Assembly: GCA_030019415.1 (NCBI GenBank)
Contig: JASEEX010000003.1
Coordinates: forward strand, 6,583-70,582
Direction of reading: 5' to 3'
Length of the DNA stretch: 64,000 bases
Source of the DNA: Thermodesulfovibrionales bacterium
Lineage (GTDB): Bacteria > Nitrospirota > Thermodesulfovibrionia > Thermodesulfovibrionales > SM23-35
The translations under genes and the position numbers were made by a program. The notes under the pieces are model-generated. The model saw only the letters and a list, made by a program, of their open reading frames with translations, was not told where the DNA came from and searched no databases. The stretch's first letter is position 1. The number at the start of each line of letters is the position of its first letter. Positions 1 through 64,000 of the stretch are shown one piece after another.

Positions 1-60
1 GGATTCTTAGAATCGGAATTGCCCCAAAGGCAAAATTAAGAACCTTTCACTCCTGAAACC

Positions 61-156
61 CCTGAATCCTGGCCTGACGCCAGGACAGGCTTGATTCAGG
101 GTCTGGACAAGCCTTTATTACCTCTTAAGAAGGTTTATCCTGAATCAAGTTCAGGA
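61..156. repeat. Cluster of palindromic CCTGAA...TTCAGG repeat units
   Basis: CCTGAATC-CTGGCctgacGCCAG-...-GATTCAGG nested hairpin at 61-101. TCCTGAATCAAGTTCAGGA at 138-156 is identical to 24039-24057. Related copies at 2743-2800, 12248-12306, 23031-23051 and 36601-36693. Confidence 0.75.
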
Positions 157-490
157 CAGGATTGAGAAAGCTATGGCTGAATTCTTCGATAGCTACTAAA
201 GGTATTATCTGTTTGTATATTACTTCTTTAGGGTAAAGGAAGTTACATTCAGACTCCAGATCTTGCCTTCCCTCTAAACCCACAGAATCCGAAATATTAA
301 AAAGTAGTTAAAATCTGATATAATTTTGTGTTGTCGAGAATTAGGGTCACACCTTCAAAATTCATTTGACAGATTAAATTAGCAAATGAAGGCGGCACAT
401 AGCCAGAAACTGGTTTTTTGTTATATGCTTTGGCCCGGCTCCCCTCTATGTTTCCAATTAGCTACACTCAATTTGCTATTCGCCTTCGGC

Positions 491-985
491 TCATATAATA
501 AGCACTTCAAGCATCGCAAGGTTCTGCTTTCGGACAAGGAAAGACTCTATTTTGTGGAGGTTTTTCGAGCACGGCTTATGTTTTCCAGTAAGCCAATCCA
601 TCAACTACTCAGGGTCTTTACCCATCAACTCATTAAGTCTCTCATAAGACAGTCCATTTACCAGCTTAAAATATCTCAGCCTCCCAATTGGATCCTCTGG
701 ATACTCAAAGGGCACATAGCTCAAAAACTCTATAATTTTTGGAATGTACTTCAGCTCTGGCTCTCTCCCATGCTCCCAGTTCCAAACAGTAGATTCGGTA
801 ACACCTATCATTCGGGCTACCTCTATTTGGAGCAAACCGAGGTCAAGGCGCCTCTTTCGTATATGTTCGCCTATCGTTTTTGGGTCTAGTGGTAACGACA
901 GTCTGTATTGAGGGTACTTGGGAAATGTGTCAGCATCCCTGAGGATTAAGATAAAACCCGAAAGGAGTTTAAATGGATCGATTAA
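491..985 (-). pseudogene. XRE-family helix-turn-helix regulator, apparently decayed (no start codon, in-frame TAG)
   Basis: The frame is open from 985 but has no ATG/GTG/TTG before the HTH (…DPKTIGEHIRKRRLDLGLLQIEVARMIGVTESTVWNWEHGREP…). The tracked ATG at 835 lies inside the HTH. TAG at 605-607 is followed in frame by LMDWLTGKHKPCSKNLHKIESFL, which looks like the normal C-terminal second half of this family. Confidence 0.6.
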
Positions 986-1083
986 TTAATACTATGAATA
1001 AAAAAATACGGTTGTAGTGCTCAATAACCGAGTAACCTTTTTTAGATGTCCCAGTCCAAACTGGAACATAAGAGAGGGAAGCT

Positions 1084-2292
1084 ATGAAGATCGGAATTAT
1101 TTCAGATATCCATTTAGGGGATGGAAACTGTAAGCTTGTTCAAAATGGAAAAGTTACAAACACCTACGACACGTTGAAAAACGAGAGCAAGAAATTTACT
1201 CATGGAAATGCCTTAGACTATCTCATTCTCAATGGTGACATCTTGGATTTCTCCATAAGCTCCTTTGAAGAGTCCTGCAGGATAGCAAAACCTTTCTTCC
1301 ATGCAATAAAAAAGGACAATCTTGCACAGCAGATTGTTTACATCCCTGGAAACCATGATAAGCATGTATGGGATGCAGTTGAATGGGAAACCAGCATTAT
1401 CAGAAAACTGAAAAGATACAAGAATCCTGAAAAGTTCAAGAGAACACAGCCTGGCTTGATAGACTATGAAAAAGGGCTTCTTGATTTACCAGGCGTTAGC
1501 AAGGTAAGGGGAACAGATCGTTATGGTACACTCTTTCTGGAAGGACTATTTAAGAGGGGTAATGTATTACCGATGAACATAGCTTATCCCAACCTTTACA
1601 TTAGAACGCCCACTGATACCTATCTCGTAACTCACGGACATATGCTTGAGTTAGCATGGGTACTTCTTTCTGAGCTTCTGAATGGGATAATACCCGAACC
1701 GCCCCAAAATGTTGGAATTGCTGAACTTGAAGAATTTAATATCCCTTTGACTTCAATGATCTGTACAGGGGTTGGTCAGGCTGGAGATGTCTCAAATCTA
1801 TTCTACCAGATTCAACAGGAGTCAAAAAGAGGTAAAACTGAAACGCTTAATAGAGTGCTGGAGGGGGTCATTCCTCGACTCGACAAACTGATACTACTCC
1901 CCAAGGTATTCGAATTTGTGGATAACCTTGCCCTTTCTGGTCTCAAAAAGGCAGCCATACATATTGCGGAAAATGTAAAGGACTCAAGATATAATGAATA
2001 TTTTCTTAAAGATGAATCGGTAAGAAACCGTTTTTTAAGATTCTATGAGGCTTCTTGCGATGAAGCAAAAAACTTGGGTCTTAATTCTCCATGGAAAATA
2101 ATATTTGGCCACACTCATGAGCCATTTTCTTACAACAATCCTTTCGTTATTAAAGAAGAGGAGTTACCTCAACTTAAGGTAGAAAAAGTGTTGTTTTACA
2201 ATACAGGAGGATGGCTCAGACAAGAAGGCAAAAGTGCCGAGGTGTTCTTCATCGATGATAATGGGAGCCTTTTAAGCGTAAACATTCAATAA
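1084..2292 (+). CDS. Calcineurin-like metallophosphoesterase with a large central helical insertion
   Basis: Motifs SDIHLGDG, NGDILDF, PGNHDKH, THGHM and GHTHEP in canonical order. AGAGGGAAG lies upstream of the ATG. Confidence 0.8.
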   Translation: MKIGIISDIHLGDGNCKLVQNGKVTNTYDTLKNESKKFTHGNALDYLILNGDILDFSISSFEESCRIAKPFFHAIKKDNLAQQIVYIPGNHDKHVWDAVEWETSIIRKLKRYKNPEKFKRTQPGLIDYEKGLLDLPGVSKVRGTDRYGTLFLEGLFKRGNVLPMNIAYPNLYIRTPTDTYLVTHGHMLELAWVLLSELLNGIIPEPPQNVGIAELEEFNIPLTSMICTGVGQAGDVSNLFYQIQQESKRGKTETLNRVLEGVIPRLDKLILLPKVFEFVDNLALSGLKKAAIHIAENVKDSRYNEYFLKDESVRNRFLRFYEASCDEAKNLGLNSPWKIIFGHTHEPFSYNNPFVIKEEELPQLKVEKVLFYNTGGWLRQEGKSAEVFFIDDNGSLLSVNIQ

Positions 2293-2317
2293 AGCAGGAG
2301 ACAATAGGGAGGATATT

Positions 2318-2521
2318 ATGGGTAAAGTAAATATATGCACTTTTAACGTTGAGAATTTGTTTTTGCGTTATAGTTTCTTTCCTTTGCCACCTGGAATTGT
2401 CTCAAAGAAGGCTCCCAAGGCTGATCTTCTAAAGGGCCTTGGATATCTCCCAATGGCTTTAATCAAGAACTACAAACTGTATAATGATAGTGATAGGGTC
2501 AGGTCTTGTTTCTTGACATAA
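2318..2521 (+). pseudogene. N-terminal fragment of an endonuclease/exonuclease/phosphatase (EEP) family protein
   Basis: The start MGKVNICTFNVENLFLRY is the typical EEP N-terminus. The ORF ends after 67 aa, whereas full-length members have several hundred residues. Downstream DNA is repeat-rich non-coding sequence. Confidence 0.55.
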
Positions 2522-2742
2522 AATCCTTCATCTCTCCAAATCTTTCCTTTAACGCTTTTATTCTCAACAATCTTTATCTCTTGTAGTATCATTCAGGTGG
2601 CTTGGTCGAGGCTTGCGGAAGCGTGGCAGAACATTGCAAGGCGAAGGACAAGCATAGGAGAACTGAAAGCATGAAATTTCTCTGGTAAGTCTGAGGAATT
2701 TGGCTTGACAATATGGATTTCTTACTGATACTGTTAACCGTT

Positions 2743-2800
2743 CCTGAATCAAGCCTGTCCCTGAAATAAATTCAGGGCAAGCACTGGCGTCAAGTCAGGG
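2743..2800. repeat. CCTGAA/TTCAGG palindromic repeat, inverted copy of 61-101 with an internal insertion
   Basis: CCTGAATCAAGCCTGTCC and CTGGCGTCA are shared with the reverse complement of 61-101. There is an extra CTGAAATAAATTCAG unit, as at 12288-12302. Confidence 0.7.
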
Positions 2801-2841
2801 TTTAGGGCAAGTTCTATTACTAATTACATAGGAGGGGGGAA

Positions 2842-3114
2842 ATGACTAAGGCAGAACTCATTGATAAGATTTCTTCGGGTACAAAAATAAGTAAGGCGGA
2901 TGCTGCAAAGGCATTGGACTCTACTTTGAACTCCATCAAGGGGGCCTTAAAGAAAGGGCAAAGGGTTGCCCTTGTTGGATTCGGGACTTTCTCTGTTGTC
3001 AAAAGGAAAGCCAGAAAAGGTCGTAATCCACAGACAGGCGATGTTATTTCAATACCTGCAGCGAAGATCCCAAAGTTTAGAGCCGGCAAGAGCTTCAAGG
3101 AATCAATAAAATAG
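2842..3114 (+). CDS. hup: DNA-binding protein HU
   Basis: 90 aa containing GFGTFSVVKRKARKGRNPQTGDVISIPAAKIPKFRAGK. GGAGGGGGG RBS. Candidate TTGACA-16-GATACT promoter at 2705-2732. Confidence 0.95.
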   Translation: MTKAELIDKISSGTKISKADAAKALDSTLNSIKGALKKGQRVALVGFGTFSVVKRKARKGRNPQTGDVISIPAAKIPKFRAGKSFKESIK

Positions 3115-3205
3115 ATTGGCTATTTCAATTCAGATCTGCTCCGCAGGTATATTTTCAGGTCTATGACCTGTTATATAGCTTGCCTTTAATCTCTTCAGCC
3201 TCTCC

Positions 3206-3319
3206 TCAACAGATGGATGAAGGATAAGCTCCTGAGGCACCTGCCATCTTGAGTTCCGGGTTAAAAAGGGCATACCAGCCTTTATCAGAAAGGGGTGATA
3301 TTGTAGGTGAGTGCTTTGC
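3206..3319 (-). pseudogene. Degenerate partial duplicate of the hisG 3' end
   Basis: 3237-3319 aligns to 3655-3770 at roughly 85% identity with a ~40-nt internal gap. It translates to [28 protein letters not shown], versus his[40 protein letters not shown]. Confidence 0.8.
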
Positions 3320-3383
3320 CGTTAAGAAAGAACTAACAGTGAGTACCTTAAAATGCTATAATTGGAAAGTAAGGAGGAATAAC

Positions 3384-3560
3384 ATGGAAGATAATATTAT
3401 AAAGCTTCAGATAGAAAGTATAGAGCAGCAGTTAAAAATACTGAAGGCAAAGATATTTAAAAAGAAGACCCCCAAAAAACTATCCAGCCTATACGGCATC
3501 TTTGAAGGAAAATTGGATTTTCCTCTGGAAGAAATAAAGAAATATGAATACCTGACATAA
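3384..3560 (+). CDS. Small coiled-coil protein of unknown function (58 aa)
   Basis: AGGAGG lies 6 nt upstream of the ATG at 3384. MEDNIIKLQIESIEQQLKILKAKIF… has a heptad-like pattern. The upstream part of the tracked ORF (3249-3383) is only antisense to the hisG fragment. Confidence 0.5.
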   Translation: MEDNIIKLQIESIEQQLKILKAKIFKKKTPKKLSSLYGIFEGKLDFPLEEIKKYEYLT

Positions 3561-3609
3561 CCAGGAAACCTAAATGTAGCCTTGATTTATTAAAAGGAGT
3601 CAGAAAAGT

Positions 3610-4485
3610 CTATGGTATTACCTTGTTAAGCTGATACTCCACAATCCCTGATGCACCTGCCATCTTGAGTTTCGGAATAATGTCCCGCACAATCTTCTCA
3701 TCAATCATGACCTCAAGGGCATACCATCCCTTATCAGAAAGAGGTGATATAGTGGGCGAGTGCATGGCAGAGAGAAGGCTCATCACCCTTTTAAGAGAAC
3801 CCTCCGGGACATTCATCTTGAGCCCGACCTTCTCCTCTGCAGCGAGGGCACCTTTAAGGAGCATCACAATATTTTCCATCTTCTGTCTCTTCCAACTATC
3901 ACGCCATGACTTTTTGTTCGCTATAAATCTTGTGCTTGATTCAAGGATGGTCTCAATAATTCTCAGATTATTAGCCTTTAAGGATGCACCCGTCTCTGTT
4001 AGCTCAACAATTGCATCAGCGAGGTGTGGGGGTTTCACCTCTGTTGCACCCCATGAAAAATCCACCTCAGCCTTTATACCTTTGGATTTAAGATACTTCT
4101 TTGTAAATCCTACAAGCTCAGTCGCAATGCGCTTTCCTTCCAGGTCCTTTAAAATCCTTATCTTAGAATCATTCGGAACTGCTATTACCCACTTTACAGG
4201 CCTGAGGCCTTCCTTTGCATAGATAAGCTCAGCGACCTCATGGACATCAGCATTCTGCTCCATTATCCAATCTTTACCTGTAAGACCGCAGTCGAGTATT
4301 CCGTTTTCCACATATCCTGCCATCTCCTGTGCCCTGATCAACATAGCTTCAATCTCAGGGTCATCAAGGGATGGATAGTAAGAACGGTCTGATATAGTTA
4401 TGTGATATCCTGCCTTTCTAAAGAGTTTTAATGTGGATTCCTGAAGACTTCCCTTCGGAAGACCAAGTTTTAATATCTTATTCAT
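3610..4485 (-). CDS. hisG: ATP phosphoribosyltransferase, long form with C-terminal regulatory domain
   Basis: 291 aa. [15 protein letters not shown]…, DCGLTGKDW and a C-terminal HisG_C-like domain. Confidence 0.9.
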
Positions 4486-4560
4486 AACCCCACCTGTAAA
4501 ATAAAATTTATGTGATATAATTTATCATATCCTTGATGTTGTTACAATCTAAATACTCAA

Positions 4561-4745
4561 AATCAGTGATAAGCAGGATTGGCTTGAGCGACATCAGAGA
4601 TTTTTCGGTAACAGTTTTTAGCGAACTATAGCGGCGGCAGCCTCGATTGTTTGAACCCGCTAAGGCGGGTGAGTTTCGAGGCTGTAGCGGAAGGAGCTTA
4701 GAACTGTCGAAAAATATCGTAGTAAGCAAAAGCCAAGTCCTGATT
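4561..4745 (+). ncRNA. Candidate structured RNA: long irregular hairpin with central bubble (6S-RNA-like outline)
   Basis: Pairings: CAGGATTGGCTT/AAGCCAAGTCCTG; TTTTTCG/CGAAAAA; CAGTTTTTAGC/GCTTAGAACTG (one U-G pair possible only on the plus strand); CAGCCTCGA/TCGAGGCTG. The apical hairpin is CCCGC-TAAG-GCGGG. An unpaired bubble of ~17 nt versus ~13 nt is present. TACAAT at 4543-4548 lies just upstream. Confidence 0.3.
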
Positions 4746-4758
4746 AATAAAACCTCTT

Positions 4759-7700
4759 ATGGATTTTATACCTTTACAAAATATAATTGAGCAAGACTTA
4801 AAAGGTTCGCGCCTTTACAACCTTACGGGCTCATCTTCAGCCTTTCTTCTTGCCCTGTATGATAAGCCCTATCTCGCTGTTGAAGTAACGGAAGAACTTG
4901 CAGAAGAGCTCTATAAAGATATCAACTTCTTCAGAGAGGTCTTGAGAAAAGACAAAGTCCTCTTTCTTCCCGAACCTGATGGACCTTCCCTTTCAGGTGA
5001 GAGGGCAAAGACAATCTACTCCCTTAAAAAGTGCTCCCTTGTCTGTTCTTTTAAAACCCTTGAATCACCTGTATGGTCTCGGAGAGAAATAGAGAGAGTC
5101 CTTCTCAATCTCAGGGTTAGAATGGAGATAGAGAGGAAAGAAATAGAGAAGAGGCTTCAGGAGATGGGCTACAGAAGGGTTCCCCTCGTTTCAGAAAAAG
5201 GGGAGTTCAGCCAGCGCGGATGGCTCTTCGACATCTTTCCTTCGACATCAGAGACCCCTTTGAGGGTTGAGTTTTTCGGTGACGAGATAGAGAGTATAAA
5301 GGCCTTTGATGTGGACACACAAAGGTCAACCGAAAATGTGCCTGATTTTGTGATATTGCCAGCAGAAGAGCCTCTTTCAGGTAAAAGCCTCTTAGAAATT
5401 ATGGAAAATGTAAAATGCTTCTCTTCAGATTCGATTCAGGAGAGAGAAAGACTTCCCGGGGATGTTACCTTTCTTTCGAGATACTCTATAAAAGGACCCG
5501 GTTATGATGCAGGGATGCTTTCTCTTAAAGGCTTTGGGATTATACCTGAGGAAAGGAGTTATATTGAGGAATTACCACAAAAGATCAGGCTCCTTCACAA
5601 AGAAAACAGAGTAGTCCTCATCTCTTCATCGAGGGGCCAGGCAGAAAGGCTTAAAGAGATACTCAGAGAAGGAAGTGTCTTCGCTCCCCTCATTGATAAA
5701 ACAGACCTTCTTGATTATGAAGGTTATGTCTCGATTACAATTGGCGACCTTTCATCAGGTCTCTTCTTTCCAGGCCTCTTAATCCTTACGGAGAAAGAGA
5801 TATTCGGTGGAAGACCTGGGTATAGACCTATAAAAAAATCAAAGGTATCAAAGCTCATTACTTCTCTGGATGACCTCCTGCCAGGTGACTTTGTTGTCCA
5901 CAGAGATCATGGCATTGGAAGATTTCATGGACTCGTACGACAAAGTGTTGAAGGTATTGAAGAAGATCTCTTAGTAATCGATTACGAAGGTGGAAGGCTC
6001 TACATTCCTCTTCACAGCATTAATAGTATCCATAAATATCATGCTGAAAAAGGGATTATTCCAAAGATTGACAGGCTTGGAGGGAAAACATGGCAGAGAA
6101 CAAAGGAAAGAGTTAGAAAGAAAATAAATGAGATGGCAGAAAGGCTCATTGCCCTTTATGCAGAGAGGGAAGTCTCTAAGGGTCCCCCATTCAGCCCTGA
6201 TACAGAGCTCCACAGAGAATTTGACAGCTTCTTTCCTTACGAAGAGACGCCTGACCAGACAGTGGCTATAAAAGATATCAAAAAAGATATGGAATCGGAA
6301 AGACCAATGGAGAGGCTCATCTGCGGCGATGTCGGATACGGAAAGACAGAGGTCGCAATGAGGGCAGCCTTCAAGGCAGTATATGATGGAAAACAGGTAG
6401 CTGTTATTGTGCCCACTACAATACTGTGTGAACAGCATTACAGGACCTTCAAGATGAGGTTTTCTGCCTTTCCGATAAGGATAGAGCACCTGAGCAGGTT
6501 CAAATCAAAAAAGGAACAACAGGAGACCATCAAGGCCCTATCTCATGGCGATATAGACATTATCATAGGGACGCATAGCCTCCTCAGTGAAGATATACAT
6601 TTTCACAAACTCGGCCTCCTCATCATTGACGAAGAGCACAGGTTTGGAGTCAGACAGAAGGAGAGGATAAAAGAACTCAAAAGGGGTATCGATGTTCTCG
6701 CCCTCACCGCAACACCTATACCGAGAACACTTTATATGGCACTCTCGGATATCAGAGATATGAGCATAATCGAGACACCTCCTGAGGAAAGGCTCGCTGT
6801 CAGAAGTATTGTCTCTATATTTAATGGGGAACTTATAAAAGAGGCTATAGATAGGGAACTCGAGAGAAAAGGCCAGGTCTTTTTTGTTTATAACAGGATA
6901 AAGGACATACATAAGATTGCCGAATATCTGATGAGACTTCTTCCTTCAGCAAGGATATCTGTTGCACATGGACAGATGCCTGAAAGGGAACTCGAAAAAA
7001 TCATGCTCCAATTCTACGAGGGCAAAATAGATGTCCTTGTCTCTACTGCTATAGTTGGGTCAGGCATTGACATTCCAACAGCTAACACCATCATCATCAA
7101 CAGGGCAGATATGATGGGACTTGCTGAACTCTATCAACTAAGGGGGCGCGTAGGCAGAAGCAATGTGAAGGCCTATTCCTATTTTCTTATTCCTGGTGAG
7201 GATATCATCACTGAAGAAGCCAGAAGGAGGCTACAGGCAATACAGGAGATGAGCTATCTCGGAGCTGGCCTCAGGCTTGCTATGAAAGACTTAGAAATTA
7301 GGGGTGCAGGAAACCTCCTCGGGCCTGAACAATCAGGACATATCTACGCCGTCGGCTTCGACCTTTATATAGAGATGTTAGAAAAGGCGGTGGCTGAACT
7401 AAAAGGCGTGAAGATAGAAGAGGAGTTTGAACCATCAATAAGCTTAAAGGTTAATGCCTTTATACCAGAAGAATATGTAGATGACATAACGCTCAGGCTC
7501 AGCCTGTATAGAAGGATTGCATCATCAAAGACGCATGAGATCCTAAAGGCTCTTGAATTAGAGATGGAAGACAGGTTTGGAAGACCACCAGAAGAGGTAA
7601 AAAACCTCCTCAATATAATGAGGCTTAAAATAATGGCTAAGGAACTCCTCGTTACAAAGATCCAGGATGTACATGGAAGGATCCGGGTAATCTTCTCTCC

Positions 7701-7851
7701 TGATACAAAGGTAGAGCCCCGGGACATCTTCGAACTTCATAAAAAAAGAGATGGAAAGATTAAATTCTTACCGGACGGTTTTGAGCTTGACCTCAGAGGA
7801 CTTCCATGGGAGGGGGTCTATGAAGAAGTCTCTTCCCTCTTTACCCGTTAG
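4759..7851 (+). CDS. mfd: Transcription-repair coupling factor
   Basis: 1030 aa. CarD-like domain ([15 protein letters not shown]), helicase motifs [19 protein letters not shown] and QLRGRVGRS, and a TRCF C-terminal domain. Confidence 0.95.
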
Positions 7852-7885
7852 AAAGAAGGCCCCGCCCCAAATAATTTCTAACGGG
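7844..7885. repeat. CCCGTTAGAAA…TTTCTAACGGG hairpin repeat (family with 18647-18673 and 36843-36871)
   Basis: 11-bp arms with a 20-nt loop. The mfd TAG stop lies inside the left arm. An extra half-site CTTTCTAACGG is at 7891-7901. The flank CTTTACCC-GTTAGAAAG is shared with 18643-18659. Confidence 0.7.
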
Positions 7886-7970
7886 TTAAGCTTTCTAACG
7901 GTGTTTACTTATCTGACCGTTTCTGATAGTTTTAAATAGAGGCCAATAACCTTATATGGAGAATTAACAG

Positions 7971-8675
7971 GTGAGGGTAAGAAGCATTCTTATTTTTCTT
8001 ATATTCTTTCTCAGCTCCTGTGCGACCACCGGGAAGGAGAACATTGAAAAGGCGAACGCCCACTATCGGATAGGGCTTTCTCATTTTAATGAAAACAGGA
8101 TACAGATGGCCTATGTTGAGTTTCAAAAGGCACTCGAACTTAACCCGGATGATAAGGAGGTGCTTAATGCACTCGGTGTGGTCTATCTCGTATTCGAGGA
8201 TCTTCAGAAGGCAAGGGAATCATTTTTAAAGGCCGTTACTTTAGACCCGAATTTTTCAGAGGCTCATAATAACCTCGGTGTTACCTATGGGAAAATGGGC
8301 AGGTGGTCTGATACCTTAAATTCATTCAAGTCAGCGATTAAGAACCCTCTATATCAAAAACCCGAGATCGCATATAATGGCCTTGGTGAAGCCTATTACA
8401 GATTGGGTCGAATTGATGAGGCAATCGATGCCTACAGAGAATCAATAAAGCGCATGCAGGATTTTTACCGTCCCTATTATGGTCTGGCCCTCTGTTACAA
8501 TGCTAAGGGTCAATATGGTGATGCTGCCACTGCCATCAAACGTGCAATAGAGCTCGACCCCATTTTTAGAGGAGATAGGAAAAAATTAATAGATGACCTC
8601 AAGAACAAAAGTCTAATAGCAAAGGGTGAAGAAAAAAAAGACATTATTGATTATCTTGAGATACTGAGGTATTGA
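7971..8675 (+). CDS. TPR-repeat lipoprotein (PilW/BamD-like architecture)
   Basis: GTG start. Lipobox FFLSSC. Multiple TPR units (ALELNPDDKEVLNALGVVY, AVTLDPNFSEAHNNLG…). Confidence 0.75.
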   Translation: MRVRSILIFLIFFLSSCATTGKENIEKANAHYRIGLSHFNENRIQMAYVEFQKALELNPDDKEVLNALGVVYLVFEDLQKARESFLKAVTLDPNFSEAHNNLGVTYGKMGRWSDTLNSFKSAIKNPLYQKPEIAYNGLGEAYYRLGRIDEAIDAYRESIKRMQDFYRPYYGLALCYNAKGQYGDAATAIKRAIELDPIFRGDRKKLIDDLKNKSLIAKGEEKKDIIDYLEILRY

Positions 8676-8712
8676 GAGGTCTCCAAAAAGTCAAAGACTT
8701 TCTGGAGCTGTT

Positions 8713-8791
<79 letters not shown>

Positions 8792-8831
8792 TTTACCCAC
8801 CACTTATAATATATCTCTCCAAGAAAGATGG

Positions 8832-9350
8832 TTAAAATCGTGAGCCCGAACCTGACCATCTGAGCTTGCTCAGTATCTTCTTTATTGCCTTTTCTTTCTT
8901 TGAGAGCCTTTTCGGATTGCCTTTTCTGGTAGGCCTACCATATTCTTCGTCGTCATCTTCATAAAAAACTTCTTTTTCAGTCTGCTTTTTCTCTATAGCT
9001 TTCAAAAAATCTTCTGAAGATATCGGTACAGAACCTAATGCCCATGCATGTGATGCTATATCCCTGTCTGATGTCACCACAATCCACTGACGCCTGTCAG
9101 AGGAGACTATACGCTTAATGGCAAAATCAGCCTTTTCACCGAGCCTCGAATAGATGACCTTTATCCCACCAATTATGGACTGACTCTCCTGGCCCACTCC
9201 TGTCTTCCATCCATCAAAGACAACAATTATATTGTGACCTTTTTTCTTCCTGTATTCAATGAGGGACTCAATCAGTATCTTCCTCTGCTTTTCGAGGTCC
9301 TTATGATAGATACCAATCAGATTGTAACCATCAATGATTATCGAAGAAAT
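8832..9350 (-). CDS. NYN-domain ribonuclease of the YacP/Rae1 type; predicted non-canonical ATT start
   Basis: The conserved N-terminus IIIDGYNLIG…VVFDG lies upstream of the tracked ATG (9197). The frame opens after TAA and contains no ATG/GTG/TTG. AAAGGAGG is followed 7 nt later by ATT at 9350-9348. The basic C-terminal tail KGNPKRLSKKEK is present. Confidence 0.7.
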   Translation of the reverse strand: MSSIIIDGYNLIGIYHKDLEKQRKILIESLIEYRKKKGHNIIVVFDGWKTGVGQESQSIIGGIKVIYSRLGEKADFAIKRIVSSDRRQWIVVTSDRDIASHAWALGSVPISSEDFLKAIEKKQTEKEVFYEDDDEEYGRPTRKGNPKRLSKKEKAIKKILSKLRWSGSGSRF

Positions 9351-9408
9351 AGCAAAACCTCCTTTAATATTATATTATAATTTTCTTGAATCATTAAAAA
9401 GTGGAAAT

Positions 9409-11028
9409 ATGAAGGGTATTCATTATAAGAAGAGATTTCTGAAAGGGCTTTTGATTGCCCTGAGAATCATTATCTCTTACGGGCTATTTAACCTCATGAG
9501 TCTCTTAATGGCAGGTTACAAAAAAGAGCTGAGACTCAAAGCCCTTCACAGGAAGAACGCCATCTTTTACAGAGAAAAGGCTCTCAAGATGAAAGGTGTT
9601 ATGATAAAGGTTGGACAGTTCCTGAGCTCAAGGGTAGACTTCCTGCCTGATGAATACACTTCGGAGCTCTCACTCCTTCAGGATAGTGTTCCGCCCCATG
9701 ACTACGATAAGATAAAGAAAAGGATAATAGAAGAGCTCGGTGCCCCTCCTGAGGATATCTTCCTCAAGTTCAATACAGAGCCTATAGCAGCAGCATCTTT
9801 AGGCCAGGTACACGAGGCGGTCTTAAGGGATGGTCGCAAAGTCGCAGTAAAAATACAGTATCCTGATATCGAGAAAATAATCGAGACAGACATCAGAACA
9901 CTTAAGACTGTTATAAAGCTACTCAGGGGTAGATTCGGACGTATAAACTTTGATATGTTGCATGAGGAATTCTCGAGGATTTTAAGAGCCGAACTTAACT
10001 ATCTGGAGGAGGGGAAAAATGCCGAAAGGTTTAGCCGTAACTTCGAGGGAGATGAGAGTGTTATCTTCCCCGGGGTCTACTGGGAATACACCACCAGGCA
10101 TGTGTTAACTCTTGAATTTGTTGAAGGCATCAAGATTACCGAGTATGATTCCCTCAGGACATCAGGCATAAACTGTGAAGATTTAGTAACACTCCTTGCG
10201 GAGGTATATTCGAGGATGATTTATCTACATGGTTTCTTCCATGGAGACCCCCATCCAGGAAACATCCATGTGCAGCATGGTCCAAAGCTCGTATTTGTTG
10301 ATTTCGGAATAGTTCAGGCGATCCCTGAGAGGATAAAGAGAGAGTTGCGAAGGTTTGCGAATGCTGTTGTAGAGAGGAATCCAGAAGATGCTGTCGACTC
10401 ACTGAGAAAGATGGACTTTATACTCGAAGGTGCAGACTATAGGGTTATAATTGATCTTGCACAGTCTCTGATGGACAAATACAGGGATATATCACCAGTA
10501 GAACTTAAAAAGCTCACCATCGATGACATCTGGAAAGAGATTGAGAATGTCATAGGAATCTTAAAATTTATACAGATACCCAACAACTTCATACTCCTCG
10601 GCAGGACAATAGGGATTCTAAACGGCATATCCTACAGGCTGAATCCCGAAATCAATATTATAGAGATAGGCAGACCATTTATAAAGGAGTTTTTAAGAGG
10701 CGGGAAAAAAGAGCAGGTTGAATCAATTCTGAGGGAGTTGAAGGATATAGGCACAAAGCTCTGGAGGATACCGTCTTTGATGGATGAATTTTTACACAGG
10801 GCAAATAGGGGCGATCTGGTAGTCAGGATGTCCCATTCTGACACTGAAAAGATAACAGATCAGTTTACATCTACAACCAGGATAATGATGCTGGTCATCC
10901 TCACTGTTACAACAGCTGTAGCTGCACTCTTTTTTGAGATGATAGATGAAAGGGTATTCGCAGTAGCTGCGGCCGCCTCATCCGTAGCCCTCGGAATCGT
11001 ATCAGTGTTCAGATTGATGAGAAAATAA
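9409..11028 (+). CDS. ABC1/UbiB-family atypical kinase with C-terminal membrane anchor
   Basis: Motifs KVGQFLSSRVDFLP, AAASLGQVH, VAVKIQYP and FFHGDPHPGNI. Start chosen at MKGIHYKK; the tracked start at 9334 would overlap the divergent yacP-like gene. Confidence 0.85.
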   Translation: MKGIHYKKRFLKGLLIALRIIISYGLFNLMSLLMAGYKKELRLKALHRKNAIFYREKALKMKGVMIKVGQFLSSRVDFLPDEYTSELSLLQDSVPPHDYDKIKKRIIEELGAPPEDIFLKFNTEPIAAASLGQVHEAVLRDGRKVAVKIQYPDIEKIIETDIRTLKTVIKLLRGRFGRINFDMLHEEFSRILRAELNYLEEGKNAERFSRNFEGDESVIFPGVYWEYTTRHVLTLEFVEGIKITEYDSLRTSGINCEDLVTLLAEVYSRMIYLHGFFHGDPHPGNIHVQHGPKLVFVDFGIVQAIPERIKRELRRFANAVVERNPEDAVDSLRKMDFILEGADYRVIIDLAQSLMDKYRDISPVELKKLTIDDIWKEIENVIGILKFIQIPNNFILLGRTIGILNGISYRLNPEINIIEIGRPFIKEFLRGGKKEQVESILRELKDIGTKLWRIPSLMDEFLHRANRGDLVVRMSHSDTEKITDQFTSTTRIMMLVILTVTTAVAALFFEMIDERVFAVAAAASSVALGIVSVFRLMRK

Positions 11029-11577
11029 TGTATCACCATCCTACGCAAGAATTTCTCCATCACGACCCTGCTATGTATAAACAGGTGGCCCGTCGTATAG
11101 AAGAAATCTTTCATAAACAGGGACATAAACTCCAGAGGGTAAAGGAACTTGTTCAAAGAGTAAAAGAAGGGATCGAAAAGATAAGTCCCTTCATCCAGCA
11201 AAGTACAGAAGCCGTCTGCCCCAATTGCACGGATGTTTGCTGTATCAATAAGCATAGTTATTACAACTATGAAGATCTTGTCTATATCCATGCACTCGGT
11301 CTCAAATTCCCTGATTATGATTTTGGAAAAAAAAGATTCAATCCCATGTCAGTTTCTATCTGAAAGAGGCTGTGTGATGGATCGTTCAGTGCGACTATCT
11401 GGTTGCAACTGGTATTTCTGTGGACCTCTTTTTGACCACATGGAGGGAAGGCCAGATTATGGGGAATTTGACGACAACCTGAGAGATATAGCTGACCTCT
11501 GGCTGGAGTTAATGGATGAATTTGCCAGAGTAGTTAAAGAGACAGAAAATACGATATTTTCTGAATCCATAGGATAG
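11028..11577 (+). pseudogene. YkgJ-like (CxxCxxCC) zinc/iron-chelating domain protein split by a 1-nt frame change in an A8 run
   Basis: ORFs 11028-11363 and 11233-11577 join into one sequence, …CPNCTDVCC…DYDFGKK|DSIPCQFLSERGC…SGCNWYFCGPL…, if one A of the run 11327-11334 is removed. The start overlaps the upstream stop (TAATG). Confidence 0.65.
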
Positions 11578-11578
11578 G

Positions 11579-11818
11579 TTATATTTTATCGAGTTCTTCT
11601 TCGATAATCCGTTCTACTTGCTCAGAATGAACCTTAAGGTGTGTAACTGATGCAGAAAGTTCACTAAGCATATCTTCCATCTGATCATTTGTCAGGGTTT
11701 CTATTCTTAGCCCCTCTGTTAGTTTTATTACCTTAAGACATTCCTCTTCAAGCTCATCCAGAAGAACCAATAGCGTTTTATTTAACCTTGCCTTTTCTTT
11801 TTGTGATAATGCCCTCAT
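11579..11818 (-). CDS. Small acidic helical protein of unknown function (79 aa)
   Basis: ATGA overlap with the upstream ORF. No family recognised. Confidence 0.45.
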   Translation of the reverse strand: MRALSQKEKARLNKTLLVLLDELEEECLKVIKLTEGLRIETLTNDQMEDMLSELSASVTHLKVHSEQVERIIEEELDKI

Positions 11819-12081
11819 TTCCCCAACCTTTTTAAGGCCCTTTTTAAACTGACATGAAAGGCTTCTATTTCTGCCTCCCAGTGATGGATACGTCCTTCAT
11901 CTGGATATGGCTTTGCTCGCTCCTTCTTAATTTTATTCTCATGTTCTAAGATTTGCAACCTCACCGCTGGGACTTTCGTTCCGTGCTTTTTCATATGCTT
12001 AAGGTTAATGATCTCAAGATAGTATTCAATGCCCTGAACAAAGAGGTAACTGAATAATATAATCAGGAGGTATTTTTGCAT
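11815..12081 (-). CDS. Chimeric ORF: M48 (Ste24-type) peptidase N-terminal segment fused to an unrelated basic tail
   Basis: The first ~40 aa (LLIILFSYLFVQGIEYYLEIINLKHMKKHGTKVP) match the Peptidase_M48_N pattern LNLRHLKKHG..VP. The remainder (…HENKIKKERAKPYPDEGRIHHWEAEIEAFHVSLKRALKRLGK) is unrelated, and no HEXXH domain follows. Confidence 0.4.
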   Translation of the reverse strand: MQKYLLIILFSYLFVQGIEYYLEIINLKHMKKHGTKVPAVRLQILEHENKIKKERAKPYPDEGRIHHWEAEIEAFHVSLKRALKRLGK

Positions 12082-12247
12082 GGTATTTAAAGTGGTATTT
12101 TATCCCCTTTGGACTTGAAATGTCTAAAAAGAAGATAGATTGCCAATAAAATTATAACCAATAAAATCCCTATAAGTTCAATCCTTGTGATATCCTTTTT
12201 TATTTAAACCTGAATTATGCAGGGGTATTATGAAAGCATTGCTATGT

Positions 12248-12306
12248 GTCACCCTGAACTCGTTTCAGGGTCTCATTTTAGAGATTCTGAAATAAATTCA
12301 GAATGA
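12248..12306. repeat. GTCAnCCTGAA…TTCAGG / CTGAAATAAATTCAG palindromic repeat units
   Basis: GTCACCCTGAACTCGTTTCAGGGT and GATTCTGAAATAAATTCAGAATGAC. Same family as 36601-36693. Confidence 0.7.
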
Positions 12307-12426
12307 CAGTTTACAGACATCTTTTATCAACCCTTGCGTAATTTGGGTTAAATTAAACAAAAATTATTTAAATGCTAAACATAGTCAGCTTTTCCAGAGT
12401 TTTTTTAATGACTGAAAACATTCCTA

Positions 12427-12435
12427 TGGTATAAT
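12427..12435 (+). promoter_or_regulatory. Extended -10 element (TGGTATAAT) upstream of the FmdB-like gene
   Basis: TGnTATAAT match lying 26 nt upstream of the ATG at 12461, with AGGAGG in between. No clear -35. Confidence 0.35.
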
Positions 12436-12460
12436 AAAAATTTGAAGGAGGTTGACAAAG

Positions 12461-12721
12461 ATGCCGATATATGAGTATGAATGCCCAAATTGCGGTAAAC
12501 AATATGAGATATTCCAGAGATTTAATGATGAACCATTGAGCAGATGTCCTGATTGTGGTGGACACGTGCATAAACTAATCTCCCGAACTTCTTTCATCCT
12601 TAAAGGTACAGGATGGTATGTAACAGACTATGCCTCTCCTGAAAGAAAAAAGGCGACAGAGGTTGAAGATAAATCTGATACAAAGACAGAATCCAAGGTA
12701 GATACCTCTACCAAAAATTAA
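12461..12721 (+). CDS. FmdB-family zinc-ribbon protein
   Basis: [12 protein letters not shown]…CPDCGG (CxxC…CxxC). AGGAGG lies 8 nt upstream of the ATG at 12461. Confidence 0.8.
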
Positions 12722-13476
12722 TGATAAATCCTCACATCCATATTCCTTATCACAGAATAGGGGATTATCTTCACTTCATTAAAAAATACCTCCTGAACCT
12801 CGAGATATATTTTACGTCAAATTCCCTCGACATTATAAACAATTCTGATATCATAAGGCTTAAAGAAAGGCTCGATTATCAGCCATTCTTAACCTTTCAT
12901 GCGCCATTTATGGACCTATCACCAGGGGCAGTGGATTCAAAGGTCAGGGATGTTACCATAAAAAGGTTTTCATATGTCTTTGATATAGCAGAAACCCTGA
13001 AGCCGGAGGTAATTGTCTTTCATTCAGGATACGAAAAATGGAAGTATGCACAAAGGGTTGACATCTGGCTCGAAGGGAGCCTGATAACGTGGAGGTCTCT
13101 ATTACCGAGGGCAACTGATTTGGGTCTCAAGATAGCAATTGAAAATATCTTCGAGGACGAACCAACAAACCTGAGGCTCCTCATGGAAGAGATGGGATCT
13201 AAGGATTTTGGGATATGCTTTGATACCGGCCATTGTAATCTTTTTTCGAAGATTCCCCTCGAGGAATGGTTGAGACAGCTCAAACCTTATATCATTGAAC
13301 TCCACCTGCATGACAACAAAAGGGATACTGATACCCACAGCTCGATCGGGGATGGGACATTTGACTTTGATACCTTATTTTCAATGCTTAAAGATAAAAA
13401 CCTCATCTATACGATTGAGGCACATACACCGGAGGATGTCTTAAAAAGTCTTGAAAGGCTCAAGGCTTACCTATAG
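12721..13476 (+). CDS. Xylose-isomerase-like TIM-barrel protein (sugar phosphate isomerase/epimerase family)
   Basis: 251 aa with HAPF, VFHSG, IENIFE, DTGHCN and HLHDN motifs. TAATG overlap with the upstream gene. Confidence 0.7.
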   Translation: MINPHIHIPYHRIGDYLHFIKKYLLNLEIYFTSNSLDIINNSDIIRLKERLDYQPFLTFHAPFMDLSPGAVDSKVRDVTIKRFSYVFDIAETLKPEVIVFHSGYEKWKYAQRVDIWLEGSLITWRSLLPRATDLGLKIAIENIFEDEPTNLRLLMEEMGSKDFGICFDTGHCNLFSKIPLEEWLRQLKPYIIELHLHDNKRDTDTHSSIGDGTFDFDTLFSMLKDKNLIYTIEAHTPEDVLKSLERLKAYL

Positions 13477-14598
13477 CCTATCTACCTGATTCCTTATCGA
13501 AAATCCCCTGAGTTCTGGTGAACCTCTCCCCTTATACTGAACGATAACCTTGTGAGTTTCACCCATGGTACCGGGTAAAATTAACCCTTTTATCTTTGCA
13601 ACCTCAAAGAGATAGTCAGGAGTATTTCCATAACGTTCCTTAACCATCTCGACAATTCCGAGGGCAATGAGGAAGGCCCCCTGCTGGCAGAATCCGAGGG
13701 TCTTCAATCCGATATCTTCTCCCCATTTCTTTACAGACGAGAAATTAACATGTGATGTAATGTCCTGCTCTCCTATATTCTTGTAAGGGTCTTCATTCAT
13801 CTGGTGTTTGTAATAACAGAAGAGGGTACCCCTGTTTCTATCATCGCTGTAATAATCCTGTGCAGGATAACCATAATCTATTGCCAAAATAAATCCTTCT
13901 GACAGTACTTCGTCAACAGATCTGAGCCAGTCTTTTATCCTGAGGTTAATCTCTGTCCTGTATCCTTTTTTGAGTTCTATGGAAAACTCATTAAGGTAAT
14001 CAGCTATAGCATCTGTATTCAAATTCCCCTTTGTCTCAACAAGTGTATCCTTATCAACTGAAACATAGATCTCTCTTAACTCATCCTCCATCTCAACGAG
14101 ATGTACAGGAAAGGCATCGAGGAGTTCATTCGAGAGGATACAGCCCCTTATGCTTCCTACTTCTTTTAATGAAGAACACCACTTCACTCTATGCAGAAAA
14201 CCCTCAAGCAGTTTCTCCTGCTTATGCTGCATAAAGGGACTGTGCTCAACTATTACATAGGTCAGTGAATTAAAAAAATCCCTTTTTGTGAGGTAATCGA
14301 GGATATCTTTGCACATATATCCTGCACCTGCGCCAATCTCAATAACATGAAAGTCATCCGCCTCTGGCGGATTTCCCATTACCTCCCACATCTCCTCAAT
14401 CTGTTTTCCGATCATTGCCCCGAATGCAGGATGAAGGTGAGGGCTCGTATAGAAATCCCCTACCCTCCCTATCTCCGTCTTGTCAGATGCATAATAACCA
14501 AGCCAAGGCTCATAAAGAGCCATCTCCATAAAGGTTTCAAAGGTAATAGGGCCTTCTTTCCGGATTTTCTCGATAATCTTTTGCTCAAGGGTGTTCAT
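13471..14598 (-). CDS. MidA/NDUFAF7-family SAM-dependent methyltransferase (DUF185)
   Basis: ITFETFMEMALYEPWLGYY, GDFYTSPHL, VIEIGAGAGY and SNELLDAFPVH. Confidence 0.85.
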   Translation of the reverse strand: MNTLEQKIIEKIRKEGPITFETFMEMALYEPWLGYYASDKTEIGRVGDFYTSPHLHPAFGAMIGKQIEEMWEVMGNPPEADDFHVIEIGAGAGYMCKDILDYLTKRDFFNSLTYVIVEHSPFMQHKQEKLLEGFLHRVKWCSSLKEVGSIRGCILSNELLDAFPVHLVEMEDELREIYVSVDKDTLVETKGNLNTDAIADYLNEFSIELKKGYRTEINLRIKDWLRSVDEVLSEGFILAIDYGYPAQDYYSDDRNRGTLFCYYKHQMNEDPYKNIGEQDITSHVNFSSVKKWGEDIGLKTLGFCQQGAFLIALGIVEMVKERYGNTPDYLFEVAKIKGLILPGTMGETHKVIVQYKGRGSPELRGFSIRNQVDRL

Positions 14599-14685
14599 AT
14601 TAAATCCTCAGCAAAAACCATTCCCTAAAGCGGCATCAAGGCGATTTAAAAACCATGGAGAGCGGTTTCTTTCAATGGTAGGCGC

Positions 14686-14760
14686 GAGGGGGATTGAACC
14701 CCTGACTTCTTCCGCGTCAAGGAAGCGCTCTCCCACTGAGCTACGCGCCTGAAGATATAT
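14686..14760 (-). tRNA. tRNA-Val (GAC), CCA encoded
   Basis: The reverse complement reads AGGCGCGTAGCTCAGTGGGAGAGCGCTTCCTTGACGCGGAAGAAGTCAGGGGTTCAATCCCCCTCGCGCCTACCA. The anticodon loop is UUGACGC. Confidence 0.9.
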
Positions 14761-14762
14761 AA

Positions 14763-14792
14763 TTTAAACATAAAATTGGAGAGACTTGTCAA
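14763..14792 (-). promoter_or_regulatory. Candidate promoter for tRNA-Val (TTGACA-18-TTTAAA)
   Basis: Perfect -35 at 14792-14787 (minus strand) and a 4/6 match for the -10. The mature tRNA 5' end lies 12 nt beyond the -10. Confidence 0.35.
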
Positions 14793-14801
14793 GGCAGTGG
14801 C

Positions 14802-16112
14802 CTAATAAATGACCTTTCCGAAATACTCTATGGCCCTTGCGAGTTCTCTTTTTTCTTTTGCATATTCTTCTAAGGGGATATTTTTTACAACAGCATCCCA
14901 TGCCTGCCTTATGCTCTTCGCCCCGGCCTCTGGACCATCAGGGTGGGCGTAGGTGCCCGCACCTGACAGGTGTATAAAATCAAGGTGTCCGATCTTCCTT
15001 GCATTCACAGGGGCCTTGCCTGCCCATTGACCACCGGAACTTACAGGTAAGGCATCCTTAACACCACCGAAATCCAATGTGCATGCACGCATGTTCCATA
15101 GAACTTCTTCATCAGGCTCATAGAGCTTGCCCTGGATAGCGCCACAATGAATCTGGTCCGCACCACAGAGACGGAATAATTTTGTGAGTGCCATAAAGTT
15201 AATACCTATATATGGGCTTCTTGACCACATCGGTGCAAAATCTCTATGGCAGTGGATAGGTACTCGTGTATATTCAGCAAGCTCTCGCATTGCCTCAAGG
15301 CCTGCGGTTGCAGCATTCAGCATTACACAGTTTCCACCATTTTCTACTACTATATCGTGAAGCTCCTTTATCCTGTCCAGCCTATCAGTAATATTGAACG
15401 CATACATCTTTTTTTCGCCTGTCTCTTCCCCTGCACGTTTAAGTAATGATGTAACCTTTTTGACACGATTTTTTATAGAATTATACGAGGTGTCAGCAAG
15501 CAGTTCATCGTCCTTTATGAAATCCAGACCTCCCTTTGCACCTTCATATGCTAACTCTGCAAGCCTATCAGCAGGCAGTCCTACACAAGGCTTGATGATA
15601 GCACCTATGATCGGTCTATCATAGATATTTAAAATATCTCTGCATCCCTTGATGCCGAACCCGGGTCCTTTAAAATTCCTTAGAAATGATTCTGGAAATT
15701 CCAGATCCATCAACCTTATTGCTGTAAGGGCACCCATCTCGTAGAGGTTCCCTGCGACAGCGGTGAGAAGATTCGGTATCTTTGGACCGAAATTTATATG
15801 AGGAAAGGCAAGCCTTAAGACAGCAGCTCTTATCTGCATACCGAACTCAGATAGGGCTACGCCTGTGGGAAGATTCTGCCTGAATTCACCTGGTACGGGA
15901 TAGATCCCTACTACTTTTATCCCATGTCTTTCTCTGAGGTAGTCTGTCTCGTCTCCAACACGCTTCCATGTTCCTGTTGACTGCTCTGCAGCAAGGGCGT
16001 TAGCAGCCTCGTATAAATCCATCGGGGTTTCGAGATAATAGGTTGCGATAATATAATCTTCATCATTTATTGCCTCTGGAAATCTTATTAAGTCTCGTTT
16101 AAAACTCATCAA
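14802..16112 (-). CDS. RuBisCO large-subunit family protein, probably a RuBisCO-like protein (form IV) rather than a carboxylase
   Basis: AAEQSTGTW, AGNLYEM…RLMDLEFP, IIKPCVGL, GGLDFIKDDE, IHCHRDF, IHCGAIQGKL, PVSSGG and LSGAGTYAHPDG. Confidence 0.8.
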   Translation of the reverse strand: MMSFKRDLIRFPEAINDEDYIIATYYLETPMDLYEAANALAAEQSTGTWKRVGDETDYLRERHGIKVVGIYPVPGEFRQNLPTGVALSEFGMQIRAAVLRLAFPHINFGPKIPNLLTAVAGNLYEMGALTAIRLMDLEFPESFLRNFKGPGFGIKGCRDILNIYDRPIIGAIIKPCVGLPADRLAELAYEGAKGGLDFIKDDELLADTSYNSIKNRVKKVTSLLKRAGEETGEKKMYAFNITDRLDRIKELHDIVVENGGNCVMLNAATAGLEAMRELAEYTRVPIHCHRDFAPMWSRSPYIGINFMALTKLFRLCGADQIHCGAIQGKLYEPDEEVLWNMRACTLDFGGVKDALPVSSGGQWAGKAPVNARKIGHLDFIHLSGAGTYAHPDGPEAGAKSIRQAWDAVVKNIPLEEYAKEKRELARAIEYFGKVIY

Positions 16113-16168
16113 TTCCTCCCTTTAAAAACCAAAAATTAACCATGAGGTGGGAAAGGTTGGTGAAGAAG

Positions 16169-17422
16169 TTAAAAAAGTCTGACCTCAACAATCTCGCCTT
16201 CCTCCACCCCGAGTTTTCTTAGAGGTATGACGGCTGTTCCGTCTGCCCTTATCAATGTTGTAATAAGACCTGATTTGCCGAGTATGGGCACAGCCCATAT
16301 CTCCCCTCCCCTTTCTTCGAGATAAACCCCTATATGTTCTTCTCTACCAGGGCTTGAGGAGATATTCCTTGCAATCCTTGCTTTAATAGTCCGCTTCTCC
16401 ATCTTGAATCTAACTTTACTTAATCCAGAAAGGGCTCTTAAAACAGGCCTGATGAATATCTCGAAACATACAGAAACAGCTGCTGGATGTCCCGGAAGAC
16501 CAAATATAGGAATATTATTTACAATGCCTCCTATTAATGGTTTGCCTGGCTTTAGTGATACACCGTGGAACAGGACACCTGGCCTTCCAAGGTCATCTAT
16601 AACCTGGGCAGTAACGTCTTTTGTGCCGACAGAGCTACCACCCGAGACCAGAACTATATCTGAATCCCTTAAAGACTTCTCAACAACATCTCTTATGATA
16701 TTATATTCATCTTTAAATATACCTTTTATAAGAGGGATGGCTCCTGCATCTAAAAGAAGCCCGGCAAGGTTATAAGAATTTATATCCCTCACCTGTCCGG
16801 GTTTTACCGGTCTGCCAGGAGGAACTATCTCATCACCCGTTGATACTATCGAGCCTTTTTGTCTTTCATAAACCCAGACATCATTTATGCCAAGGCCAGC
16901 AAGTACCCCCATATCCTGTGGCCTCATTTTATGGCCCTTTTTCAGTACACAATCGCCTTTCTTTACATCCTCCCCCGGCTGTATCACATTTTCGCCAGGT
17001 GCAACAGGTTTTACGACCTCTATCATGCCCTCGTCTATCTGCTGGGTGTGTTCGAGCATAACAACTGCATCTGCACCCTTCGGAAGCATTCCGCCCGTTG
17101 CAATCTTTGCAACCTCACCTTTTTTTAGTTCAAAATCAGGCTCCTTACCCATTAATATTTCGTATCTTATGTTAAGGTAAGCAGGCATCCCCTCTGTAGC
17201 TCCAAAGGTATCGGAGGCAGACACCGCAAATCCATCAACTGTGGAACGGGAAAAATCTGGAAGGTCTTCCGGAGAGAAGACGTCTCTTGATAAGATCCTT
17301 CCGTATGATTCATCTATTTTTAGACTTCTTTCAGGGGGTAGTTTGGGGGAAAGGTTGCTGAAAATAAGCTCGAGGGCACTCTCTACAGTTATTACCTCTT
17401 CTCTGCCAAGCATGTCCCGCAT
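16169..17422 (-). CDS. moeA: Molybdopterin molybdenumtransferase
   Basis: 417 aa with MoeA N, MoCF-biosynthesis (STGDE…GGSSVG) and C-terminal domains. Confidence 0.9.
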   Translation of the reverse strand: MRDMLGREEVITVESALELIFSNLSPKLPPERSLKIDESYGRILSRDVFSPEDLPDFSRSTVDGFAVSASDTFGATEGMPAYLNIRYEILMGKEPDFELKKGEVAKIATGGMLPKGADAVVMLEHTQQIDEGMIEVVKPVAPGENVIQPGEDVKKGDCVLKKGHKMRPQDMGVLAGLGINDVWVYERQKGSIVSTGDEIVPPGRPVKPGQVRDINSYNLAGLLLDAGAIPLIKGIFKDEYNIIRDVVEKSLRDSDIVLVSGGSSVGTKDVTAQVIDDLGRPGVLFHGVSLKPGKPLIGGIVNNIPIFGLPGHPAAVSVCFEIFIRPVLRALSGLSKVRFKMEKRTIKARIARNISSSPGREEHIGVYLEERGGEIWAVPILGKSGLITTLIRADGTAVIPLRKLGVEEGEIVEVRLF

Positions 17423-17430
17423 TGCTTTCC

Positions 17431-17988
17431 CTAATCTCTATTAAATCTATTCATTGCCTCATCCAGACCATCTAATAGGATTGAGGTGACGGCATCCAAT
17501 GCCTTTTCGATAGCCTTTTTTATTAGAAAGATCTCGTCTTTTCTGAACCTGGTCAGGACATAATCTTCGGCAAAAAAACCCGCTTCCCTCCCGATCCCTA
17601 TCTTTAATCGGATAAACTCCTTCGAAGAGACGCTCTGTATTATTGACTCAACTCCTTTGTGACCTCCTGATAAACCCTTTCTCCTGATCCGGAGTTTTCC
17701 TACCTCCATATCGAGGTCGTCATGAATAACTATGAGTTTCTCCAGAGGGATGTTAAATCTGCTTATTATGTCTTTTACGGCGAGACCACTCCTGTTCATA
17801 TAAAGAAGGGGCTCTATAAGCAGGACTTTCTCTCCATCTATAGAGCCCCTCCCTATCCTGTATTTCTCCTCCTCTTTGAGGTCTATTTCATATCTTCTTG
17901 CAATTTCTTCAGCAACCATAAAGCCAATATTGTGTCTTGTTCTGGAATATTTTTTCCCAGGGTTCCCAAGGCCCACCACAATCCACAA
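17431..17988 (-). CDS. pth: Peptidyl-tRNA hydrolase
   Basis: The N-terminus (W)IVVGLGNPGKKYSRTRHNIGF. TTG start immediately after the rplY stop. Confidence 0.95.
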   Translation of the reverse strand: MWIVVGLGNPGKKYSRTRHNIGFMVAEEIARRYEIDLKEEEKYRIGRGSIDGEKVLLIEPLLYMNRSGLAVKDIISRFNIPLEKLIVIHDDLDMEVGKLRIRRKGLSGGHKGVESIIQSVSSKEFIRLKIGIGREAGFFAEDYVLTRFRKDEIFLIKKAIEKALDAVTSILLDGLDEAMNRFNRD

Positions 17989-18633
17989 CTAACCTTCCTC
18001 CTCCTTCTTTCCTTTCTTTATCACCTCTGGCTCTTTAACCTCGGGTGCAACAACCTCGGCAGGTGCAACCTCCTCAACTACAGGAGCTACAACATTAACT
18101 ATAACCTCATCAGGGTCAGTGAGAACCTTTATGCCCCCCTCGAGTTTCAGGTCCCTGACATGAAGAGACTGGCCTATTTCAAGACCTGATATATCTATTT
18201 CGATGTGTCCTGGAATACTGTCTGGAAGACATCCCACCTCTATCTCCCTGAGCAGGTACTGCAATACCCCTCCATTCCTCCTAACACCTATTGGTTCCCC
18301 AACAATAGTTATATGTACGGTGACCCTCACCTCTTCTGTAAGGGAGACCTCAAAAAAATCTGCATGGAGTAACTCCCCCTTGGTGGGGTCAACCTGATAA
18401 TCCTTCATCAATGCGAGTCTGCTTGAGCCATCCCCAAATTTAAGGTTCACCATAACCTGCTCACCTGCGGTTGTATTAATAAACTGTGATAGCTCCTTCT
18501 CAGGAAATTTTATAGAGAAAGAATCTCCACCCCTATAAAGGATTGCTGGAATCATATTCTTCCTTCTCAGGGCACGAGCTGCACCCTTTCCAACTTCCTC
18601 CCTCTTTTCTACATTAAGAGTCATCCTCTCCAT
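17989..18633 (-). CDS. rplY: 50S ribosomal protein L25 / general stress protein Ctc
   Basis: 214 aa. N-terminal L25 fold (RALRRKNMIPAILYG-like), Ctc-type C-terminal domain and an acidic/lysine tail. Confidence 0.9.
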   Translation of the reverse strand: MERMTLNVEKREEVGKGAARALRRKNMIPAILYRGGDSFSIKFPEKELSQFINTTAGEQVMVNLKFGDGSSRLALMKDYQVDPTKGELLHADFFEVSLTEEVRVTVHITIVGEPIGVRRNGGVLQYLLREIEVGCLPDSIPGHIEIDISGLEIGQSLHVRDLKLEGGIKVLTDPDEVIVNVVAPVVEEVAPAEVVAPEVKEPEVIKKGKKEEEG

Positions 18634-18646
18634 CTCTCCTCCTTTA

Positions 18647-18673
18647 CCCAGTTAGAAAGAATTTCTAACGGGG
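18647..18673. repeat. CCC(A)GTTAGAAA-GAA-TTTCTAACGGGG hairpin in the prs-rplY spacer
   Basis: Same family as 7844-7885 and 36843-36871. Confidence 0.7.
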
Positions 18674-18674
18674 C

Positions 18675-19619
18675 TTACGCAAAAAGCGAACTTATTGAAG
18701 ATTCCTCATGAATCCTCCTGATTGCCTCTCCTATAAGAGGCGCAATATTCAAAACAGTGAGCTTCCTGCACTGCTCTCTTTTGCTATTAAAGGGTATCGT
18801 ATTTGTGACAATGAGTTCCTCTATAACCGAGTTATTCACCCTCTCAACAGCAGAACCAGAAAGCACAGCATGTGTACACGCCGCAACAACTCGCCTTGCA
18901 CCTTTCTCCTCCAGGGCACCGGCAGCCTGAGTAATTGTACCACCGGTATCAATCATGTCATCGAGTATGAAGGTGTCCATATTTTCGACCTCACCTATCA
19001 CATTCATCACCTCTGAGACATTCATCATCTCCCGCCTCTTATCAATGATCGCGATGGAGCACTGAAGTCTTTTCGCAAAGGCCCTGGCCCTCTCGACACC
19101 GCCTGCATCAGGAGACACGATTACGAGGTCTTCGAGATTATAATTCCTTCGTACATAGTCGAGAAGGACAGGTGCTGCATAGAGATTGTCAACAGGGATA
19201 TTAAAAAATCCCTGAATCTGGGCTGCATGAAGATCCACAGTAAGGATCCTGTTCGTACCTGCCGCTGTTATCAGGTCAGCGACAAGCTTTGCCGATATAG
19301 GTACTCTCGGCTGGACCTTCCTGTCTTGCCTTGCATATCCATAATATGGCATAACAGCTGTTATTCTCCTCGCAGATGCCCTCTTAAGGGCATCTACTAT
19401 CAGGAGCAGCTCCATGATATTATGATTTACTGGCATACAGGTGGGCTGTAACACAAAGACATCAGCCCCCCTTACATTCTCATTTATACGAACCATTATC
19501 TCACTATCACTGAATGTCGTTACAGTGGCATCTCCGACAGGTATGTCGAGATAGTCTGCAACATCCTGTACAAGCTCCCTATGGGCATTACCAGTAAAAA
19601 GTTTCATCCCTTCCGGCAT
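18675..19619 (-). CDS. prs: Ribose-phosphate pyrophosphokinase
   Basis: 314 aa with YYGYARQDRK, DLHA.QIQGFF and DDMIDTGGT. Confidence 0.95.
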   Translation of the reverse strand: MPEGMKLFTGNAHRELVQDVADYLDIPVGDATVTTFSDSEIMVRINENVRGADVFVLQPTCMPVNHNIMELLLIVDALKRASARRITAVMPYYGYARQDRKVQPRVPISAKLVADLITAAGTNRILTVDLHAAQIQGFFNIPVDNLYAAPVLLDYVRRNYNLEDLVIVSPDAGGVERARAFAKRLQCSIAIIDKRREMMNVSEVMNVIGEVENMDTFILDDMIDTGGTITQAAGALEEKGARRVVAACTHAVLSGSAVERVNNSVIEELIVTNTIPFNSKREQCRKLTVLNIAPLIGEAIRRIHEESSISSLFA

Positions 19620-19640
19620 TGGTCCCCCCTCTCAACAAAA

Positions 19641-19675
19641 GTTTAAAGTTTAAAGTTATAAGCTATAAGCTATTA
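19641..19675. repeat. Heptamer tandem array (GTTTAAA GTTTAAA GTTATAA GCTATAA GCTATTA)
   Basis: Five consecutive 7-nt units read directly. Further arrays at 19863-19883 (CTTTTAA x2, CTTATCA) and 20027-20058 (TTTTGAT TTTTGCA TTTTGCA…). Confidence 0.8.
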
Positions 19676-19703
19676 ATTCTGTCTTCTCAAATGTTTTTCA
19701 ATC

Positions 19704-19796
19704 GTCATTCCGTGCTTCACTGAGCCTGCCCCGTACTTGATACGGGGAATCCAGTCTTTTTTTATGTCTGGATTCCCGCTTTCGCGGGAATGACAA
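19704..19796. repeat. Composite palindromic repeat GTCATTCC…CCCCGTActtgaTACGGGGAATCCAG…CTGGATTCCCGCtttcGCGGGAATGAC
   Basis: Nested hairpins with GTCATTCC/GGAATGAC outer arms. This is a repeat type I recall as common in intergenic DNA of uncultivated anaerobes (from memory, unverified). Confidence 0.65.
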
Positions 19797-19911
19797 CACT
19801 ATGCTATTATTAGTTCTGCGAAAGTTGTGTTATCAATTAATTTTAGATTAATTCCTCTTTCACTTTTAACTTTTAACTTATCACTCCCGAATTTGCTCTG
19901 CAAATTCGGGT

Positions 19912-19986
19912 TGGCTGGGGCGGGAGGATTCGAACCTCCAGATGGGAGATCCAAAGTCTCCTGACTTGCCATTTGTCTACGCCCCA
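19912..19986 (-). tRNA. tRNA-Gln (UUG), CCA encoded
   Basis: The reverse complement reads TGGGGCGTAGACAAATGGCAAGTCAGGAGACTTTGGATCTCCCATCTGGAGGTTCGAATCCTCCCGCCCCAGCCA. The anticodon loop is CUUUGGA. A perfect hairpin CCCGAATTTGC-TCT-GCAAATTCGGG at 19886-19910 follows the 3' end. Confidence 0.9.
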
Positions 19987-20050
19987 TTATCAAAAATGTA
20001 AAATTTAAAATTAAGGAATTCATTTATTTTGATTTTTGCATTTTGCATTT

Positions 20051-20887
20051 TTAATTTTCACCTGTTATTGTTTGGACAACTGCAGTCCAGAAGTCCTTAA
20101 AAACCTTTGAGATTTTCCGGGCCTCTTCCACTGAGCCAAATACCCCAAAGACCGTAGGGCCACTACCACTCATCGCAGAAATTACTGCCCCCCTCTCTAA
20201 CAACCTCTCCTTAATTTCGCCAACTATGGGGTATCTTTTAACGACAACCCTTTCGAGGTCGTTATCAAGCATGGTGTTGAGATAGGCAAAATCCCTTTTC
20301 CTTAGGACTTGACAAAAAAGTTTAATATCAACTGTTGTCTTTGTCAACTCGCTAACATTCTCATAAGCCCATGCCGTAGAAACAGAGACAGGAGGTTTTA
20401 CAAGAAGAAATACAATGGAGGAGTTAATTTTAAGAAGAGTTACCTTTTCGCCCCTACCTTCCACAAAGGCAGAAGGACCGTTCAGAAAAAAAGGGACATC
20501 TGAACCTATTTCTAAACCTATTAAGCTTAATTCCCTATTATTTAATCCAAGATTCCATAGCTTATTAAGCCCTAAAAGTGTATATGCAGCATCGCTACTT
20601 CCCCCTCCAAGCCCGGCACCAACAGGTATGTTTTTACGCAAGATTATCTTTACCCCCTTCTTGCAGGAGGTATGTCTCTTGAGCAGAGATGCGGCCCTAT
20701 AAACGAGATTATCCTCAAGAGATATATCTAAATCACTTATGACATCTAAAGTATCCGCATGATTAAAGAGCAGATCATCATAAAGCCTTATGCACTGCAT
20801 CAGGCTCCTAATATCATGGTAGCCATTATCCCTCTTTCTGAGAACTGTAAGAAACCAGTTTATTTTTGCAGGGGCCCTCAATCTCAT
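20051..20887 (-). CDS. ispE: 4-diphosphocytidyl-2-C-methyl-D-erythritol kinase
   Basis: APAKINWFL and PVGAGLGGGSSDAA (GHMP kinase motif). Confidence 0.9.
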   Translation of the reverse strand: MRLRAPAKINWFLTVLRKRDNGYHDIRSLMQCIRLYDDLLFNHADTLDVISDLDISLEDNLVYRAASLLKRHTSCKKGVKIILRKNIPVGAGLGGGSSDAAYTLLGLNKLWNLGLNNRELSLIGLEIGSDVPFFLNGPSAFVEGRGEKVTLLKINSSIVFLLVKPPVSVSTAWAYENVSELTKTTVDIKLFCQVLRKRDFAYLNTMLDNDLERVVVKRYPIVGEIKERLLERGAVISAMSGSGPTVFGVFGSVEEARKISKVFKDFWTAVVQTITGEN

Positions 20888-22566
20888 TTTAGACTTTGAA
20901 TCTTCTTCTCAACCCTTTCCTTAAGTCCTTCCTCTTTTTCATGAAACTCGATCGCTCTTTTCCAGAATTCCCTAGCCTTATCATTAAGACCTTTCGAGTT
21001 ATATACATCTCCTATATGTTCGAGTATAACGGGGTCATCCTTTACCATTTCGGCAGCCCTGAGGAGAATCTTCAGCGCCTCATCATGTTGCCCTAATTTG
21101 TAATAAACCCATCCCATGCTATCTATGATATAGCCACTGTCAGGCTTGAGCTCAAGCGCCCTGCTGATAAGTGAATGTGCCTCTTCAAGGTTTATACCTC
21201 TTTCAGTATAGCTATAACCGAGATAATTGAGGGCATCTGCATGTTTTGGATTAATCTCTATCACCTTCTTAAGGTATTTCACCATCTCATCATATCTATT
21301 TGTTTTATCAAATACTATGGCAAGATTAAAGTTTAATTCATCATTGTCTTCAAAACGGCTAAGTGCATCCTTCAGGACCGCCTCTGCCTTTGCATAATCC
21401 TTTTTATGGAGATGGGTTACTGCGAGGTACAGATAAACCTCAGGCTTCTCTTTCTCAAAGCTCAGTATCTCTTCATAAACAGCAATCGCATCATCATCCC
21501 TCTCCAGCTTTGAATATACATATCCGAGATGAAGGAAGACACCCAGATTTCTCGGCTCCTGCAGAATTATCTTTTTTAACTCTGAAATAGCCTCTTCATT
21601 TCTCCCTATTTCCCCAAGGGATAGTGCAAGATAGTATCGTATAGGGGTATTTTCAGGTCTTGCTTCAAGTACGATCCTGAATTCTTCAATAGCCCTATCA
21701 CACTGCCTGTCCTCAAAATAGAGTATTCCAAGCCTTACATGAATATCAATGTTTGTAGGCACCTGGGCACTCATCTCTTCAAACTGACTTATTGCCTTAT
21801 CCATTGTCTTCTGTCTGATATAGATCTGTGCAAGCCTTTCCCTGGCCTGGAGGTTGTGTGGGTTTATAGCGATTGCCTTACTGTAATACTCCTCCGCCTC
21901 TTTAAGGTTGTCTCTGATCTCACTGATAAGTCCCAGGTTGAGATATGCTGCATCAAAATTGGGTCTCTGTTCTATTGCCCTATTGAAATATTCTGAGGCC
22001 TTTTCAAGATCATTTTTATCGATATATATTAAACCGAGATAATAAAGTGCAATCAGGTTATCAGGGTACCTTTCGATAAGTTTCTCGAGAATTTCGATAG
22101 CCTTATCATATTCCTGCCTGTTAGTATAGAGGGCACTCAGAAAAAGGGCTGCTTCCTGATTATCTGGCTGTATCTTAAGAACCTTCTCGTATATATTTAT
22201 TGACTCTTCAGACCTCCTCTGACTGTTATAAAGCTCGCCTAAAAGCATAAGTGCCGGAATATAGTCAGGTTCTGTCTTAATGATATTCTCAGCAAGTGAT
22301 ATGGCCTCCATCACCTTTCCAGTCCTGAGAAGGACATAACTAATCTGTGTCTTGAGATAAGGAGATGAGGGATCCAGGTTAAGGGCTTCGTTATAATGCT
22401 TAAGGGCATCCTCCCACCTCCCCTGCCTTTCTGCATTATAGCCGAGGATATAAAAATAATAAGCATCCCCTGGAGGAAGGGGCCTTTCTTCATGCAGCCT
22501 GGCCTCTTTTGCTGTACATGAAACCAGTAGGACAAGTAAAAAAAGCAGTACTATCTTGAATCTCAT
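20884..22566 (-). CDS. Large TPR-repeat lipoprotein
   Basis: Signal/lipobox LLVSC followed by more than 12 TPR units. ATGA overlap with ispE. Confidence 0.8.
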   Translation of the reverse strand: MRFKIVLLFLLVLLVSCTAKEARLHEERPLPPGDAYYFYILGYNAERQGRWEDALKHYNEALNLDPSSPYLKTQISYVLLRTGKVMEAISLAENIIKTEPDYIPALMLLGELYNSQRRSEESINIYEKVLKIQPDNQEAALFLSALYTNRQEYDKAIEILEKLIERYPDNLIALYYLGLIYIDKNDLEKASEYFNRAIEQRPNFDAAYLNLGLISEIRDNLKEAEEYYSKAIAINPHNLQARERLAQIYIRQKTMDKAISQFEEMSAQVPTNIDIHVRLGILYFEDRQCDRAIEEFRIVLEARPENTPIRYYLALSLGEIGRNEEAISELKKIILQEPRNLGVFLHLGYVYSKLERDDDAIAVYEEILSFEKEKPEVYLYLAVTHLHKKDYAKAEAVLKDALSRFEDNDELNFNLAIVFDKTNRYDEMVKYLKKVIEINPKHADALNYLGYSYTERGINLEEAHSLISRALELKPDSGYIIDSMGWVYYKLGQHDEALKILLRAAEMVKDDPVILEHIGDVYNSKGLNDKAREFWKRAIEFHEKEEGLKERVEKKIQSLK

Positions 22567-22575
22567 AGTTAATTA

Positions 22576-24567
22576 TTGCACAAAGATAAGATTGATGACA
22601 ATATGATAAAATCCTCTATGGAGTTTCTGGATATCCTCTTTCCCATAAACCTCGGCCCTTTTACCTATAGATGCCCTGATGAACTCTTAGGAGTTGCAGA
22701 ACCGGGCATGATTGTGAGCGCACCCCTTAAAAACAGAATCGCAAAAGGGATTATCACAGGAAAGTCTTTAATAGTCCCATCTGGTGATGTAAAAGATATT
22801 CAGAAGGTCTATGGTGATGCCCCGGTATTAAGCAGTAATATGATTAACCTCCTCAGATGGATGTCGGAATACTACCTGACAGAAAAGGGTGTCGTGCTAA
22901 AAACCATGCTCCCAAAAGAGGCATTTACAAAGGTAAGACCGAGAAAGGCAAAAATCCCCCCTTACCCCCCTTCAATTCCCCCCTTACCAAGGGGGGATAA
23001 AGAGGAGTCAAAGGGGGCAGTATCCAGTCTTGCCCTGAACTTGATTCAGGGTTCGATAAATAAAAAGGCATACAGGACATTCCTCCTTCATGCCCCATCT
23101 TCTGCATATGAGTATTCCTTTGTGGTAAAGATCCTTTCGGGGGCGGAGAATGCAATACTTCTTATTCCAGAGGTCTCCCAGATCGATACCCTTTACCCTC
23201 TTTTAAAGGAGAAGTTTGGAGAAAGGGTATGCCTTCTACACAGTGGGCTGAGCAGGGGCAAAAGGTCAGAGGCGATAGAGAGAATTCTATTGGGTAGCTC
23301 TGACATCGTGCTCGGCACAAGGTCTGCTGTCTTCGCACCTCTGAAAAAAGTCTCCTCCATTGCCGTACTCCATGAACATAGCAGCTCTTATAAACAAGGA
23401 GAGGGCCTCCGTTACAGCGGAAGGGATGTTGCAGTAATGAGAGGCTATCTTGAAAGGGCAACCGTACTTCTTTCATCCATCTGTCCCTCCATTGAATCTC
23501 TCTATAATTGTAGATCGGGTAAATACAATTTAGTAAAACCAGAAGGAGATATTAAAAAACCCAGGGTGAGGGTGATAGATATGAAACATGAAAAACTTCT
23601 CAAGCCATATCTATCGAAGAGAGTTATTGATGCCTCTATGAGATATATTAAAAATGATAAAAAAGTAATGTTCTTGATAAACAGAAGGGGATACTCACTT
23701 CTGCAATGCACTGAATGTAATTACATACAAGAATGTCCTGACTGCAGAATTCCCCTGGTCTTCCATAAACATGACTCCTCTCTAAAGTGCCATTATTGCG
23801 GATACATATCTGATGTGCCTGAGAGTTGCCTCAGATGTAAAGGCTATAGCGTAAAGCTCCTCGGTGCAGGCACCCAGAGGGTCCAGGAAGACATCGAAGA
23901 ACTCCTGGGGATAAAAACCCTCAGGCTTGACAGTGACGTGTCCAGGAAAAGATCAGAGGTAGAAGGATTGATTGGGGCTATGTATAAAGACGATGTGAGG
24001 ATAATCGTCGGGACAAAATTCATGACAAGGAGGCTGGGTCCTGAATCAAGTTCAGGATCTGGAGGATTCTCCATGGCAGCTATTCTGAATACAGACCTTT
24101 TTCTTAATCTCCCTGATTTCAGATCTGTTGAAAAGGCATATCAGGAAATCTCATCCATAATAGATAAAATCGAGCCCCAGGGAGAAATATTCATCCAGAC
24201 AAGGATGCCACAGAACTACCTGTTTAAATACTTGAAAGATTATAATTATGATTCATTCTTCAGGGAAGAACTAAGCAGGCGCAAGTCCCTCCGCTATCCT
24301 CCATATTCAAGGCTTTTACTCATTAAATTTATAAGTAAAAAGGATCTGTCGAGGAAGCTATCAGAGATTCTAGAAAGGGCAGGTAAAGAAGTGGAAATCC
24401 TCGGCCCATCTATATCAAAGAATACTCAAGGCAAATACGAGTTCAAGTTACTTCTGAAGTCCTCTATTCGTGGAGGTCTTCATTTTGTAGCCAGAACCTT
24501 TATGGAGATATTCAAAGAATCAAAAGATGTAAAAATAAAAGTAGATGTTGACCCTATATCAATTTAG
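22576..24567 (+). CDS. priA: Primosomal protein N' (PriA) homologue with degenerate ATPase motifs; start uncertain (22576, 22603 or 22618)
   Basis: Colinear with PriA: LHSGLS..R, GTRSAVF, SSYKQ, the four-CxxC zinc region (CTECNYIQECPDC…CHYCGY…CLRCKG) and LRYPPYSRL. However, Walker A, Walker B, SAT and motif VI are substituted (see findings). Confidence 0.8.
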   Translation: MHKDKIDDNMIKSSMEFLDILFPINLGPFTYRCPDELLGVAEPGMIVSAPLKNRIAKGIITGKSLIVPSGDVKDIQKVYGDAPVLSSNMINLLRWMSEYYLTEKGVVLKTMLPKEAFTKVRPRKAKIPPYPPSIPPLPRGDKEESKGAVSSLALNLIQGSINKKAYRTFLLHAPSSAYEYSFVVKILSGAENAILLIPEVSQIDTLYPLLKEKFGERVCLLHSGLSRGKRSEAIERILLGSSDIVLGTRSAVFAPLKKVSSIAVLHEHSSSYKQGEGLRYSGRDVAVMRGYLERATVLLSSICPSIESLYNCRSGKYNLVKPEGDIKKPRVRVIDMKHEKLLKPYLSKRVIDASMRYIKNDKKVMFLINRRGYSLLQCTECNYIQECPDCRIPLVFHKHDSSLKCHYCGYISDVPESCLRCKGYSVKLLGAGTQRVQEDIEELLGIKTLRLDSDVSRKRSEVEGLIGAMYKDDVRIIVGTKFMTRRLGPESSSGSGGFSMAAILNTDLFLNLPDFRSVEKAYQEISSIIDKIEPQGEIFIQTRMPQNYLFKYLKDYNYDSFFREELSRRKSLRYPPYSRLLLIKFISKKDLSRKLSEILERAGKEVEILGPSISKNTQGKYEFKLLLKSSIRGGLHFVARTFMEIFKESKDVKIKVDVDPISI

Positions 24568-25498
24568 GCTTTTTCCTGCTCAGGATTTCTTTAGCATGTT
24601 CAATGTCATCCCTGATCTGCTTCTCAAGGCTTAAGACATCAGGGAAGAATCTCTGGCTTCTTATCCAGTCTATAAAGTATACTCTTAAACTCTCTCTGAG
24701 AAGGTTGCCTGAAAAATTGAATAAATGGGCCTCGTAACTCATATCAGAATCACCGAATGTCGGCTTTCTCCCAATATTTGCAACCCCATCGAAAAACCTG
24801 CCCTTAAAACCTACCCTTACAGCATATACACCTTCCTTTGGAACAAGTTCATTAGGAGTAGTTATATTTGCTGTAGGTATATGTAAAAGTTTCCCACCCC
24901 TACCTGTACCTTTTATCACATTTCCTTCTATTGGGTATGCCCTCCCGAGGAAGGTTGATGCCTCAAAGACCTTTCCTTCTAAGAGAAGACTTCTGATTTT
25001 GCTGCTGCTAACAACATCTCCGTGAACCCTCACATTCCTTACCACCTTAACACTAAACCCGTACTTTCTCCCCCTTCTCCTCAAAAGCTCTGTCGTGCCT
25101 TTTCTGTTCTTTCCGAAGGCATAATTTTTGCCGACTACCACCTCCTTAGCCCCTATTTTTTTCACAAGCACATCCTCAATAAAATCGTCGGGAAGGAGAT
25201 CAGAAAACTCTTTATTAAAATTTATGCAGAGCAAGACCCTTATACCCATTGCCTCCATCAGCCTCGCCCTCTCTTTGAGGGTTGTAAGTAGTTTTATCTC
25301 CCTCTCAGGAGCAATAACCTTCATTGGATGGGGCTCGAATGTGACAGTCATTGACGTCCCTTTTATCTCTTCAGACCTCCTTATTACCATAAGGAGTATC
25401 TTCTGATGGCCAAGATGCAGACCATCAAAATTGCCTATTGTTAGAACTGTATTAGGATAACTCTCGTTTAAGGCCTCAAGACCTCTGATTATCTCCAT
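24554..25498 (-). CDS. ribF: Bifunctional riboflavin kinase / FMN adenylyltransferase
   Basis: LTIGNFDGLHLGHQ, TFEPHP and the C-terminal riboflavin kinase motifs GRGGKLLHIPTAN and PTFG. Confidence 0.9.
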   Translation of the reverse strand: MEIIRGLEALNESYPNTVLTIGNFDGLHLGHQKILLMVIRRSEEIKGTSMTVTFEPHPMKVIAPEREIKLLTTLKERARLMEAMGIRVLLCINFNKEFSDLLPDDFIEDVLVKKIGAKEVVVGKNYAFGKNRKGTTELLRRRGRKYGFSVKVVRNVRVHGDVVSSSKIRSLLLEGKVFEASTFLGRAYPIEGNVIKGTGRGGKLLHIPTANITTPNELVPKEGVYAVRVGFKGRFFDGVANIGRKPTFGDSDMSYEAHLFNFSGNLLRESLRVYFIDWIRSQRFFPDVLSLEKQIRDDIEHAKEILSRKKPKLI

Positions 25499-26090
25499 CT
25501 CTACCCTCTTTTAAAAGTTTTTTATAGACTGCCTCGACCTGAGCCATTGTTTCTTCAAGAGTTCCATTGTTGTCTATTAAAAAATCAGCCCGCTTTATCT
25601 TCCCCTCTATCGGAAGCTGGGCGTTCAACCTGAGGATTGCCTCTTCCCTCGGAACACCATCCTTTTCGAGGCGATTTAGTGCGATCTCCTCCTTTGTATG
25701 TATAACAATCGTTCTGTCAAACCTGTCTTCGTATCCCCTCTCATAAAGCAGAGGTACCGCGATTATCAAGACTTTGTCCTTTACATTCATTTTATCAGTA
25801 AAATCTTTTATCTTTTCGAATGCGAGGGGATGAAGAATATCCTCGAGAGAGTGCCTTAAAGGGGCGTTTTTAAAGATTATGTCTGCAACCTTTTTCTTAT
25901 TCAGACTGCCATTTTTATTGAATACTTTATCACCCAGGAGTTTCCGTATCTTTTCGAGAATATCCTTCTCTCCAAGTAGCGCCTCAACAATCTTATCTGC
26001 ATCGAGAGTAACTGTGCCGAGTTTTCTGAACATATGGAGAACCGTACTCTTTCCCATCCCATAATTCCCTGTTAGTGCAACAAGGAGCAT
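25476..26090 (-). CDS. coaE: Dephospho-CoA kinase
   Basis: MLLVALTGNYGMGKST P-loop. Start moved to 26090 to avoid overlap with the upstream gene and a non-homologous extension. Confidence 0.85.
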   Translation of the reverse strand: MLLVALTGNYGMGKSTVLHMFRKLGTVTLDADKIVEALLGEKDILEKIRKLLGDKVFNKNGSLNKKKVADIIFKNAPLRHSLEDILHPLAFEKIKDFTDKMNVKDKVLIIAVPLLYERGYEDRFDRTIVIHTKEEIALNRLEKDGVPREEAILRLNAQLPIEGKIKRADFLIDNNGTLEETMAQVEAVYKKLLKEGRDGDNQRS

Positions 26091-26157
26091 GGGGAATATT
26101 ATACACCAACTTATCGACACTGAGGAGATTTGGAAATTGTGGAATGAATTGGAATTC

Positions 26158-26955
26158 TTAACCCAATGTGACAACTACTTTTTCTCCAACCGCTATGCCA
26201 AAATTTGATGAAGCACTACCTCTGTACACAAAAAGCTCGAGATAGCCAAAGCTGTTTATTAGTGAATAAAGCCCCTCGTCTCCAGCCTCGGAGTAGTGAT
26301 TCTTGAGAGGCACCTCTATGCCTTTCACTAACGCCCTGGGTTTTCCCTCCGGAGTGCTACAGAGTTCATCAATATTTTTAGTCTTTATATTCGTTATTGC
26401 ATTTCCGAATCGGTCTATATAAATAACCTCACCTTCAAGTATATTCTTTTCTACCAAAACCGGAGCTGGTACGGGCATTGTTACATAATCAGTAATTGGG
26501 TCACCGAATTTTGAAATATCGATACCCCTCGAGAACCAGGCGGCTACAGGGGCAAATATGTCCCTGCCATGGAAGGTTGAGCTCCTCTGGGGCAAGAAAT
26601 AGTGTTCTGCTGTAATATGTATAACATTAAGGCTTTCACTTAAGTTATAAATCAGAGAAAAAACACCATTATCAGATCCTACAAAGTAATAGTAGTCCGT
26701 TGTTACGAGAATAGGTCTGCGGACAGAACCCACACCCGGGTCAACAATAACAACATGTATCGACTCGTGGGGGAAGAATTTAAAGCTCATCTCGATTGCG
26801 ATGGCTGCTTCCATGATGTTCTGGGGACCTATATCGTGGGTGATGTCTACGATAGTGGCAGCAGGATTTATATCCAGAATTACCCCTTTCATAATCCCCA
26901 CAAAAGGGTCTCTGTAGCCGAAATCAGTTGTTAAGGTTATTATAGGATTGTGCAT
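26158..26955 (-). CDS. SAM hydroxide adenosyltransferase family protein (DUF62, SalL/FlA-like fold)
   Basis: ITLTTDFGYRDPFVGIMKGVI…VDITHDI…VVIVDPGVGS…FHGRDIFAPVAA. Confidence 0.85.
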   Translation of the reverse strand: MHNPIITLTTDFGYRDPFVGIMKGVILDINPAATIVDITHDIGPQNIMEAAIAIEMSFKFFPHESIHVVIVDPGVGSVRRPILVTTDYYYFVGSDNGVFSLIYNLSESLNVIHITAEHYFLPQRSSTFHGRDIFAPVAAWFSRGIDISKFGDPITDYVTMPVPAPVLVEKNILEGEVIYIDRFGNAITNIKTKNIDELCSTPEGKPRALVKGIEVPLKNHYSEAGDEGLYSLINSFGYLELFVYRGSASSNFGIAVGEKVVVTLG

Positions 26956-27859
26956 TATTCAAACCCCCGATGATTTCTTTCACACCCCTCATGCCTTTTT
27001 TCCCCAAATATTCCTCAATCCCGCTGATAATAGCAACAGTTGCCTCAGGATTCGCAAAATTGGCAGTTCCAACCGCCACAGCAGTGGCACCGGCGAGCAT
27101 AAATTCAATGGCATCCTCGGCACTCATAATACCACCCATACCAATTATCGGAATCTTTACAGCATTGTAAGTCTCCCAGACCATCCTCACAGCTATCGGT
27201 TTGATTGCAGGGCCTGATAGACCACCTGTAATATTTGAGAGTTTTGGCTTACCTGTCTCAATATCGATAGCCATTCCTGATATGGTATTAATGAGAGATA
27301 CGGCATCACTACCAGAGTCTTCTGCTATCTTTGAAAATTCCTGAATACTCGATACACTCGGAGATAACTTCGTAATCAGAACCGCCCTTTTTACCGATTG
27401 CCTCACCTTTGATACAAGCATTGCAAGTGTCTTCTTATCGGTGCCGAAGATCATCCCTGCCTTTTTCACATTCGGACATGAGACATTCAGTTCTATTCCG
27501 TCCACACCTGCATTATCCAGGGCCTCCGAAAGCCTCACATACTCCCGCACAGTATTGCCGAGGATATTGACTATCACCGGCGTGTCGAATCTTCTCAGAT
27601 AAGGCAGCTTCTCTTTTAAAAATCTTTTCAGCCCGACATTCTGGAGGCCAATTGTATTCAGCATTCCGCATGGTGTTTCACATATCCTCGGAGGTGGATT
27701 GCCCTCCCTTGGCTCTAATGATATGCCCTTAACCACAACAGCACCGAGCCTATTCAGGTCAACAAATTCCGAATATTCCTCGCCGTATCCAAAGGTTCCA
27801 GAGGCGGTCATAACAGGGTTTTTGAGTTTAAGATGACCTATGTTTACAGTCAAATCCAT
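26924..27859 (-). CDS. pyrD: Dihydroorotate dehydrogenase, class 1B catalytic subunit
   Basis: Start set at MDLTVNIGHLKLKNPVMTASGTFGYG. NVSCPN and GGLSG motifs present. The tracked start at 28000 reads through the repeat element. Confidence 0.9.
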   Translation of the reverse strand: MDLTVNIGHLKLKNPVMTASGTFGYGEEYSEFVDLNRLGAVVVKGISLEPREGNPPPRICETPCGMLNTIGLQNVGLKRFLKEKLPYLRRFDTPVIVNILGNTVREYVRLSEALDNAGVDGIELNVSCPNVKKAGMIFGTDKKTLAMLVSKVRQSVKRAVLITKLSPSVSSIQEFSKIAEDSGSDAVSLINTISGMAIDIETGKPKLSNITGGLSGPAIKPIAVRMVWETYNAVKIPIIGMGGIMSAEDAIEFMLAGATAVAVGTANFANPEATVAIISGIEEYLGKKGMRGVKEIIGGLNNAQSYNNLNN

Positions 27860-27870
27860 AATGCTAAAAA

Positions 27871-28009
27871 GATAAGGGATTGCCCTTGAGCGGATTCTTT
27901 TGCCGATATTCCAATGAGAAAACACCCATATATAAAGAGGCAAAAGCCTCGGAGTCCCGCACCATAACATGGTGCGGGACGAGAATGAGCGAAAGGGCAA
28001 TCCCTTATC
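27871..28009. repeat. Two-copy structured element, copy 1 (conserved core inside a private 17-bp perfect inverted repeat)
   Basis: Outer arms GATAAGGGATTGCCCTT / AAGGGCAATCCCTTATC. Core TTCTTTTGCCGATA…ATAAAGAGGCAAAAGCCTCGGAGTCCCGCACCATAACATGGTGCGGGACGAGAATGAGCGAA is shared with 59952-60088. Confidence 0.85.
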
Positions 28010-28034
28010 TTATCTTCACTTAAAAAATATTTGA

Positions 28035-28844
28035 CTACCACAAAATCTCCTCTATAGGAAATACCGGCCCATCTTTACAGACCATCTTGTAGCAAAGGGC
28101 TAAGGTTTGACTTTTAACTTTAATTGCACATCCCAGGCATGCACCAACCCCACATGCCATGTTCTCCTCAGCAGAGATATAACCCTTTATCCCTCTTCCA
28201 AGAGCAATTCTGGATACAGCCTCGAGCATTGGTTTAGGACCACAGGCATAAATTAAGTAAGAAGTCAGAAGTGAGAAGACTTCGGCGAGCTCAGTCGAGC
28301 CGTCAGAAGTTAGAAAATCATTTAAAACATCAACTACCGTGCCTTTTTCTCCCATAGAGCCATCGTCGGTGCTTATAATCAGTTCACCTGCTAATCCTTC
28401 CAATTCATCGAGCATCAGAAGCCCTTCTTTATCCCTTGCACCGTAAAATACGTATGCCCTTTTTGCAAAAGCCTCCACGAGAGAAAAGACAGACGCGATA
28501 CCTATACCACCTGCGATAAGTAAAGGCGTCTTATCACCTCCTGGTTCTGGGTATCCCTTACCGAGGGGGCCAAGGATATTTATAACCTCACCACCTCTGA
28601 AGCCCTTCATCATCATGGTACCCCTGCCCCTCACCTCGTATAAAAACTGAATTCCCTCTGATGTTTTTCTGAAAAAGCTAAAAGGTCTCTTAAGAAAAGG
28701 ATCATGGGAATTACTAACCCCTATCATATAGAACTGCCCGGGCTCAGGGTTGATTACTGGTTCTAAAGGCTCCATACTGAGGAGACCGTTTTTGCCATTT
28801 AAGGAAAGGTTATTTATTATCTTTGCCTTGAAGTGCCTACTCAA
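28035..28844 (-). CDS. pyrK: Dihydroorotate dehydrogenase electron-transfer subunit
   Basis: FAD/NAD-binding fold (PGQFYMI, RPFS, GGIGIA) and C-terminal 2Fe-2S ligands CGVGACLGC…C. Confidence 0.9.
28255..28317. repeat. In-frame heptamer array inside pyrK (63 nt = 9 x 7 = 21 codons)
   Basis: AAGTAAG AAGTCAG AAGTGAG AAGACTT … CAGAAGT TAGAAAA. The reverse complement carries CTTCTGACTTCT, shared with the fdhA and larC arrays. It encodes [21 protein letters not shown]. Confidence 0.75.
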
Positions 28845-29310
28845 AGCTGATCTCTAATATCTCATACTCCATGGTTCTTGCAGGCGCTTTAATCACCACA
28901 GTATCGCCAACCTCTTTACCGAGCAATGACCTGCCGACAGGTGAGTTTATAGATATCCTTCCATTCCTGACATCTGCTTCATCAGGACCTACCAGTATAA
29001 AGACATATTCCGCATCAGCTCCTGTGTCTAAAACCCTGACTTTCGCGCCGAAGGCAGCCTTTGTTTGATTTATTTTTGATGGGTCAATAACCTCAGCCAG
29101 GGCTAACTTTGCCTCGAGCTCCCGTATCCTTCCCTCGATAAAGGACTGCCTTTCCTTTGCAGCGTGATATTCTGCATTCTCCGTAAGGTCACCATGCGAC
29201 CTCGCTTCTGCAATCGCCTTTATAATACCCGGCCTCTCTACCTTCATAAGCCTTTCGAACTCTTCCCGGAGCTTTTGAAAGCCTTCGGGCGTTATCGGTA
29301 TTCTCTGCAT
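28837..29310 (-). CDS. greA: Transcription elongation factor GreA
   Basis: [14 protein letters not shown]…[20 protein letters not shown] lies 7 nt upstream of the ATG at 29310. Confidence 0.9.
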
Positions 29311-29373
29311 CAGATTACCTCCATCAAACAAATTAATCTAACACTTTTCTGATAAATTTTTCTATATTATCCT

Positions 29374-31086
29374 ATGCGTTTTTCGAAGATGCTCATACCA
29401 ACTTTAAAGGAAACCCCTGCTGATGCAGAGGCCGTCAGCCATATATTGATGCTAAGGGCTGGATATGTAAGGCAGCTTACAGCAGGCCTGTATATTTATC
29501 TACCCCTCGGTCTCAGGGTTATAGAGAAGATAAGTAAAATCCTCCGCGAAGAGATGAATGCCATAGGCGCGCAGGAAATCACCATGCCCGTGTTGCATCC
29601 GTCAGAGGTATGGCAGCAGACAGGGAGATGGTATGAGATAGGAGAGGAGATGTTCAGGCTAAAAGACAGAGGTAGCAGGGACATGTGCCTCGGGATGACG
29701 CATGAAGAGATTATAGCGTGGCTTGCAGCGAGGGAAATCCGCTCCTACAGAGAGCTGCCACAGATATGGTATCAGATCCAGATAAAACTCAGGGATGAGG
29801 CAAGACCAAAAAGTGGGGTCATCAGGACAAGGGAATTCTTAATGAAGGATAGCTATAGTCTGGATGCAGATGAAAAGGGGCTTGAAAGGAGCTATCAACT
29901 CCATGCCGAGGCCTACCATAAAATCTTTTCAAGGTGTGGGCTTAAGTTTTATATGGTTGAATCAGACCCCGGAATGATGGGTGGCGCAACAGCTCATGAA
30001 TTCATGGCACCAAGCCCTGCTGGAGAAGATGAGTTTACAATGTGTGACGGTTGTGGATATGCCGCAAATATCGAACTTGCCCTCTCCATACCTAAAGAGG
30101 TGGAGGCAAAAAATTGGATTCTCGAAGAGGTCTATACACCTGAGAAAAGAACAGTCCAGGAAGTATCCGATTTTCTACAACTCGACCCGGAATATTTTAT
30201 AAAAAGCATACTCCTCATCAGTGATAAGGACCCTGTACTTGCACTCGTAAGAGGAGACCAGGAATTGCACGAAAAAAAGCTCAACAGGATTATAGGTAAA
30301 CACAGGCAAGCACATAAAGAGGAGGTGAAAGAAATACTTGGAGTTGAGGCAGGATTTATCGGTCCCATGGGTCACAGGCTCAAGATCATTGCTGATGCAT
30401 GCCTTAAAGAGGGTGTTTATGTAAGTGGTGCAAATAAACCACATTATCATGCAAAAGGTATAAGGCCGGGAAAAGAGTTCACTGCTGAGTGGAATGATAT
30501 ACATGTAGTAAAGGAAGGAGATTCTTGCCCCAAGTGTAATGCACCTCTCAGGGTCGAGCGCGCCATCGAGGTAGGAAATATCTTTATGCTCGGCACAAAA
30601 TATTCCATTCCTATGAGGGCATTCTATCTTGATAAAAATGGGCAGGAAAGACCGATTATCATGGGAAGTTATGGTATTGGTCCTGCAAGGATTGCAGCAG
30701 CAGCCATAGAACAGAACAATGACAGGGACGGTATCATCTGGCCCAAAAGCATAGCTCCCTTTGATGTGGAATTATTGCCCTTGAATATAAGGGATTCAAA
30801 GACAGTAGAGATCGCTGAGAAAATCTATAAGGGCTTAACAGAAGAAGGCATTGAGGTTTTGATGGATGACAGGGATGAAAGGGCTGGCGTGAAATTCAAA
30901 GATGCTGATTTAATAGGAATCCCCACCCAGATTATTATAGGCGAGAAGAATCTCAAAGAAGGACTCATTGAGATTAAGGATAGAAAGACAAAAGAGGCAG
31001 TAAAGGTAGGATTTAGAGAAGTCGTAGAAAAGATACTTCAGTCACAAATTCAAGCAGAGACGGGCAGGGCATACTTAAAATCTTAA
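29374..31086 (+). CDS. proS: Prolyl-tRNA synthetase (bacterial type with editing insertion)
   Basis: 570 aa with class II motifs (FRLKDR, IRTREFLMKDSYS, GSYGIGPAR) and an anticodon-binding domain. Confidence 0.95.
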   Translation: MRFSKMLIPTLKETPADAEAVSHILMLRAGYVRQLTAGLYIYLPLGLRVIEKISKILREEMNAIGAQEITMPVLHPSEVWQQTGRWYEIGEEMFRLKDRGSRDMCLGMTHEEIIAWLAAREIRSYRELPQIWYQIQIKLRDEARPKSGVIRTREFLMKDSYSLDADEKGLERSYQLHAEAYHKIFSRCGLKFYMVESDPGMMGGATAHEFMAPSPAGEDEFTMCDGCGYAANIELALSIPKEVEAKNWILEEVYTPEKRTVQEVSDFLQLDPEYFIKSILLISDKDPVLALVRGDQELHEKKLNRIIGKHRQAHKEEVKEILGVEAGFIGPMGHRLKIIADACLKEGVYVSGANKPHYHAKGIRPGKEFTAEWNDIHVVKEGDSCPKCNAPLRVERAIEVGNIFMLGTKYSIPMRAFYLDKNGQERPIIMGSYGIGPARIAAAAIEQNNDRDGIIWPKSIAPFDVELLPLNIRDSKTVEIAEKIYKGLTEEGIEVLMDDRDERAGVKFKDADLIGIPTQIIIGEKNLKEGLIEIKDRKTKEAVKVGFREVVEKILQSQIQAETGRAYLKS

Positions 31087-31213
31087 CGTAGCCTTATATC
31101 TCTTTTGGATTAAGCAGCAGATCAAGCCCGTCCTTAGCACTTGTAACACAAATACCAAAGCCAGGTATATCTATCTCAAGCATGAGTTACTCCTTTAAAG
31201 CCTTTTTTGAATA

Positions 31214-32386
31214 TTATATATGTTTTCTTTTTACCAGGAAGAACACCGGTATTGAAATCACCTCCATCAGAACCACAAATAGAATTATATAACTGATGGA
31301 AAGATCGTATAGCAACCCCATTAGTGGAGCCCCAAAAAACCAGGATGCTCCATATACTGTATTAAATATTCCATATGCGAATCCTCTACGTTCAGGAGGC
31401 GTTAAATCAGCAATTGCAGCACGCATGGTGGTTTCATGAATCCCCATCACTGCGCCCCAAAACACGACGCTCACCAACGTAAGGCTGTAACTTTGTGAAA
31501 AGGCAAAAAAAGGAATTGGAAGAGTCAGCAGGGGAATTGTTATCAGTGAGGTAAGTCCGGTCTTATCGTATACCTTTCCAATAATGAGCGCTACCAGAGC
31601 ATCTACCCCCATTGCGATTGCATAGAATATGGGAATCTGGATGTCAGAAACAACTGATTGGACCTTGAAATGATAGGAGATAAGCTGGAAGTTTGCAAAG
31701 CCTGCAACACTCAGAAAGATAAATAACGCATAAAACCAGAAAACACCAGGAAGTCTACCTTTTCCTTTTGCTTTTTCCCCTATACCTTCAATGGAGGTTT
31801 CGAGTTTCTCAGGCGAAGGAAATTTGATTCTTGCTACCACAAGAATGGCTAACGTCAAAAGAGCAGGGATCCATAAAATAGTAAACCCCTCACGATAGCC
31901 ACCCTCCAAAAAAAACACAGCAGAAAAGATCAAAGGTCCGATAATTGCGCCAATCTGGTCTATTGCTTCATGAATAGCAAACCCAAAACCTCTACCTACC
32001 TGCTTTGTGGCATGTGAAAGTATCGCATCTCTTGCGGGAGTTCTAATTCCTTTCCCCATTCGCTCAAGAATAATAAGGAAAGCAGCAAGTTGCCAGTAAC
32101 CAGCAAATGCTAATAGAGGAACAGAGAGAAGTAACACATAACCAATAATTGTTATTGGCCAATACGCTTTAGTGCGGTCTGCAAAATAGCCAGAGACCAA
32201 ACGCAATGCATATCCAATAAATTCACCGAGGCCAGCCACTAAACCTACGATGCCAGCGCTCGCACCTAAGATAGCTAAGTAAGGGCCTGTAACACTTCTT
32301 GCTGATTCATATGTTATATCTCCAAAGAGGCTGACAATTCCCAGGAGGATGATAAATTGGAAGGCTATCTTCTTTTGATTATCCAA
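31214..32386 (-). CDS. MFS transporter
   Basis: 390 aa with ~11-12 predicted TM segments and a GYFADR loop motif between TM2 and TM3. Confidence 0.8.
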   Translation of the reverse strand: MDNQKKIAFQFIILLGIVSLFGDITYESARSVTGPYLAILGASAGIVGLVAGLGEFIGYALRLVSGYFADRTKAYWPITIIGYVLLLSVPLLAFAGYWQLAAFLIILERMGKGIRTPARDAILSHATKQVGRGFGFAIHEAIDQIGAIIGPLIFSAVFFLEGGYREGFTILWIPALLTLAILVVARIKFPSPEKLETSIEGIGEKAKGKGRLPGVFWFYALFIFLSVAGFANFQLISYHFKVQSVVSDIQIPIFYAIAMGVDALVALIIGKVYDKTGLTSLITIPLLTLPIPFFAFSQSYSLTLVSVVFWGAVMGIHETTMRAAIADLTPPERRGFAYGIFNTVYGASWFFGAPLMGLLYDLSISYIILFVVLMEVISIPVFFLVKRKHI

Positions 32387-32430
32387 CTTTTATTTACATC
32401 TCACTTACTTAGTTCTCACTCTATCATATT

Positions 32431-34185
32431 TCATTCTATAACCTGTTGTCGCATTTTAACAAGATTACCTTTGATTTCATTCATCTTCTGTTCCGCTTCT
32501 AATAGGACCTGTTTTCGCTCCTCAACTGCTTTTTCACCTTTTGATTTCTGACTCATCCCTTTTTCTATAGCAGTAGATATTCCTTCAATGGTTGCTTCTA
32601 TCCTCTTGAGCATCTCCCACCTGAAATCAAGCTTGCTCTTGTCGAGCCTCTTTACAAAGTCATACCGTACCCTTCCACCCTGCATGTCCACCATCTCGAC
32701 CATATACTCTTTGGTCTTTCTAAGAAGAATTCTGTCGCCTATGAACTTAGGGAGTGAGAGTGTGAATGTTGTTGCGAGGACCTCGAGCACCACTGGTTCT
32801 TCCTTGAATTTATAGTAGAAGCTTGGTTTCACTGTCCATAGTTCTTCTGCCTTAAATTCCTCAAAGGGGATGTCGAAAAGCTCTGAAGAAAACTTCAAGA
32901 GAGCGTCAACGATTTCATTAATCTTCACGATAAATCTGCCGCATATTGATTCAAAGGCAGAGGCAAGTTTTCCATCCTCCTTCGCCCACCAGTTGTTATA
33001 GGCATTCCTTACTTCATCGATAGCATATTCCTCCAGGGCACTATTGAGCTGTCTAGATGGAAGTGACTGTTTCTCTTTATAGAAAGACTTTACTCCCTCT
33101 GTAAGTATGGAGGTCAATTCTTTCTTAAATTCCTGCTGATCTTCATCGAGCCCCTTGTTGACAAGCCTGTTCACCTCGCCCTCAAGGAGTATGTCAAAAT
33201 CCTGTTTTTCACGCAGAACCTCTTTTTTCTTTTTCTCAAAGGCTTCTATCTTCACCTTGAGCTCATCGAGTGGAGTAGTCAGTGACTTCATCTCGAGCTC
33301 TAATTCAAACATTGCCTGCGATAAAACTCTTAACAGGGTGTTTGATACAGAAAGAAGCAGAACCTTACCTTTTTCTTCCATAAGGAATCTATTCAGTATC
33401 TTTTCAAACTCTGGAAGAAAACTCTTCTCGAGGAGGTCTCTCGACCCAGATAATTTTCCATCAAGTGCAAGCTTTGCTGACAGAGGAAACATTTTCACGC
33501 CCCAGCCCATATACTCCTCAAGAATCCTTTTAGTGAAGGAAATGGACTCATTGAGGTCTTCAGCGCTCACATAATCTGCTTTGTTCTGGAGAAAGAATAT
33601 CCTGTGAGAGTATTCTTTTACATCTTTTAGAAACTCGATCTCTGCTTGGCCGACCGGCTGGTCAACTGACAGAAGAAATATTGCAGCATCTGATTTTGGA
33701 AGATACTGATAGGCAACATCCGTATTATGCTGATAAACAGAACCAACACCTGGTGTATCTATCAACCTCACACCGTCTTTAAGATAGGGTGAAGGATAGG
33801 TAATGACAACCTCCCGAACATCCTTTTCATTTTTAGGGTTTCCTTTTTCTGTCACATACTGGGGAAGGCTCTCAGGTTTAATCTCAGTCACCCTCCCATC
33901 ATTGAAATATACCTTTATCCTCAGTGCCTCACCGTACTTAACTATTGTCGCTATAGAGGTAAGAGGCACTATTGCTGTGGGCAATATTTCTGCTGCCAGG
34001 AGTGCATTGATGAGGGTTGTCTTACCTCTCTTGAATTGCCCGAGAACAACAAGGTTAAACACATTATTCTGGAGTTTATCTTTAAGTTCTTCGCAGGGAC
34101 AGCCAGGGATGCTTTCAATAGCAGTCATGGAATCAATACTTTTTAGAATCTCTTCTTTTAGGAGTGAATATTTATCAAGTATCAT
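32431..34185 (-). CDS. Dynamin-family large GTPase (bacterial dynamin-like protein)
   Basis: G1 GQFKRGKTTLINAL, G3 DTPG, G4 NKAD, followed by a long helical stalk. Confidence 0.85.
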   Translation of the reverse strand: MILDKYSLLKEEILKSIDSMTAIESIPGCPCEELKDKLQNNVFNLVVLGQFKRGKTTLINALLAAEILPTAIVPLTSIATIVKYGEALRIKVYFNDGRVTEIKPESLPQYVTEKGNPKNEKDVREVVITYPSPYLKDGVRLIDTPGVGSVYQHNTDVAYQYLPKSDAAIFLLSVDQPVGQAEIEFLKDVKEYSHRIFFLQNKADYVSAEDLNESISFTKRILEEYMGWGVKMFPLSAKLALDGKLSGSRDLLEKSFLPEFEKILNRFLMEEKGKVLLLSVSNTLLRVLSQAMFELELEMKSLTTPLDELKVKIEAFEKKKKEVLREKQDFDILLEGEVNRLVNKGLDEDQQEFKKELTSILTEGVKSFYKEKQSLPSRQLNSALEEYAIDEVRNAYNNWWAKEDGKLASAFESICGRFIVKINEIVDALLKFSSELFDIPFEEFKAEELWTVKPSFYYKFKEEPVVLEVLATTFTLSLPKFIGDRILLRKTKEYMVEMVDMQGGRVRYDFVKRLDKSKLDFRWEMLKRIEATIEGISTAIEKGMSQKSKGEKAVEERKQVLLEAEQKMNEIKGNLVKMRQQVIE

Positions 34186-34242
34186 TTCCCCCTCTGTCGA
34201 TACTCATTTCGGCAGGGTTCATGAATATGCTCTAAACTAAAA

Positions 34243-34310
34243 AACTCCTACAACCCCCACCCTGCCCTCCCCCTTAAAGGGGGAAGGATAGGGAGAGGGT
34301 GTTAGGAGTT
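34243..34310. repeat. Long imperfect G/C-tract hairpin (AACTCCTACAACCCCCACCCTGCCCTCCCCC-TTAAA-GGGGGAAGGATAGGGAGAGGGTGTTAGGAGTT)
   Basis: ~31-nt arms. Related CCCCC-TTA…GGGGG motifs occur in frame in priA at 22955-23015. Confidence 0.7.
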
Positions 34311-34504
34311 ATCAGTTCCGATTTGTCGGAACGGTTAAGCGAACTCCATCGCCTGTTTCACTTTACCACAACAAAAACATATAAAGCAAGTATCAATAGT
34401 ATCCGAGTTTCAGGCTTCGTATAGAAATAGCCTAATCTTTAAATACTTCCATTGTTTGCAAGTTTTCTCTTTAGAGGTTATATTACAGAAACATAAGTTT
34501 TACA

Positions 34505-35170
34505 TTGAATGAATATTTCGTGTACTTTTTACCTATATCCATAGCATTATTTCTGCTCTTCTTACTACTCATTCCCCTTCTGCTTATCCTCATGCCTGCT
34601 GTCGCCTTTGCAAAAATGGGATTGAGCCCCTTTGCGGGACTTATTTTTTACCTCCTGTGTCTTTTTGGAAGCACGATAAACATACCCATCTACCGAGAAG
34701 CATTACCACACAGAGAGGTCAATGAATTAGTCTCCTTTTTCCAGCAGTTCTTTCGTATCAGATTCCCTATGGTTAGAGAAAGAATCATTGCGATAAATCT
34801 TGGCGGTGCCATTCTCCCCATGCTTCTCAGCATCTATCTCTTAACATTCGCTGATATTAAAGCAACCATACTCGCAACCACAGTAACCACTGTTGCTTCT
34901 TACTTCCTGAGTAGACCTGTGAGAGGTGTGAGGATTGTGATGCCTGCATTTATTCCTCCGATTGTTGCAGCCTTGGCAGCGCTTATCTTCGCAAGAGAAC
35001 ATGCTGCTCCTGTTGCTTATATTTCAGGTGTTCTTGGAACACTCATCGGTGCAGACATACTCAGGCTCCCAAAAATAAGGGAATTCAATACCCCTTTCTT
35101 AAGCATCGGAGGAGCAGGGGTGTTCGATGGTATATTTCTCGTGGGTATAATATCTGCCCTTCTCTCCTAA
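34505..35170 (+). CDS. DUF1614-family integral membrane protein
   Basis: 221 aa, polytopic, with INLGGAILP and IGADIL motifs. TTG start (GTG at 34520 is the alternative). Confidence 0.7.
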   Translation: MNEYFVYFLPISIALFLLFLLLIPLLLILMPAVAFAKMGLSPFAGLIFYLLCLFGSTINIPIYREALPHREVNELVSFFQQFFRIRFPMVRERIIAINLGGAILPMLLSIYLLTFADIKATILATTVTTVASYFLSRPVRGVRIVMPAFIPPIVAALAALIFAREHAAPVAYISGVLGTLIGADILRLPKIREFNTPFLSIGGAGVFDGIFLVGIISALLS

Positions 35171-35215
35171 TTTCTCTTACCATCTTTTCTCTGTAGATAT
35201 GCTTTCCGATGAGCA

Positions 35216-35398
35216 CTACGCCACATTGTATCCTTTCACATCCAGTTTTATGCGCTCCAGGCAGTCTATAAGTGTAAGCTCTGTAACAAAGGAACTGAAA
35301 TATTCTGCAACCTTGAGGAGCCCCAGCGGCCTCAACCAGAAATTAAAGGCTGCAAAGTCATATATCCATGGGTTAACGAGGAGTATCCTTGGCTTCAT
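35216..35398 (-). pseudogene. N-terminal remnant of a B12-binding-domain radical SAM protein
   Basis: MKPRILLVNPWIYDFAAFNFWLRPLGLLKVAEYF…LIDCL matches the typical N-terminus. The ORF stops after 60 aa and no CxxxCxxC region follows. Confidence 0.55.
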
Positions 35399-35429
35399 AA
35401 GCCGTTTGTAAAAAGGGAGTCAAACGTTT

Positions 35430-36536
35430 TCATACATGAAACCTGAAGTTAACGATATCTCCATCCTTCACTTCGTAAGTCTTTCCTTCAAGTCTCAGGA
35501 GCCCTTTTTCTTTTGCAACACGCATGCTTCCTGCCTTGACAAAGTCACTAAAGGAGACAACCTCTGCCCTTATAAAACCTCTCTCAATGTCAGAGTGCAC
35601 CTTGCCAGCTGCCTTCAGTGCTTGAGTACCTTTTGGAATGCTCCATGCCCTTACCTCATCACCCACATAGGTAAAAAATGAGATGAGACCAAGGATGTCA
35701 TAGCAGGCATGAATGAATCTGCTCAGTGCTGGTTCCTCAATCCCCAGGTCATCAAGGAATGGCTTAGCCTCATCAGGAGAAAGCTGAGCAATTTCCATCT
35801 CCACCTTGCCGCACAGGGTCACTACCTTATCTCTGGGGTGCAGGGGATCAGAGGAAAATTTTAAAAAATACCTTTCCGCATCCTCCTGAAGTTTCAAAGC
35901 CCTCTCGGTATTTAAATCCCCCTCGCCTATATTCAGGACAACAACCTCTGGTTTAGTCGAAACAAACTGCAATGGCCTCATGGCCCTCTGCTCCTCCTCG
36001 TTAAAGCCAACATATCTGAGAGGAATCCCCTTTTCGAGGCTATCCTTACATCTTAGGAGCAGTCTCTTTTCTGCCTCATCAGGCTTTTTCCCTTTCTTTA
36101 TCGCCTCTTCCATCCTATGTAGCCTTTTTTCCACAAACTCGAGGTCTCCAAATATAAGCTCGAGCTCAACAGTTTCTATGTCCCTCAGAGGATTTACCGT
36201 ATTCATTGGATGTACAACTGCATCATCCTCAAAGGCCCTTACCACATGAGCAATAGCATCAACATCTTTTATGAGGTCGAAGACCTTTCTGTTTTGGTTC
36301 ATATCCCCTTTTGTAAGACCGATATAATCAATATATTCAACTGCTGCATAGGTAGTCTTCTTGGGTTTATATACCGCTGAGAGTCTGTCGAGCCTTGAAT
36401 CAGGTACTTTCACAACAGCGATATTCGGTTCACCTGAGGTCGTGGGATAGACAGTGGTCTCGATGTTCTGACCTGTAAGGGCATTAAAGACCGTTGTCTT
36501 TCCAGAATTGGATAGTCCGATGATTCCTATTTTCAA
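35430..36536 (-). CDS. ychF: Ribosome-binding ATPase YchF
   Basis: MKIGIIGLSNSGKTT, a coiled-coil insert and a C-terminal TGS-like domain (IERGFIRAEV). Confidence 0.9.
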   Translation of the reverse strand: MKIGIIGLSNSGKTTVFNALTGQNIETTVYPTTSGEPNIAVVKVPDSRLDRLSAVYKPKKTTYAAVEYIDYIGLTKGDMNQNRKVFDLIKDVDAIAHVVRAFEDDAVVHPMNTVNPLRDIETVELELIFGDLEFVEKRLHRMEEAIKKGKKPDEAEKRLLLRCKDSLEKGIPLRYVGFNEEEQRAMRPLQFVSTKPEVVVLNIGEGDLNTERALKLQEDAERYFLKFSSDPLHPRDKVVTLCGKVEMEIAQLSPDEAKPFLDDLGIEEPALSRFIHACYDILGLISFFTYVGDEVRAWSIPKGTQALKAAGKVHSDIERGFIRAEVVSFSDFVKAGSMRVAKEKGLLRLEGKTYEVKDGDIVNFRFHV

Positions 36537-36600
36537 GCCGCCCTCTTTACTAAGGGTATCATAAATTGAGACTCCTGAAAAGTCATAAAATAGTAAGAAA

Positions 36601-36693
36601 TGACATGCTGAACCCTGAATTTGTCATGCTGAATTTATTTCAGCATCTAATGAAATCATTTTGTTAAGAGACCCTGAAACAAGTTCAGGTGAC
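36601..36693. repeat. GTCATGCTGAA…TTCAGCATC / CCTGAAACAAGTTCAGG palindromic repeat units
   Basis: Three CTGAA-N-TTCAG palindromes in 93 nt. Same family as 61-156 and 12248-12306. Confidence 0.75.
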
Positions 36694-36715
36694 AGAAACA
36701 AAAACCTCGCTCAAG

Positions 36716-36744
36716 TTGACAACGTGAGTCATAAAAAATACAAT
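36716..36744 (+). promoter_or_regulatory. Sigma-70-type promoter TTGACA-17-TACAAT upstream of htrA
   Basis: Perfect -35, 17-nt spacer and 5/6 -10. AGGAGG is at 36762-36767 and the ATG at 36773. Confidence 0.65.
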
Positions 36745-36772
36745 CATATAATTACAAAAACAGGAGGCAAGA

Positions 36773-38257
36773 ATGTTTTCAAGAGGGAAAGGATTATACA
36801 GGATTCTGATCTTCATTACAGTTTGGCTCATATTAGGGTTCACCCCGTTAGATAGTAAAAATCTAACGGGGCTTATCTCATCAAACTTCTACTCATGCGC
36901 CTATGCAGACCCAGAGATTTCCCAGCAGTCTATTGATATACTCACCAGGACCGGGCAGGCCATAGCAGAGATTGTAGAAACCGTAAAACCAGCTATAGTC
37001 AATATATCTTCCACAAGGATTATAAAGGTCCCCAGTAGACCGCCATTCTTTGATGACCCATTCCTCCGGAGATTCTTTGGCGATGAATTTGGATTCGGAT
37101 TACCAAAGGAACGGAAAGCAATAAGCCTCGGCTCTGGTGTGATTGTTGATCCGAAGGGCTATATCCTTACGAGTTATCATGTCATTCAGGGCGCCGAGGA
37201 GATAAAGGTAACACTCTTAGACAAGAGGGAGTTTAAAGGAACGGTCGTAGGTACGGATGCAATGACGGATATAGCAGTTATAAAAATAGAGGCTGGTCGC
37301 CTCCAGACAATCAAATGGGGCGACTCCGGCAGACTAAGGGTTGGTGAGACGGTCCTCGCTATCGGAAGTCCATATGGATTAACCGGGACAGTAACAATGG
37401 GTATAGTAAGTGCCGTTGGAAGGGCTAACGTTGGAATTGCTGAATATGAAGATTTTATCCAGACAGATGCAGCGATAAATCCCGGGAATTCCGGAGGGGC
37501 ATTAGTGAATGTGAGAGGAGAGCTCGTAGGCATTAACTCTGCTATCTACACCATAACCGGCGGTTATCAGGGTATCGGTTTCGCCATACCGAGTAATATG
37601 GCGAAGGCCGTAATGGAAAGCCTTATAAAGAAAGGAAAAGTCATAAGGGGATGGCTGGGGGTAACAATTCAGAGTTTAACGCCAGAACTCGCTAAACAGT
37701 TCAATCTAAAGGAAGAAAGAGGCGTTCTTGTTGCGGACGTCATCGAAGAAAGCCCTGCTGAAAAGGCTGGTATTATGAGAGGTGATGTAATCATAGAGTA
37801 TAAAGGCAAAAAGTTTGATGAGCCTTACCAGTTAAGAAATATGGTTGCCAACACTGCGCCAGGTGAAGAAGTAGAGCTGGAAATTATTAGAGAAAACAGA
37901 ACAGAAATGAAAAGGGTTACTATAGGCGAATTACCAGCCGAGATGCAAAGACCTTTAAAGGGTAAATATAACAACCTCTTGAGAGGCATTACTGTGCAAA
38001 ACCTCACACCAGAAATCTACGAGAGGCTTAATCTTCCGGAAAGATTAAAGGGTGTTGTTATTTCAGATATTGATGAAGACAGCCCTGCTGCTATGGTGCT
38101 TATGAGAGGAGATGTGATACAGGAAATAAACAGGCAAAAGATAACGAGCGTAGCTGATTATGAGAATGTCGTATCTAAGATAAAACAAGAAGAAGATATA
38201 CTGCTCCTCGTATTCAGGGGTGGCTCTTCCTTTTATATCACGCTTTCGGGGAAATAG
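36773..38257 (+). CDS. htrA: Periplasmic serine endoprotease DegP/HtrA with two PDZ domains
   Basis: Catalytic triad context (TSYHV, DIAVIK, GNSGGAL) and two PDZ-like regions. Confidence 0.9.
   Translation: MFSRGKGLYRILIFITVWLILGFTPLDSKNLTGLISSNFYSCAYADPEISQQSIDILTRTGQAIAEIVETVKPAIVNISSTRIIKVPSRPPFFDDPFLRRFFGDEFGFGLPKERKAISLGSGVIVDPKGYILTSYHVIQGAEEIKVTLLDKREFKGTVVGTDAMTDIAVIKIEAGRLQTIKWGDSGRLRVGETVLAIGSPYGLTGTVTMGIVSAVGRANVGIAEYEDFIQTDAAINPGNSGGALVNVRGELVGINSAIYTITGGYQGIGFAIPSNMAKAVMESLIKKGKVIRGWLGVTIQSLTPELAKQFNLKEERGVLVADVIEESPAEKAGIMRGDVIIEYKGKKFDEPYQLRNMVANTAPGEEVELEIIRENRTEMKRVTIGELPAEMQRPLKGKYNNLLRGITVQNLTPEIYERLNLPERLKGVVISDIDEDSPAAMVLMRGDVIQEINRQKITSVADYENVVSKIKQEEDILLLVFRGGSSFYITLSGK
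36843..36871. repeat. CCCCGTTAGA-N9-TCTAACGGGG hairpin lying in frame in the htrA signal-peptide region
   Basis: 10-bp perfect arms encoding TPLDSKNLTG. Same family as 7844-7885 and 18647-18673. Confidence 0.75.
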
Positions 38258-39422
38258 ATATTCTTTTCATAATCTCTACGAGGGGGATTTTGAGTCTCTT
38301 TGCAATCCTTTTGCAATCCTCATATTCAGGGATCGCCTTCAGGATCTCATCTCCGAGCCTTGAAAACTTTACCCTCACCTTCCCAAATTCTGTATCTACC
38401 AGTTTTATCTCACGCTGAAGGACCGCCCTTTTAACCTCATAAATCCTGAGCCCTATGGTTGTTGTTTCTTTCATTATAATCCTTATAAGCCTTTCTCTAT
38501 CAGCTTCTTTACAGAGTACCGTCAGCTTTATACCGGGCCTTCCTTTCTTCATCAAAACCTGTGTGAGAAAGACATCGAGGGCACCTGTCTTAAAGAGCTT
38601 TTCCATCACATATTCATATACTTGAGGATTCATATCATCAATATTGGTCTCGATGACTGTTGCCTTTTCACCATCCTGAAGGCCTTTTGACAATTGGTCA
38701 CCCACAAAAAGCCTTAATACATTAGGCCTGTCCTTAAAATCCTTGCTTCCAGCTCCAGAGCCGACCTCTTGTATAGTCATAGAGGGAATACTCACAAACC
38801 CTGATGAGAGTTCTTTAAGTAGTGCTGCACCTGTCGGCGTGGTCAGTTCAAATGAGATATCTGTTGAATATATAGGGGCTCCTCTTAAAATTTCTGCTGT
38901 AGCAGGCGCAGGAACAGGTAAAATACCATGCTCTGTCTTAACAGAACCACTTCCAAGATTTACAGGGGATGAATAAACCTTTTCTGCTCCAAGCATATCA
39001 AGGCCTATGATCGTCCCAAATATATCAATAAGGCAATCAATATCTCCCAATTCATGGAGATGAACATTATCAAAGGCCTCACCATGAACCCTTGCCTCAG
39101 CCTCGAAAATTCTTTTAAATATATGAAGTCCTTTCTGTTTTATCTCCTGAGAGAGTGAAGAATTTCGAATTATCTTCTCTATGTTTTTCCATCTTCTAAC
39201 TTCTAACTTCTGACTTCTAACTGTTGACTGTTTTATAACATTCACTTTGGTTGCACTAAACCCAGCCCTCTTTACTTTTTTAGCACGTATCCCATATCCC
39301 CCAATAGGGATTTTTTTCAGTTCCTTTTTCAGTTTTTGAAGAGAAACACCAGCGTCCACAATAGCACCGAGGCACATATCGCCACTTATACCTGAAAAAC
39401 AATCAAAATAGGCTATCTTCAT
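38238..39422 (-). CDS. larC: Nickel-pincer cofactor biosynthesis protein LarC (DUF111)
   Basis: MKIAYFDCFSGISGDMCLGA. AAAGGAGG lies upstream of the ATG at 39422. The 3' end overlaps htrA convergently by 20 nt. Confidence 0.85.
   Translation of the reverse strand: MKIAYFDCFSGISGDMCLGAIVDAGVSLQKLKKELKKIPIGGYGIRAKKVKRAGFSATKVNVIKQSTVRSQKLEVRRWKNIEKIIRNSSLSQEIKQKGLHIFKRIFEAEARVHGEAFDNVHLHELGDIDCLIDIFGTIIGLDMLGAEKVYSSPVNLGSGSVKTEHGILPVPAPATAEILRGAPIYSTDISFELTTPTGAALLKELSSGFVSIPSMTIQEVGSGAGSKDFKDRPNVLRLFVGDQLSKGLQDGEKATVIETNIDDMNPQVYEYVMEKLFKTGALDVFLTQVLMKKGRPGIKLTVLCKEADRERLIRIIMKETTTIGLRIYEVKRAVLQREIKLVDTEFGKVRVKFSRLGDEILKAIPEYEDCKRIAKRLKIPLVEIMKRISISPKA
39193..39234. repeat. In-frame heptamer array inside larC (42 nt = 6 x 7 = 14 codons)
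   Basis: CTTCTAA CTTCTAA CTTCTGA CTTCTAA CTGTTGA CTGTTTT. It encodes KQSTVRSQKLEVRR on the minus strand. Confidence 0.8.
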
Positions 39423-39475
39423 AACCCCTCCTTTGACCATTTGACTTATTTTTTTCTTTTAAGTTATTTTTTTCT

Positions 39476-39745
39476 ATGGATTTTTACACCAAGTTTTATG
39501 CTATTCTGGCCTTGTTCGCTTTTACCCTGCTCATTAACCTGCCATTCGGCTATGCCAGGGCAAAGACAAAAAGATATTCTCTACGCTGGTTCCTGTACAT
39601 ACATATCCCGATACCTCTTGTGTTCATTGCAAGAACTATTTCCCATATTGACATAAAATATATACCAATCTTTGTATTTGCTACAATTATTGGCCAGCTT
39701 TGTGGCGGTAAACCCCGAAGCCCTCTCACGTTGATGAAACAATAA
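39476..39745 (+). CDS. Small membrane protein of unknown function
   Basis: 89 aa with three hydrophobic segments. No family recognised. Confidence 0.45.
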   Translation: MDFYTKFYAILALFAFTLLINLPFGYARAKTKRYSLRWFLYIHIPIPLVFIARTISHIDIKYIPIFVFATIIGQLCGGKPRSPLTLMKQ

Positions 39746-39749
39746 TTTT

Positions 39750-41885
39750 TTAATGCTGGGAGGAAGGCAAGGCAGGCAATTTTTCAACTTCAGCAACAAA
39801 AGCCTCCACTAATTCAGGGTCAAATTGTTTTCCCGCCTCCCTTTTTAGCTCTAATATAGCCTCTTGATAGGACATTGCAGGACGGTAAGGGCGGGCCGAA
39901 GTCATTGCTGTGAAGGCATCGGCAATTGCCAGTATACGGGCCTCAAATGGTATTTCTTTACCTTTAAGACCTGAGGGATAACCGGTACCATCCCACCTCT
40001 CGTGATGGTAAAGTATAGCAAGCTTGCAGTGTAAAAGGGGAGGGAGATGACCGATTATCTCAGCACCCACTTCAGGATGTTTCTTCATCTCCTTCCACTC
40101 TCTTTTATTTAACTTACCTTTTTTGTTAAGCACTCTATCACTTACTCCGATCTTACCAATATCATGAAGCAAAGCAGCCCTGCTAAGGTAAACCAATTCC
40201 TCCTTAGATAAACCAAAGGCCTCACCTACCATTAGGGCATACTTATTTACCTCTTGTGAATGACCATATGTGTAAATGTCTCGTGCTTCTAAGGCTGTAG
40301 CAAGGCTACAAATAATGTTCACAATAGTCTTTTCAGCTTCAACCTCGGCCCTTGTCCGTGGCAGCCTTGATGCCAACATTGTAGATAATATGCATCGATT
40401 TCCGCCTAGCCGTTTTGCCTCGAAGGCAGCGGCATCAGCAGCCTCCAGTATCTCTTTAACACTAACTCCATTCATTGGCCATGAGACCAGACCAAAACTA
40501 GCAGTAAGTGAAATTTTTCTTTTTTTCATCTCTTCTTCAACATTCTTTCGCACCCGCTCAATCACGGAAAGGGCATTATCAAGATCAGTATCTGGAAGTA
40601 AAATGACAAACTCATCTCCCCCGTATCTAGAGGCCAGATCTTCTGTCCTGACCGAATTTTTTATTAATCTCCCGATTTTTCTCAAAAGCTTATCGCCAGC
40701 AATATGCCCGTACCTGTCATTATAATTTTTAAAGAAGTCCAAATCGCAGATAGCCAATGAAAAAATTCCACTGTGGCGCCGCCGCCGATTTATCTCCTCA
40801 TTGAGCCGCTCATTGAAGTAGCGCCGGTTAAACAGTCCTGTTAGAAAATCAAGGCGGGACTCTTCTTTGATTTGTTTATAAAGATATGAATTCATAATGG
40901 CTCCAGCTATCTGCCCGGCCAAATGTTCCAATACCTCCTTTTCCCACTCTCCATATGCCTTAGGCCGGGTGCTTGAAAGATTTATGGTTCCAAAAACCTT
41001 TCCCTTATGAAATAAGGGAATATGAATAGATGACCTTAACCCATCTCTAAGCTTGAGCTCATCAATGGGGGACATTATTTGTTGAGCGAGATCCTCCTGT
41101 ATCAGGGTCTTTTTATGTTTTGCCACCCAGCCTGTATTTGAATCCTTCAGTGGATAAGTGGTACCAGGAATTTGCTCTGTCTTTATTCTCTGCGAGACAG
41201 CAAAATATCTTATATTATCGCCCTCTATTAAAGCGATGGATATGCGGTCAAACTCAACCAACTTTCTCAATTCCTCACTAAAAATGTGATATACATTATC
41301 AAGACTGGCATCTGATAAGATGACCTTCGTTAGGTCGCTAATTGTTTTCAGAAGCTCCTGTTGTTTTTTGATTTCGTAAAGGAGAGTTGCATTCTTAATA
41401 GGCATGGCTATTTGATTGGTGGCATGAGAAAGTAAGGTCAATTCCCTATCTCCATAAGCATTCGGCCGGGTACTGGCAATGACCAGTGCTCCAAAAATCT
41501 TGTCTTCGGCCAAAAGTGGTGCATAGACAATAGACCTTATTCCTTGTTTCAAATGATACTCACCAGTCCAGGATATCCTCTCCTTGGATAGGTCCGGTTC
41601 ATAGAGGATCTGCTTTGTAGTTGCTATGTATTCTGTGGCTGTACCTTTTAGGGGAATAACATCACCGATTTTCCAGAATGATTTAATCCTGGATGAGAGG
41701 GATTGAAAATGAAGATCTTTTCCTTTAATAGTTACAATACTTGCCCACTCAACTGGCATCCTTTTGGATAGCTCAGCTGCAAAGGCCTTACACATCTGGC
41801 TGACGTCCGGACTTGAGAGAACAATTTTAGTTATCTTATTAACAAATTCGAGTTCTTCTATACTCTGCTGGGACAATTCATCCAT
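39750..41885 (-). CDS. GAF-GAF-GGDEF-HD-GYP c-di-GMP signalling protein
   Basis: Two GAF-like regions, RYGGDEF with an upstream RxxD-like site, and HD…HDIGK…HHERWDGTGYP. Confidence 0.9.
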   Translation of the reverse strand: MDELSQQSIEELEFVNKITKIVLSSPDVSQMCKAFAAELSKRMPVEWASIVTIKGKDLHFQSLSSRIKSFWKIGDVIPLKGTATEYIATTKQILYEPDLSKERISWTGEYHLKQGIRSIVYAPLLAEDKIFGALVIASTRPNAYGDRELTLLSHATNQIAMPIKNATLLYEIKKQQELLKTISDLTKVILSDASLDNVYHIFSEELRKLVEFDRISIALIEGDNIRYFAVSQRIKTEQIPGTTYPLKDSNTGWVAKHKKTLIQEDLAQQIMSPIDELKLRDGLRSSIHIPLFHKGKVFGTINLSSTRPKAYGEWEKEVLEHLAGQIAGAIMNSYLYKQIKEESRLDFLTGLFNRRYFNERLNEEINRRRRHSGIFSLAICDLDFFKNYNDRYGHIAGDKLLRKIGRLIKNSVRTEDLASRYGGDEFVILLPDTDLDNALSVIERVRKNVEEEMKKRKISLTASFGLVSWPMNGVSVKEILEAADAAAFEAKRLGGNRCILSTMLASRLPRTRAEVEAEKTIVNIICSLATALEARDIYTYGHSQEVNKYALMVGEAFGLSKEELVYLSRAALLHDIGKIGVSDRVLNKKGKLNKREWKEMKKHPEVGAEIIGHLPPLLHCKLAILYHHERWDGTGYPSGLKGKEIPFEARILAIADAFTAMTSARPYRPAMSYQEAILELKREAGKQFDPELVEAFVAEVEKLPALPSSQH

Positions 41886-42020
41886 CCGCCTTTAGACCCC
41901 GCACCGCACATGGTGCGGGGAGACCCCGCAAGGCTAAGTAAGTTTTTAATCCCATCAAAAGTTTATCAAATGAATCGGAAAAAGTCACCATAAATTCGTA
42001 ATTAAAAAATGTGTAATTTC

Positions 42021-42049
42021 TTGACATATTTTTCTAATGATTTTACAAT
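42021..42049 (+). promoter_or_regulatory. Sigma-70-type promoter TTGACA-17-TACAAT placed for a leaderless yceD transcript
   Basis: The -10 ends at 42049 and the yceD ATG is at 42056 (6-nt gap). There is no room for a Shine-Dalgarno sequence. Confidence 0.6.
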
Positions 42050-42055
42050 TTTTAA

Positions 42056-42550
42056 ATGAAGGTATTAATTTCAGAGATACCCGAAGAGGGATTAGATTTA
42101 GAACTCCAGGATATGATCAAATCTGATGCCTCCCTTTCACCTATCCGGGCACAGTTAAGGATAAAAAAGGTAGGCACTGAAGTTGCGGTAAGTGGTAAAA
42201 TTCTGGCTGATGTAGAACTACAGTGTAGTAGATGCCTGAAAGATTTTAGGAGTATGCTAACTATTCCGGTTGATGTTTTATATCGTCCTATCGAGAATCT
42301 CAGAGGGGAAGACAAGCACGAGCTTAAGGTCGATGAACTTGATATGAGTTTTTATTCTGGAGATGAGTTGGATCTGCTCGACCTCATAAAGGAGCAGATA
42401 ATGCTCAATCTTTCCATGAAACCTCTCTGCAGTGATCTATGTAAAGGGATATGTCTGCGGTGCGGGGCAGACCTTAATGTAGGCAAATGTGGTTGCAGTG
42501 CAAAAGAAATAGATACAAGACTTGAAGCACTAAAAAGGATAAAATTCTAA
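42056..42550 (+). CDS. yceD: YceD/DUF177 family protein
   Basis: CSRCLKDF…C…CKGICLRCGADLNVGKCGC, and the conserved position upstream of rpmF-plsX-fabH. Confidence 0.85.
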   Translation: MKVLISEIPEEGLDLELQDMIKSDASLSPIRAQLRIKKVGTEVAVSGKILADVELQCSRCLKDFRSMLTIPVDVLYRPIENLRGEDKHELKVDELDMSFYSGDELDLLDLIKEQIMLNLSMKPLCSDLCKGICLRCGADLNVGKCGCSAKEIDTRLEALKRIKF

Positions 42551-42552
42551 AT

Positions 42553-42660
42553 ACGAAGCACGAAATTCGAAACAAGCACAAATGATCAAAATTCAAAACA
42601 GATTTGAACATTAGGATCTTGAATTTGTTTCGGATTTTGGATTTAGAATTTAGAAATTTA
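42553..42660. repeat. ~110-nt fold-back repeat, copy A (AAATTCGAAACA…CAAAATTCAAAACAG-TTTGAACATT…GAATTTGTTTCGG)
   Basis: ~85% identical over ~80 nt to 57508-57585. Internal inverted symmetry. Fills the yceD-rpmF spacer. Confidence 0.8.
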
Positions 42661-42678
42661 TTGTGAAAGGGGTAAAAA

Positions 42679-42867
42679 GTGGCAAACCCTAAACACAGAC
42701 ATACAAGATCGAGAAGGGACAAACGGAGAGCTCATTGGAAAGGCCAGATTCCTGACCTGAGCCTCTGTCCTGATTGCAATGAACTGAAGCTTTCCTACAG
42801 AGTGTGCCTCAATTGCGGTTCATATAATGGCCGCAGGATTCTCGAAGTAGTTGAAAAAGAAGCATGA
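42679..42867 (+). CDS. rpmF: 50S ribosomal protein L32
   Basis: GTG start. ANPKHRHTRSRRDKRRAHWK and a CPDC…CLNCG zinc ribbon. Confidence 0.95.
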   Translation: MANPKHRHTRSRRDKRRAHWKGQIPDLSLCPDCNELKLSYRVCLNCGSYNGRRILEVVEKEA

Positions 42868-43880
42868 GAATTGCCCTTGATGCGATGGGAGGTGATTATG
42901 CCCCTGCCGTAAATGTTGAGGGCGCTATCGAGACCGTAAATGATCTTGAGGGCATAGATGTTATCCTTGTTGGTGATGAGTCTTCTATAAAAAGAGAGCT
43001 TGATAGCAAAAAATACCTCCCTAACCGAATATCAATAAAGCACGCCTCCCAGGTTGTAGGTATGGATGAATCTCCCTCTGTCGCAATCAGAAAAAAGAAG
43101 GATTCATCTATAAGGAGGGCCATTGAACTTGTGAAGAATGGCGAGGCAGACGCCTTTGTGAGTGCCGGACACTCTGGTGTCGTAATGGCAACGGCGCTAT
43201 TACTCCTCGGTGATTCTATCGGTGTTGATAGACCCGCCATAGCAGCCATTATGCCCACTCTAAAGGCACCATTTGTTCTCATAGATGCAGGTGCAAATCT
43301 TTACTGCAAGCCCGAAAACCTTCTCCAGTTTGCACTGATGGGAAGTGCTTACTGCAGAGTGATTTTCAGAAGGTCAGAACCTAAGGTGGCCCTTCTTAGC
43401 ATTGGAGAAGAGGATACGAAGGGAAATGAACTCACAAAAGAGGCATTCAAACTCCTTAAAAAGGTGGATATAAACTTTACAGGCAATATTGATGGCAAGG
43501 ATATCTTTGCAGGGATTGCTGATGTTATTGTCTGTGACGGGTTTACGGGGAATATTGTACTGAAAACCAGCGAAGGTCTTGCAGATGCGATAGTAAGGAT
43601 ACTCAAGAGGGAGATTGTTGACCAATCAGCAGGAAGGATTGGATACCTTTTGATGAAATCTGCCCTGAAGAGCTTTAAGAAGAAGACAGATTATAGCGAA
43701 TACGGTGGAGCGCCTCTTCTCGGGATAAATGGCACATGTATAATAAGCCATGGAAGGTCAACTACAAAGGCAATAAGGAATGCCCTGAGGGTTGCAGCAG
43801 ATCTCTCAGAAAAAAAGGTACATGAGATTATTGCTTTCGAAATAGAGAAAGGTATGGTGAGCAAGGTTGATAAAAAGTAG
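42864..43880 (+). CDS. plsX: Phosphate acyltransferase PlsX
   Basis: IALDAMGGDYAP, DGFTGNI and GAPLLG. Confidence 0.95.
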   Translation: MRIALDAMGGDYAPAVNVEGAIETVNDLEGIDVILVGDESSIKRELDSKKYLPNRISIKHASQVVGMDESPSVAIRKKKDSSIRRAIELVKNGEADAFVSAGHSGVVMATALLLLGDSIGVDRPAIAAIMPTLKAPFVLIDAGANLYCKPENLLQFALMGSAYCRVIFRRSEPKVALLSIGEEDTKGNELTKEAFKLLKKVDINFTGNIDGKDIFAGIADVIVCDGFTGNIVLKTSEGLADAIVRILKREIVDQSAGRIGYLLMKSALKSFKKKTDYSEYGGAPLLGINGTCIISHGRSTTKAIRNALRVAADLSEKKVHEIIAFEIEKGMVSKVDKK

Positions 43881-44847
43881 AATCATCTCTACAGGTTCTT
43901 ATCTCCCGGAGAGGGTCCTCACAAATTTCGAGCTTGAAAAGATGGTTGATACCTCGGATGAATGGATTACGGAGAGGACGGGAATAACGGAGCGGAGAAT
44001 AGCTACTGAAAATCAGGCGGCATCAGACCTTGCATATGAGGCATCAAAGGTAACCCTTAAGAGGGCTGCCCTGGGAATAGAAGATATTGATCTCATCATT
44101 GTTGCAACAGTAACAGGTGACATGCCTTTCCCATCAACTGGCTGCATTCTTCAGGATAAACTTGGTGCTAAATATGCAACAGCCTTCGATATAAATGCAG
44201 CCTGTTCAGGGTTTCTTTACGGACTCTATATTGCAGACGGTCTTATAAGGTCAGGAATGCACAAAAGGATCCTTATAGTCGGTACAGAGGTTCTTTCGAA
44301 GATTACGGACTGGAAGGATAGAACCACATGTGTCCTCTTTGGTGACGGTGCCGGTGCAGTGATTGTTGAGCCCACTGAAGAAGACAGAGGTATAATTTCA
44401 ATGTATATCAATTCCGATGGAAGCATGTGGGACCTTTTACATATGCCAGGAGGTGGCTCCAGGAACCCTGCATCAAGGGATTCGGTCGATAAAAGGCTCC
44501 ATTATGTTAAGATGAAAGGGAATGAATTATTTAAGGTTGCAGTCAGAACGTTAGAAGACCTTGTTGTTAAAATCCTAAATGAGAATAATCTAAAGCCCTC
44601 ACAGCTTTCACTTCTTATACCTCATCAGGCTAACCTGAGAATAATACAGGCAACTGCCGATAGGCTCGGCATACCAATGAATAAAGTCATCGTAAATCTC
44701 GACAGGTATGGAAACACCTCAGCTGCATCTATCCCCATAGCCCTCGATGAGGCTGCAAGAACTGGAAGGATAAGGGATGGAGATTACATCCTCCTTGAGG
44801 CATTTGGAGGGGGTCTTACATGGGCCTCGGCATTAATAAAGTGGTAG
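43867..44847 (+). CDS. fabH: 3-oxoacyl-ACP synthase III
   Basis: Active-site ACSGF, HQAN and GNTSAAS. TTG start overlapping the plsX end. Confidence 0.95.
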   Translation: MIKSRIISTGSYLPERVLTNFELEKMVDTSDEWITERTGITERRIATENQAASDLAYEASKVTLKRAALGIEDIDLIIVATVTGDMPFPSTGCILQDKLGAKYATAFDINAACSGFLYGLYIADGLIRSGMHKRILIVGTEVLSKITDWKDRTTCVLFGDGAGAVIVEPTEEDRGIISMYINSDGSMWDLLHMPGGGSRNPASRDSVDKRLHYVKMKGNELFKVAVRTLEDLVVKILNENNLKPSQLSLLIPHQANLRIIQATADRLGIPMNKVIVNLDRYGNTSAASIPIALDEAARTGRIRDGDYILLEAFGGGLTWASALIKW

Positions 44848-44850
44848 CTT

Positions 44851-44886
44851 ACCCCACACTTTAATGAAAGTGCGGGGTTTATTTTA
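44851..44886 (+). terminator. Rho-independent terminator after fabH
   Basis: ACCCCACACTTT-AATG-AAAGTGCGGGGT (12 bp, one mismatch) followed by TTATTTTA. Confidence 0.7.
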
Positions 44887-45664
44887 CCTCCTTTTTAAAT
44901 TCCTCGAATTTCTCCATAAATGGCTTAAGCAGGTCTATTGGTATAGGAAATATTATTGTTGAGTTTTTCTCTGTAGCAATCTCTGTGAGGGTCTGGAGGA
45001 ATCTGAGCTGTAATGCAGACGGTGCTGATGCAATTATAGCTGCTGCATCTGTTAGTTTCTGTGCAGCCTGAAACTCTCCCTCAGCATGTATAACCTTTGC
45101 CCTTCTTTCACGTTCAGCCTCTGCCTGTTTTGCTATTGCCCTCTGCATCTCTTCAGGCAGGTCTACATTCCTTACCTCAACTGCCGTTACCTTTACCCCC
45201 CATGGTTCTGTCTGGAAATCGATTACCTTCTGAAGTTCTGCATTCACCTCTTCCCTCCTCATAAGGAGGTCATCGAGCTGGCTCTGGCCGAGGATGCTTC
45301 TGAGAGTTGTCTGTGCTATCATCGATGTTGCATACAAAAAATCCTCAACCTCTGTGATGGCCTTTACAGGGTCAATCACCCTGAAATAAATAACAGCATT
45401 CACCTTAACAGAAATATTGTCCTTTGTTATCACATCCTGAGATGGAACATCCATTGCAACTATACGGAGGCTAACCCTGAGGAGCCTATCAATTATAGGC
45501 CAGATGATGACGAGACCAGGACCCTTCACTGGTATGACCCTTCCAAGCCTGAAGACAACCCCCCTTTCGTACTCCCTCAAGATCTTGATCGCACTCGAGA
45601 GAAAATATACGATCAGAAATATTACTACAAGGAAACCGAGAAACGACGGTGCAAAACCCTGCAT
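44879..45664 (-). CDS. SPFH/band-7 (stomatin-like) membrane protein
   Basis: N-terminal TM segment, an SPFH core ([12 protein letters not shown]…) and a C-terminal coiled coil [11 protein letters not shown]. Confidence 0.9.
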
Positions 45665-45736
45665 AGCTACCTCCTCTTAAGAATAGTATACAGTAAACAG
45701 CATATAGTAAACAGTATATAGAGAGAAGCTAACAAC

Positions 45737-45764
45737 CTGACTGCTGACTACTGTCTACTGACTA
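45737..45764. repeat. Heptamer tandem array (CTGACTG CTGACTA CTGTCTA CTGACTA)
   Basis: Four 7-nt units in the spacer between the NfeD and SPFH genes, touching the NfeD stop codon. Confidence 0.8.
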
Positions 45765-47048
45765 CTTTTGTTTTTTAACCTTTACCTTTAACCCTGAGAC
45801 GGCCTCAACAATTACCCTCTCACCTTTTGATATAGGTTCATCAGAATATGCTATCCATCGTTCACCATGTAATAATACCATACCTCCATCTCTTGTTATA
45901 TCAGTATTTGCAATCCCCTCCTCTCCTATGAGGCCCTCTGACCCGGTAACAGGCTTTCTCCTATAAGCCCTGAATGCAAGGCCGAGTGTTACAGTGAAGA
46001 ATATAGCGGTTATGATAGTAGCAGGGAGAATAGTATATAGCGATAGTTTCATGAAAGGTGCCGGGGATTCAAAGAGCATCAGTGAGCCTATAATCATAGA
46101 GATTACTCCTCCAATAGTGAGAACCCCATGGGATACAATCTTTACCTCGAGAACGAAGAGGATGATGGCGAGGATAATCAGCAAAAGTCCTGCATAATTT
46201 ACAGGCAGCATCTGGAATGCATAAAAGGCAAGGATTAGACAGATTCCTCCCGTTACCCCGGGGAAGATTGAACCGGGGTTCGTGAGTTCAAAGAAAAGGC
46301 CATAGAAGCCGAGGAGCATGAGTATATATGCGATATTCGGGTCTGAGATGAGATTGAGTATCCTTTGTCTGAAACCCATTTCCTCTCTAATAACATTTGC
46401 CTTTACTGTCTTCAGGACCTTTTCTCCAATAATCGCCCTGACCTTTCTGCCATCTATGTCTGAAAGAAGGGTATTCAGGTCTTTGCTCACGATGTCTATA
46501 ACGTTCAGCTTTAATGCCTCTTCCTCTGTTGCAGAGATACTCTTCCTGACGGCGTCTTCAGCCCATTTCGCATTCCTGCCACTTCTCTCCGCAAGGGATT
46601 TTATATAAGCTGCTGCATCATGCGTCGCTTTCTCAGCCATCACCTTATCCATCTTTTCTCCAATACCTACTGGATGGGCTGCTCCGATATTTGTACCTGG
46701 TGCCATGGCTGCAATATGGGCAGCCAGTGTTATAAATGTACCTGCAGAGGCTGCCCTGCTGCCGCTCGGTGAGACAAAGACGACAACAGGTACTTCACTT
46801 CCGATGATATCCTTCACAATACGTCTCATAGATGTATCAAGTCCTCCCGGGGTATCCAGCTCGATTATTAATGCCTCAACCTTCCTCTCATTTGCAATTT
46901 TTATACTCTTGCCTATATATTCTGCTGCCACAGGGTTTATAACACCGTTTATGGTTATAACCATAACATCTCTTTTTGGTTCTTCAGAAAAGGCAATAGA
47001 GGGATATAAAAGGGTAAGAAAAATTAGGGATATAATCTTAAGCAACAT
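45762..47048 (-). CDS. NfeD-family membrane-bound ClpP-class serine protease
   Basis: Signal peptide, a ClpP-like domain (INGVINP…DTPGG…SAG), 4-5 TM segments and a C-terminal OB-like NfeD domain. Classic partner of the downstream SPFH gene. Confidence 0.85.
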   Translation of the reverse strand: MLLKIISLIFLTLLYPSIAFSEEPKRDVMVITINGVINPVAAEYIGKSIKIANERKVEALIIELDTPGGLDTSMRRIVKDIIGSEVPVVVFVSPSGSRAASAGTFITLAAHIAAMAPGTNIGAAHPVGIGEKMDKVMAEKATHDAAAYIKSLAERSGRNAKWAEDAVRKSISATEEEALKLNVIDIVSKDLNTLLSDIDGRKVRAIIGEKVLKTVKANVIREEMGFRQRILNLISDPNIAYILMLLGFYGLFFELTNPGSIFPGVTGGICLILAFYAFQMLPVNYAGLLLIILAIILFVLEVKIVSHGVLTIGGVISMIIGSLMLFESPAPFMKLSLYTILPATIITAIFFTVTLGLAFRAYRRKPVTGSEGLIGEEGIANTDITRDGGMVLLHGERWIAYSDEPISKGERVIVEAVSGLKVKVKKQK

Positions 47049-47116
47049 GCCTTTATTATAGGAGATGGTATAAAATTATAGCCTTTAATATGAATAAATT
47101 GCAATAAGGAGGGAAA

Positions 47117-48886
47117 TTAAAATAACCCTTTCACCTTTCCTGTCTCTGTATCCACATCAATGCGGCGATAAGCAGGATCAGAGGACGTCCCTGGCATAAG
47201 GCTTATAGCCCCAGCTACAGGAACCACAAAGCCTGCCCCACCATAAAAAAGTACATCCCTTATTGGTAGAAACCACCCCTTCGGCACACCTTTGGCTGCA
47301 GGGTCATGGGATAGGCTGAGATGGGTCTTGACCATGCAGGTAGCTATCTTTTCCATCGCAGGGTCTTTTTCGATCCTTTCGGCCTTTGCAGACGCCTCAG
47401 GTGTTGTATAGATAACCCCATCTGCACCATACACCTCTTTTGCGATTAGTTCAATCCGTTCTCTGAGAGGAGTTTTAAGGTCATAGAGGAACCTAAAATT
47501 GTTTTTTTCCTTGCATGCATCAATCACCGCATCAGCTAATTCAAGGGCACCATCTCCACCTCTTAGCCAGTGCTCTGATACAGCAACCCTTGCGCCAGCC
47601 TCCTCAGCAATACGCCTTACAAGCCTAATCTCATCCTTAGTGTCTGTATGGAAGGCATTGATGCATACAACAGGATTGATACCCGCCTTCTTTACTGTAT
47701 TTATATGATGGATCATGTTTTCGCATCCCTTCTCTACGAGGGGGAGATTTTCTTTTTTATATTCTTCTGGAAGTGGTATGCCTGGAACAACCTTTGATCC
47801 TCCGCCATGCATCTTGAGTGCCCTTATTGTTGCAACAACGACCGAACAATGAGGAGTAAGACCACTATACCGGCACTTAATATTCCAGAACTTCTCGAAT
47901 CCGATGTCTGCACCAAACCCGGACTCTGTTACATGGTAGTCTGATAGTTTTAAGGCAACCCGGTCAGCAACAATAGAAGACTGCCCCACAGCTATATTGG
48001 CAAATGGGCCAGCATGCACAAATACAGGCTGGCCTTCAAGACTCTGGAGTAGGTTCGGGTTAATAGCCTCACGCATCCATGCCGCCATGGCTCCTGCTAC
48101 ATCGAGGTCCTCGGTCGTAATAGGCCTGCCTGTCTTATCGTAAGCAACTACTATCTTGCCCATTCGCTCGCGGAAATCCTTCAGGTCAGTAAAAATTGAG
48201 AGTATAGCCATAACCTCTGAAGATACAGCTATACCGAATTTTGACTCCATCATGAAGCCATCCATCTTGCCGCTACCAATGCCGATTACAATCCGGCGAA
48301 GGGCCTGGGCGCAGAAATCTATGATCCATCCCATCTCCACATTCCGGGGGTCTATATTTAGACGTTTAAGATTTCGCTTGGCAAGTTGCTCATCTGTATA
48401 ATTGTACTCATGCTGCATCCTTGCTGTGAGTGCAACCATGGCAAGGTTGTGTGCGTTCATTACTGCATTAATGTCACCTGTAAGCCCCAAGGAGAAGTCA
48501 GTTAACGGAATACATTGGGCAAGACCCCCTCCAGCAGCGCTTCCCTTAATATTCATTGTGGGCCCCCCGGAGGGCTGACGTATCGCCGCTGTAACTACCT
48601 TACCACGCTTGCCCATACCTTCAACAAGCCCCATGGTTGTCGTGGATTTACCCTCTCCGAGGGGTGTTGGTGTGATGGCAGTCACCTCGATGTACTTACC
48701 ATCAGGCCTGTCTTTAAGACGTTCCAAAACCTTGGCAAAGCCCACCTTACCAACATAGTGTCCATGGGGAAGAAGCTCTTCCTTCTCAAGCCCAAGCTCC
48801 TCACCCAACTGGTACACAGTCTTCATATGCGCCTCTGCTGCTTCTGCAATCTCCCAGTCTGCATATTTTGTTGGATCAAGCGGCAT
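47117..48886 (-). CDS. fhs: Formate-tetrahydrofolate ligase
   Basis: 589 aa with [12 protein letters not shown], and the length and overall pattern of FTHFS. Confidence 0.95.
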
Positions 48887-48913
48887 CTTAAAAACCCCCT
48901 TCTTTTAAAAAGT

Positions 48914-48976
48914 CATTAGTTGTCAGTTATTAGTTATTAGCAAAAATTAAAAACTTATAACTTATAACTTATAACG
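48914..48976. repeat. Heptamer tandem array (…TGTCAGT TATTAGT TATTAGC … TATAACT TATAACT TATAACG)
   Basis: 63 nt in 7-nt register. Contains TCAGTTATTAGT (48923-48934), repeated directly at 49477-49488. Confidence 0.8.
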
Positions 48977-48979
48977 GTC

Positions 48980-49435
48980 TTAGTAGCTTATCAATGCACT
49001 GAGGAATTTATCAGTCGTGCGCCTGAGCTTTTTGCTCATCTCAATAGCAATTTTTCTAATAATGTAACATGCAAGTTTTACATCTTCTTCCATCAATCTT
49101 TCAAAGTCTTTTTTTGGAATAAGGAAGAGTTCTACGTCTTCAACCGCTATGGCACTCGCGACGTGTTTTCTCCTCTCAAGAATAGACAACTCTCCGAAGA
49201 AGTCTCCTGGGGTTACGACAGCGAGGGTCTGTCTCCAGCCGTCAGCGGTGACCCTGGAGATTTCAATCTTACCCGAATGCAGAAGATATACTCCACCCGT
49301 TTCATCTTTTTCTTTAAACAGGTATTCCCCTTTTTTAAGGGGCACTTTTTTAATGATTCTGGAAAGCTTCTCAAGCCCTTCACTGTCAATGTCACTCAAT
49401 AAAACCTGTTGTTTTAATAAATCTGCCTGAATCAT
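48980..49435 (-). CDS. Stand-alone cyclic-nucleotide-binding domain protein (no HTH)
   Basis: 151 aa with the cNMP-binding fold signature GDFFGELS…R.ASA. Confidence 0.8.
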   Translation of the reverse strand: MIQADLLKQQVLLSDIDSEGLEKLSRIIKKVPLKKGEYLFKEKDETGGVYLLHSGKIEISRVTADGWRQTLAVVTPGDFFGELSILERRKHVASAIAVEDVELFLIPKKDFERLMEEDVKLACYIIRKIAIEMSKKLRRTTDKFLSALISY

Positions 49436-49458
49436 GTGTAATACCTCCTCCTATAAAA

Positions 49459-49507
49459 GTTTTTAGTTTTTGGTTATCAGTTATTAGTCTAAAAACTAAT
49501 AACTTTA
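49459..49507. repeat. Heptamer tandem array (GTTTTTA GTTTTTG GTTATCA GTTATTA GTCTAAA AACTAAT AACTTTA)
   Basis: Seven 7-nt units, followed by the palindrome TTGGTCATT-TGCAAT-AATGACCAA at 49514-49537. Confidence 0.8.
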
Positions 49508-49540
49508 TTATATTGGTCATTTGCAATAATGACCAATGAC

Positions 49541-52303
<2,763 letters not shown>

Positions 52304-52367
52304 ATCCCTTAAAAATCAAAAATTAAAAGTGCAAAATTGCAATTCAAAATTCAAGAATACTGCCCCA

Positions 52368-52395
52368 ATTTTACATTTTACATTTTAGATTTTAT
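52368..52395. repeat. Heptamer tandem array (ATTTTAC ATTTTAC ATTTTAG ATTTTAT)
   Basis: Four units spanning the nuoF-like stop codon. A looser array AAATTGC AATTCAA AATTCAA is at 52334-52354. Confidence 0.8.
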
Positions 52396-54163
52396 TTACT
52401 GCCTTAAATTTACATACATCAAAACATGTTCCACATTTTACACATAGCTCAGGAGCAATTTTGTGTATCTTTTTCCGTCTGCCTGTAATCGCACCAGCCG
52501 GGCATTCCCTTTTGCATGCCCCACAACCAGTACAGAGCTCTTCAAGGATAGAGTATGTGATTAAGTCTTTGCATACGGCAGCAGGACATTTCTTATCTTT
52601 GATATGTGCCTCATATTCATCTTTAAAGTACCTGATAGTACTTAGTACAGGGTTAGGAGCGGTCATGCCCAATCCGCATAATGAACTTGTTTTTACATCC
52701 TGGCCGAGTTCCTCAAGAAGTTCTATGTCTCCTTCCCTGCCCTTTCCTGATGTAATCCTATCTAATATTTCAAGCATTCTCTTTGTCCCGACCCTACATG
52801 GTATGCATTTGCCGCAGGACTCTGCCTGGGTGAACTCGAGGAAGAACTTTGCTGTATTAACCATGCAGTCTGTTTCATCGAGGACGACCATACCGCCTGA
52901 ACCCATTATCGAGCCTACCTGTGCAAGGGATTCATAATCTACTTCTAAATCAAGAAACTTTGCCGGAATGCAGCCCCCTGATGGACCTCCTGTCTGCACC
53001 GCCTTAAATATTCTATCACCTTCAATCCCGCCACCGATGTCATAGATTATTTCTTTTAAAGTAATGCCTAAGGGTACCTCGATCAGGCCCGTATTTTTTA
53101 CTTTTCCTGTGAGTGCGAATACCTTTGTGCCTTTACTCTTTTCAGTACCAAATGAGGAAAACCATGCGGCGCCCTTTGTGATGATATACGGAACGTTCGC
53201 AAGTGTTTCAACGTTATTGATAACTGTAGGCTTACCCCAAAGCCCGCTATCTACAGGAAAAGGAGGCCTTGCCCTTGGCATACCACGTTTACCTTCTACT
53301 GATGCAATCAGTGCCGTTTCTTCACCACATACAAAGGCCCCTGCACCTAACTTAATCTCTACATCGAAATTAAACCCCTTGTCAAAAATGTTTTTGCCGA
53401 TGAATCCTTTCTCTCTTGCCTGATCGAGTGCTATCTTCAGCCTCTCTACTGCGAGGGGATATTCGGCCCTGATGTAAACATAGCCTTTGTCAGCCCCAAT
53501 AGCATAAGCACCGATAATCATCCCCTCTATTACCGAGTGGGGATTTCCTTCAAGAACAGACCTATCCATGAATGCCCCGGGGTCTCCTTCATCAGCGTTG
53601 CAAATAATGTATTTCTGTCCGGGTTTTTTTCTTCTGCAGATTTCCCATTTGAGGCCTGTTGGAAATCCAGCACCCCCCCTTCCTCTAAGGTCAGAGTTTT
53701 TTATAACCTCTATCGTCTCTTCAGGGGTCATTGAGGTAAAAACTTTTTTTACAGCATCATAACCACCAACTGCTATATATACATCAATATCTTCAGGATC
53801 TATCTCACCGCAGTTAAAGAGTATCACCTTTACCTGTCTTTTGTGGAAGTTGTAATAATCTTCTCCAACAGACCATTCTCTGACAGGATTACCCTCTATA
53901 ATATGTTCTTTGACAATCCTCGGGACCATATCTGGTTTTACATACTCGTAGGTTGTCTTGTCACCGTTTATAATTACATCAACAAGTACATCTTTTGCAC
54001 ATAGTCCAAGGCATCCTACCTTATGCAGGAAGCATCGATCCCCTATCGCTGCTTTTATGCCTTCTGTGTTAAACTCATCTTTAAATGCCTTAATAACATC
54101 AGCACCACCTGTAGCAATGCCTCCTGGCCCCATACAGACTTTTACCTTTATATCAGCCTTCAT
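52385..54163 (-). CDS. NuoF/HydB-like NAD(P)H-binding flavoprotein subunit with ferredoxin-like C-terminus
   Basis: GRGGAGFPTGLKW, an FMN/NADH site, SCGKC.PCR and two C-terminal CxxCxxCxxxC motifs. Start set at MKADIKVKV. Confidence 0.9.
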   Translation of the reverse strand: MKADIKVKVCMGPGGIATGGADVIKAFKDEFNTEGIKAAIGDRCFLHKVGCLGLCAKDVLVDVIINGDKTTYEYVKPDMVPRIVKEHIIEGNPVREWSVGEDYYNFHKRQVKVILFNCGEIDPEDIDVYIAVGGYDAVKKVFTSMTPEETIEVIKNSDLRGRGGAGFPTGLKWEICRRKKPGQKYIICNADEGDPGAFMDRSVLEGNPHSVIEGMIIGAYAIGADKGYVYIRAEYPLAVERLKIALDQAREKGFIGKNIFDKGFNFDVEIKLGAGAFVCGEETALIASVEGKRGMPRARPPFPVDSGLWGKPTVINNVETLANVPYIITKGAAWFSSFGTEKSKGTKVFALTGKVKNTGLIEVPLGITLKEIIYDIGGGIEGDRIFKAVQTGGPSGGCIPAKFLDLEVDYESLAQVGSIMGSGGMVVLDETDCMVNTAKFFLEFTQAESCGKCIPCRVGTKRMLEILDRITSGKGREGDIELLEELGQDVKTSSLCGLGMTAPNPVLSTIRYFKDEYEAHIKDKKCPAAVCKDLITYSILEELCTGCGACKRECPAGAITGRRKKIHKIAPELCVKCGTCFDVCKFKAVNKI

Positions 54164-54635
54164 TATTATCACCTGTCTTTTTTCCTTCAAGTTTCTTTAT
54201 TTCTCTTGTAAGTTTATCAGCCGTCATTTTGCCGCAAACCTTCTTGTTAATGATAGCAACAGGAGCCATACTGCATGTCCCTACACATGCAACCTTTTCA
54301 ACGGTGAACTCCCTGTTATAGGTTGTATCTTCTTCATCAGGAAGGTTAAATTTTTTTCTCAGGGTATTGATTAGCCTTTCAGACCCTTTTACATGGCAGG
54401 CGGTACCGCGACAGACTGTGATTATATTTTTACCTCTCGGTTTCAGATGAAACTGGGCATAAAATGTTGCGATGCTATAAAAACGACTTGCGGGAATATC
54501 AAGTTTTTTCGAAAACCAGTTTACTGCTTCTTCAGGGATATAACCGAAGGTGTTCTCTATGTCTTGAAGGATGGTTATTATGTTTCCTTCATTTTTTCTG
54601 TAATTTGTTAATATTCCCTCGAGAGCTTCTTCCAT
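54153..54635 (-). CDS. NuoE/HndA-like thioredoxin-fold 2Fe-2S subunit
   Basis: 160 aa with CRGTACHVKG…CVGTCSMAP. Confidence 0.9.
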   Translation of the reverse strand: MEEALEGILTNYRKNEGNIITILQDIENTFGYIPEEAVNWFSKKLDIPASRFYSIATFYAQFHLKPRGKNIITVCRGTACHVKGSERLINTLRKKFNLPDEEDTTYNREFTVEKVACVGTCSMAPVAIINKKVCGKMTADKLTREIKKLEGKKTGDNNEG

Positions 54636-54670
54636 TATAGGCTCTATTTTTCATGAGTATGGACGTGCAA

Positions 54671-54698
54671 ATTAGCATAATAAAATAAACCATGTCAA
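54671..54698 (-). promoter_or_regulatory. Candidate promoter for the nuoE-like/nuoF-like/fdhA operon (TTGACA-16-GCTAAT)
   Basis: Perfect -35 (minus strand, 54698-54693) and a 4/6 -10, about 35 nt upstream of the ATG at 54635. Confidence 0.4.
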
Positions 54699-54706
54699 GG
54701 TCAGGA

Positions 54707-54736
54707 TTGAGAAACAGGAGGGGCATGTTTTATAAT
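54707..54736 (+). promoter_or_regulatory. Candidate promoter for the surA-like gene (TTGAGA-18-TATAAT)
   Basis: Perfect -10 at 54731-54736 and a 5/6 -35, 30 nt upstream of the ATG at 54766. Confidence 0.45.
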
Positions 54737-54765
54737 CCAATGAAAAAATAAGAAAAGGGTTTGCC

Positions 54766-55719
54766 ATGTTCAGGTTCAATAAAGTCATTATAGTGTTGTT
54801 CCTCTGTATGCTCCCGGTTACATCTCATGCTGCTATTCTCCTTGACCGTGTCGTTGCAGTAGTTAATAAGGAAGTCATAACATGGAGCGAGCTTTACAAG
54901 GTAATGGAATTTGAGGCAACAGAGCAGATTAAGACCTTGAGTGAAGAGGAACGAATGAAAATATTTAAAGATACTGAGGCTGCCTTCCTTGAAACACTTA
55001 TCGATATAAGACTCCAGCTCCAAGAGGCCAAAAGGCTGGGGCTTGAGGTTACCTTAGAAGAGGTGGCAGAGACTATAGAAAATATTAAAAAGAAGTATTC
55101 CATGACACATACCGATTTTAGAGAGTCTGTCCAGAGGGAAGGATTTACCCTCGAGGAATACAAGAAAAGACTTTCCGAACAGATACTGATAAATAAGGTA
55201 GTCAACCATCAGATAAGAAACAAGATTGTTGTGTCTGATGCTGAAGTTAAAAGACACATGGAAGCAAATAGGGAAATCTTCAGCGGCGAAACATATAGAC
55301 TAAGTCTGATATTCTTTAAGAAACCAGAAGGTAATGGGGATAAAAAGGCTATAGAGGAGAGGGCCTTACTGGTCATCCAGAAACTGAAGGGAGGCGAGGA
55401 TTTCTCTGCATTAGCAAGGATGTATTCTGAGGACCCTTCAGGAAGGCTGGGTGGTGACCTCGGTTTTATCAATAAAGACCTTATGGCAAAGGAATTTGTT
55501 GAGGTTCTCTCCGGCATAAAGGTAGGAGATTTCAGCATGCCCTTCTGGACCGAGAGGGGGCTTCATATTATAAAGCTTGATGAAAAGGTCCCTGCACAGA
55601 ATATAGATAAGGTAAAAGAGGATGTTCGGAGGCAATTAGCAGAGGACCAGTTTTTAGAGAGATACAAAAGCTGGATTAAAGGCTTAAGGGAAAAGGCTTA
55701 CATAGAAATACGTTTATAA
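54766..55719 (+). CDS. SurA-like periplasmic chaperone / parvulin-type peptidyl-prolyl isomerase
   Basis: Signal peptide, a SurA_N-like helical domain and a single PpiC domain (GGDLGF…F…G.HIIK). Confidence 0.8.
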   Translation: MFRFNKVIIVLFLCMLPVTSHAAILLDRVVAVVNKEVITWSELYKVMEFEATEQIKTLSEEERMKIFKDTEAAFLETLIDIRLQLQEAKRLGLEVTLEEVAETIENIKKKYSMTHTDFRESVQREGFTLEEYKKRLSEQILINKVVNHQIRNKIVVSDAEVKRHMEANREIFSGETYRLSLIFFKKPEGNGDKKAIEERALLVIQKLKGGEDFSALARMYSEDPSGRLGGDLGFINKDLMAKEFVEVLSGIKVGDFSMPFWTERGLHIIKLDEKVPAQNIDKVKEDVRRQLAEDQFLERYKSWIKGLREKAYIEIRL

Positions 55720-55727
55720 GGTACGCA

Positions 55728-56387
55728 ATGTCAATTCTAAGAATTGGTGTGCTTGCATCAGGAAGGGGTTCGAACTTTCAGTCAATCATAGACGAGATAG
55801 AGTCTAAAAGGCTGGAAGCTGAGATAGCTTTATTGATAACTGACAATCCTTCAGCCTTTGCTACAGAGAGGGCAAAGAAACATGGCATTGAATATCTTGT
55901 GATAAGGCCAAAAGAATATAGTTCAAGGGATGATTTTTTTGCAAAGATTGCTGAGGAACTGAAGAAAAGGGATGTTGGGTTGGTTGTTTTAGCTGGTTTT
56001 ATGAGGATTGTAGGGAAACCCCTGATAGATGCATTCCCCAACAGAATGATGAATATCCATCCTGCTCTCCTGCCAGCCTTCCCTGGATTACACGGCCAGA
56101 GGCAGGCCCTTGAATATGGTGTAAAGATCTCCGGATGTACTGTCCATTTTGTGGATGAAGGCATGGATACAGGCCCTATAATAATACAGGCCGCGGTTCC
56201 GGTATTTCAGGATGATACAGAAGAGAGCCTTTCTGAGAGGATACTCAGATGCGAACATAAGATATATCCTGAGGCTATAAAGTTATTTTCAGAAGGAAAA
56301 ATAAAAGTAGAGGGTCGGATGGTCAGGATTAAGGGATATACTCCCTTTGATACCCATATTGTAAATCCTACTATAAAGGAAAGGTAA
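55728..56387 (+). CDS. purN: Phosphoribosylglycinamide formyltransferase
   Basis: LASGRGSNFQ, LAGFMRI, NIHPALLP and HFVDEGMDTGPII. Confidence 0.95.
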   Translation: MSILRIGVLASGRGSNFQSIIDEIESKRLEAEIALLITDNPSAFATERAKKHGIEYLVIRPKEYSSRDDFFAKIAEELKKRDVGLVVLAGFMRIVGKPLIDAFPNRMMNIHPALLPAFPGLHGQRQALEYGVKISGCTVHFVDEGMDTGPIIIQAAVPVFQDDTEESLSERILRCEHKIYPEAIKLFSEGKIKVEGRMVRIKGYTPFDTHIVNPTIKER

Positions 56388-56983
56388 TGAGGATTTCAGG
56401 AGGTCTCGCAAAGGGAAGACGGACAGCCACGAAAAGGCTCTTTTCTGGGGCATCAGGGGATGAGAAGCTGAGACCTACCCCTTCAAAAGTCAGAGAGGCA
56501 ATATTTGACATAATAAGGGATAGAATTGAAGGGGCAAGCTTTGTTGATCTCTATGCCGGCACAGGCACAGTTGGGCTTGAGGCATTGTCAAGAGGTGCGG
56601 GCAGAGCCGTCTTTGTAGAACCGAACATGTTAAGGGCCAGGGCCATTAAAGAAAATGCTGTTAAATTCGGTTTTCGCAAAAAGGCAATAGTGGTGGATGG
56701 AGAGGCATACGAATTCCTTAAAAGGGCTTCTGCTGAAAAGAAGAGGTTCGATATCTTTTTCCTTGATCCCCCCTATTTTTCAGAGGAGATAATGAAGACC
56801 CTCCCTATGATTGAAGAAAAGAGACTTTTAAATGATGGAGGCACAGTAATAGTAGAGCATTTCTTCAAAAGGAAACTACCTGAAACAGTAGGTGAATTAA
56901 AGATGATCAGAAGCTACAGATATGGCGATACAATGCTAACGATTTACAGAAAGAAGGAAGAGACTGGAGAAAAAGGAGGTTGA
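56387..56983 (+). CDS. rsmD: 16S rRNA (guanine966-N2)-methyltransferase
   Basis: [19 protein letters not shown] and FLDPPY. Confidence 0.9.
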
Positions 56984-56984
56984 A

Positions 56985-57485
56985 GTGAATAAGATAGCAA
57001 TCTATCCAGGGACATTTGACCCCTTCACTGCTGCGCATTTAGACAGCGTAAAAAGAGCCCTGCGGATATTTGATAAAGTAATAATAGCAGTTGCACCGAG
57101 TCAGAAAAAAAGACCCCTTTTTACTCTTGAAGAGAGACTCACTATGATTAAGAAATCCGTAGAGGAACTTGATAATGTCAGGGTTGAGGCATTCAGTGGC
57201 CTGCTTGCAGATTATGTAAGGGAGAAGAAAGGTATTGCCATCATCAGGGGCTTAAGGGCTATTTCTGATTTTGAGTATGAGCTCCATATGGCCCTTATGA
57301 ACAGGAGGCTTAATCCAGAGATCGAGACAGTCTTTCTGATGCCGAGCGAGGAATATAGCTTTCTGACCTCTACTACGGTAAAGGAAGTCGCATCCTTTGG
57401 TGGCTCTGTGAAGGGCCTGGTCCCGGAGGTGATTGAAAAGGCACTTAGGGAAAAATTTAAGATTATTGAAGATATAGTGGAATGA
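56985..57485 (+). CDS. coaD: Pantetheine-phosphate adenylyltransferase
   Basis: GTG start. [28 protein letters not shown] and SSTTVKEV. Confidence 0.95.
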
Positions 57486-57486
57486 C

Positions 57487-57600
57487 TTTAAATCCTAATT
57501 CCGAAATCCGAAATTCTAAACAATACCAAATGACCAAAATTCAAAACAGTTTTGAACATTTGGACTTCGAATTTGTTTAGGATTTAGTATTTTACAGTTT
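57487..57600. repeat. ~110-nt fold-back repeat, copy B
   Basis: CCGAAATTCTAAACA…CAAATGACCAAAATTCAAAACAGTTTTGAACATTTGGACTTCGAATTTGTTTAGGATTT. Terminal AAATCCTAA / TTAGGATTT inverted repeats. Fills the coaD-pncA spacer. Confidence 0.8.
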
Positions 57601-57617
57601 TAAGGAAAGGTGGGGTT

Positions 57618-58142
57618 GTGGCTAAGGAGGTCCTTTTAATTATTGATATGCTTAATGACTTTGTTCTAAAAGATGCGCCGCTCGAGGTGCCTGAGACAAG
57701 GAAGGTAATACCAAACATAAAAAGAGAAATAAAGAAGGCACGGGCTGAAGGTACACCTATTATTTATATCTGTGATACCCACGCACCAGATGATAAGGAA
57801 TTTTCTAAGTTCGGCTGGCCTCCCCATGCTGTGAAAGGCACAAGAGGCGCTGAAGTGGTTGATGAACTCAAGCCTCAGGAGGGTGATATTGTGGTAGAAA
57901 AGACTACATATTCAGGATTTTATAACACAAACCTCTATGAAACCCTAAAAAGGCTCGGAATAGATAGCCTGAGGCTTACAGGATGTGTTACCCACATATG
58001 TGTAATGTTTACTGCATCGGATGCAGTATTGAGGGATTACAAGGTCACCGTTGTTGGGGACTCAGTAGCCGGCCTTTCAAAGGAAGACCACGATGCAGCG
58101 TTAAGGATTATGAAGAATGTGCTCGGGGTGAGAATAATGTGA
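57618..58142 (+). CDS. pncA: Isochorismatase-fold nicotinamidase
   Basis: LLIIDMLNDF, CDTHAPDD…WPPHAVKGTRGAE (metal site and WPxH pattern) and catalytic Cys in LTGCVTHICV. GTG start. Confidence 0.75.
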   Translation: MAKEVLLIIDMLNDFVLKDAPLEVPETRKVIPNIKREIKKARAEGTPIIYICDTHAPDDKEFSKFGWPPHAVKGTRGAEVVDELKPQEGDIVVEKTTYSGFYNTNLYETLKRLGIDSLRLTGCVTHICVMFTASDAVLRDYKVTVVGDSVAGLSKEDHDAALRIMKNVLGVRIM

Positions 58143-58611
58143 ACCTGCCAAAGAAAAAGGTACATGTGTTCATTATCTCAGACGCAACAGGGATAACAGC
58201 TGAGATGGTAATCAGTGCGGTTCTGGTACAATTCAGAGAGATAGAACCAATCTTCAAGAAATTTCCTTATATCAAGACTAAGGAACAGATAAAGGCGATC
58301 CTGACTCAGGCTGAGGCGGTGCAGGGTATCGTCATTTACTCCCTGGTCTCACAGGAGCTCAGCGAAGGGTCTTTGGCCTGATAATTAATATCGAGAGCCT
58401 CGTAAAGTTCAGAGAGGCGAGACTGGAGCAATTGGGTCTTGCCCCTTATGCCAAATATGCTGATCCTGTCCAGGCAGACGAGATCGAGTGGTGCAAGGAA
58501 TATCTTAAACAGAACCCTCGCTGGCGGGTTATGGATGTCTCCAACAAGGCCATTGAAGAAGTGGCTGCATGCATCGTGAATGCTTACCGTACTGGTAGAA
58601 AGCCCACTTAA
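58139..58611 (+). pseudogene. ppsR: PpsR/PDRP kinase-pyrophosphorylase (DUF299) with internal deletion and frame change
   Basis: The N-terminus HVFIISDATGITAEMVISAVLVQF… ends at the TGA at 58379-58381. The C-terminus (IESLVKFREARLEQ…YADPVQADEIEW…WRVMDVSNKAIEEVAACIV) resumes in another frame at 58390-58611. The central P-loop region (about 115 aa) is absent. Confidence 0.7.
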
Positions 58612-58641
58612 CTAATATAAACGCATGAATCCCCCCTCACC

Positions 58642-59877
58642 CTAATCCTCTCTGTAATATTTCTTTTTCTTTGGCAGGTAATCCTGCTCCACATAACCAC
58701 TGTAATTATGCGGGTATTTGTACCCTTTTCCATGCCCTAATTTCTTAGCGCCGGGGTAATGGCTATCCTTTAAATGGTCAGGAACCTCCATCGTCTCTTC
58801 TGTAGAAATGTCATTTAACGCAGTCTCGATGGCTTTATAGCAGGCATTGCTCTTCGGTGCATTTGCAACGTAAATGGTAGCCTGTGCAAGGGGTATTCTT
58901 GCCTCTGGCATGCCGATGAACTCTACTGCCCTTAAGGCGGATGTAGCAATGACCAATGCCGTGGGGTCAGCATTTCCCACATCTTCTGAGGCACAGATTA
59001 CGATGCGTCTTGCGATGAATCGGGGGTCTTCGCCTGCATAGAGCATCTTAGCAAGGTAATAGATGGCTGCGTCAGGGTCTGAACCACGCATACTCTTTAT
59101 AAAGGCAGAGATTGTATCATAGTGCTGGTCACCTTTTTTGTCATAAACGATATGCTTTTTCTGGATTGATTCCTCTGCAATATCAAGAGTTATTTTTATC
59201 TGACCGTTGTCATCCGGTTGTGTTGTCAGGGCAGCGATTTCTAATGCTGATAAGGCCTTTCTTGCATCACCATCGGACATCTCTGCAATGTGTTTGAGGG
59301 CATCCTCGTGGGCTACTATTTTGAGATTTCCAAGTCCACGCTCTTTATCAACGATCGCTCTTCCCATTATTTCTAAGAGATCTTCCTTTGCGAGTGGTTG
59401 CAGTTGAAACACCTGGCTCCTCGAAAGTAGAGTTGAGTTTACATAAAAGAAGGGGTTTTCCACTGTCGCTGCTATGAGTGTTATATTACCTTCTTCAACA
59501 TCAGGCAGGAGGGCATCTTGCTGGAGCTTATTAAACCTGTGAATCTCATCGAGAAAGACTATGGTGCGGATACCCTTAGCCTTTCTCATTTTAGCATGCT
59601 GTATAACCTTTCTGAGTTCATCAAGCCCGATGGTGGCTGCATTGAGCCATTCAAAATGTGCCTTTGTCCTTTCAGCAATTATTTTTGCAAGGGCTGTTTT
59701 GCCGGTGCCGGGCGGCCCATATAAGATTAATGATGCGATCCTATCTGCCTCTATAGCCCTTCGCAGGAGTTTTCCATGACCGAGGATATGTCTCTGTCCG
59801 ACATATTCATCAAGGGTTCTTGGACACATACGGTATGCAAGAGGGGAGATGAGGGTTTCCTCTTCAAATATTTCCAT
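58642..59877 (-). CDS. rarA: Replication-associated recombination protein A (AAA+ ATPase)
   Basis: GPPGTGKTALA, FLDEIHRFNK and a MgsA C-terminal domain (HYD.ISAFIKSMRGSDPDAA). Confidence 0.95.
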   Translation of the reverse strand: MEIFEEETLISPLAYRMCPRTLDEYVGQRHILGHGKLLRRAIEADRIASLILYGPPGTGKTALAKIIAERTKAHFEWLNAATIGLDELRKVIQHAKMRKAKGIRTIVFLDEIHRFNKLQQDALLPDVEEGNITLIAATVENPFFYVNSTLLSRSQVFQLQPLAKEDLLEIMGRAIVDKERGLGNLKIVAHEDALKHIAEMSDGDARKALSALEIAALTTQPDDNGQIKITLDIAEESIQKKHIVYDKKGDQHYDTISAFIKSMRGSDPDAAIYYLAKMLYAGEDPRFIARRIVICASEDVGNADPTALVIATSALRAVEFIGMPEARIPLAQATIYVANAPKSNACYKAIETALNDISTEETMEVPDHLKDSHYPGAKKLGHGKGYKYPHNYSGYVEQDYLPKKKKYYRED

Positions 59878-59951
59878 AATCTATGTTTGCTGATATGATG
59901 GAAATTTTTCAAGACATATGAAGCATGTGTAAGCATCTCCAAATCCGTAGT

Positions 59952-60088
59952 GGCAGGATATAGTATCTTCGCAGTTTCTTTTGCCGATAGTCCTTAAGCC
60001 TATTTTAATAATAAAGAGGCAAAAGCCTCGCAGTCCCGCACCATGATATGGTGCGGGACGAGAATGAGCGAAGATACTATATCCTGCC
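59952..60088. repeat. Two-copy structured element, copy 2 (same core, private 21-bp perfect inverted repeat)
   Basis: Outer arms GGCAGGATATAGTATCTTCGC / GCGAAGATACTATATCCTGCC. Core TTCTTTTGCCGATA…ATAAAGAGGCAAAAGCCTCGCAGTCCCGCACCATGATATGGTGCGGGACGAGAATGAGCGAA. Confidence 0.85.
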
Positions 60089-60248
60089 TTTATACTTACA
60101 GTTTATAAATATCGTTAATTTTCAACACGGAAAAAGAGGGGTTTCCGAAGCATGTTGAAAGGCTTAATGAAATGATATACTATTTTCACTATTTAGAGCA
60201 AAAGGCAAATGAGTGCATAAGCTCCGAGTTTTATAGGGGGAAGAAGTT

Positions 60249-61406
60249 ATGTTCCATACAGCCGACCCGAAGGAAATTATTGAGGGAAAGATTACGGATG
60301 TATATTTTGAAAGGACAATAAAGATTCTCAATGCTAAAGGGGTAAATCCAGTTGTAAAGGCAGAATTCATGGCTAAAGACCTTCCTGAAGGATGGCCCTG
60401 GGCTCTATTTGCCGGGCTTGAAGAGGCGATGTATTTAATGAAACATCTACCCATCAAGGTCAGGGCAATGAGAGAGGGGACGGTCTTTTACCCTTTCGAG
60501 CCTGTGATAGAAATAGAGGGGAGATACCAGGACTTTTGTATTTATGAGACTGCCATCCTCGGTTTAATATGCCAGGCATCAGGAATTGCGACAAAGTCAG
60601 CCAGGTTTAAAAAACTTGCTGGCGAGAGGCTCGTCGTCAGCTTCGGTGCCCGCAGGATGCATCCGATACTTGCCCCGATGATTGAAAGGAATGCATATAT
60701 TGGAGGATGTGATGGTGTTGCTGTTGTGAAATCAGGGGAAATAATAGGGGAAGACCCTATGGGTACCATGCCACATGCCTTGATTATATGCTTTGGCTCT
60801 GCAGTAGAGGCCCTGAAGGCCTACGATGAGGTTTTAGAGCCAAAAATAAAAAGGGTTGCACTCATTGACACGTTTCTCGATGAAAAGTTTGAGTGCCTTA
60901 ATGTTGCGGAAGCCCTCGGCAGTAGACTTTTTGCAGTCAGGTTCGACACGCCATCGTCGAGGAGAGGTAATTTTTACAGGATACTCGAGGAATGCAGATG
61001 GGAGCTAAATCTGAGAGGATATAAACATGTAAAGTTCTTTGTTAGCGGTGGTATAAAGGAAGAAGATGTCTCTGTTTTAAATCCTGTGGTAAATGGTTAT
61101 GGTATCGGCACATCCATCAGTAATGCACCTGTTGTTGACTTCTCAATGGATATCATAGAGGTTGAAGGTAAGCCATTAGCTAAAAGGGGGAAGTGGTCAG
61201 GGAGTAAAAGGGTCTTGAGATGCTTATCGTGTAATAAAGGCACGATAGTTCCTCACACTAATGAGCAATACACGTGCGAATGTGGTGGAGTATTTAACGA
61301 TATACTTATTCCAGTTCTGGATAACGGGAAGTACCTTATAGATATGCCATCTCACAAAGAGGTAAGGGGATTTGTTCTAAGGCAGTTAGAGAGGCATTTC
61401 ATTTAA
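60249..61406 (+). CDS. pncB: Nicotinate phosphoribosyltransferase, archaeal-type with C-terminal zinc-knuckle
   Basis: 385 aa. DVYFERT, GTMPHA, RFDTPSSRRG and the C-terminal CLSC…CECG. Confidence 0.85.
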   Translation: MFHTADPKEIIEGKITDVYFERTIKILNAKGVNPVVKAEFMAKDLPEGWPWALFAGLEEAMYLMKHLPIKVRAMREGTVFYPFEPVIEIEGRYQDFCIYETAILGLICQASGIATKSARFKKLAGERLVVSFGARRMHPILAPMIERNAYIGGCDGVAVVKSGEIIGEDPMGTMPHALIICFGSAVEALKAYDEVLEPKIKRVALIDTFLDEKFECLNVAEALGSRLFAVRFDTPSSRRGNFYRILEECRWELNLRGYKHVKFFVSGGIKEEDVSVLNPVVNGYGIGTSISNAPVVDFSMDIIEVEGKPLAKRGKWSGSKRVLRCLSCNKGTIVPHTNEQYTCECGGVFNDILIPVLDNGKYLIDMPSHKEVRGFVLRQLERHFI

Positions 61407-61409
61407 TTA

Positions 61410-62273
61410 ATGATTTACATACTTATTGCCATATTCCTCTGGAGCTCCCTCGGAATTGTCATAAGGCTTTCAGGTGTCCCGGTTCATCTATTGATATTTT
61501 TCTCCTGCGTTATATCCACATCAATAATAGGCATGATGTTTTCTAAAAAGAAATATCGGAAGGAAATCCCTAAAGGCAAAGCCCTTTTGTATCTCCTTAT
61601 CCTTGGACCTATCAGTCTGGCCAATACATTTTCCTTTTTTTATGCATACAAAAATACATCCATTGCCAATGCTGTGCTGACACATTACACCGCACCTATT
61701 ATCGTTGCCTTTCTTGCACCAATTTTTCTAAAAGAGAGATTGACGGGGAAGGTATTGATTGCGGTTGCTGTTGCAACTCCAGGCCTATTGATTATGCTTG
61801 ATGTTTCTGTGAGCGAGTTTTTGAACCTATTAGTTGCTGGAGATAGAAATACAGGTGGAATCCTGGCAGGGCTTTTTTCTGGATTTGCCTATGCAATACT
61901 AATAATCATCATAAGGATATTCTCCCATGACTTTAATCCCCTCGTCATGACATTTTTTCTGAATCTTATCATTGCCATTATCTTGTTGCCGTTTGCAGAA
62001 TTAACAAAAGATTTTAGTTCTGCCCTGTGGGCATTTGCTGTAATGGGGATAGTCCACTCAATCATAGCCCCGACACTTTATTTCAGGGGAATGAGGCAGG
62101 TGACTGCCAACAGGGCAGCCATACTTGGTTATCTCGAGCCAGTTTGTGCAATCCTCCTGGGTATGATATTTTTAAACGAATCATTGAATTATAAAACCGT
62201 AGTTGGTGGCACCATGATACTTTTTTCAGGCTATCTAACAATATCTGAAAAGGTTATAGGCAATAGGCAATAG
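61410..62273 (+). CDS. EamA/DMT-family transporter
   Basis: 287 aa with ten TM segments in two EamA-like halves. Confidence 0.8.
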   Translation: MIYILIAIFLWSSLGIVIRLSGVPVHLLIFFSCVISTSIIGMMFSKKKYRKEIPKGKALLYLLILGPISLANTFSFFYAYKNTSIANAVLTHYTAPIIVAFLAPIFLKERLTGKVLIAVAVATPGLLIMLDVSVSEFLNLLVAGDRNTGGILAGLFSGFAYAILIIIIRIFSHDFNPLVMTFFLNLIIAIILLPFAELTKDFSSALWAFAVMGIVHSIIAPTLYFRGMRQVTANRAAILGYLEPVCAILLGMIFLNESLNYKTVVGGTMILFSGYLTISEKVIGNRQ

Positions 62274-62335
62274 GTGATAGGTTATGGGTTTAAATCATCG
62301 TCAATTACCCATCACCTAACACCTATAACCTATTA
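62254..62335. repeat. Inverted pair of heptamer arrays forming a long hairpin between convergent genes
   Basis: Left arm TTATAGG CAATAGG CAATAGG TGATAGG TTATGGG (62254-62288). Right arm CCCATCA CCTAACA CCTATAA CCTATTA (62308-62335), the approximate reverse complement. The arms overlap the 3' ends of both flanking genes. Confidence 0.8.
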
Positions 62336-63556
62336 TTGTCTTATCACATCCACAGGCTGGATTTTAGTTGCCTTCTTTGATGGGTAGATGCCTGCCAGTA
62401 TGCCAACCCCTACGGATGCAAAGAAGGATACTATGTGTCCTGATGGAGAGACGGTAAATGGGAGCCCTGATAAACTAAAGATAATAATGGTTGCAGCAAA
62501 GCTTATTATGACACCTACCGTCCCACCACTAAAGGATATGAATACTGACTCCGTAAGAAACTGAAGGATGATGTCTCGCTTCCTTGACCCTACTGCCCTC
62601 CTGATGCCAATCTCAACCCTTCTTTCATTAACGATGAGAATCATTATAGACAGTATCCCGATACCTCCTATGAGGAATGCAACCACTGCTGCTGTCCTTC
62701 CAAGGAGTGCTACCATAGACATCGTCTCTGTCTTGAGGGCAAGCACATCCTTTAGGTCGATGACCGTGAAGTCATCCTTTCCACCTTCCCGTATCCTGTG
62801 CCTTTTCCTCAATATATCTTCTATTTCAGCCTTTGCTACAGGAATGGATTTTTCACCTATGACCTGGACAGAGATGTTGTTGATGTAATCCTTATTGACA
62901 ATCCTTCTCAAAAATGTGTTCAGCGGTATGAATATCTGATTGTCCTGATCAAAACCTGACACATCAACTCCTTTTTCCTCCATGATTCCTACGACCTGGA
63001 ACGGCACCCTGTAGATGAGAATATATTTCCCGATAGGATTTTCACTGCCAAAGAGTTCTACCGCCACCTTGTTTCCAATGGTGGCCACTTTGTTGAAATC
63101 TCTATTATCTTCGTCGGTGATAAAGCTACCGTCTTTTACATTGAAATTTCTAATCTCTGAATAATTGGCTACTGCGCCTACAATCAGTACAGATTTGAGT
63201 GTTATGTCACCATATCTCACAGGAAATGACTTATTGCTCGATGGTGATACTGCATTGATGAATCTTGAACTTTCCACAATTGCCCCTGCATCTGCGACGG
63301 TAAGGGTTGTAGCCTCGCTCAGTAACCTCGTACCAGTCCCGACTCTCCTTACAATGCCGCTTCTCACGATGAGCAGATTTTCACCGAGATTTGCGATCTC
63401 CATTTGTGTTTTCTTGGTGAGAGATTCCGATAGGTTGGATACCACAATCAGGGAGAAGGTGCCAAGAAGGATCCCGAAGACTGCCAAGGCTGTCCTGAGT
63501 TTGAAATTCAACAGTGCCCCCACCGCAATCTTAAGATTTAGAACTATCCTTTTCAT
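62333..63556 (-). CDS. MacB/FtsX-type ABC transporter permease
   Basis: Start set at MKRIVLNLKIAVGALL (ATGA overlap with the upstream permease). An N-terminal TM segment, a periplasmic MacB_PCD-like domain and a C-terminal FtsX 3-TM domain. Confidence 0.85.
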   Translation of the reverse strand: MKRIVLNLKIAVGALLNFKLRTALAVFGILLGTFSLIVVSNLSESLTKKTQMEIANLGENLLIVRSGIVRRVGTGTRLLSEATTLTVADAGAIVESSRFINAVSPSSNKSFPVRYGDITLKSVLIVGAVANYSEIRNFNVKDGSFITDEDNRDFNKVATIGNKVAVELFGSENPIGKYILIYRVPFQVVGIMEEKGVDVSGFDQDNQIFIPLNTFLRRIVNKDYINNISVQVIGEKSIPVAKAEIEDILRKRHRIREGGKDDFTVIDLKDVLALKTETMSMVALLGRTAAVVAFLIGGIGILSIMILIVNERRVEIGIRRAVGSRKRDIILQFLTESVFISFSGGTVGVIISFAATIIIFSLSGLPFTVSPSGHIVSFFASVGVGILAGIYPSKKATKIQPVDVIRQ

Positions 63557-64000
63557 CCCCTTATTGCCTCTATTGGTTTTAAATCTGCTGCCCTTTTTGC
63601 AGGCTGTAATCCGAAACCAATCCCGATAACCCATGAGAGGAGCAACCCCATGAAAAATGCCTTCCATGAAAAATGGATGGGGAACTCAGCGATAAGCATG
63701 AGCAGTTTTGAAGATGAAAGGGCGAGGAGGAATCCGACGAATCCTCCTATGGTAGTGAGAACAACTGATTCACCGAGAAACTGTATGAGGATATCTCTTT
63801 TCTTTGCACCCGTTGCCCTTCTTATACCTATTTCAGCAGTTCGTTCTTTCACAGAGAGCAGAAAGAGGTTGGCAAGGACAAATCCTGCAACAATGAGAGA
63901 TATGATTCCTGTCACACCGAGGAATACGACGAGTGAGCCTGTGAGGGCAACAAGGAATTTTGTAATCTCTTTTGGTGAGACAATAGTAAAGTCATCAGGC
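63553..64000 (-). CDS. MacB/FtsX-type ABC transporter permease, 5'-truncated by the window edge
   Basis: The frame stays open to position 64000 (…DDFTIVSPKEITKFLVALTGSLVVFLGVTGIISLIVAG…). The C-terminal FtsX domain ends KPIEAIRG. Confidence 0.8.
   Translation of the reverse strand, partial: PDDFTIVSPKEITKFLVALTGSLVVFLGVTGIISLIVAGFVLANLFLLSVKERTAEIGIRRATGAKKRDILIQFLGESVVLTTIGGFVGFLLALSSSKLLMLIAEFPIHFSWKAFFMGLLLSWVIGIGFGLQPAKRAADLKPIEAIRG

Follow-up and report, generated by a model that had tools for sequence, protein, structure and literature searches.

A candidate family of interspersed hairpin-forming repeats, with copies at pyrK-pyrD and nadC-mgsA in a Thermodesulfovibrionales genome

We conclude, as the more probable reading and with some reserve, that two related loci in a 64,000-nucleotide stretch of Thermodesulfovibrionales DNA (the window) belong to an undescribed family of non-coding repeats that are interspersed and form hairpins. 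Members are about 105-200 bp long, and behave like selfish elements of the MITE or REPIN kind. The family has at least 25 distinct copies, all of one architecture. A metagenome scan gave 34 loci; others were added by a genome scan and orthologue look-ups. Copies come from metagenome-assembled genomes (MAGs) of Thermodesulfovibrionales/Nitrospirota, and from one contig of Candidatus Terrybacteria (CPR). Among the carriers are the MAG of the window, GCA_040753955.1, JBNAVX01, JACRGU01 and RIFCSPLOWO2 MAGs of Candidatus Terrybacteria. One block of 19 nt is the same in Nitrospirota and the CPR bacterium. To explain such identity, the block must have spread horizontally or been held under very strong constraint.

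Two copies in the window

As first reported, the two loci have the same orientation (+ strand), share a core of about 100 nt and are closed by perfect inverted repeats (17-19 bp in copy 1; 21 bp in copy 2). The sequence TTCTTTTGCCGATA is identical in both. Across a 62-nt block, ATAAAGAGGC...GAGCGAA, the copies differ at 3 of 62 positions, in a junction and a hairpin loop. The window contains each conserved motif exactly twice, where shuffles predict approximately none, and a repeat search recovers the arms of both copies. The arms have no above-chance matches elsewhere in the window. Predicted folding energies are -69.8 and -73.2 kcal/mol for copies 1 and 2 respectively, with z-scores of -10.1 and -11.9. 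Note that perfect arms let the opposite strand fold to a similar degree.

Copy 1 occupies the spacer between pyrK and pyrD, and Pfam identifies both neighbours as the first-pass annotation had named them. The parts are as follows.

26924-27868, - strand: pyrD, dihydroorotate dehydrogenase catalytic subunit (Pfam DHO_dh, E = 2.5e-81)
27869-27887, + strand: P1 5' arm, AAGATAAGGGATTGCCCTT, perfect complement of 27993-28011
27888-27893, + strand: 5' junction motif GAGCGG, one side of a symmetric internal loop
27894-27896, + strand: P2a 5' strand ATT, partner AAT at 27984-27986 (alignment A3 columns 29-31 with 151-153)
27897-27946, + strand: P3 domain, CTTTTGCC (27897-27904) with GGCAAAAG (27939-27946) around a variable segment
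27948-27953, + strand: P2b 5' strand CTC (partner GAG, 27981-27983), then conserved unpaired GGA
27954-27980, + strand: P4 hairpin, GTCCCGCACCAT-AAC-ATGGTGCGGGAC, from motif search and folding
27981-27992, + strand: 3' conserved strand GAGAATGAGCGA, comprising the P2b and P2a 3' strands and the 3' junction motif GAGCGA
27993-28011, + strand: P1 3' arm, AAGGGCAATCCCTTATCTT, perfect complement of the 5' arm
28035-28844, - strand: pyrK, electron-transfer subunit (Pfam DHODB_Fe-S_bind and NAD_binding_1)

The arms originally described were 17 bp long (GATAAGGGATTGCCCTT, 27871-27887; AAGGGCAATCCCTTATC, 27993-28009). Pairing in fact reaches 19 bp, between 27869-27887 and 27993-28011. Between the pyrD ATG, at 27868, and the 17-bp arm there are 2 nt; measured to the 19-bp helix there is no gap. 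The PyrD N-terminus that it specifies, MDLTVNIGHLKLKNPV, aligns with relatives; the public gene model for pyrD in this MAG has its start codon inside the element. On the other side, the pyrK stop codon is at 28035-28037. The strand on which the element is read (GAGCGG...GAGCGA) is antisense to both genes, which corrects the first-pass annotation. Within the internal loop the order is tandem G-A, two G-C pairs, then G-A/G-G. The 3' strand GAGAATGAGCGA is exact in every family member found with it, and has one variant, GAGGATGAGCGA, in locus L042.

Copy 2, in the nadC-mgsA spacer, is part of a larger repeated unit.

59914-60168, + strand: larger repeated unit (limits approximate), missing at the orthologous nadC-mgsA spacer in L051
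59952-60088, + strand: copy 2, the P1-bounded element, 108 bits with covariance model R1

The arms are GGCAGGATATAGTATCTTCGC (59952-59972) and GCGAAGATACTATATCCTGCC (60068-60088), with their inner 5 bp inside the conserved 3' motif (60060-60071). P3 pairs 59978-59985 with 60018-60025, and P4 spans 60033-60059 with a GAT loop. The 5' junction is TTCGCAG, rather than TGAGCGG, so extending P1 into the loop. Within the larger unit the element is preceded by flank A (AAGCATCTCCAAATCCGTAGT, 59931-59951) and followed by flank B (60089 to about 60168). Compared with the empty orthologous site it adds about 255 nt, more than the first-pass annotation had assigned to the repeat. Direct copies of ACATGCTTC stand on both sides of the unit, and this sequence is absent from the empty site in L051. 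In L048 the unit is present but decayed. Flanks A and B also surround the copy in L001, beside unrelated genes, where the core has the opposite orientation.

A common fold and its setting

In the fold common to the family, formed by the strand that reads GAGCGG...GAGAATGAGCGA, a closing helix, P1 (17 to about 35 bp), leads through the symmetric GAGCGG/GAGCGA loop to a three-way junction of P2, P3 and P4. At the junction P2a/P2b meets a P3 domain that varies and P4, a GC-rich hairpin set behind the GGA bulge. P3 is of three types: CUUUUGCC/GGCAAAAG, UGAAUUC/GAAUUCA and UUGAGGCUG/CAGCCGAAA. In alignment A3, 86.2% of cells are paired, compared with 67.3% in shuffles (none of 500 as high) and 41-52% when the partners are slid. 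Both sides vary in 32 of the 43 pairs, including all eight of P3. Throughout the 23 aligned copies P1, P3 and P4 are retained, with many two-sided changes. These comparative data back the CTTTTGCC/GGCAAAAG helix, previously offered as a possible second helix. Note that the minimum-free-energy fold favours a GAGGC-AAAA-GCCTC hairpin instead, whereas the comparative data favour P3.

In the 5' junction motif GCG is invariant in 23 copies, and none of the 23 has lost the central G-C and C-G pairs. Where GA is replaced by UC (copy 2, L017 and L029), the UC pairs with the opposite GA. Two of the three P2a pairs are kept in 23 of 23 copies, and the P2b pairs in 22-23 of 23. The bulge appears as GGA, GCA or AGA, and has no pairing partner. 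The base of P4 covaries, for example as GGCCGTC/GACGGCC in L015 and GGTCG/CGACC in L040 and L043.

Family copies were scored with covariance model R1, of the sort that the first-pass annotation had proposed to build. The model finds exactly two copies in the window. It gives 75-121 bits to copies resembling its seed sequences, about 55 bits to the divergent L004 and L010, and 25-33 bits to the degenerate L026 and L037. The earlier failure to recognise an RNA family was borne out, since Rfam searches of the window, 12 loci and all three types gave no relevant match. At gathering scores, Rfam 15 reported only tRNAs and a fluoride riboswitch in the window and the 12 loci. At E <= 10, short-, long- and mini-type copies yielded only chance snoRNA- or miRNA-like hairpins, far below gathering score. 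The conserved motifs, in either orientation, had no match in the literature searched, which also held nothing relevant on Thermodesulfovibrio or Nitrospirae repeats. BLAST against phages and plasmids found no match to the family. Of two scans of viral contigs, one was empty and the other gave two chance matches within coding regions, unmatched by model R1.

Such a fold could belong to a functional structured RNA family (a protein-binding RNA, a ribozyme or a cis-acting mRNA element) with each copy under selection. P1 would then be a generic covarying closing stem, and the GAGCGG/GAGCGA loop, GGA bulge and P4 base the active or bound surface. We regard this account as doubtful, though it deserves serious attention. 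Several observations argue for it, and some of them count against the repeat reading. First, P1, P3 and P4 covary. Second, G-U pairs exceed A-C mismatches, both in gapped arm alignments (24 versus 5; p = 5e-4) and in a fixed-register count (53 versus 23; p = 8e-4), which implies that one strand is the folded one, as the repeat reading also holds. Third, every stem difference between L003 copies a and b is compensated or wobble, and variable hairpins are tipped by UUCG and GNRA (L007 and L008). The second and third of these are expected of a functional RNA under purifying selection. Retention of the element at pyrK-pyrD in four genomes also fits, as do the motifs identical in two phyla and the position of two copies, L001 and L022, directly 3' of tRNA genes in the same orientation.

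The setting of the copies argues the other way. About 10 of 25 are antisense to flanking operon genes, as read from ORF maps. At pyrK-pyrD close relatives differ in the orientation of the core, and hence copy 1 would need antisense transcription. The sole promoter-like site there is a weak 9/12 match, with a -10 hexamer that overlaps the pyrD start codon and is weaker in L043. The L048 copy has decayed, while other relatives lack the element with no replacement. No neighbouring gene is conserved among copies, the flanking proteins being unrelated except at the pyr locus. Finally, hairpin triloops that are exact reverse complements of one another point to processes at the level of DNA. Of the first-pass proposal of a three-helix RNA with a covarying closing stem, the structure has held up across 23 copies; the notion that each copy has a private stem has not, since arms recur.

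Copies adjoin housekeeping genes, including pyrK/pyrD, mgsA/nadC-like, lptF/lptG, sufB, rpsG and similar. They lie tightly between genes, in both orientations. In L003 and L012, elements in direct orientation bracket lptG and sufB respectively. No transposase, reverse transcriptase or recombinase gene is adjacent to any copy. Similarly, in about 400 kb examined there was no long element with the 5' and 3' motifs parted by an ORF. No direct repeat flanks P1 in about 25 copies inspected.

Some local features were considered and set aside. Within the core and upstream of it, promoter searches gave weak consensus matches only, none convincing. The TAnAAT-like hexamers upstream of long-type copies are the AT-rich outer extension of P1. 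A small ORF with its start at the conserved ATGAGCGA was rejected, since by inspection the frames run on into unconserved flanks. A guide function for the variable P3 segment or the arms was rejected, because inspection found no complementarity between arms and variable segment, and arm matches in the window are at chance level.

Arms, interiors and empty sites

The first-pass annotation held that each copy has an unrelated, private exterior, the opposite of a MITE. This does not survive comparison with relatives. Elements with arms homologous to those of copy 1 lie in the pyrK-pyrD spacers of L040, L042 and L043, where synteny is confirmed and PyrD identity among carriers is 83-91%. The copy 2 arm type is wider still, being common to L001, L022, L013, L014, L020, L023 and L037. 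Arms of this type, GGCRGGATAYAGTATTT, are found at no fewer than seven unrelated loci, adjoining MoaC, Fur, DUF4079, GNAT/radical-SAM, EPSP synthase, UbiA, TrkH and MgsA genes; TTTRCGCGTTTGC arms occur at five loci. Between subfamilies arms are unrelated. Within a subfamily they behave like shared terminal repeats, the outcome named beforehand as contrary to the original claim.

Interiors vary on constant arms. The window and L043 have identical arms at pyrK-pyrD, with a short-type interior in one, a mini-type in the other and different P4 hairpins; L040 and L042 carry the remaining combinations. The core is antisense to pyr in the window and L043, and sense in L040 and L042. The P4 loops flip too: AAC/GTT and GAT/ATC are exact reverse complements, with GTT found in L003 copy b.

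A small mobile cassette that inserts at the centre of older, locus-specific palindromes, as the first-pass annotation suggested in its second reading, would explain in one step the locus-specific perfect arms, the two orientations at one site and the varied interiors on identical arms. Consistent with this, GAGCG is a direct repeat at both core boundaries, and P1 keeps YTTT/AAAR as its innermost pairs, a possible sign of target preference. The empty sites speak against it. Four element-free orthologous sites, at pyrK-pyrD in L038, L044 and L045 and at nadC-mgsA in L051, have neither arms nor the palindrome that had been predicted for an empty site, and a search of about 400 kb showed no arms without a core. 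Furthermore, arm type and interior type go together across unrelated loci in two subfamilies, and flanks A and B travel with the copy 2 element. We consider a cassette of this sort very unlikely. On the same grounds (empty sites lacking arms and no coreless arms) we rejected targeting of REP-type hairpins in the manner of IS1397 or IS110. A reading of the 14-nt self-palindrome in the copy 1 arms as a target duplication was also rejected, since its loop is inverted and neither L040 nor L042 has such a self-palindrome.

Inversion of the core relative to its flanks at two independent loci, between perfect 17-21 bp inverted repeats that bound about 100 bp, also recalls a programmed DNA switch, or inverton. 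Here, the arms would be recombination sites and the core an orientation-dependent signal. Because arms differ from locus to locus, no single site-specific recombinase could recognise them. There is no invertase or recombinase gene nearby, the core has no convincing promoter, and the flipping of 3-nt hairpin loops fits passive, repeat-mediated inversion. Of all the explanations weighed, we give this one the least credence.

We favour a duplicating repeat. Orthologous sites have or lack the whole unit, arms included; subfamilies carry their arms to unrelated loci, and copies can decay, as one has in L048. Copy 1 would be a long-term resident of pyrK-pyrD, and copy 2 a member of the GGCAGGATATAGTATTT-arm subfamily. 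Their arms would be unrelated because they derive from different old lineages, and exchange of interiors between copies, on arms that stay, would account for their nearly identical cores. Segments between perfect arms, both the whole core and the 3-nt P4 loop, would invert because the DNA is palindromic. Throughout inversion and exchange the arms would stay complementary. Note that interior exchange would have only 11-14 bp of flanking homology, short for ordinary recombination, and this counts against the repeat reading.

We infer mobility from the distribution of copies; no target-site duplication, mobilising enzyme or family-wide terminal sequence was found. Propagation may proceed via a strand-specific folded intermediate, either RNA or single-stranded DNA. 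A putative enzyme would recognise this intermediate by its shape and conserved loop motifs, rather than by terminal sequence. At the pyr locus, the mRNA is predicted to bear a hairpin, at about -70 kcal/mol, downstream of the pyrK stop and upstream of the pyrD start; it probably affects processing or stability.

Comparison with known systems

Like MITEs, ERIC sequences and Correia elements, family members are short, non-coding and intergenic, with terminal inverted repeats, and lie in either orientation, often in operons. They would form a long hairpin on transcription, and termini are common within subfamilies. Bacillus cereus bcr1 is another structured interspersed repeat, and compensatory changes have been reported for some such elements, bcr1 included. 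However, unlike MITE-like repeats, the family has no target-site duplication. Terminal pairing is conserved family-wide but terminal sequence is not, the conserved part is an internal three-way junction, and interior modules are swapped on constant arms. In about 400 kb examined, there was no parent insertion sequence or transposase of the kind associated with DDE-type MITEs.

The REP/REPIN-RAYT system (Y1 HUH) and palindromes derived from IS200/IS605 are similar in lacking target-site duplication, in recognition as a folded single strand, which for our family is a proposal, and in strand asymmetry. REPs and REPINs also share long-term intergenic residence and low duplication rates. However, in REPs a GTAG-type 5' tetranucleotide and the palindrome are conserved, whereas the outer helix is the variable part of our family and its ends have no conserved cleavage tetranucleotide. 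No RAYT or TnpA gene was found in the sequence examined, and no Y1 transposase among the scanned neighbours of copies. Integron attC sites are likewise imperfect palindromes, variable in length and terminal structure, that are read as a folded single strand by structure over sequence. They can bracket genes in direct orientation, as lptG and sufB are bracketed here. Yet in attC sites the outer R boxes (RYYYAAC/GTTRRRY) are conserved and the centre varies, the reverse of our arrangement; the bracketed genes are core housekeeping genes, and no integrase was found. Small hairpin-associated inversions in chloroplast genomes also flip between perfect inverted repeats and leave loops that are exact reverse complements. 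Those are the by-product of a process rather than an element, and in the family the flips are nested, with the 3-nt P4 loop inside the 100-bp core.

Other resemblances failed. Retron ncRNAs (msr-msd with a1/a2 repeats) were rejected because there is no adjacent reverse transcriptase and the neighbours are housekeeping genes. For a kink-turn or box C/D-like motif, which has a 3-nt bulge and then tandem sheared G-A pairs beside a canonical stem, tandem G-A positions are present in alignment A3, but P1 pairs up to them without a bulge, and the P2 side has GG rather than GA. For self-cleaving ribozymes (hammerhead, twister, pistol, hatchet and HDV-like) there was no Rfam match at E <= 10, and the CUGAUGA/GAAA arrangement does not match by inspection. 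Resemblances to loop E and boxA did not fit on inspection.

More tentatively, the family may be a new class. It would be either a structured RNA of Nitrospirota and CPR, with the GA-rich loop, GGA bulge and P4 as its protein-binding or catalytic centre, or a shape-recognised mobile element, copied as a folded single strand, without conserved termini or target-site duplication, and spreading between phyla. In either case, a repeat or RNA family absent from Rfam is now defined, with a consensus fold and a working covariance model. It connects distant lineages that share groundwater habitats, namely Thermodesulfovibrionales/Nitrospirota and Candidatus Terrybacteria. It also makes the evolution of palindromes visible in place, with arms that are inherited without losing their complementarity, interiors that are exchanged, and inversion of both cores and loops. 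Such processes can mimic "private covarying stems" and so mislead structure-based RNA discovery. They have a practical cost as well, since an element of this kind can corrupt annotation, as in the public pyrD model that begins within copy 1. A new system would open up if the folded strand proves to work as RNA with a protein partner, or if a structure-specific transposase acts on it.

The window copies and the wider family

The window holds two copies of the element. Their positions, and the genes either side of copy 1, are as follows.

27871-28009, + strand: copy 1, shared core in a perfect inverted repeat
59952-60088, + strand: copy 2, shared core in a perfect inverted repeat
28035-28844, - strand: pyrK, one neighbour of copy 1
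26924-27868, - strand: pyrD, the other neighbour of copy 1

Coordinates and motif counts bear out the first-pass annotation on the sequence, loci and shared core of both copies, and on the location of copy 1 in the pyrK-pyrD spacer. Common to both copies are TTCTTTTGCCGATA and a 62-nt block, ATAAAGAGGCAAAAGCCTCG.AGTCCCGCACCAT...ATGGTGCGGGACGAGAATGAGCGAA, in which 3 positions differ, placed in a junction and in the hairpin loop. As also first noted, each closing repeat is perfect (17 bp in copy 1, or 19 bp if AA/TT is counted, and 21 bp in copy 2) and the two are unrelated in sequence. The window contains each conserved motif exactly twice, compared with about zero times in shuffles. Folding is far better than in shuffles for the two copies, with z-scores of -10 and -12, and this holds on either strand. 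We refer to the closing helix, formed by the arms, as P1; P2a/P2b, P3 and the P4 hairpin form a three-way junction.

Scanning representative genomes for the P4 hairpin detected copies in one Thermodesulfovibrionales MAG and one Nitrospirae MAG. Metagenomes scanned with the 19-mer GCGGGACGAGAATGAGCGA gave 34 loci, the majority true members; since only exact matches were sought, the scan under-samples both variation in this block and how broad the family really is. With further copies from orthologue look-ups, the family comprises at least 25 distinct copies (loci on other genomes and metagenome contigs are numbered L001-L051). L012, a contig with long-type copies, encodes a SufB that matches a protein from a Candidatus Terrybacteria MAG at 100% identity. 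Hence, the family extends across both Nitrospirota and the candidate phyla radiation. Rfam contained no family matching the element, in line with the earlier impression of no known RNA family, and neither phage and plasmid collections nor the searched literature produced a match. Two pattern matches in viral contigs, both in coding sequence, were dismissed as chance. A covariance model built from family copies (R1), a step proposed in the first-pass annotation, scored 75-121 bits on copies resembling its seed sequences, about 55 bits on divergent copies (L004 and L010) and 25-33 bits on degenerate ones (L026 and L037). In the window, it found copies 1 and 2 and no third.

Other features were apparent in the window. 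A fluoride riboswitch (crcB motif; 34296-34362, - strand) scored 42.3 bits, over the gathering score. A second two-copy element (42542-42644 and 57490-57592, + strand) is MITE-like, AT-rich, about 110 nt long and 82% identical between copies, and carries long inverted repeats at its ends, AAATTCTAAATACGAA...TTTCGGATTTTGGATTTAGAATTT. It matched nothing in Rfam and is not related to the hairpin repeat family. Short REP-like palindromes, CCTGAAyyrrTTCAGG, often beside AGATTCTGAAATAAATTCAGAATGACA, lie at 83-100, 138-156, 2743-2760, 12253-12308, 23025-23050, 24039-24057 and 36622-36690. A related palindrome type, GTCATTCCCGCTTGTCGGGAATC...GGACAAGCCGAAATGAC, fills the L038 pyrK-pyrD spacer (2399-2480) and is nested in the variable region of the L010 copy. 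Adjacent segments at 3231-3319 and 3647-3768 (85-88% identity, spacing about 416-449 nt) overlap an ORF (3610-4485, - strand), which suggests internal or tandem duplication of a gene segment.

Conserved fold and the constrained strand

On the GAGCGG...GAGCGA strand, all copies have the same order of parts. Briefly, the P1 5' arm is followed by (U)UGAGCGG, a short P2a strand (WUU) and the P3 domain; then (A)CCUC, which is the P2b strand, unpaired GGA and the P4 hairpin; and finally GAG-AAU, which pairs back with P2b and P2a, GAGCGA and the P1 3' arm. The P3 domain has three types.

Short type: CUUUUGCC...GGCAAAAG, the type of the window copies
Mini type: UGAAUUC-hairpin-GAAUUCA
Long type: UUGAGGCUGUUUUGG-CAUGG-hairpin-CAAAACAGCCGAAA

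The structure was tested with a 23-copy alignment. Standard pairs occupied 86.2% of cells, compared with 67.3% in column shuffles (0 of 500 were as high), and fell to 41-52% when partners were slid 1-3 columns. Both sides changed at 32 of 43 pairs. The three-helix, RNA-like structure with covarying stems, one of two readings offered initially, is thus upheld by the pairing statistics. For P3, both sides changed at all 8 pairs. Together with the pairing statistics, this identifies CTTTTGCC/GGCAAAAG, initially listed as a possible second helix, as the conserved one. The GAGGC-AAAA-GCCTC hairpin, favoured by energy minimisation, was rejected on comparative evidence. Facing GAGCG motifs form a tandem G-A, then G-C and C-G (kept in 23 of 23), then G-A/G-G. 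In copy 2, L017 and L029 the 5' GA is UC, which pairs with the opposite GA.

We aligned each 5' arm, with gaps, to the reverse complement of its own 3' arm. The arm pairs comprised 489 Watson-Crick, 24 G-U and 5 A-C pairs, and 31 transversion mismatches. The bias of G-U over A-C (binomial p = 5e-4) was also found with a fixed-register alignment (53 and 23, p = 8e-4). This excess identifies the GAGCGG...GAGCGA strand as the one under pairing constraint, either as RNA or as single-stranded DNA. Some variable hairpins end in UUCG or GNRA tips, which speaks for RNA as the folded form. Hairpin processes at the DNA level are also at work, as shown by the frequency of triloops and by loops that are exactly inverted.

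Arms, empty sites and the pyrK-pyrD spacer

The arms had seemed private to each copy. This did not hold. The copy 2 arm type, GGCRGGATAYAGTATTT, is also found at L001, L022, L013, L014, L020, L023 and L037, adjoining TrkH/tRNAs, MoaC, Fur, GNAT/radical-SAM, DUF4079, PNPOx/EPSP synthase and UbiA genes. Five unrelated loci carry a second subfamily, which has arms TTTRCGCGTTTGC and a P1 of up to about 35 bp. In an all-against-all comparison of flanking ORFs, outside the pyr locus, neighbours were not shared except for one gene that L010 and L026 have in common, about 2 kb away from their elements, and two weak matches (22-28% identity) between other loci. Two short-type copies, at L001 (6328-6612) and L022 (2445-2528), share the orientation of tRNA genes that lie about 30-140 nt upstream of them, and could be co-transcribed with these tRNAs.

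The pyr site was compared among relatives, where proS-greA-pyrK-pyrD-SAM_HAT-coaE-ribF-priA synteny is conserved.

The pyrK-pyrD spacer in relatives (PyrD identity to the window)
L043, 91%: window-identical arms, mini-type interior, P4 GGTCG-ACA-CGACC; antisense to pyr, like the window
L042, 85%: element with homologous arms, GGATATGAGGTTGCCCTT; sense to pyr
L040, 83%: element with homologous arms, GGATATGAGATTGTCCTT; sense to pyr
L038, 95%: element and arms absent; other palindromic repeat in spacer
L044, 90%: element and arms absent; spacer AT-rich
L045, 86%: element and arms absent; PF05635 gene inserted

Since arm types recur at unrelated loci and persist at the pyr site, within a subfamily the arms travel together with the element, and at a given locus they are inherited. 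Judged by their arms, copies 1 and 2 belong to different lineages. Interiors are modular: the pyr site combines short type with long P4 (window) or GGTCG P4 (L040), and mini type with GGTCG P4 (L043) or GTTTCCC P4 (L042). The spacer is also a hot spot for different insertions in different relatives; in L045 (473-856) it carries a gene for a 127-aa member of PF05635, the 23S rRNA intervening-sequence protein family, and tandem ACCAATAACCAAAT-like repeats flank this gene.

The pyr mRNA here would carry the reverse complement of the element, which for copy 1 folds at -70.7 kcal/mol, and the hairpin base would lie directly beside the pyrD start codon. Note that the public pyrD model of this Thermodesulfovibrionales MAG (P0001, 358 aa; 26924-28000, - strand) takes a TTG within the element as its start. 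The conserved PyrD N-terminus, MDLTVNIGHLKLKNPV, begins at ATG 27868, giving 314 aa; an exact-sequence look-up found no record of this form.

Perfect but unrelated closing repeats had raised a second reading, that the core inserts into palindromes already present. We regard this as highly improbable. In L051 (MgsA 91%), the nadC-mgsA spacer is 103 nt long and empty, with neither arms nor a palindrome; that of the window is about 255 nt longer, comprising flank A (59931-59951), copy 2 and flank B (60089 to about 60168). Nor do the element-free pyrK-pyrD spacers of L038, L044 and L045 have the arms. Across about 400 kb, searched with each arm type at up to 3 mismatches, there were no coreless arms apart from a contig-end truncation, chance matches and the remnant at L048 (95%, in the same MAG as L038). 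This remnant is decayed: one arm, the 5' junction and the two strands of P3 have been lost. The L001 copy, whose locus is unrelated, likewise sits between flanks A and B, so the repeated unit there exceeds the P1-bounded part. The region downstream of mgsA is variable: L048, the closest relative, has a PIN-domain gene pair and a large MmeI/Eco57I-type methyltransferase-endonuclease gene (3191-4233), while the window and L051 have other genes (a HicAB pair in L051).

Inversion, exchange and the nature of the family

The core has opposite orientations, relative to pyrK/pyrD, in the window and L043 compared with L040 and L042. The same is true, relative to flanks A and B, of the window and L048 compared with L001. 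P4 loops also flip: AAC (copy 1, L003a) is the exact reverse complement of GTT (L003b), as GAT (copy 2) is of ATC (L001, L002). With the flanks fixed, the core of copy 2 has flipped but the P4 loop within it has not; this implies nested events. Such flips would be expected products of inverted-repeat-mediated inversion in palindromic DNA; that they reflect a programmed switch seems remote.

Two contigs have two copies in the same orientation bracketing a single housekeeping gene. The L003 copies (L003a and L003b; 3625-3744 and 4936-5054, Nitrospirae MAG) bracket lptG, and lie within about 5 nt of its stop and of the GTG that is its first possible start codon. The arms of these two copies are near-identical, with two differing pairs, both fully compensated, and one compensated difference in P4. 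The L012 copies (266-418 and 1838-1990, Ca. Terrybacteria contig) bracket sufB, within 0-20 nt of its coding ends, and have different arms.

A functional RNA would account for the strand-specific pairing constraint, motif identity across phyla and long retention at a single site. Even so, we think it unlikely. Orientation relative to host genes, read from ORF maps, is mixed (about 15 copies co-oriented and about 10 antisense), copies have been lost or have decayed in close relatives, and no consistently adjacent gene was found among the neighbours examined. For these reasons, the most economical account is that the family is probably a selfish, interspersed, structure-defined repeat of the MITE/REPIN kind. 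Such a repeat would be propagated via a folded single strand by a putative enzyme; its copies may also undergo palindrome-driven inversion, have their arms corrected and exchange segments with one another.
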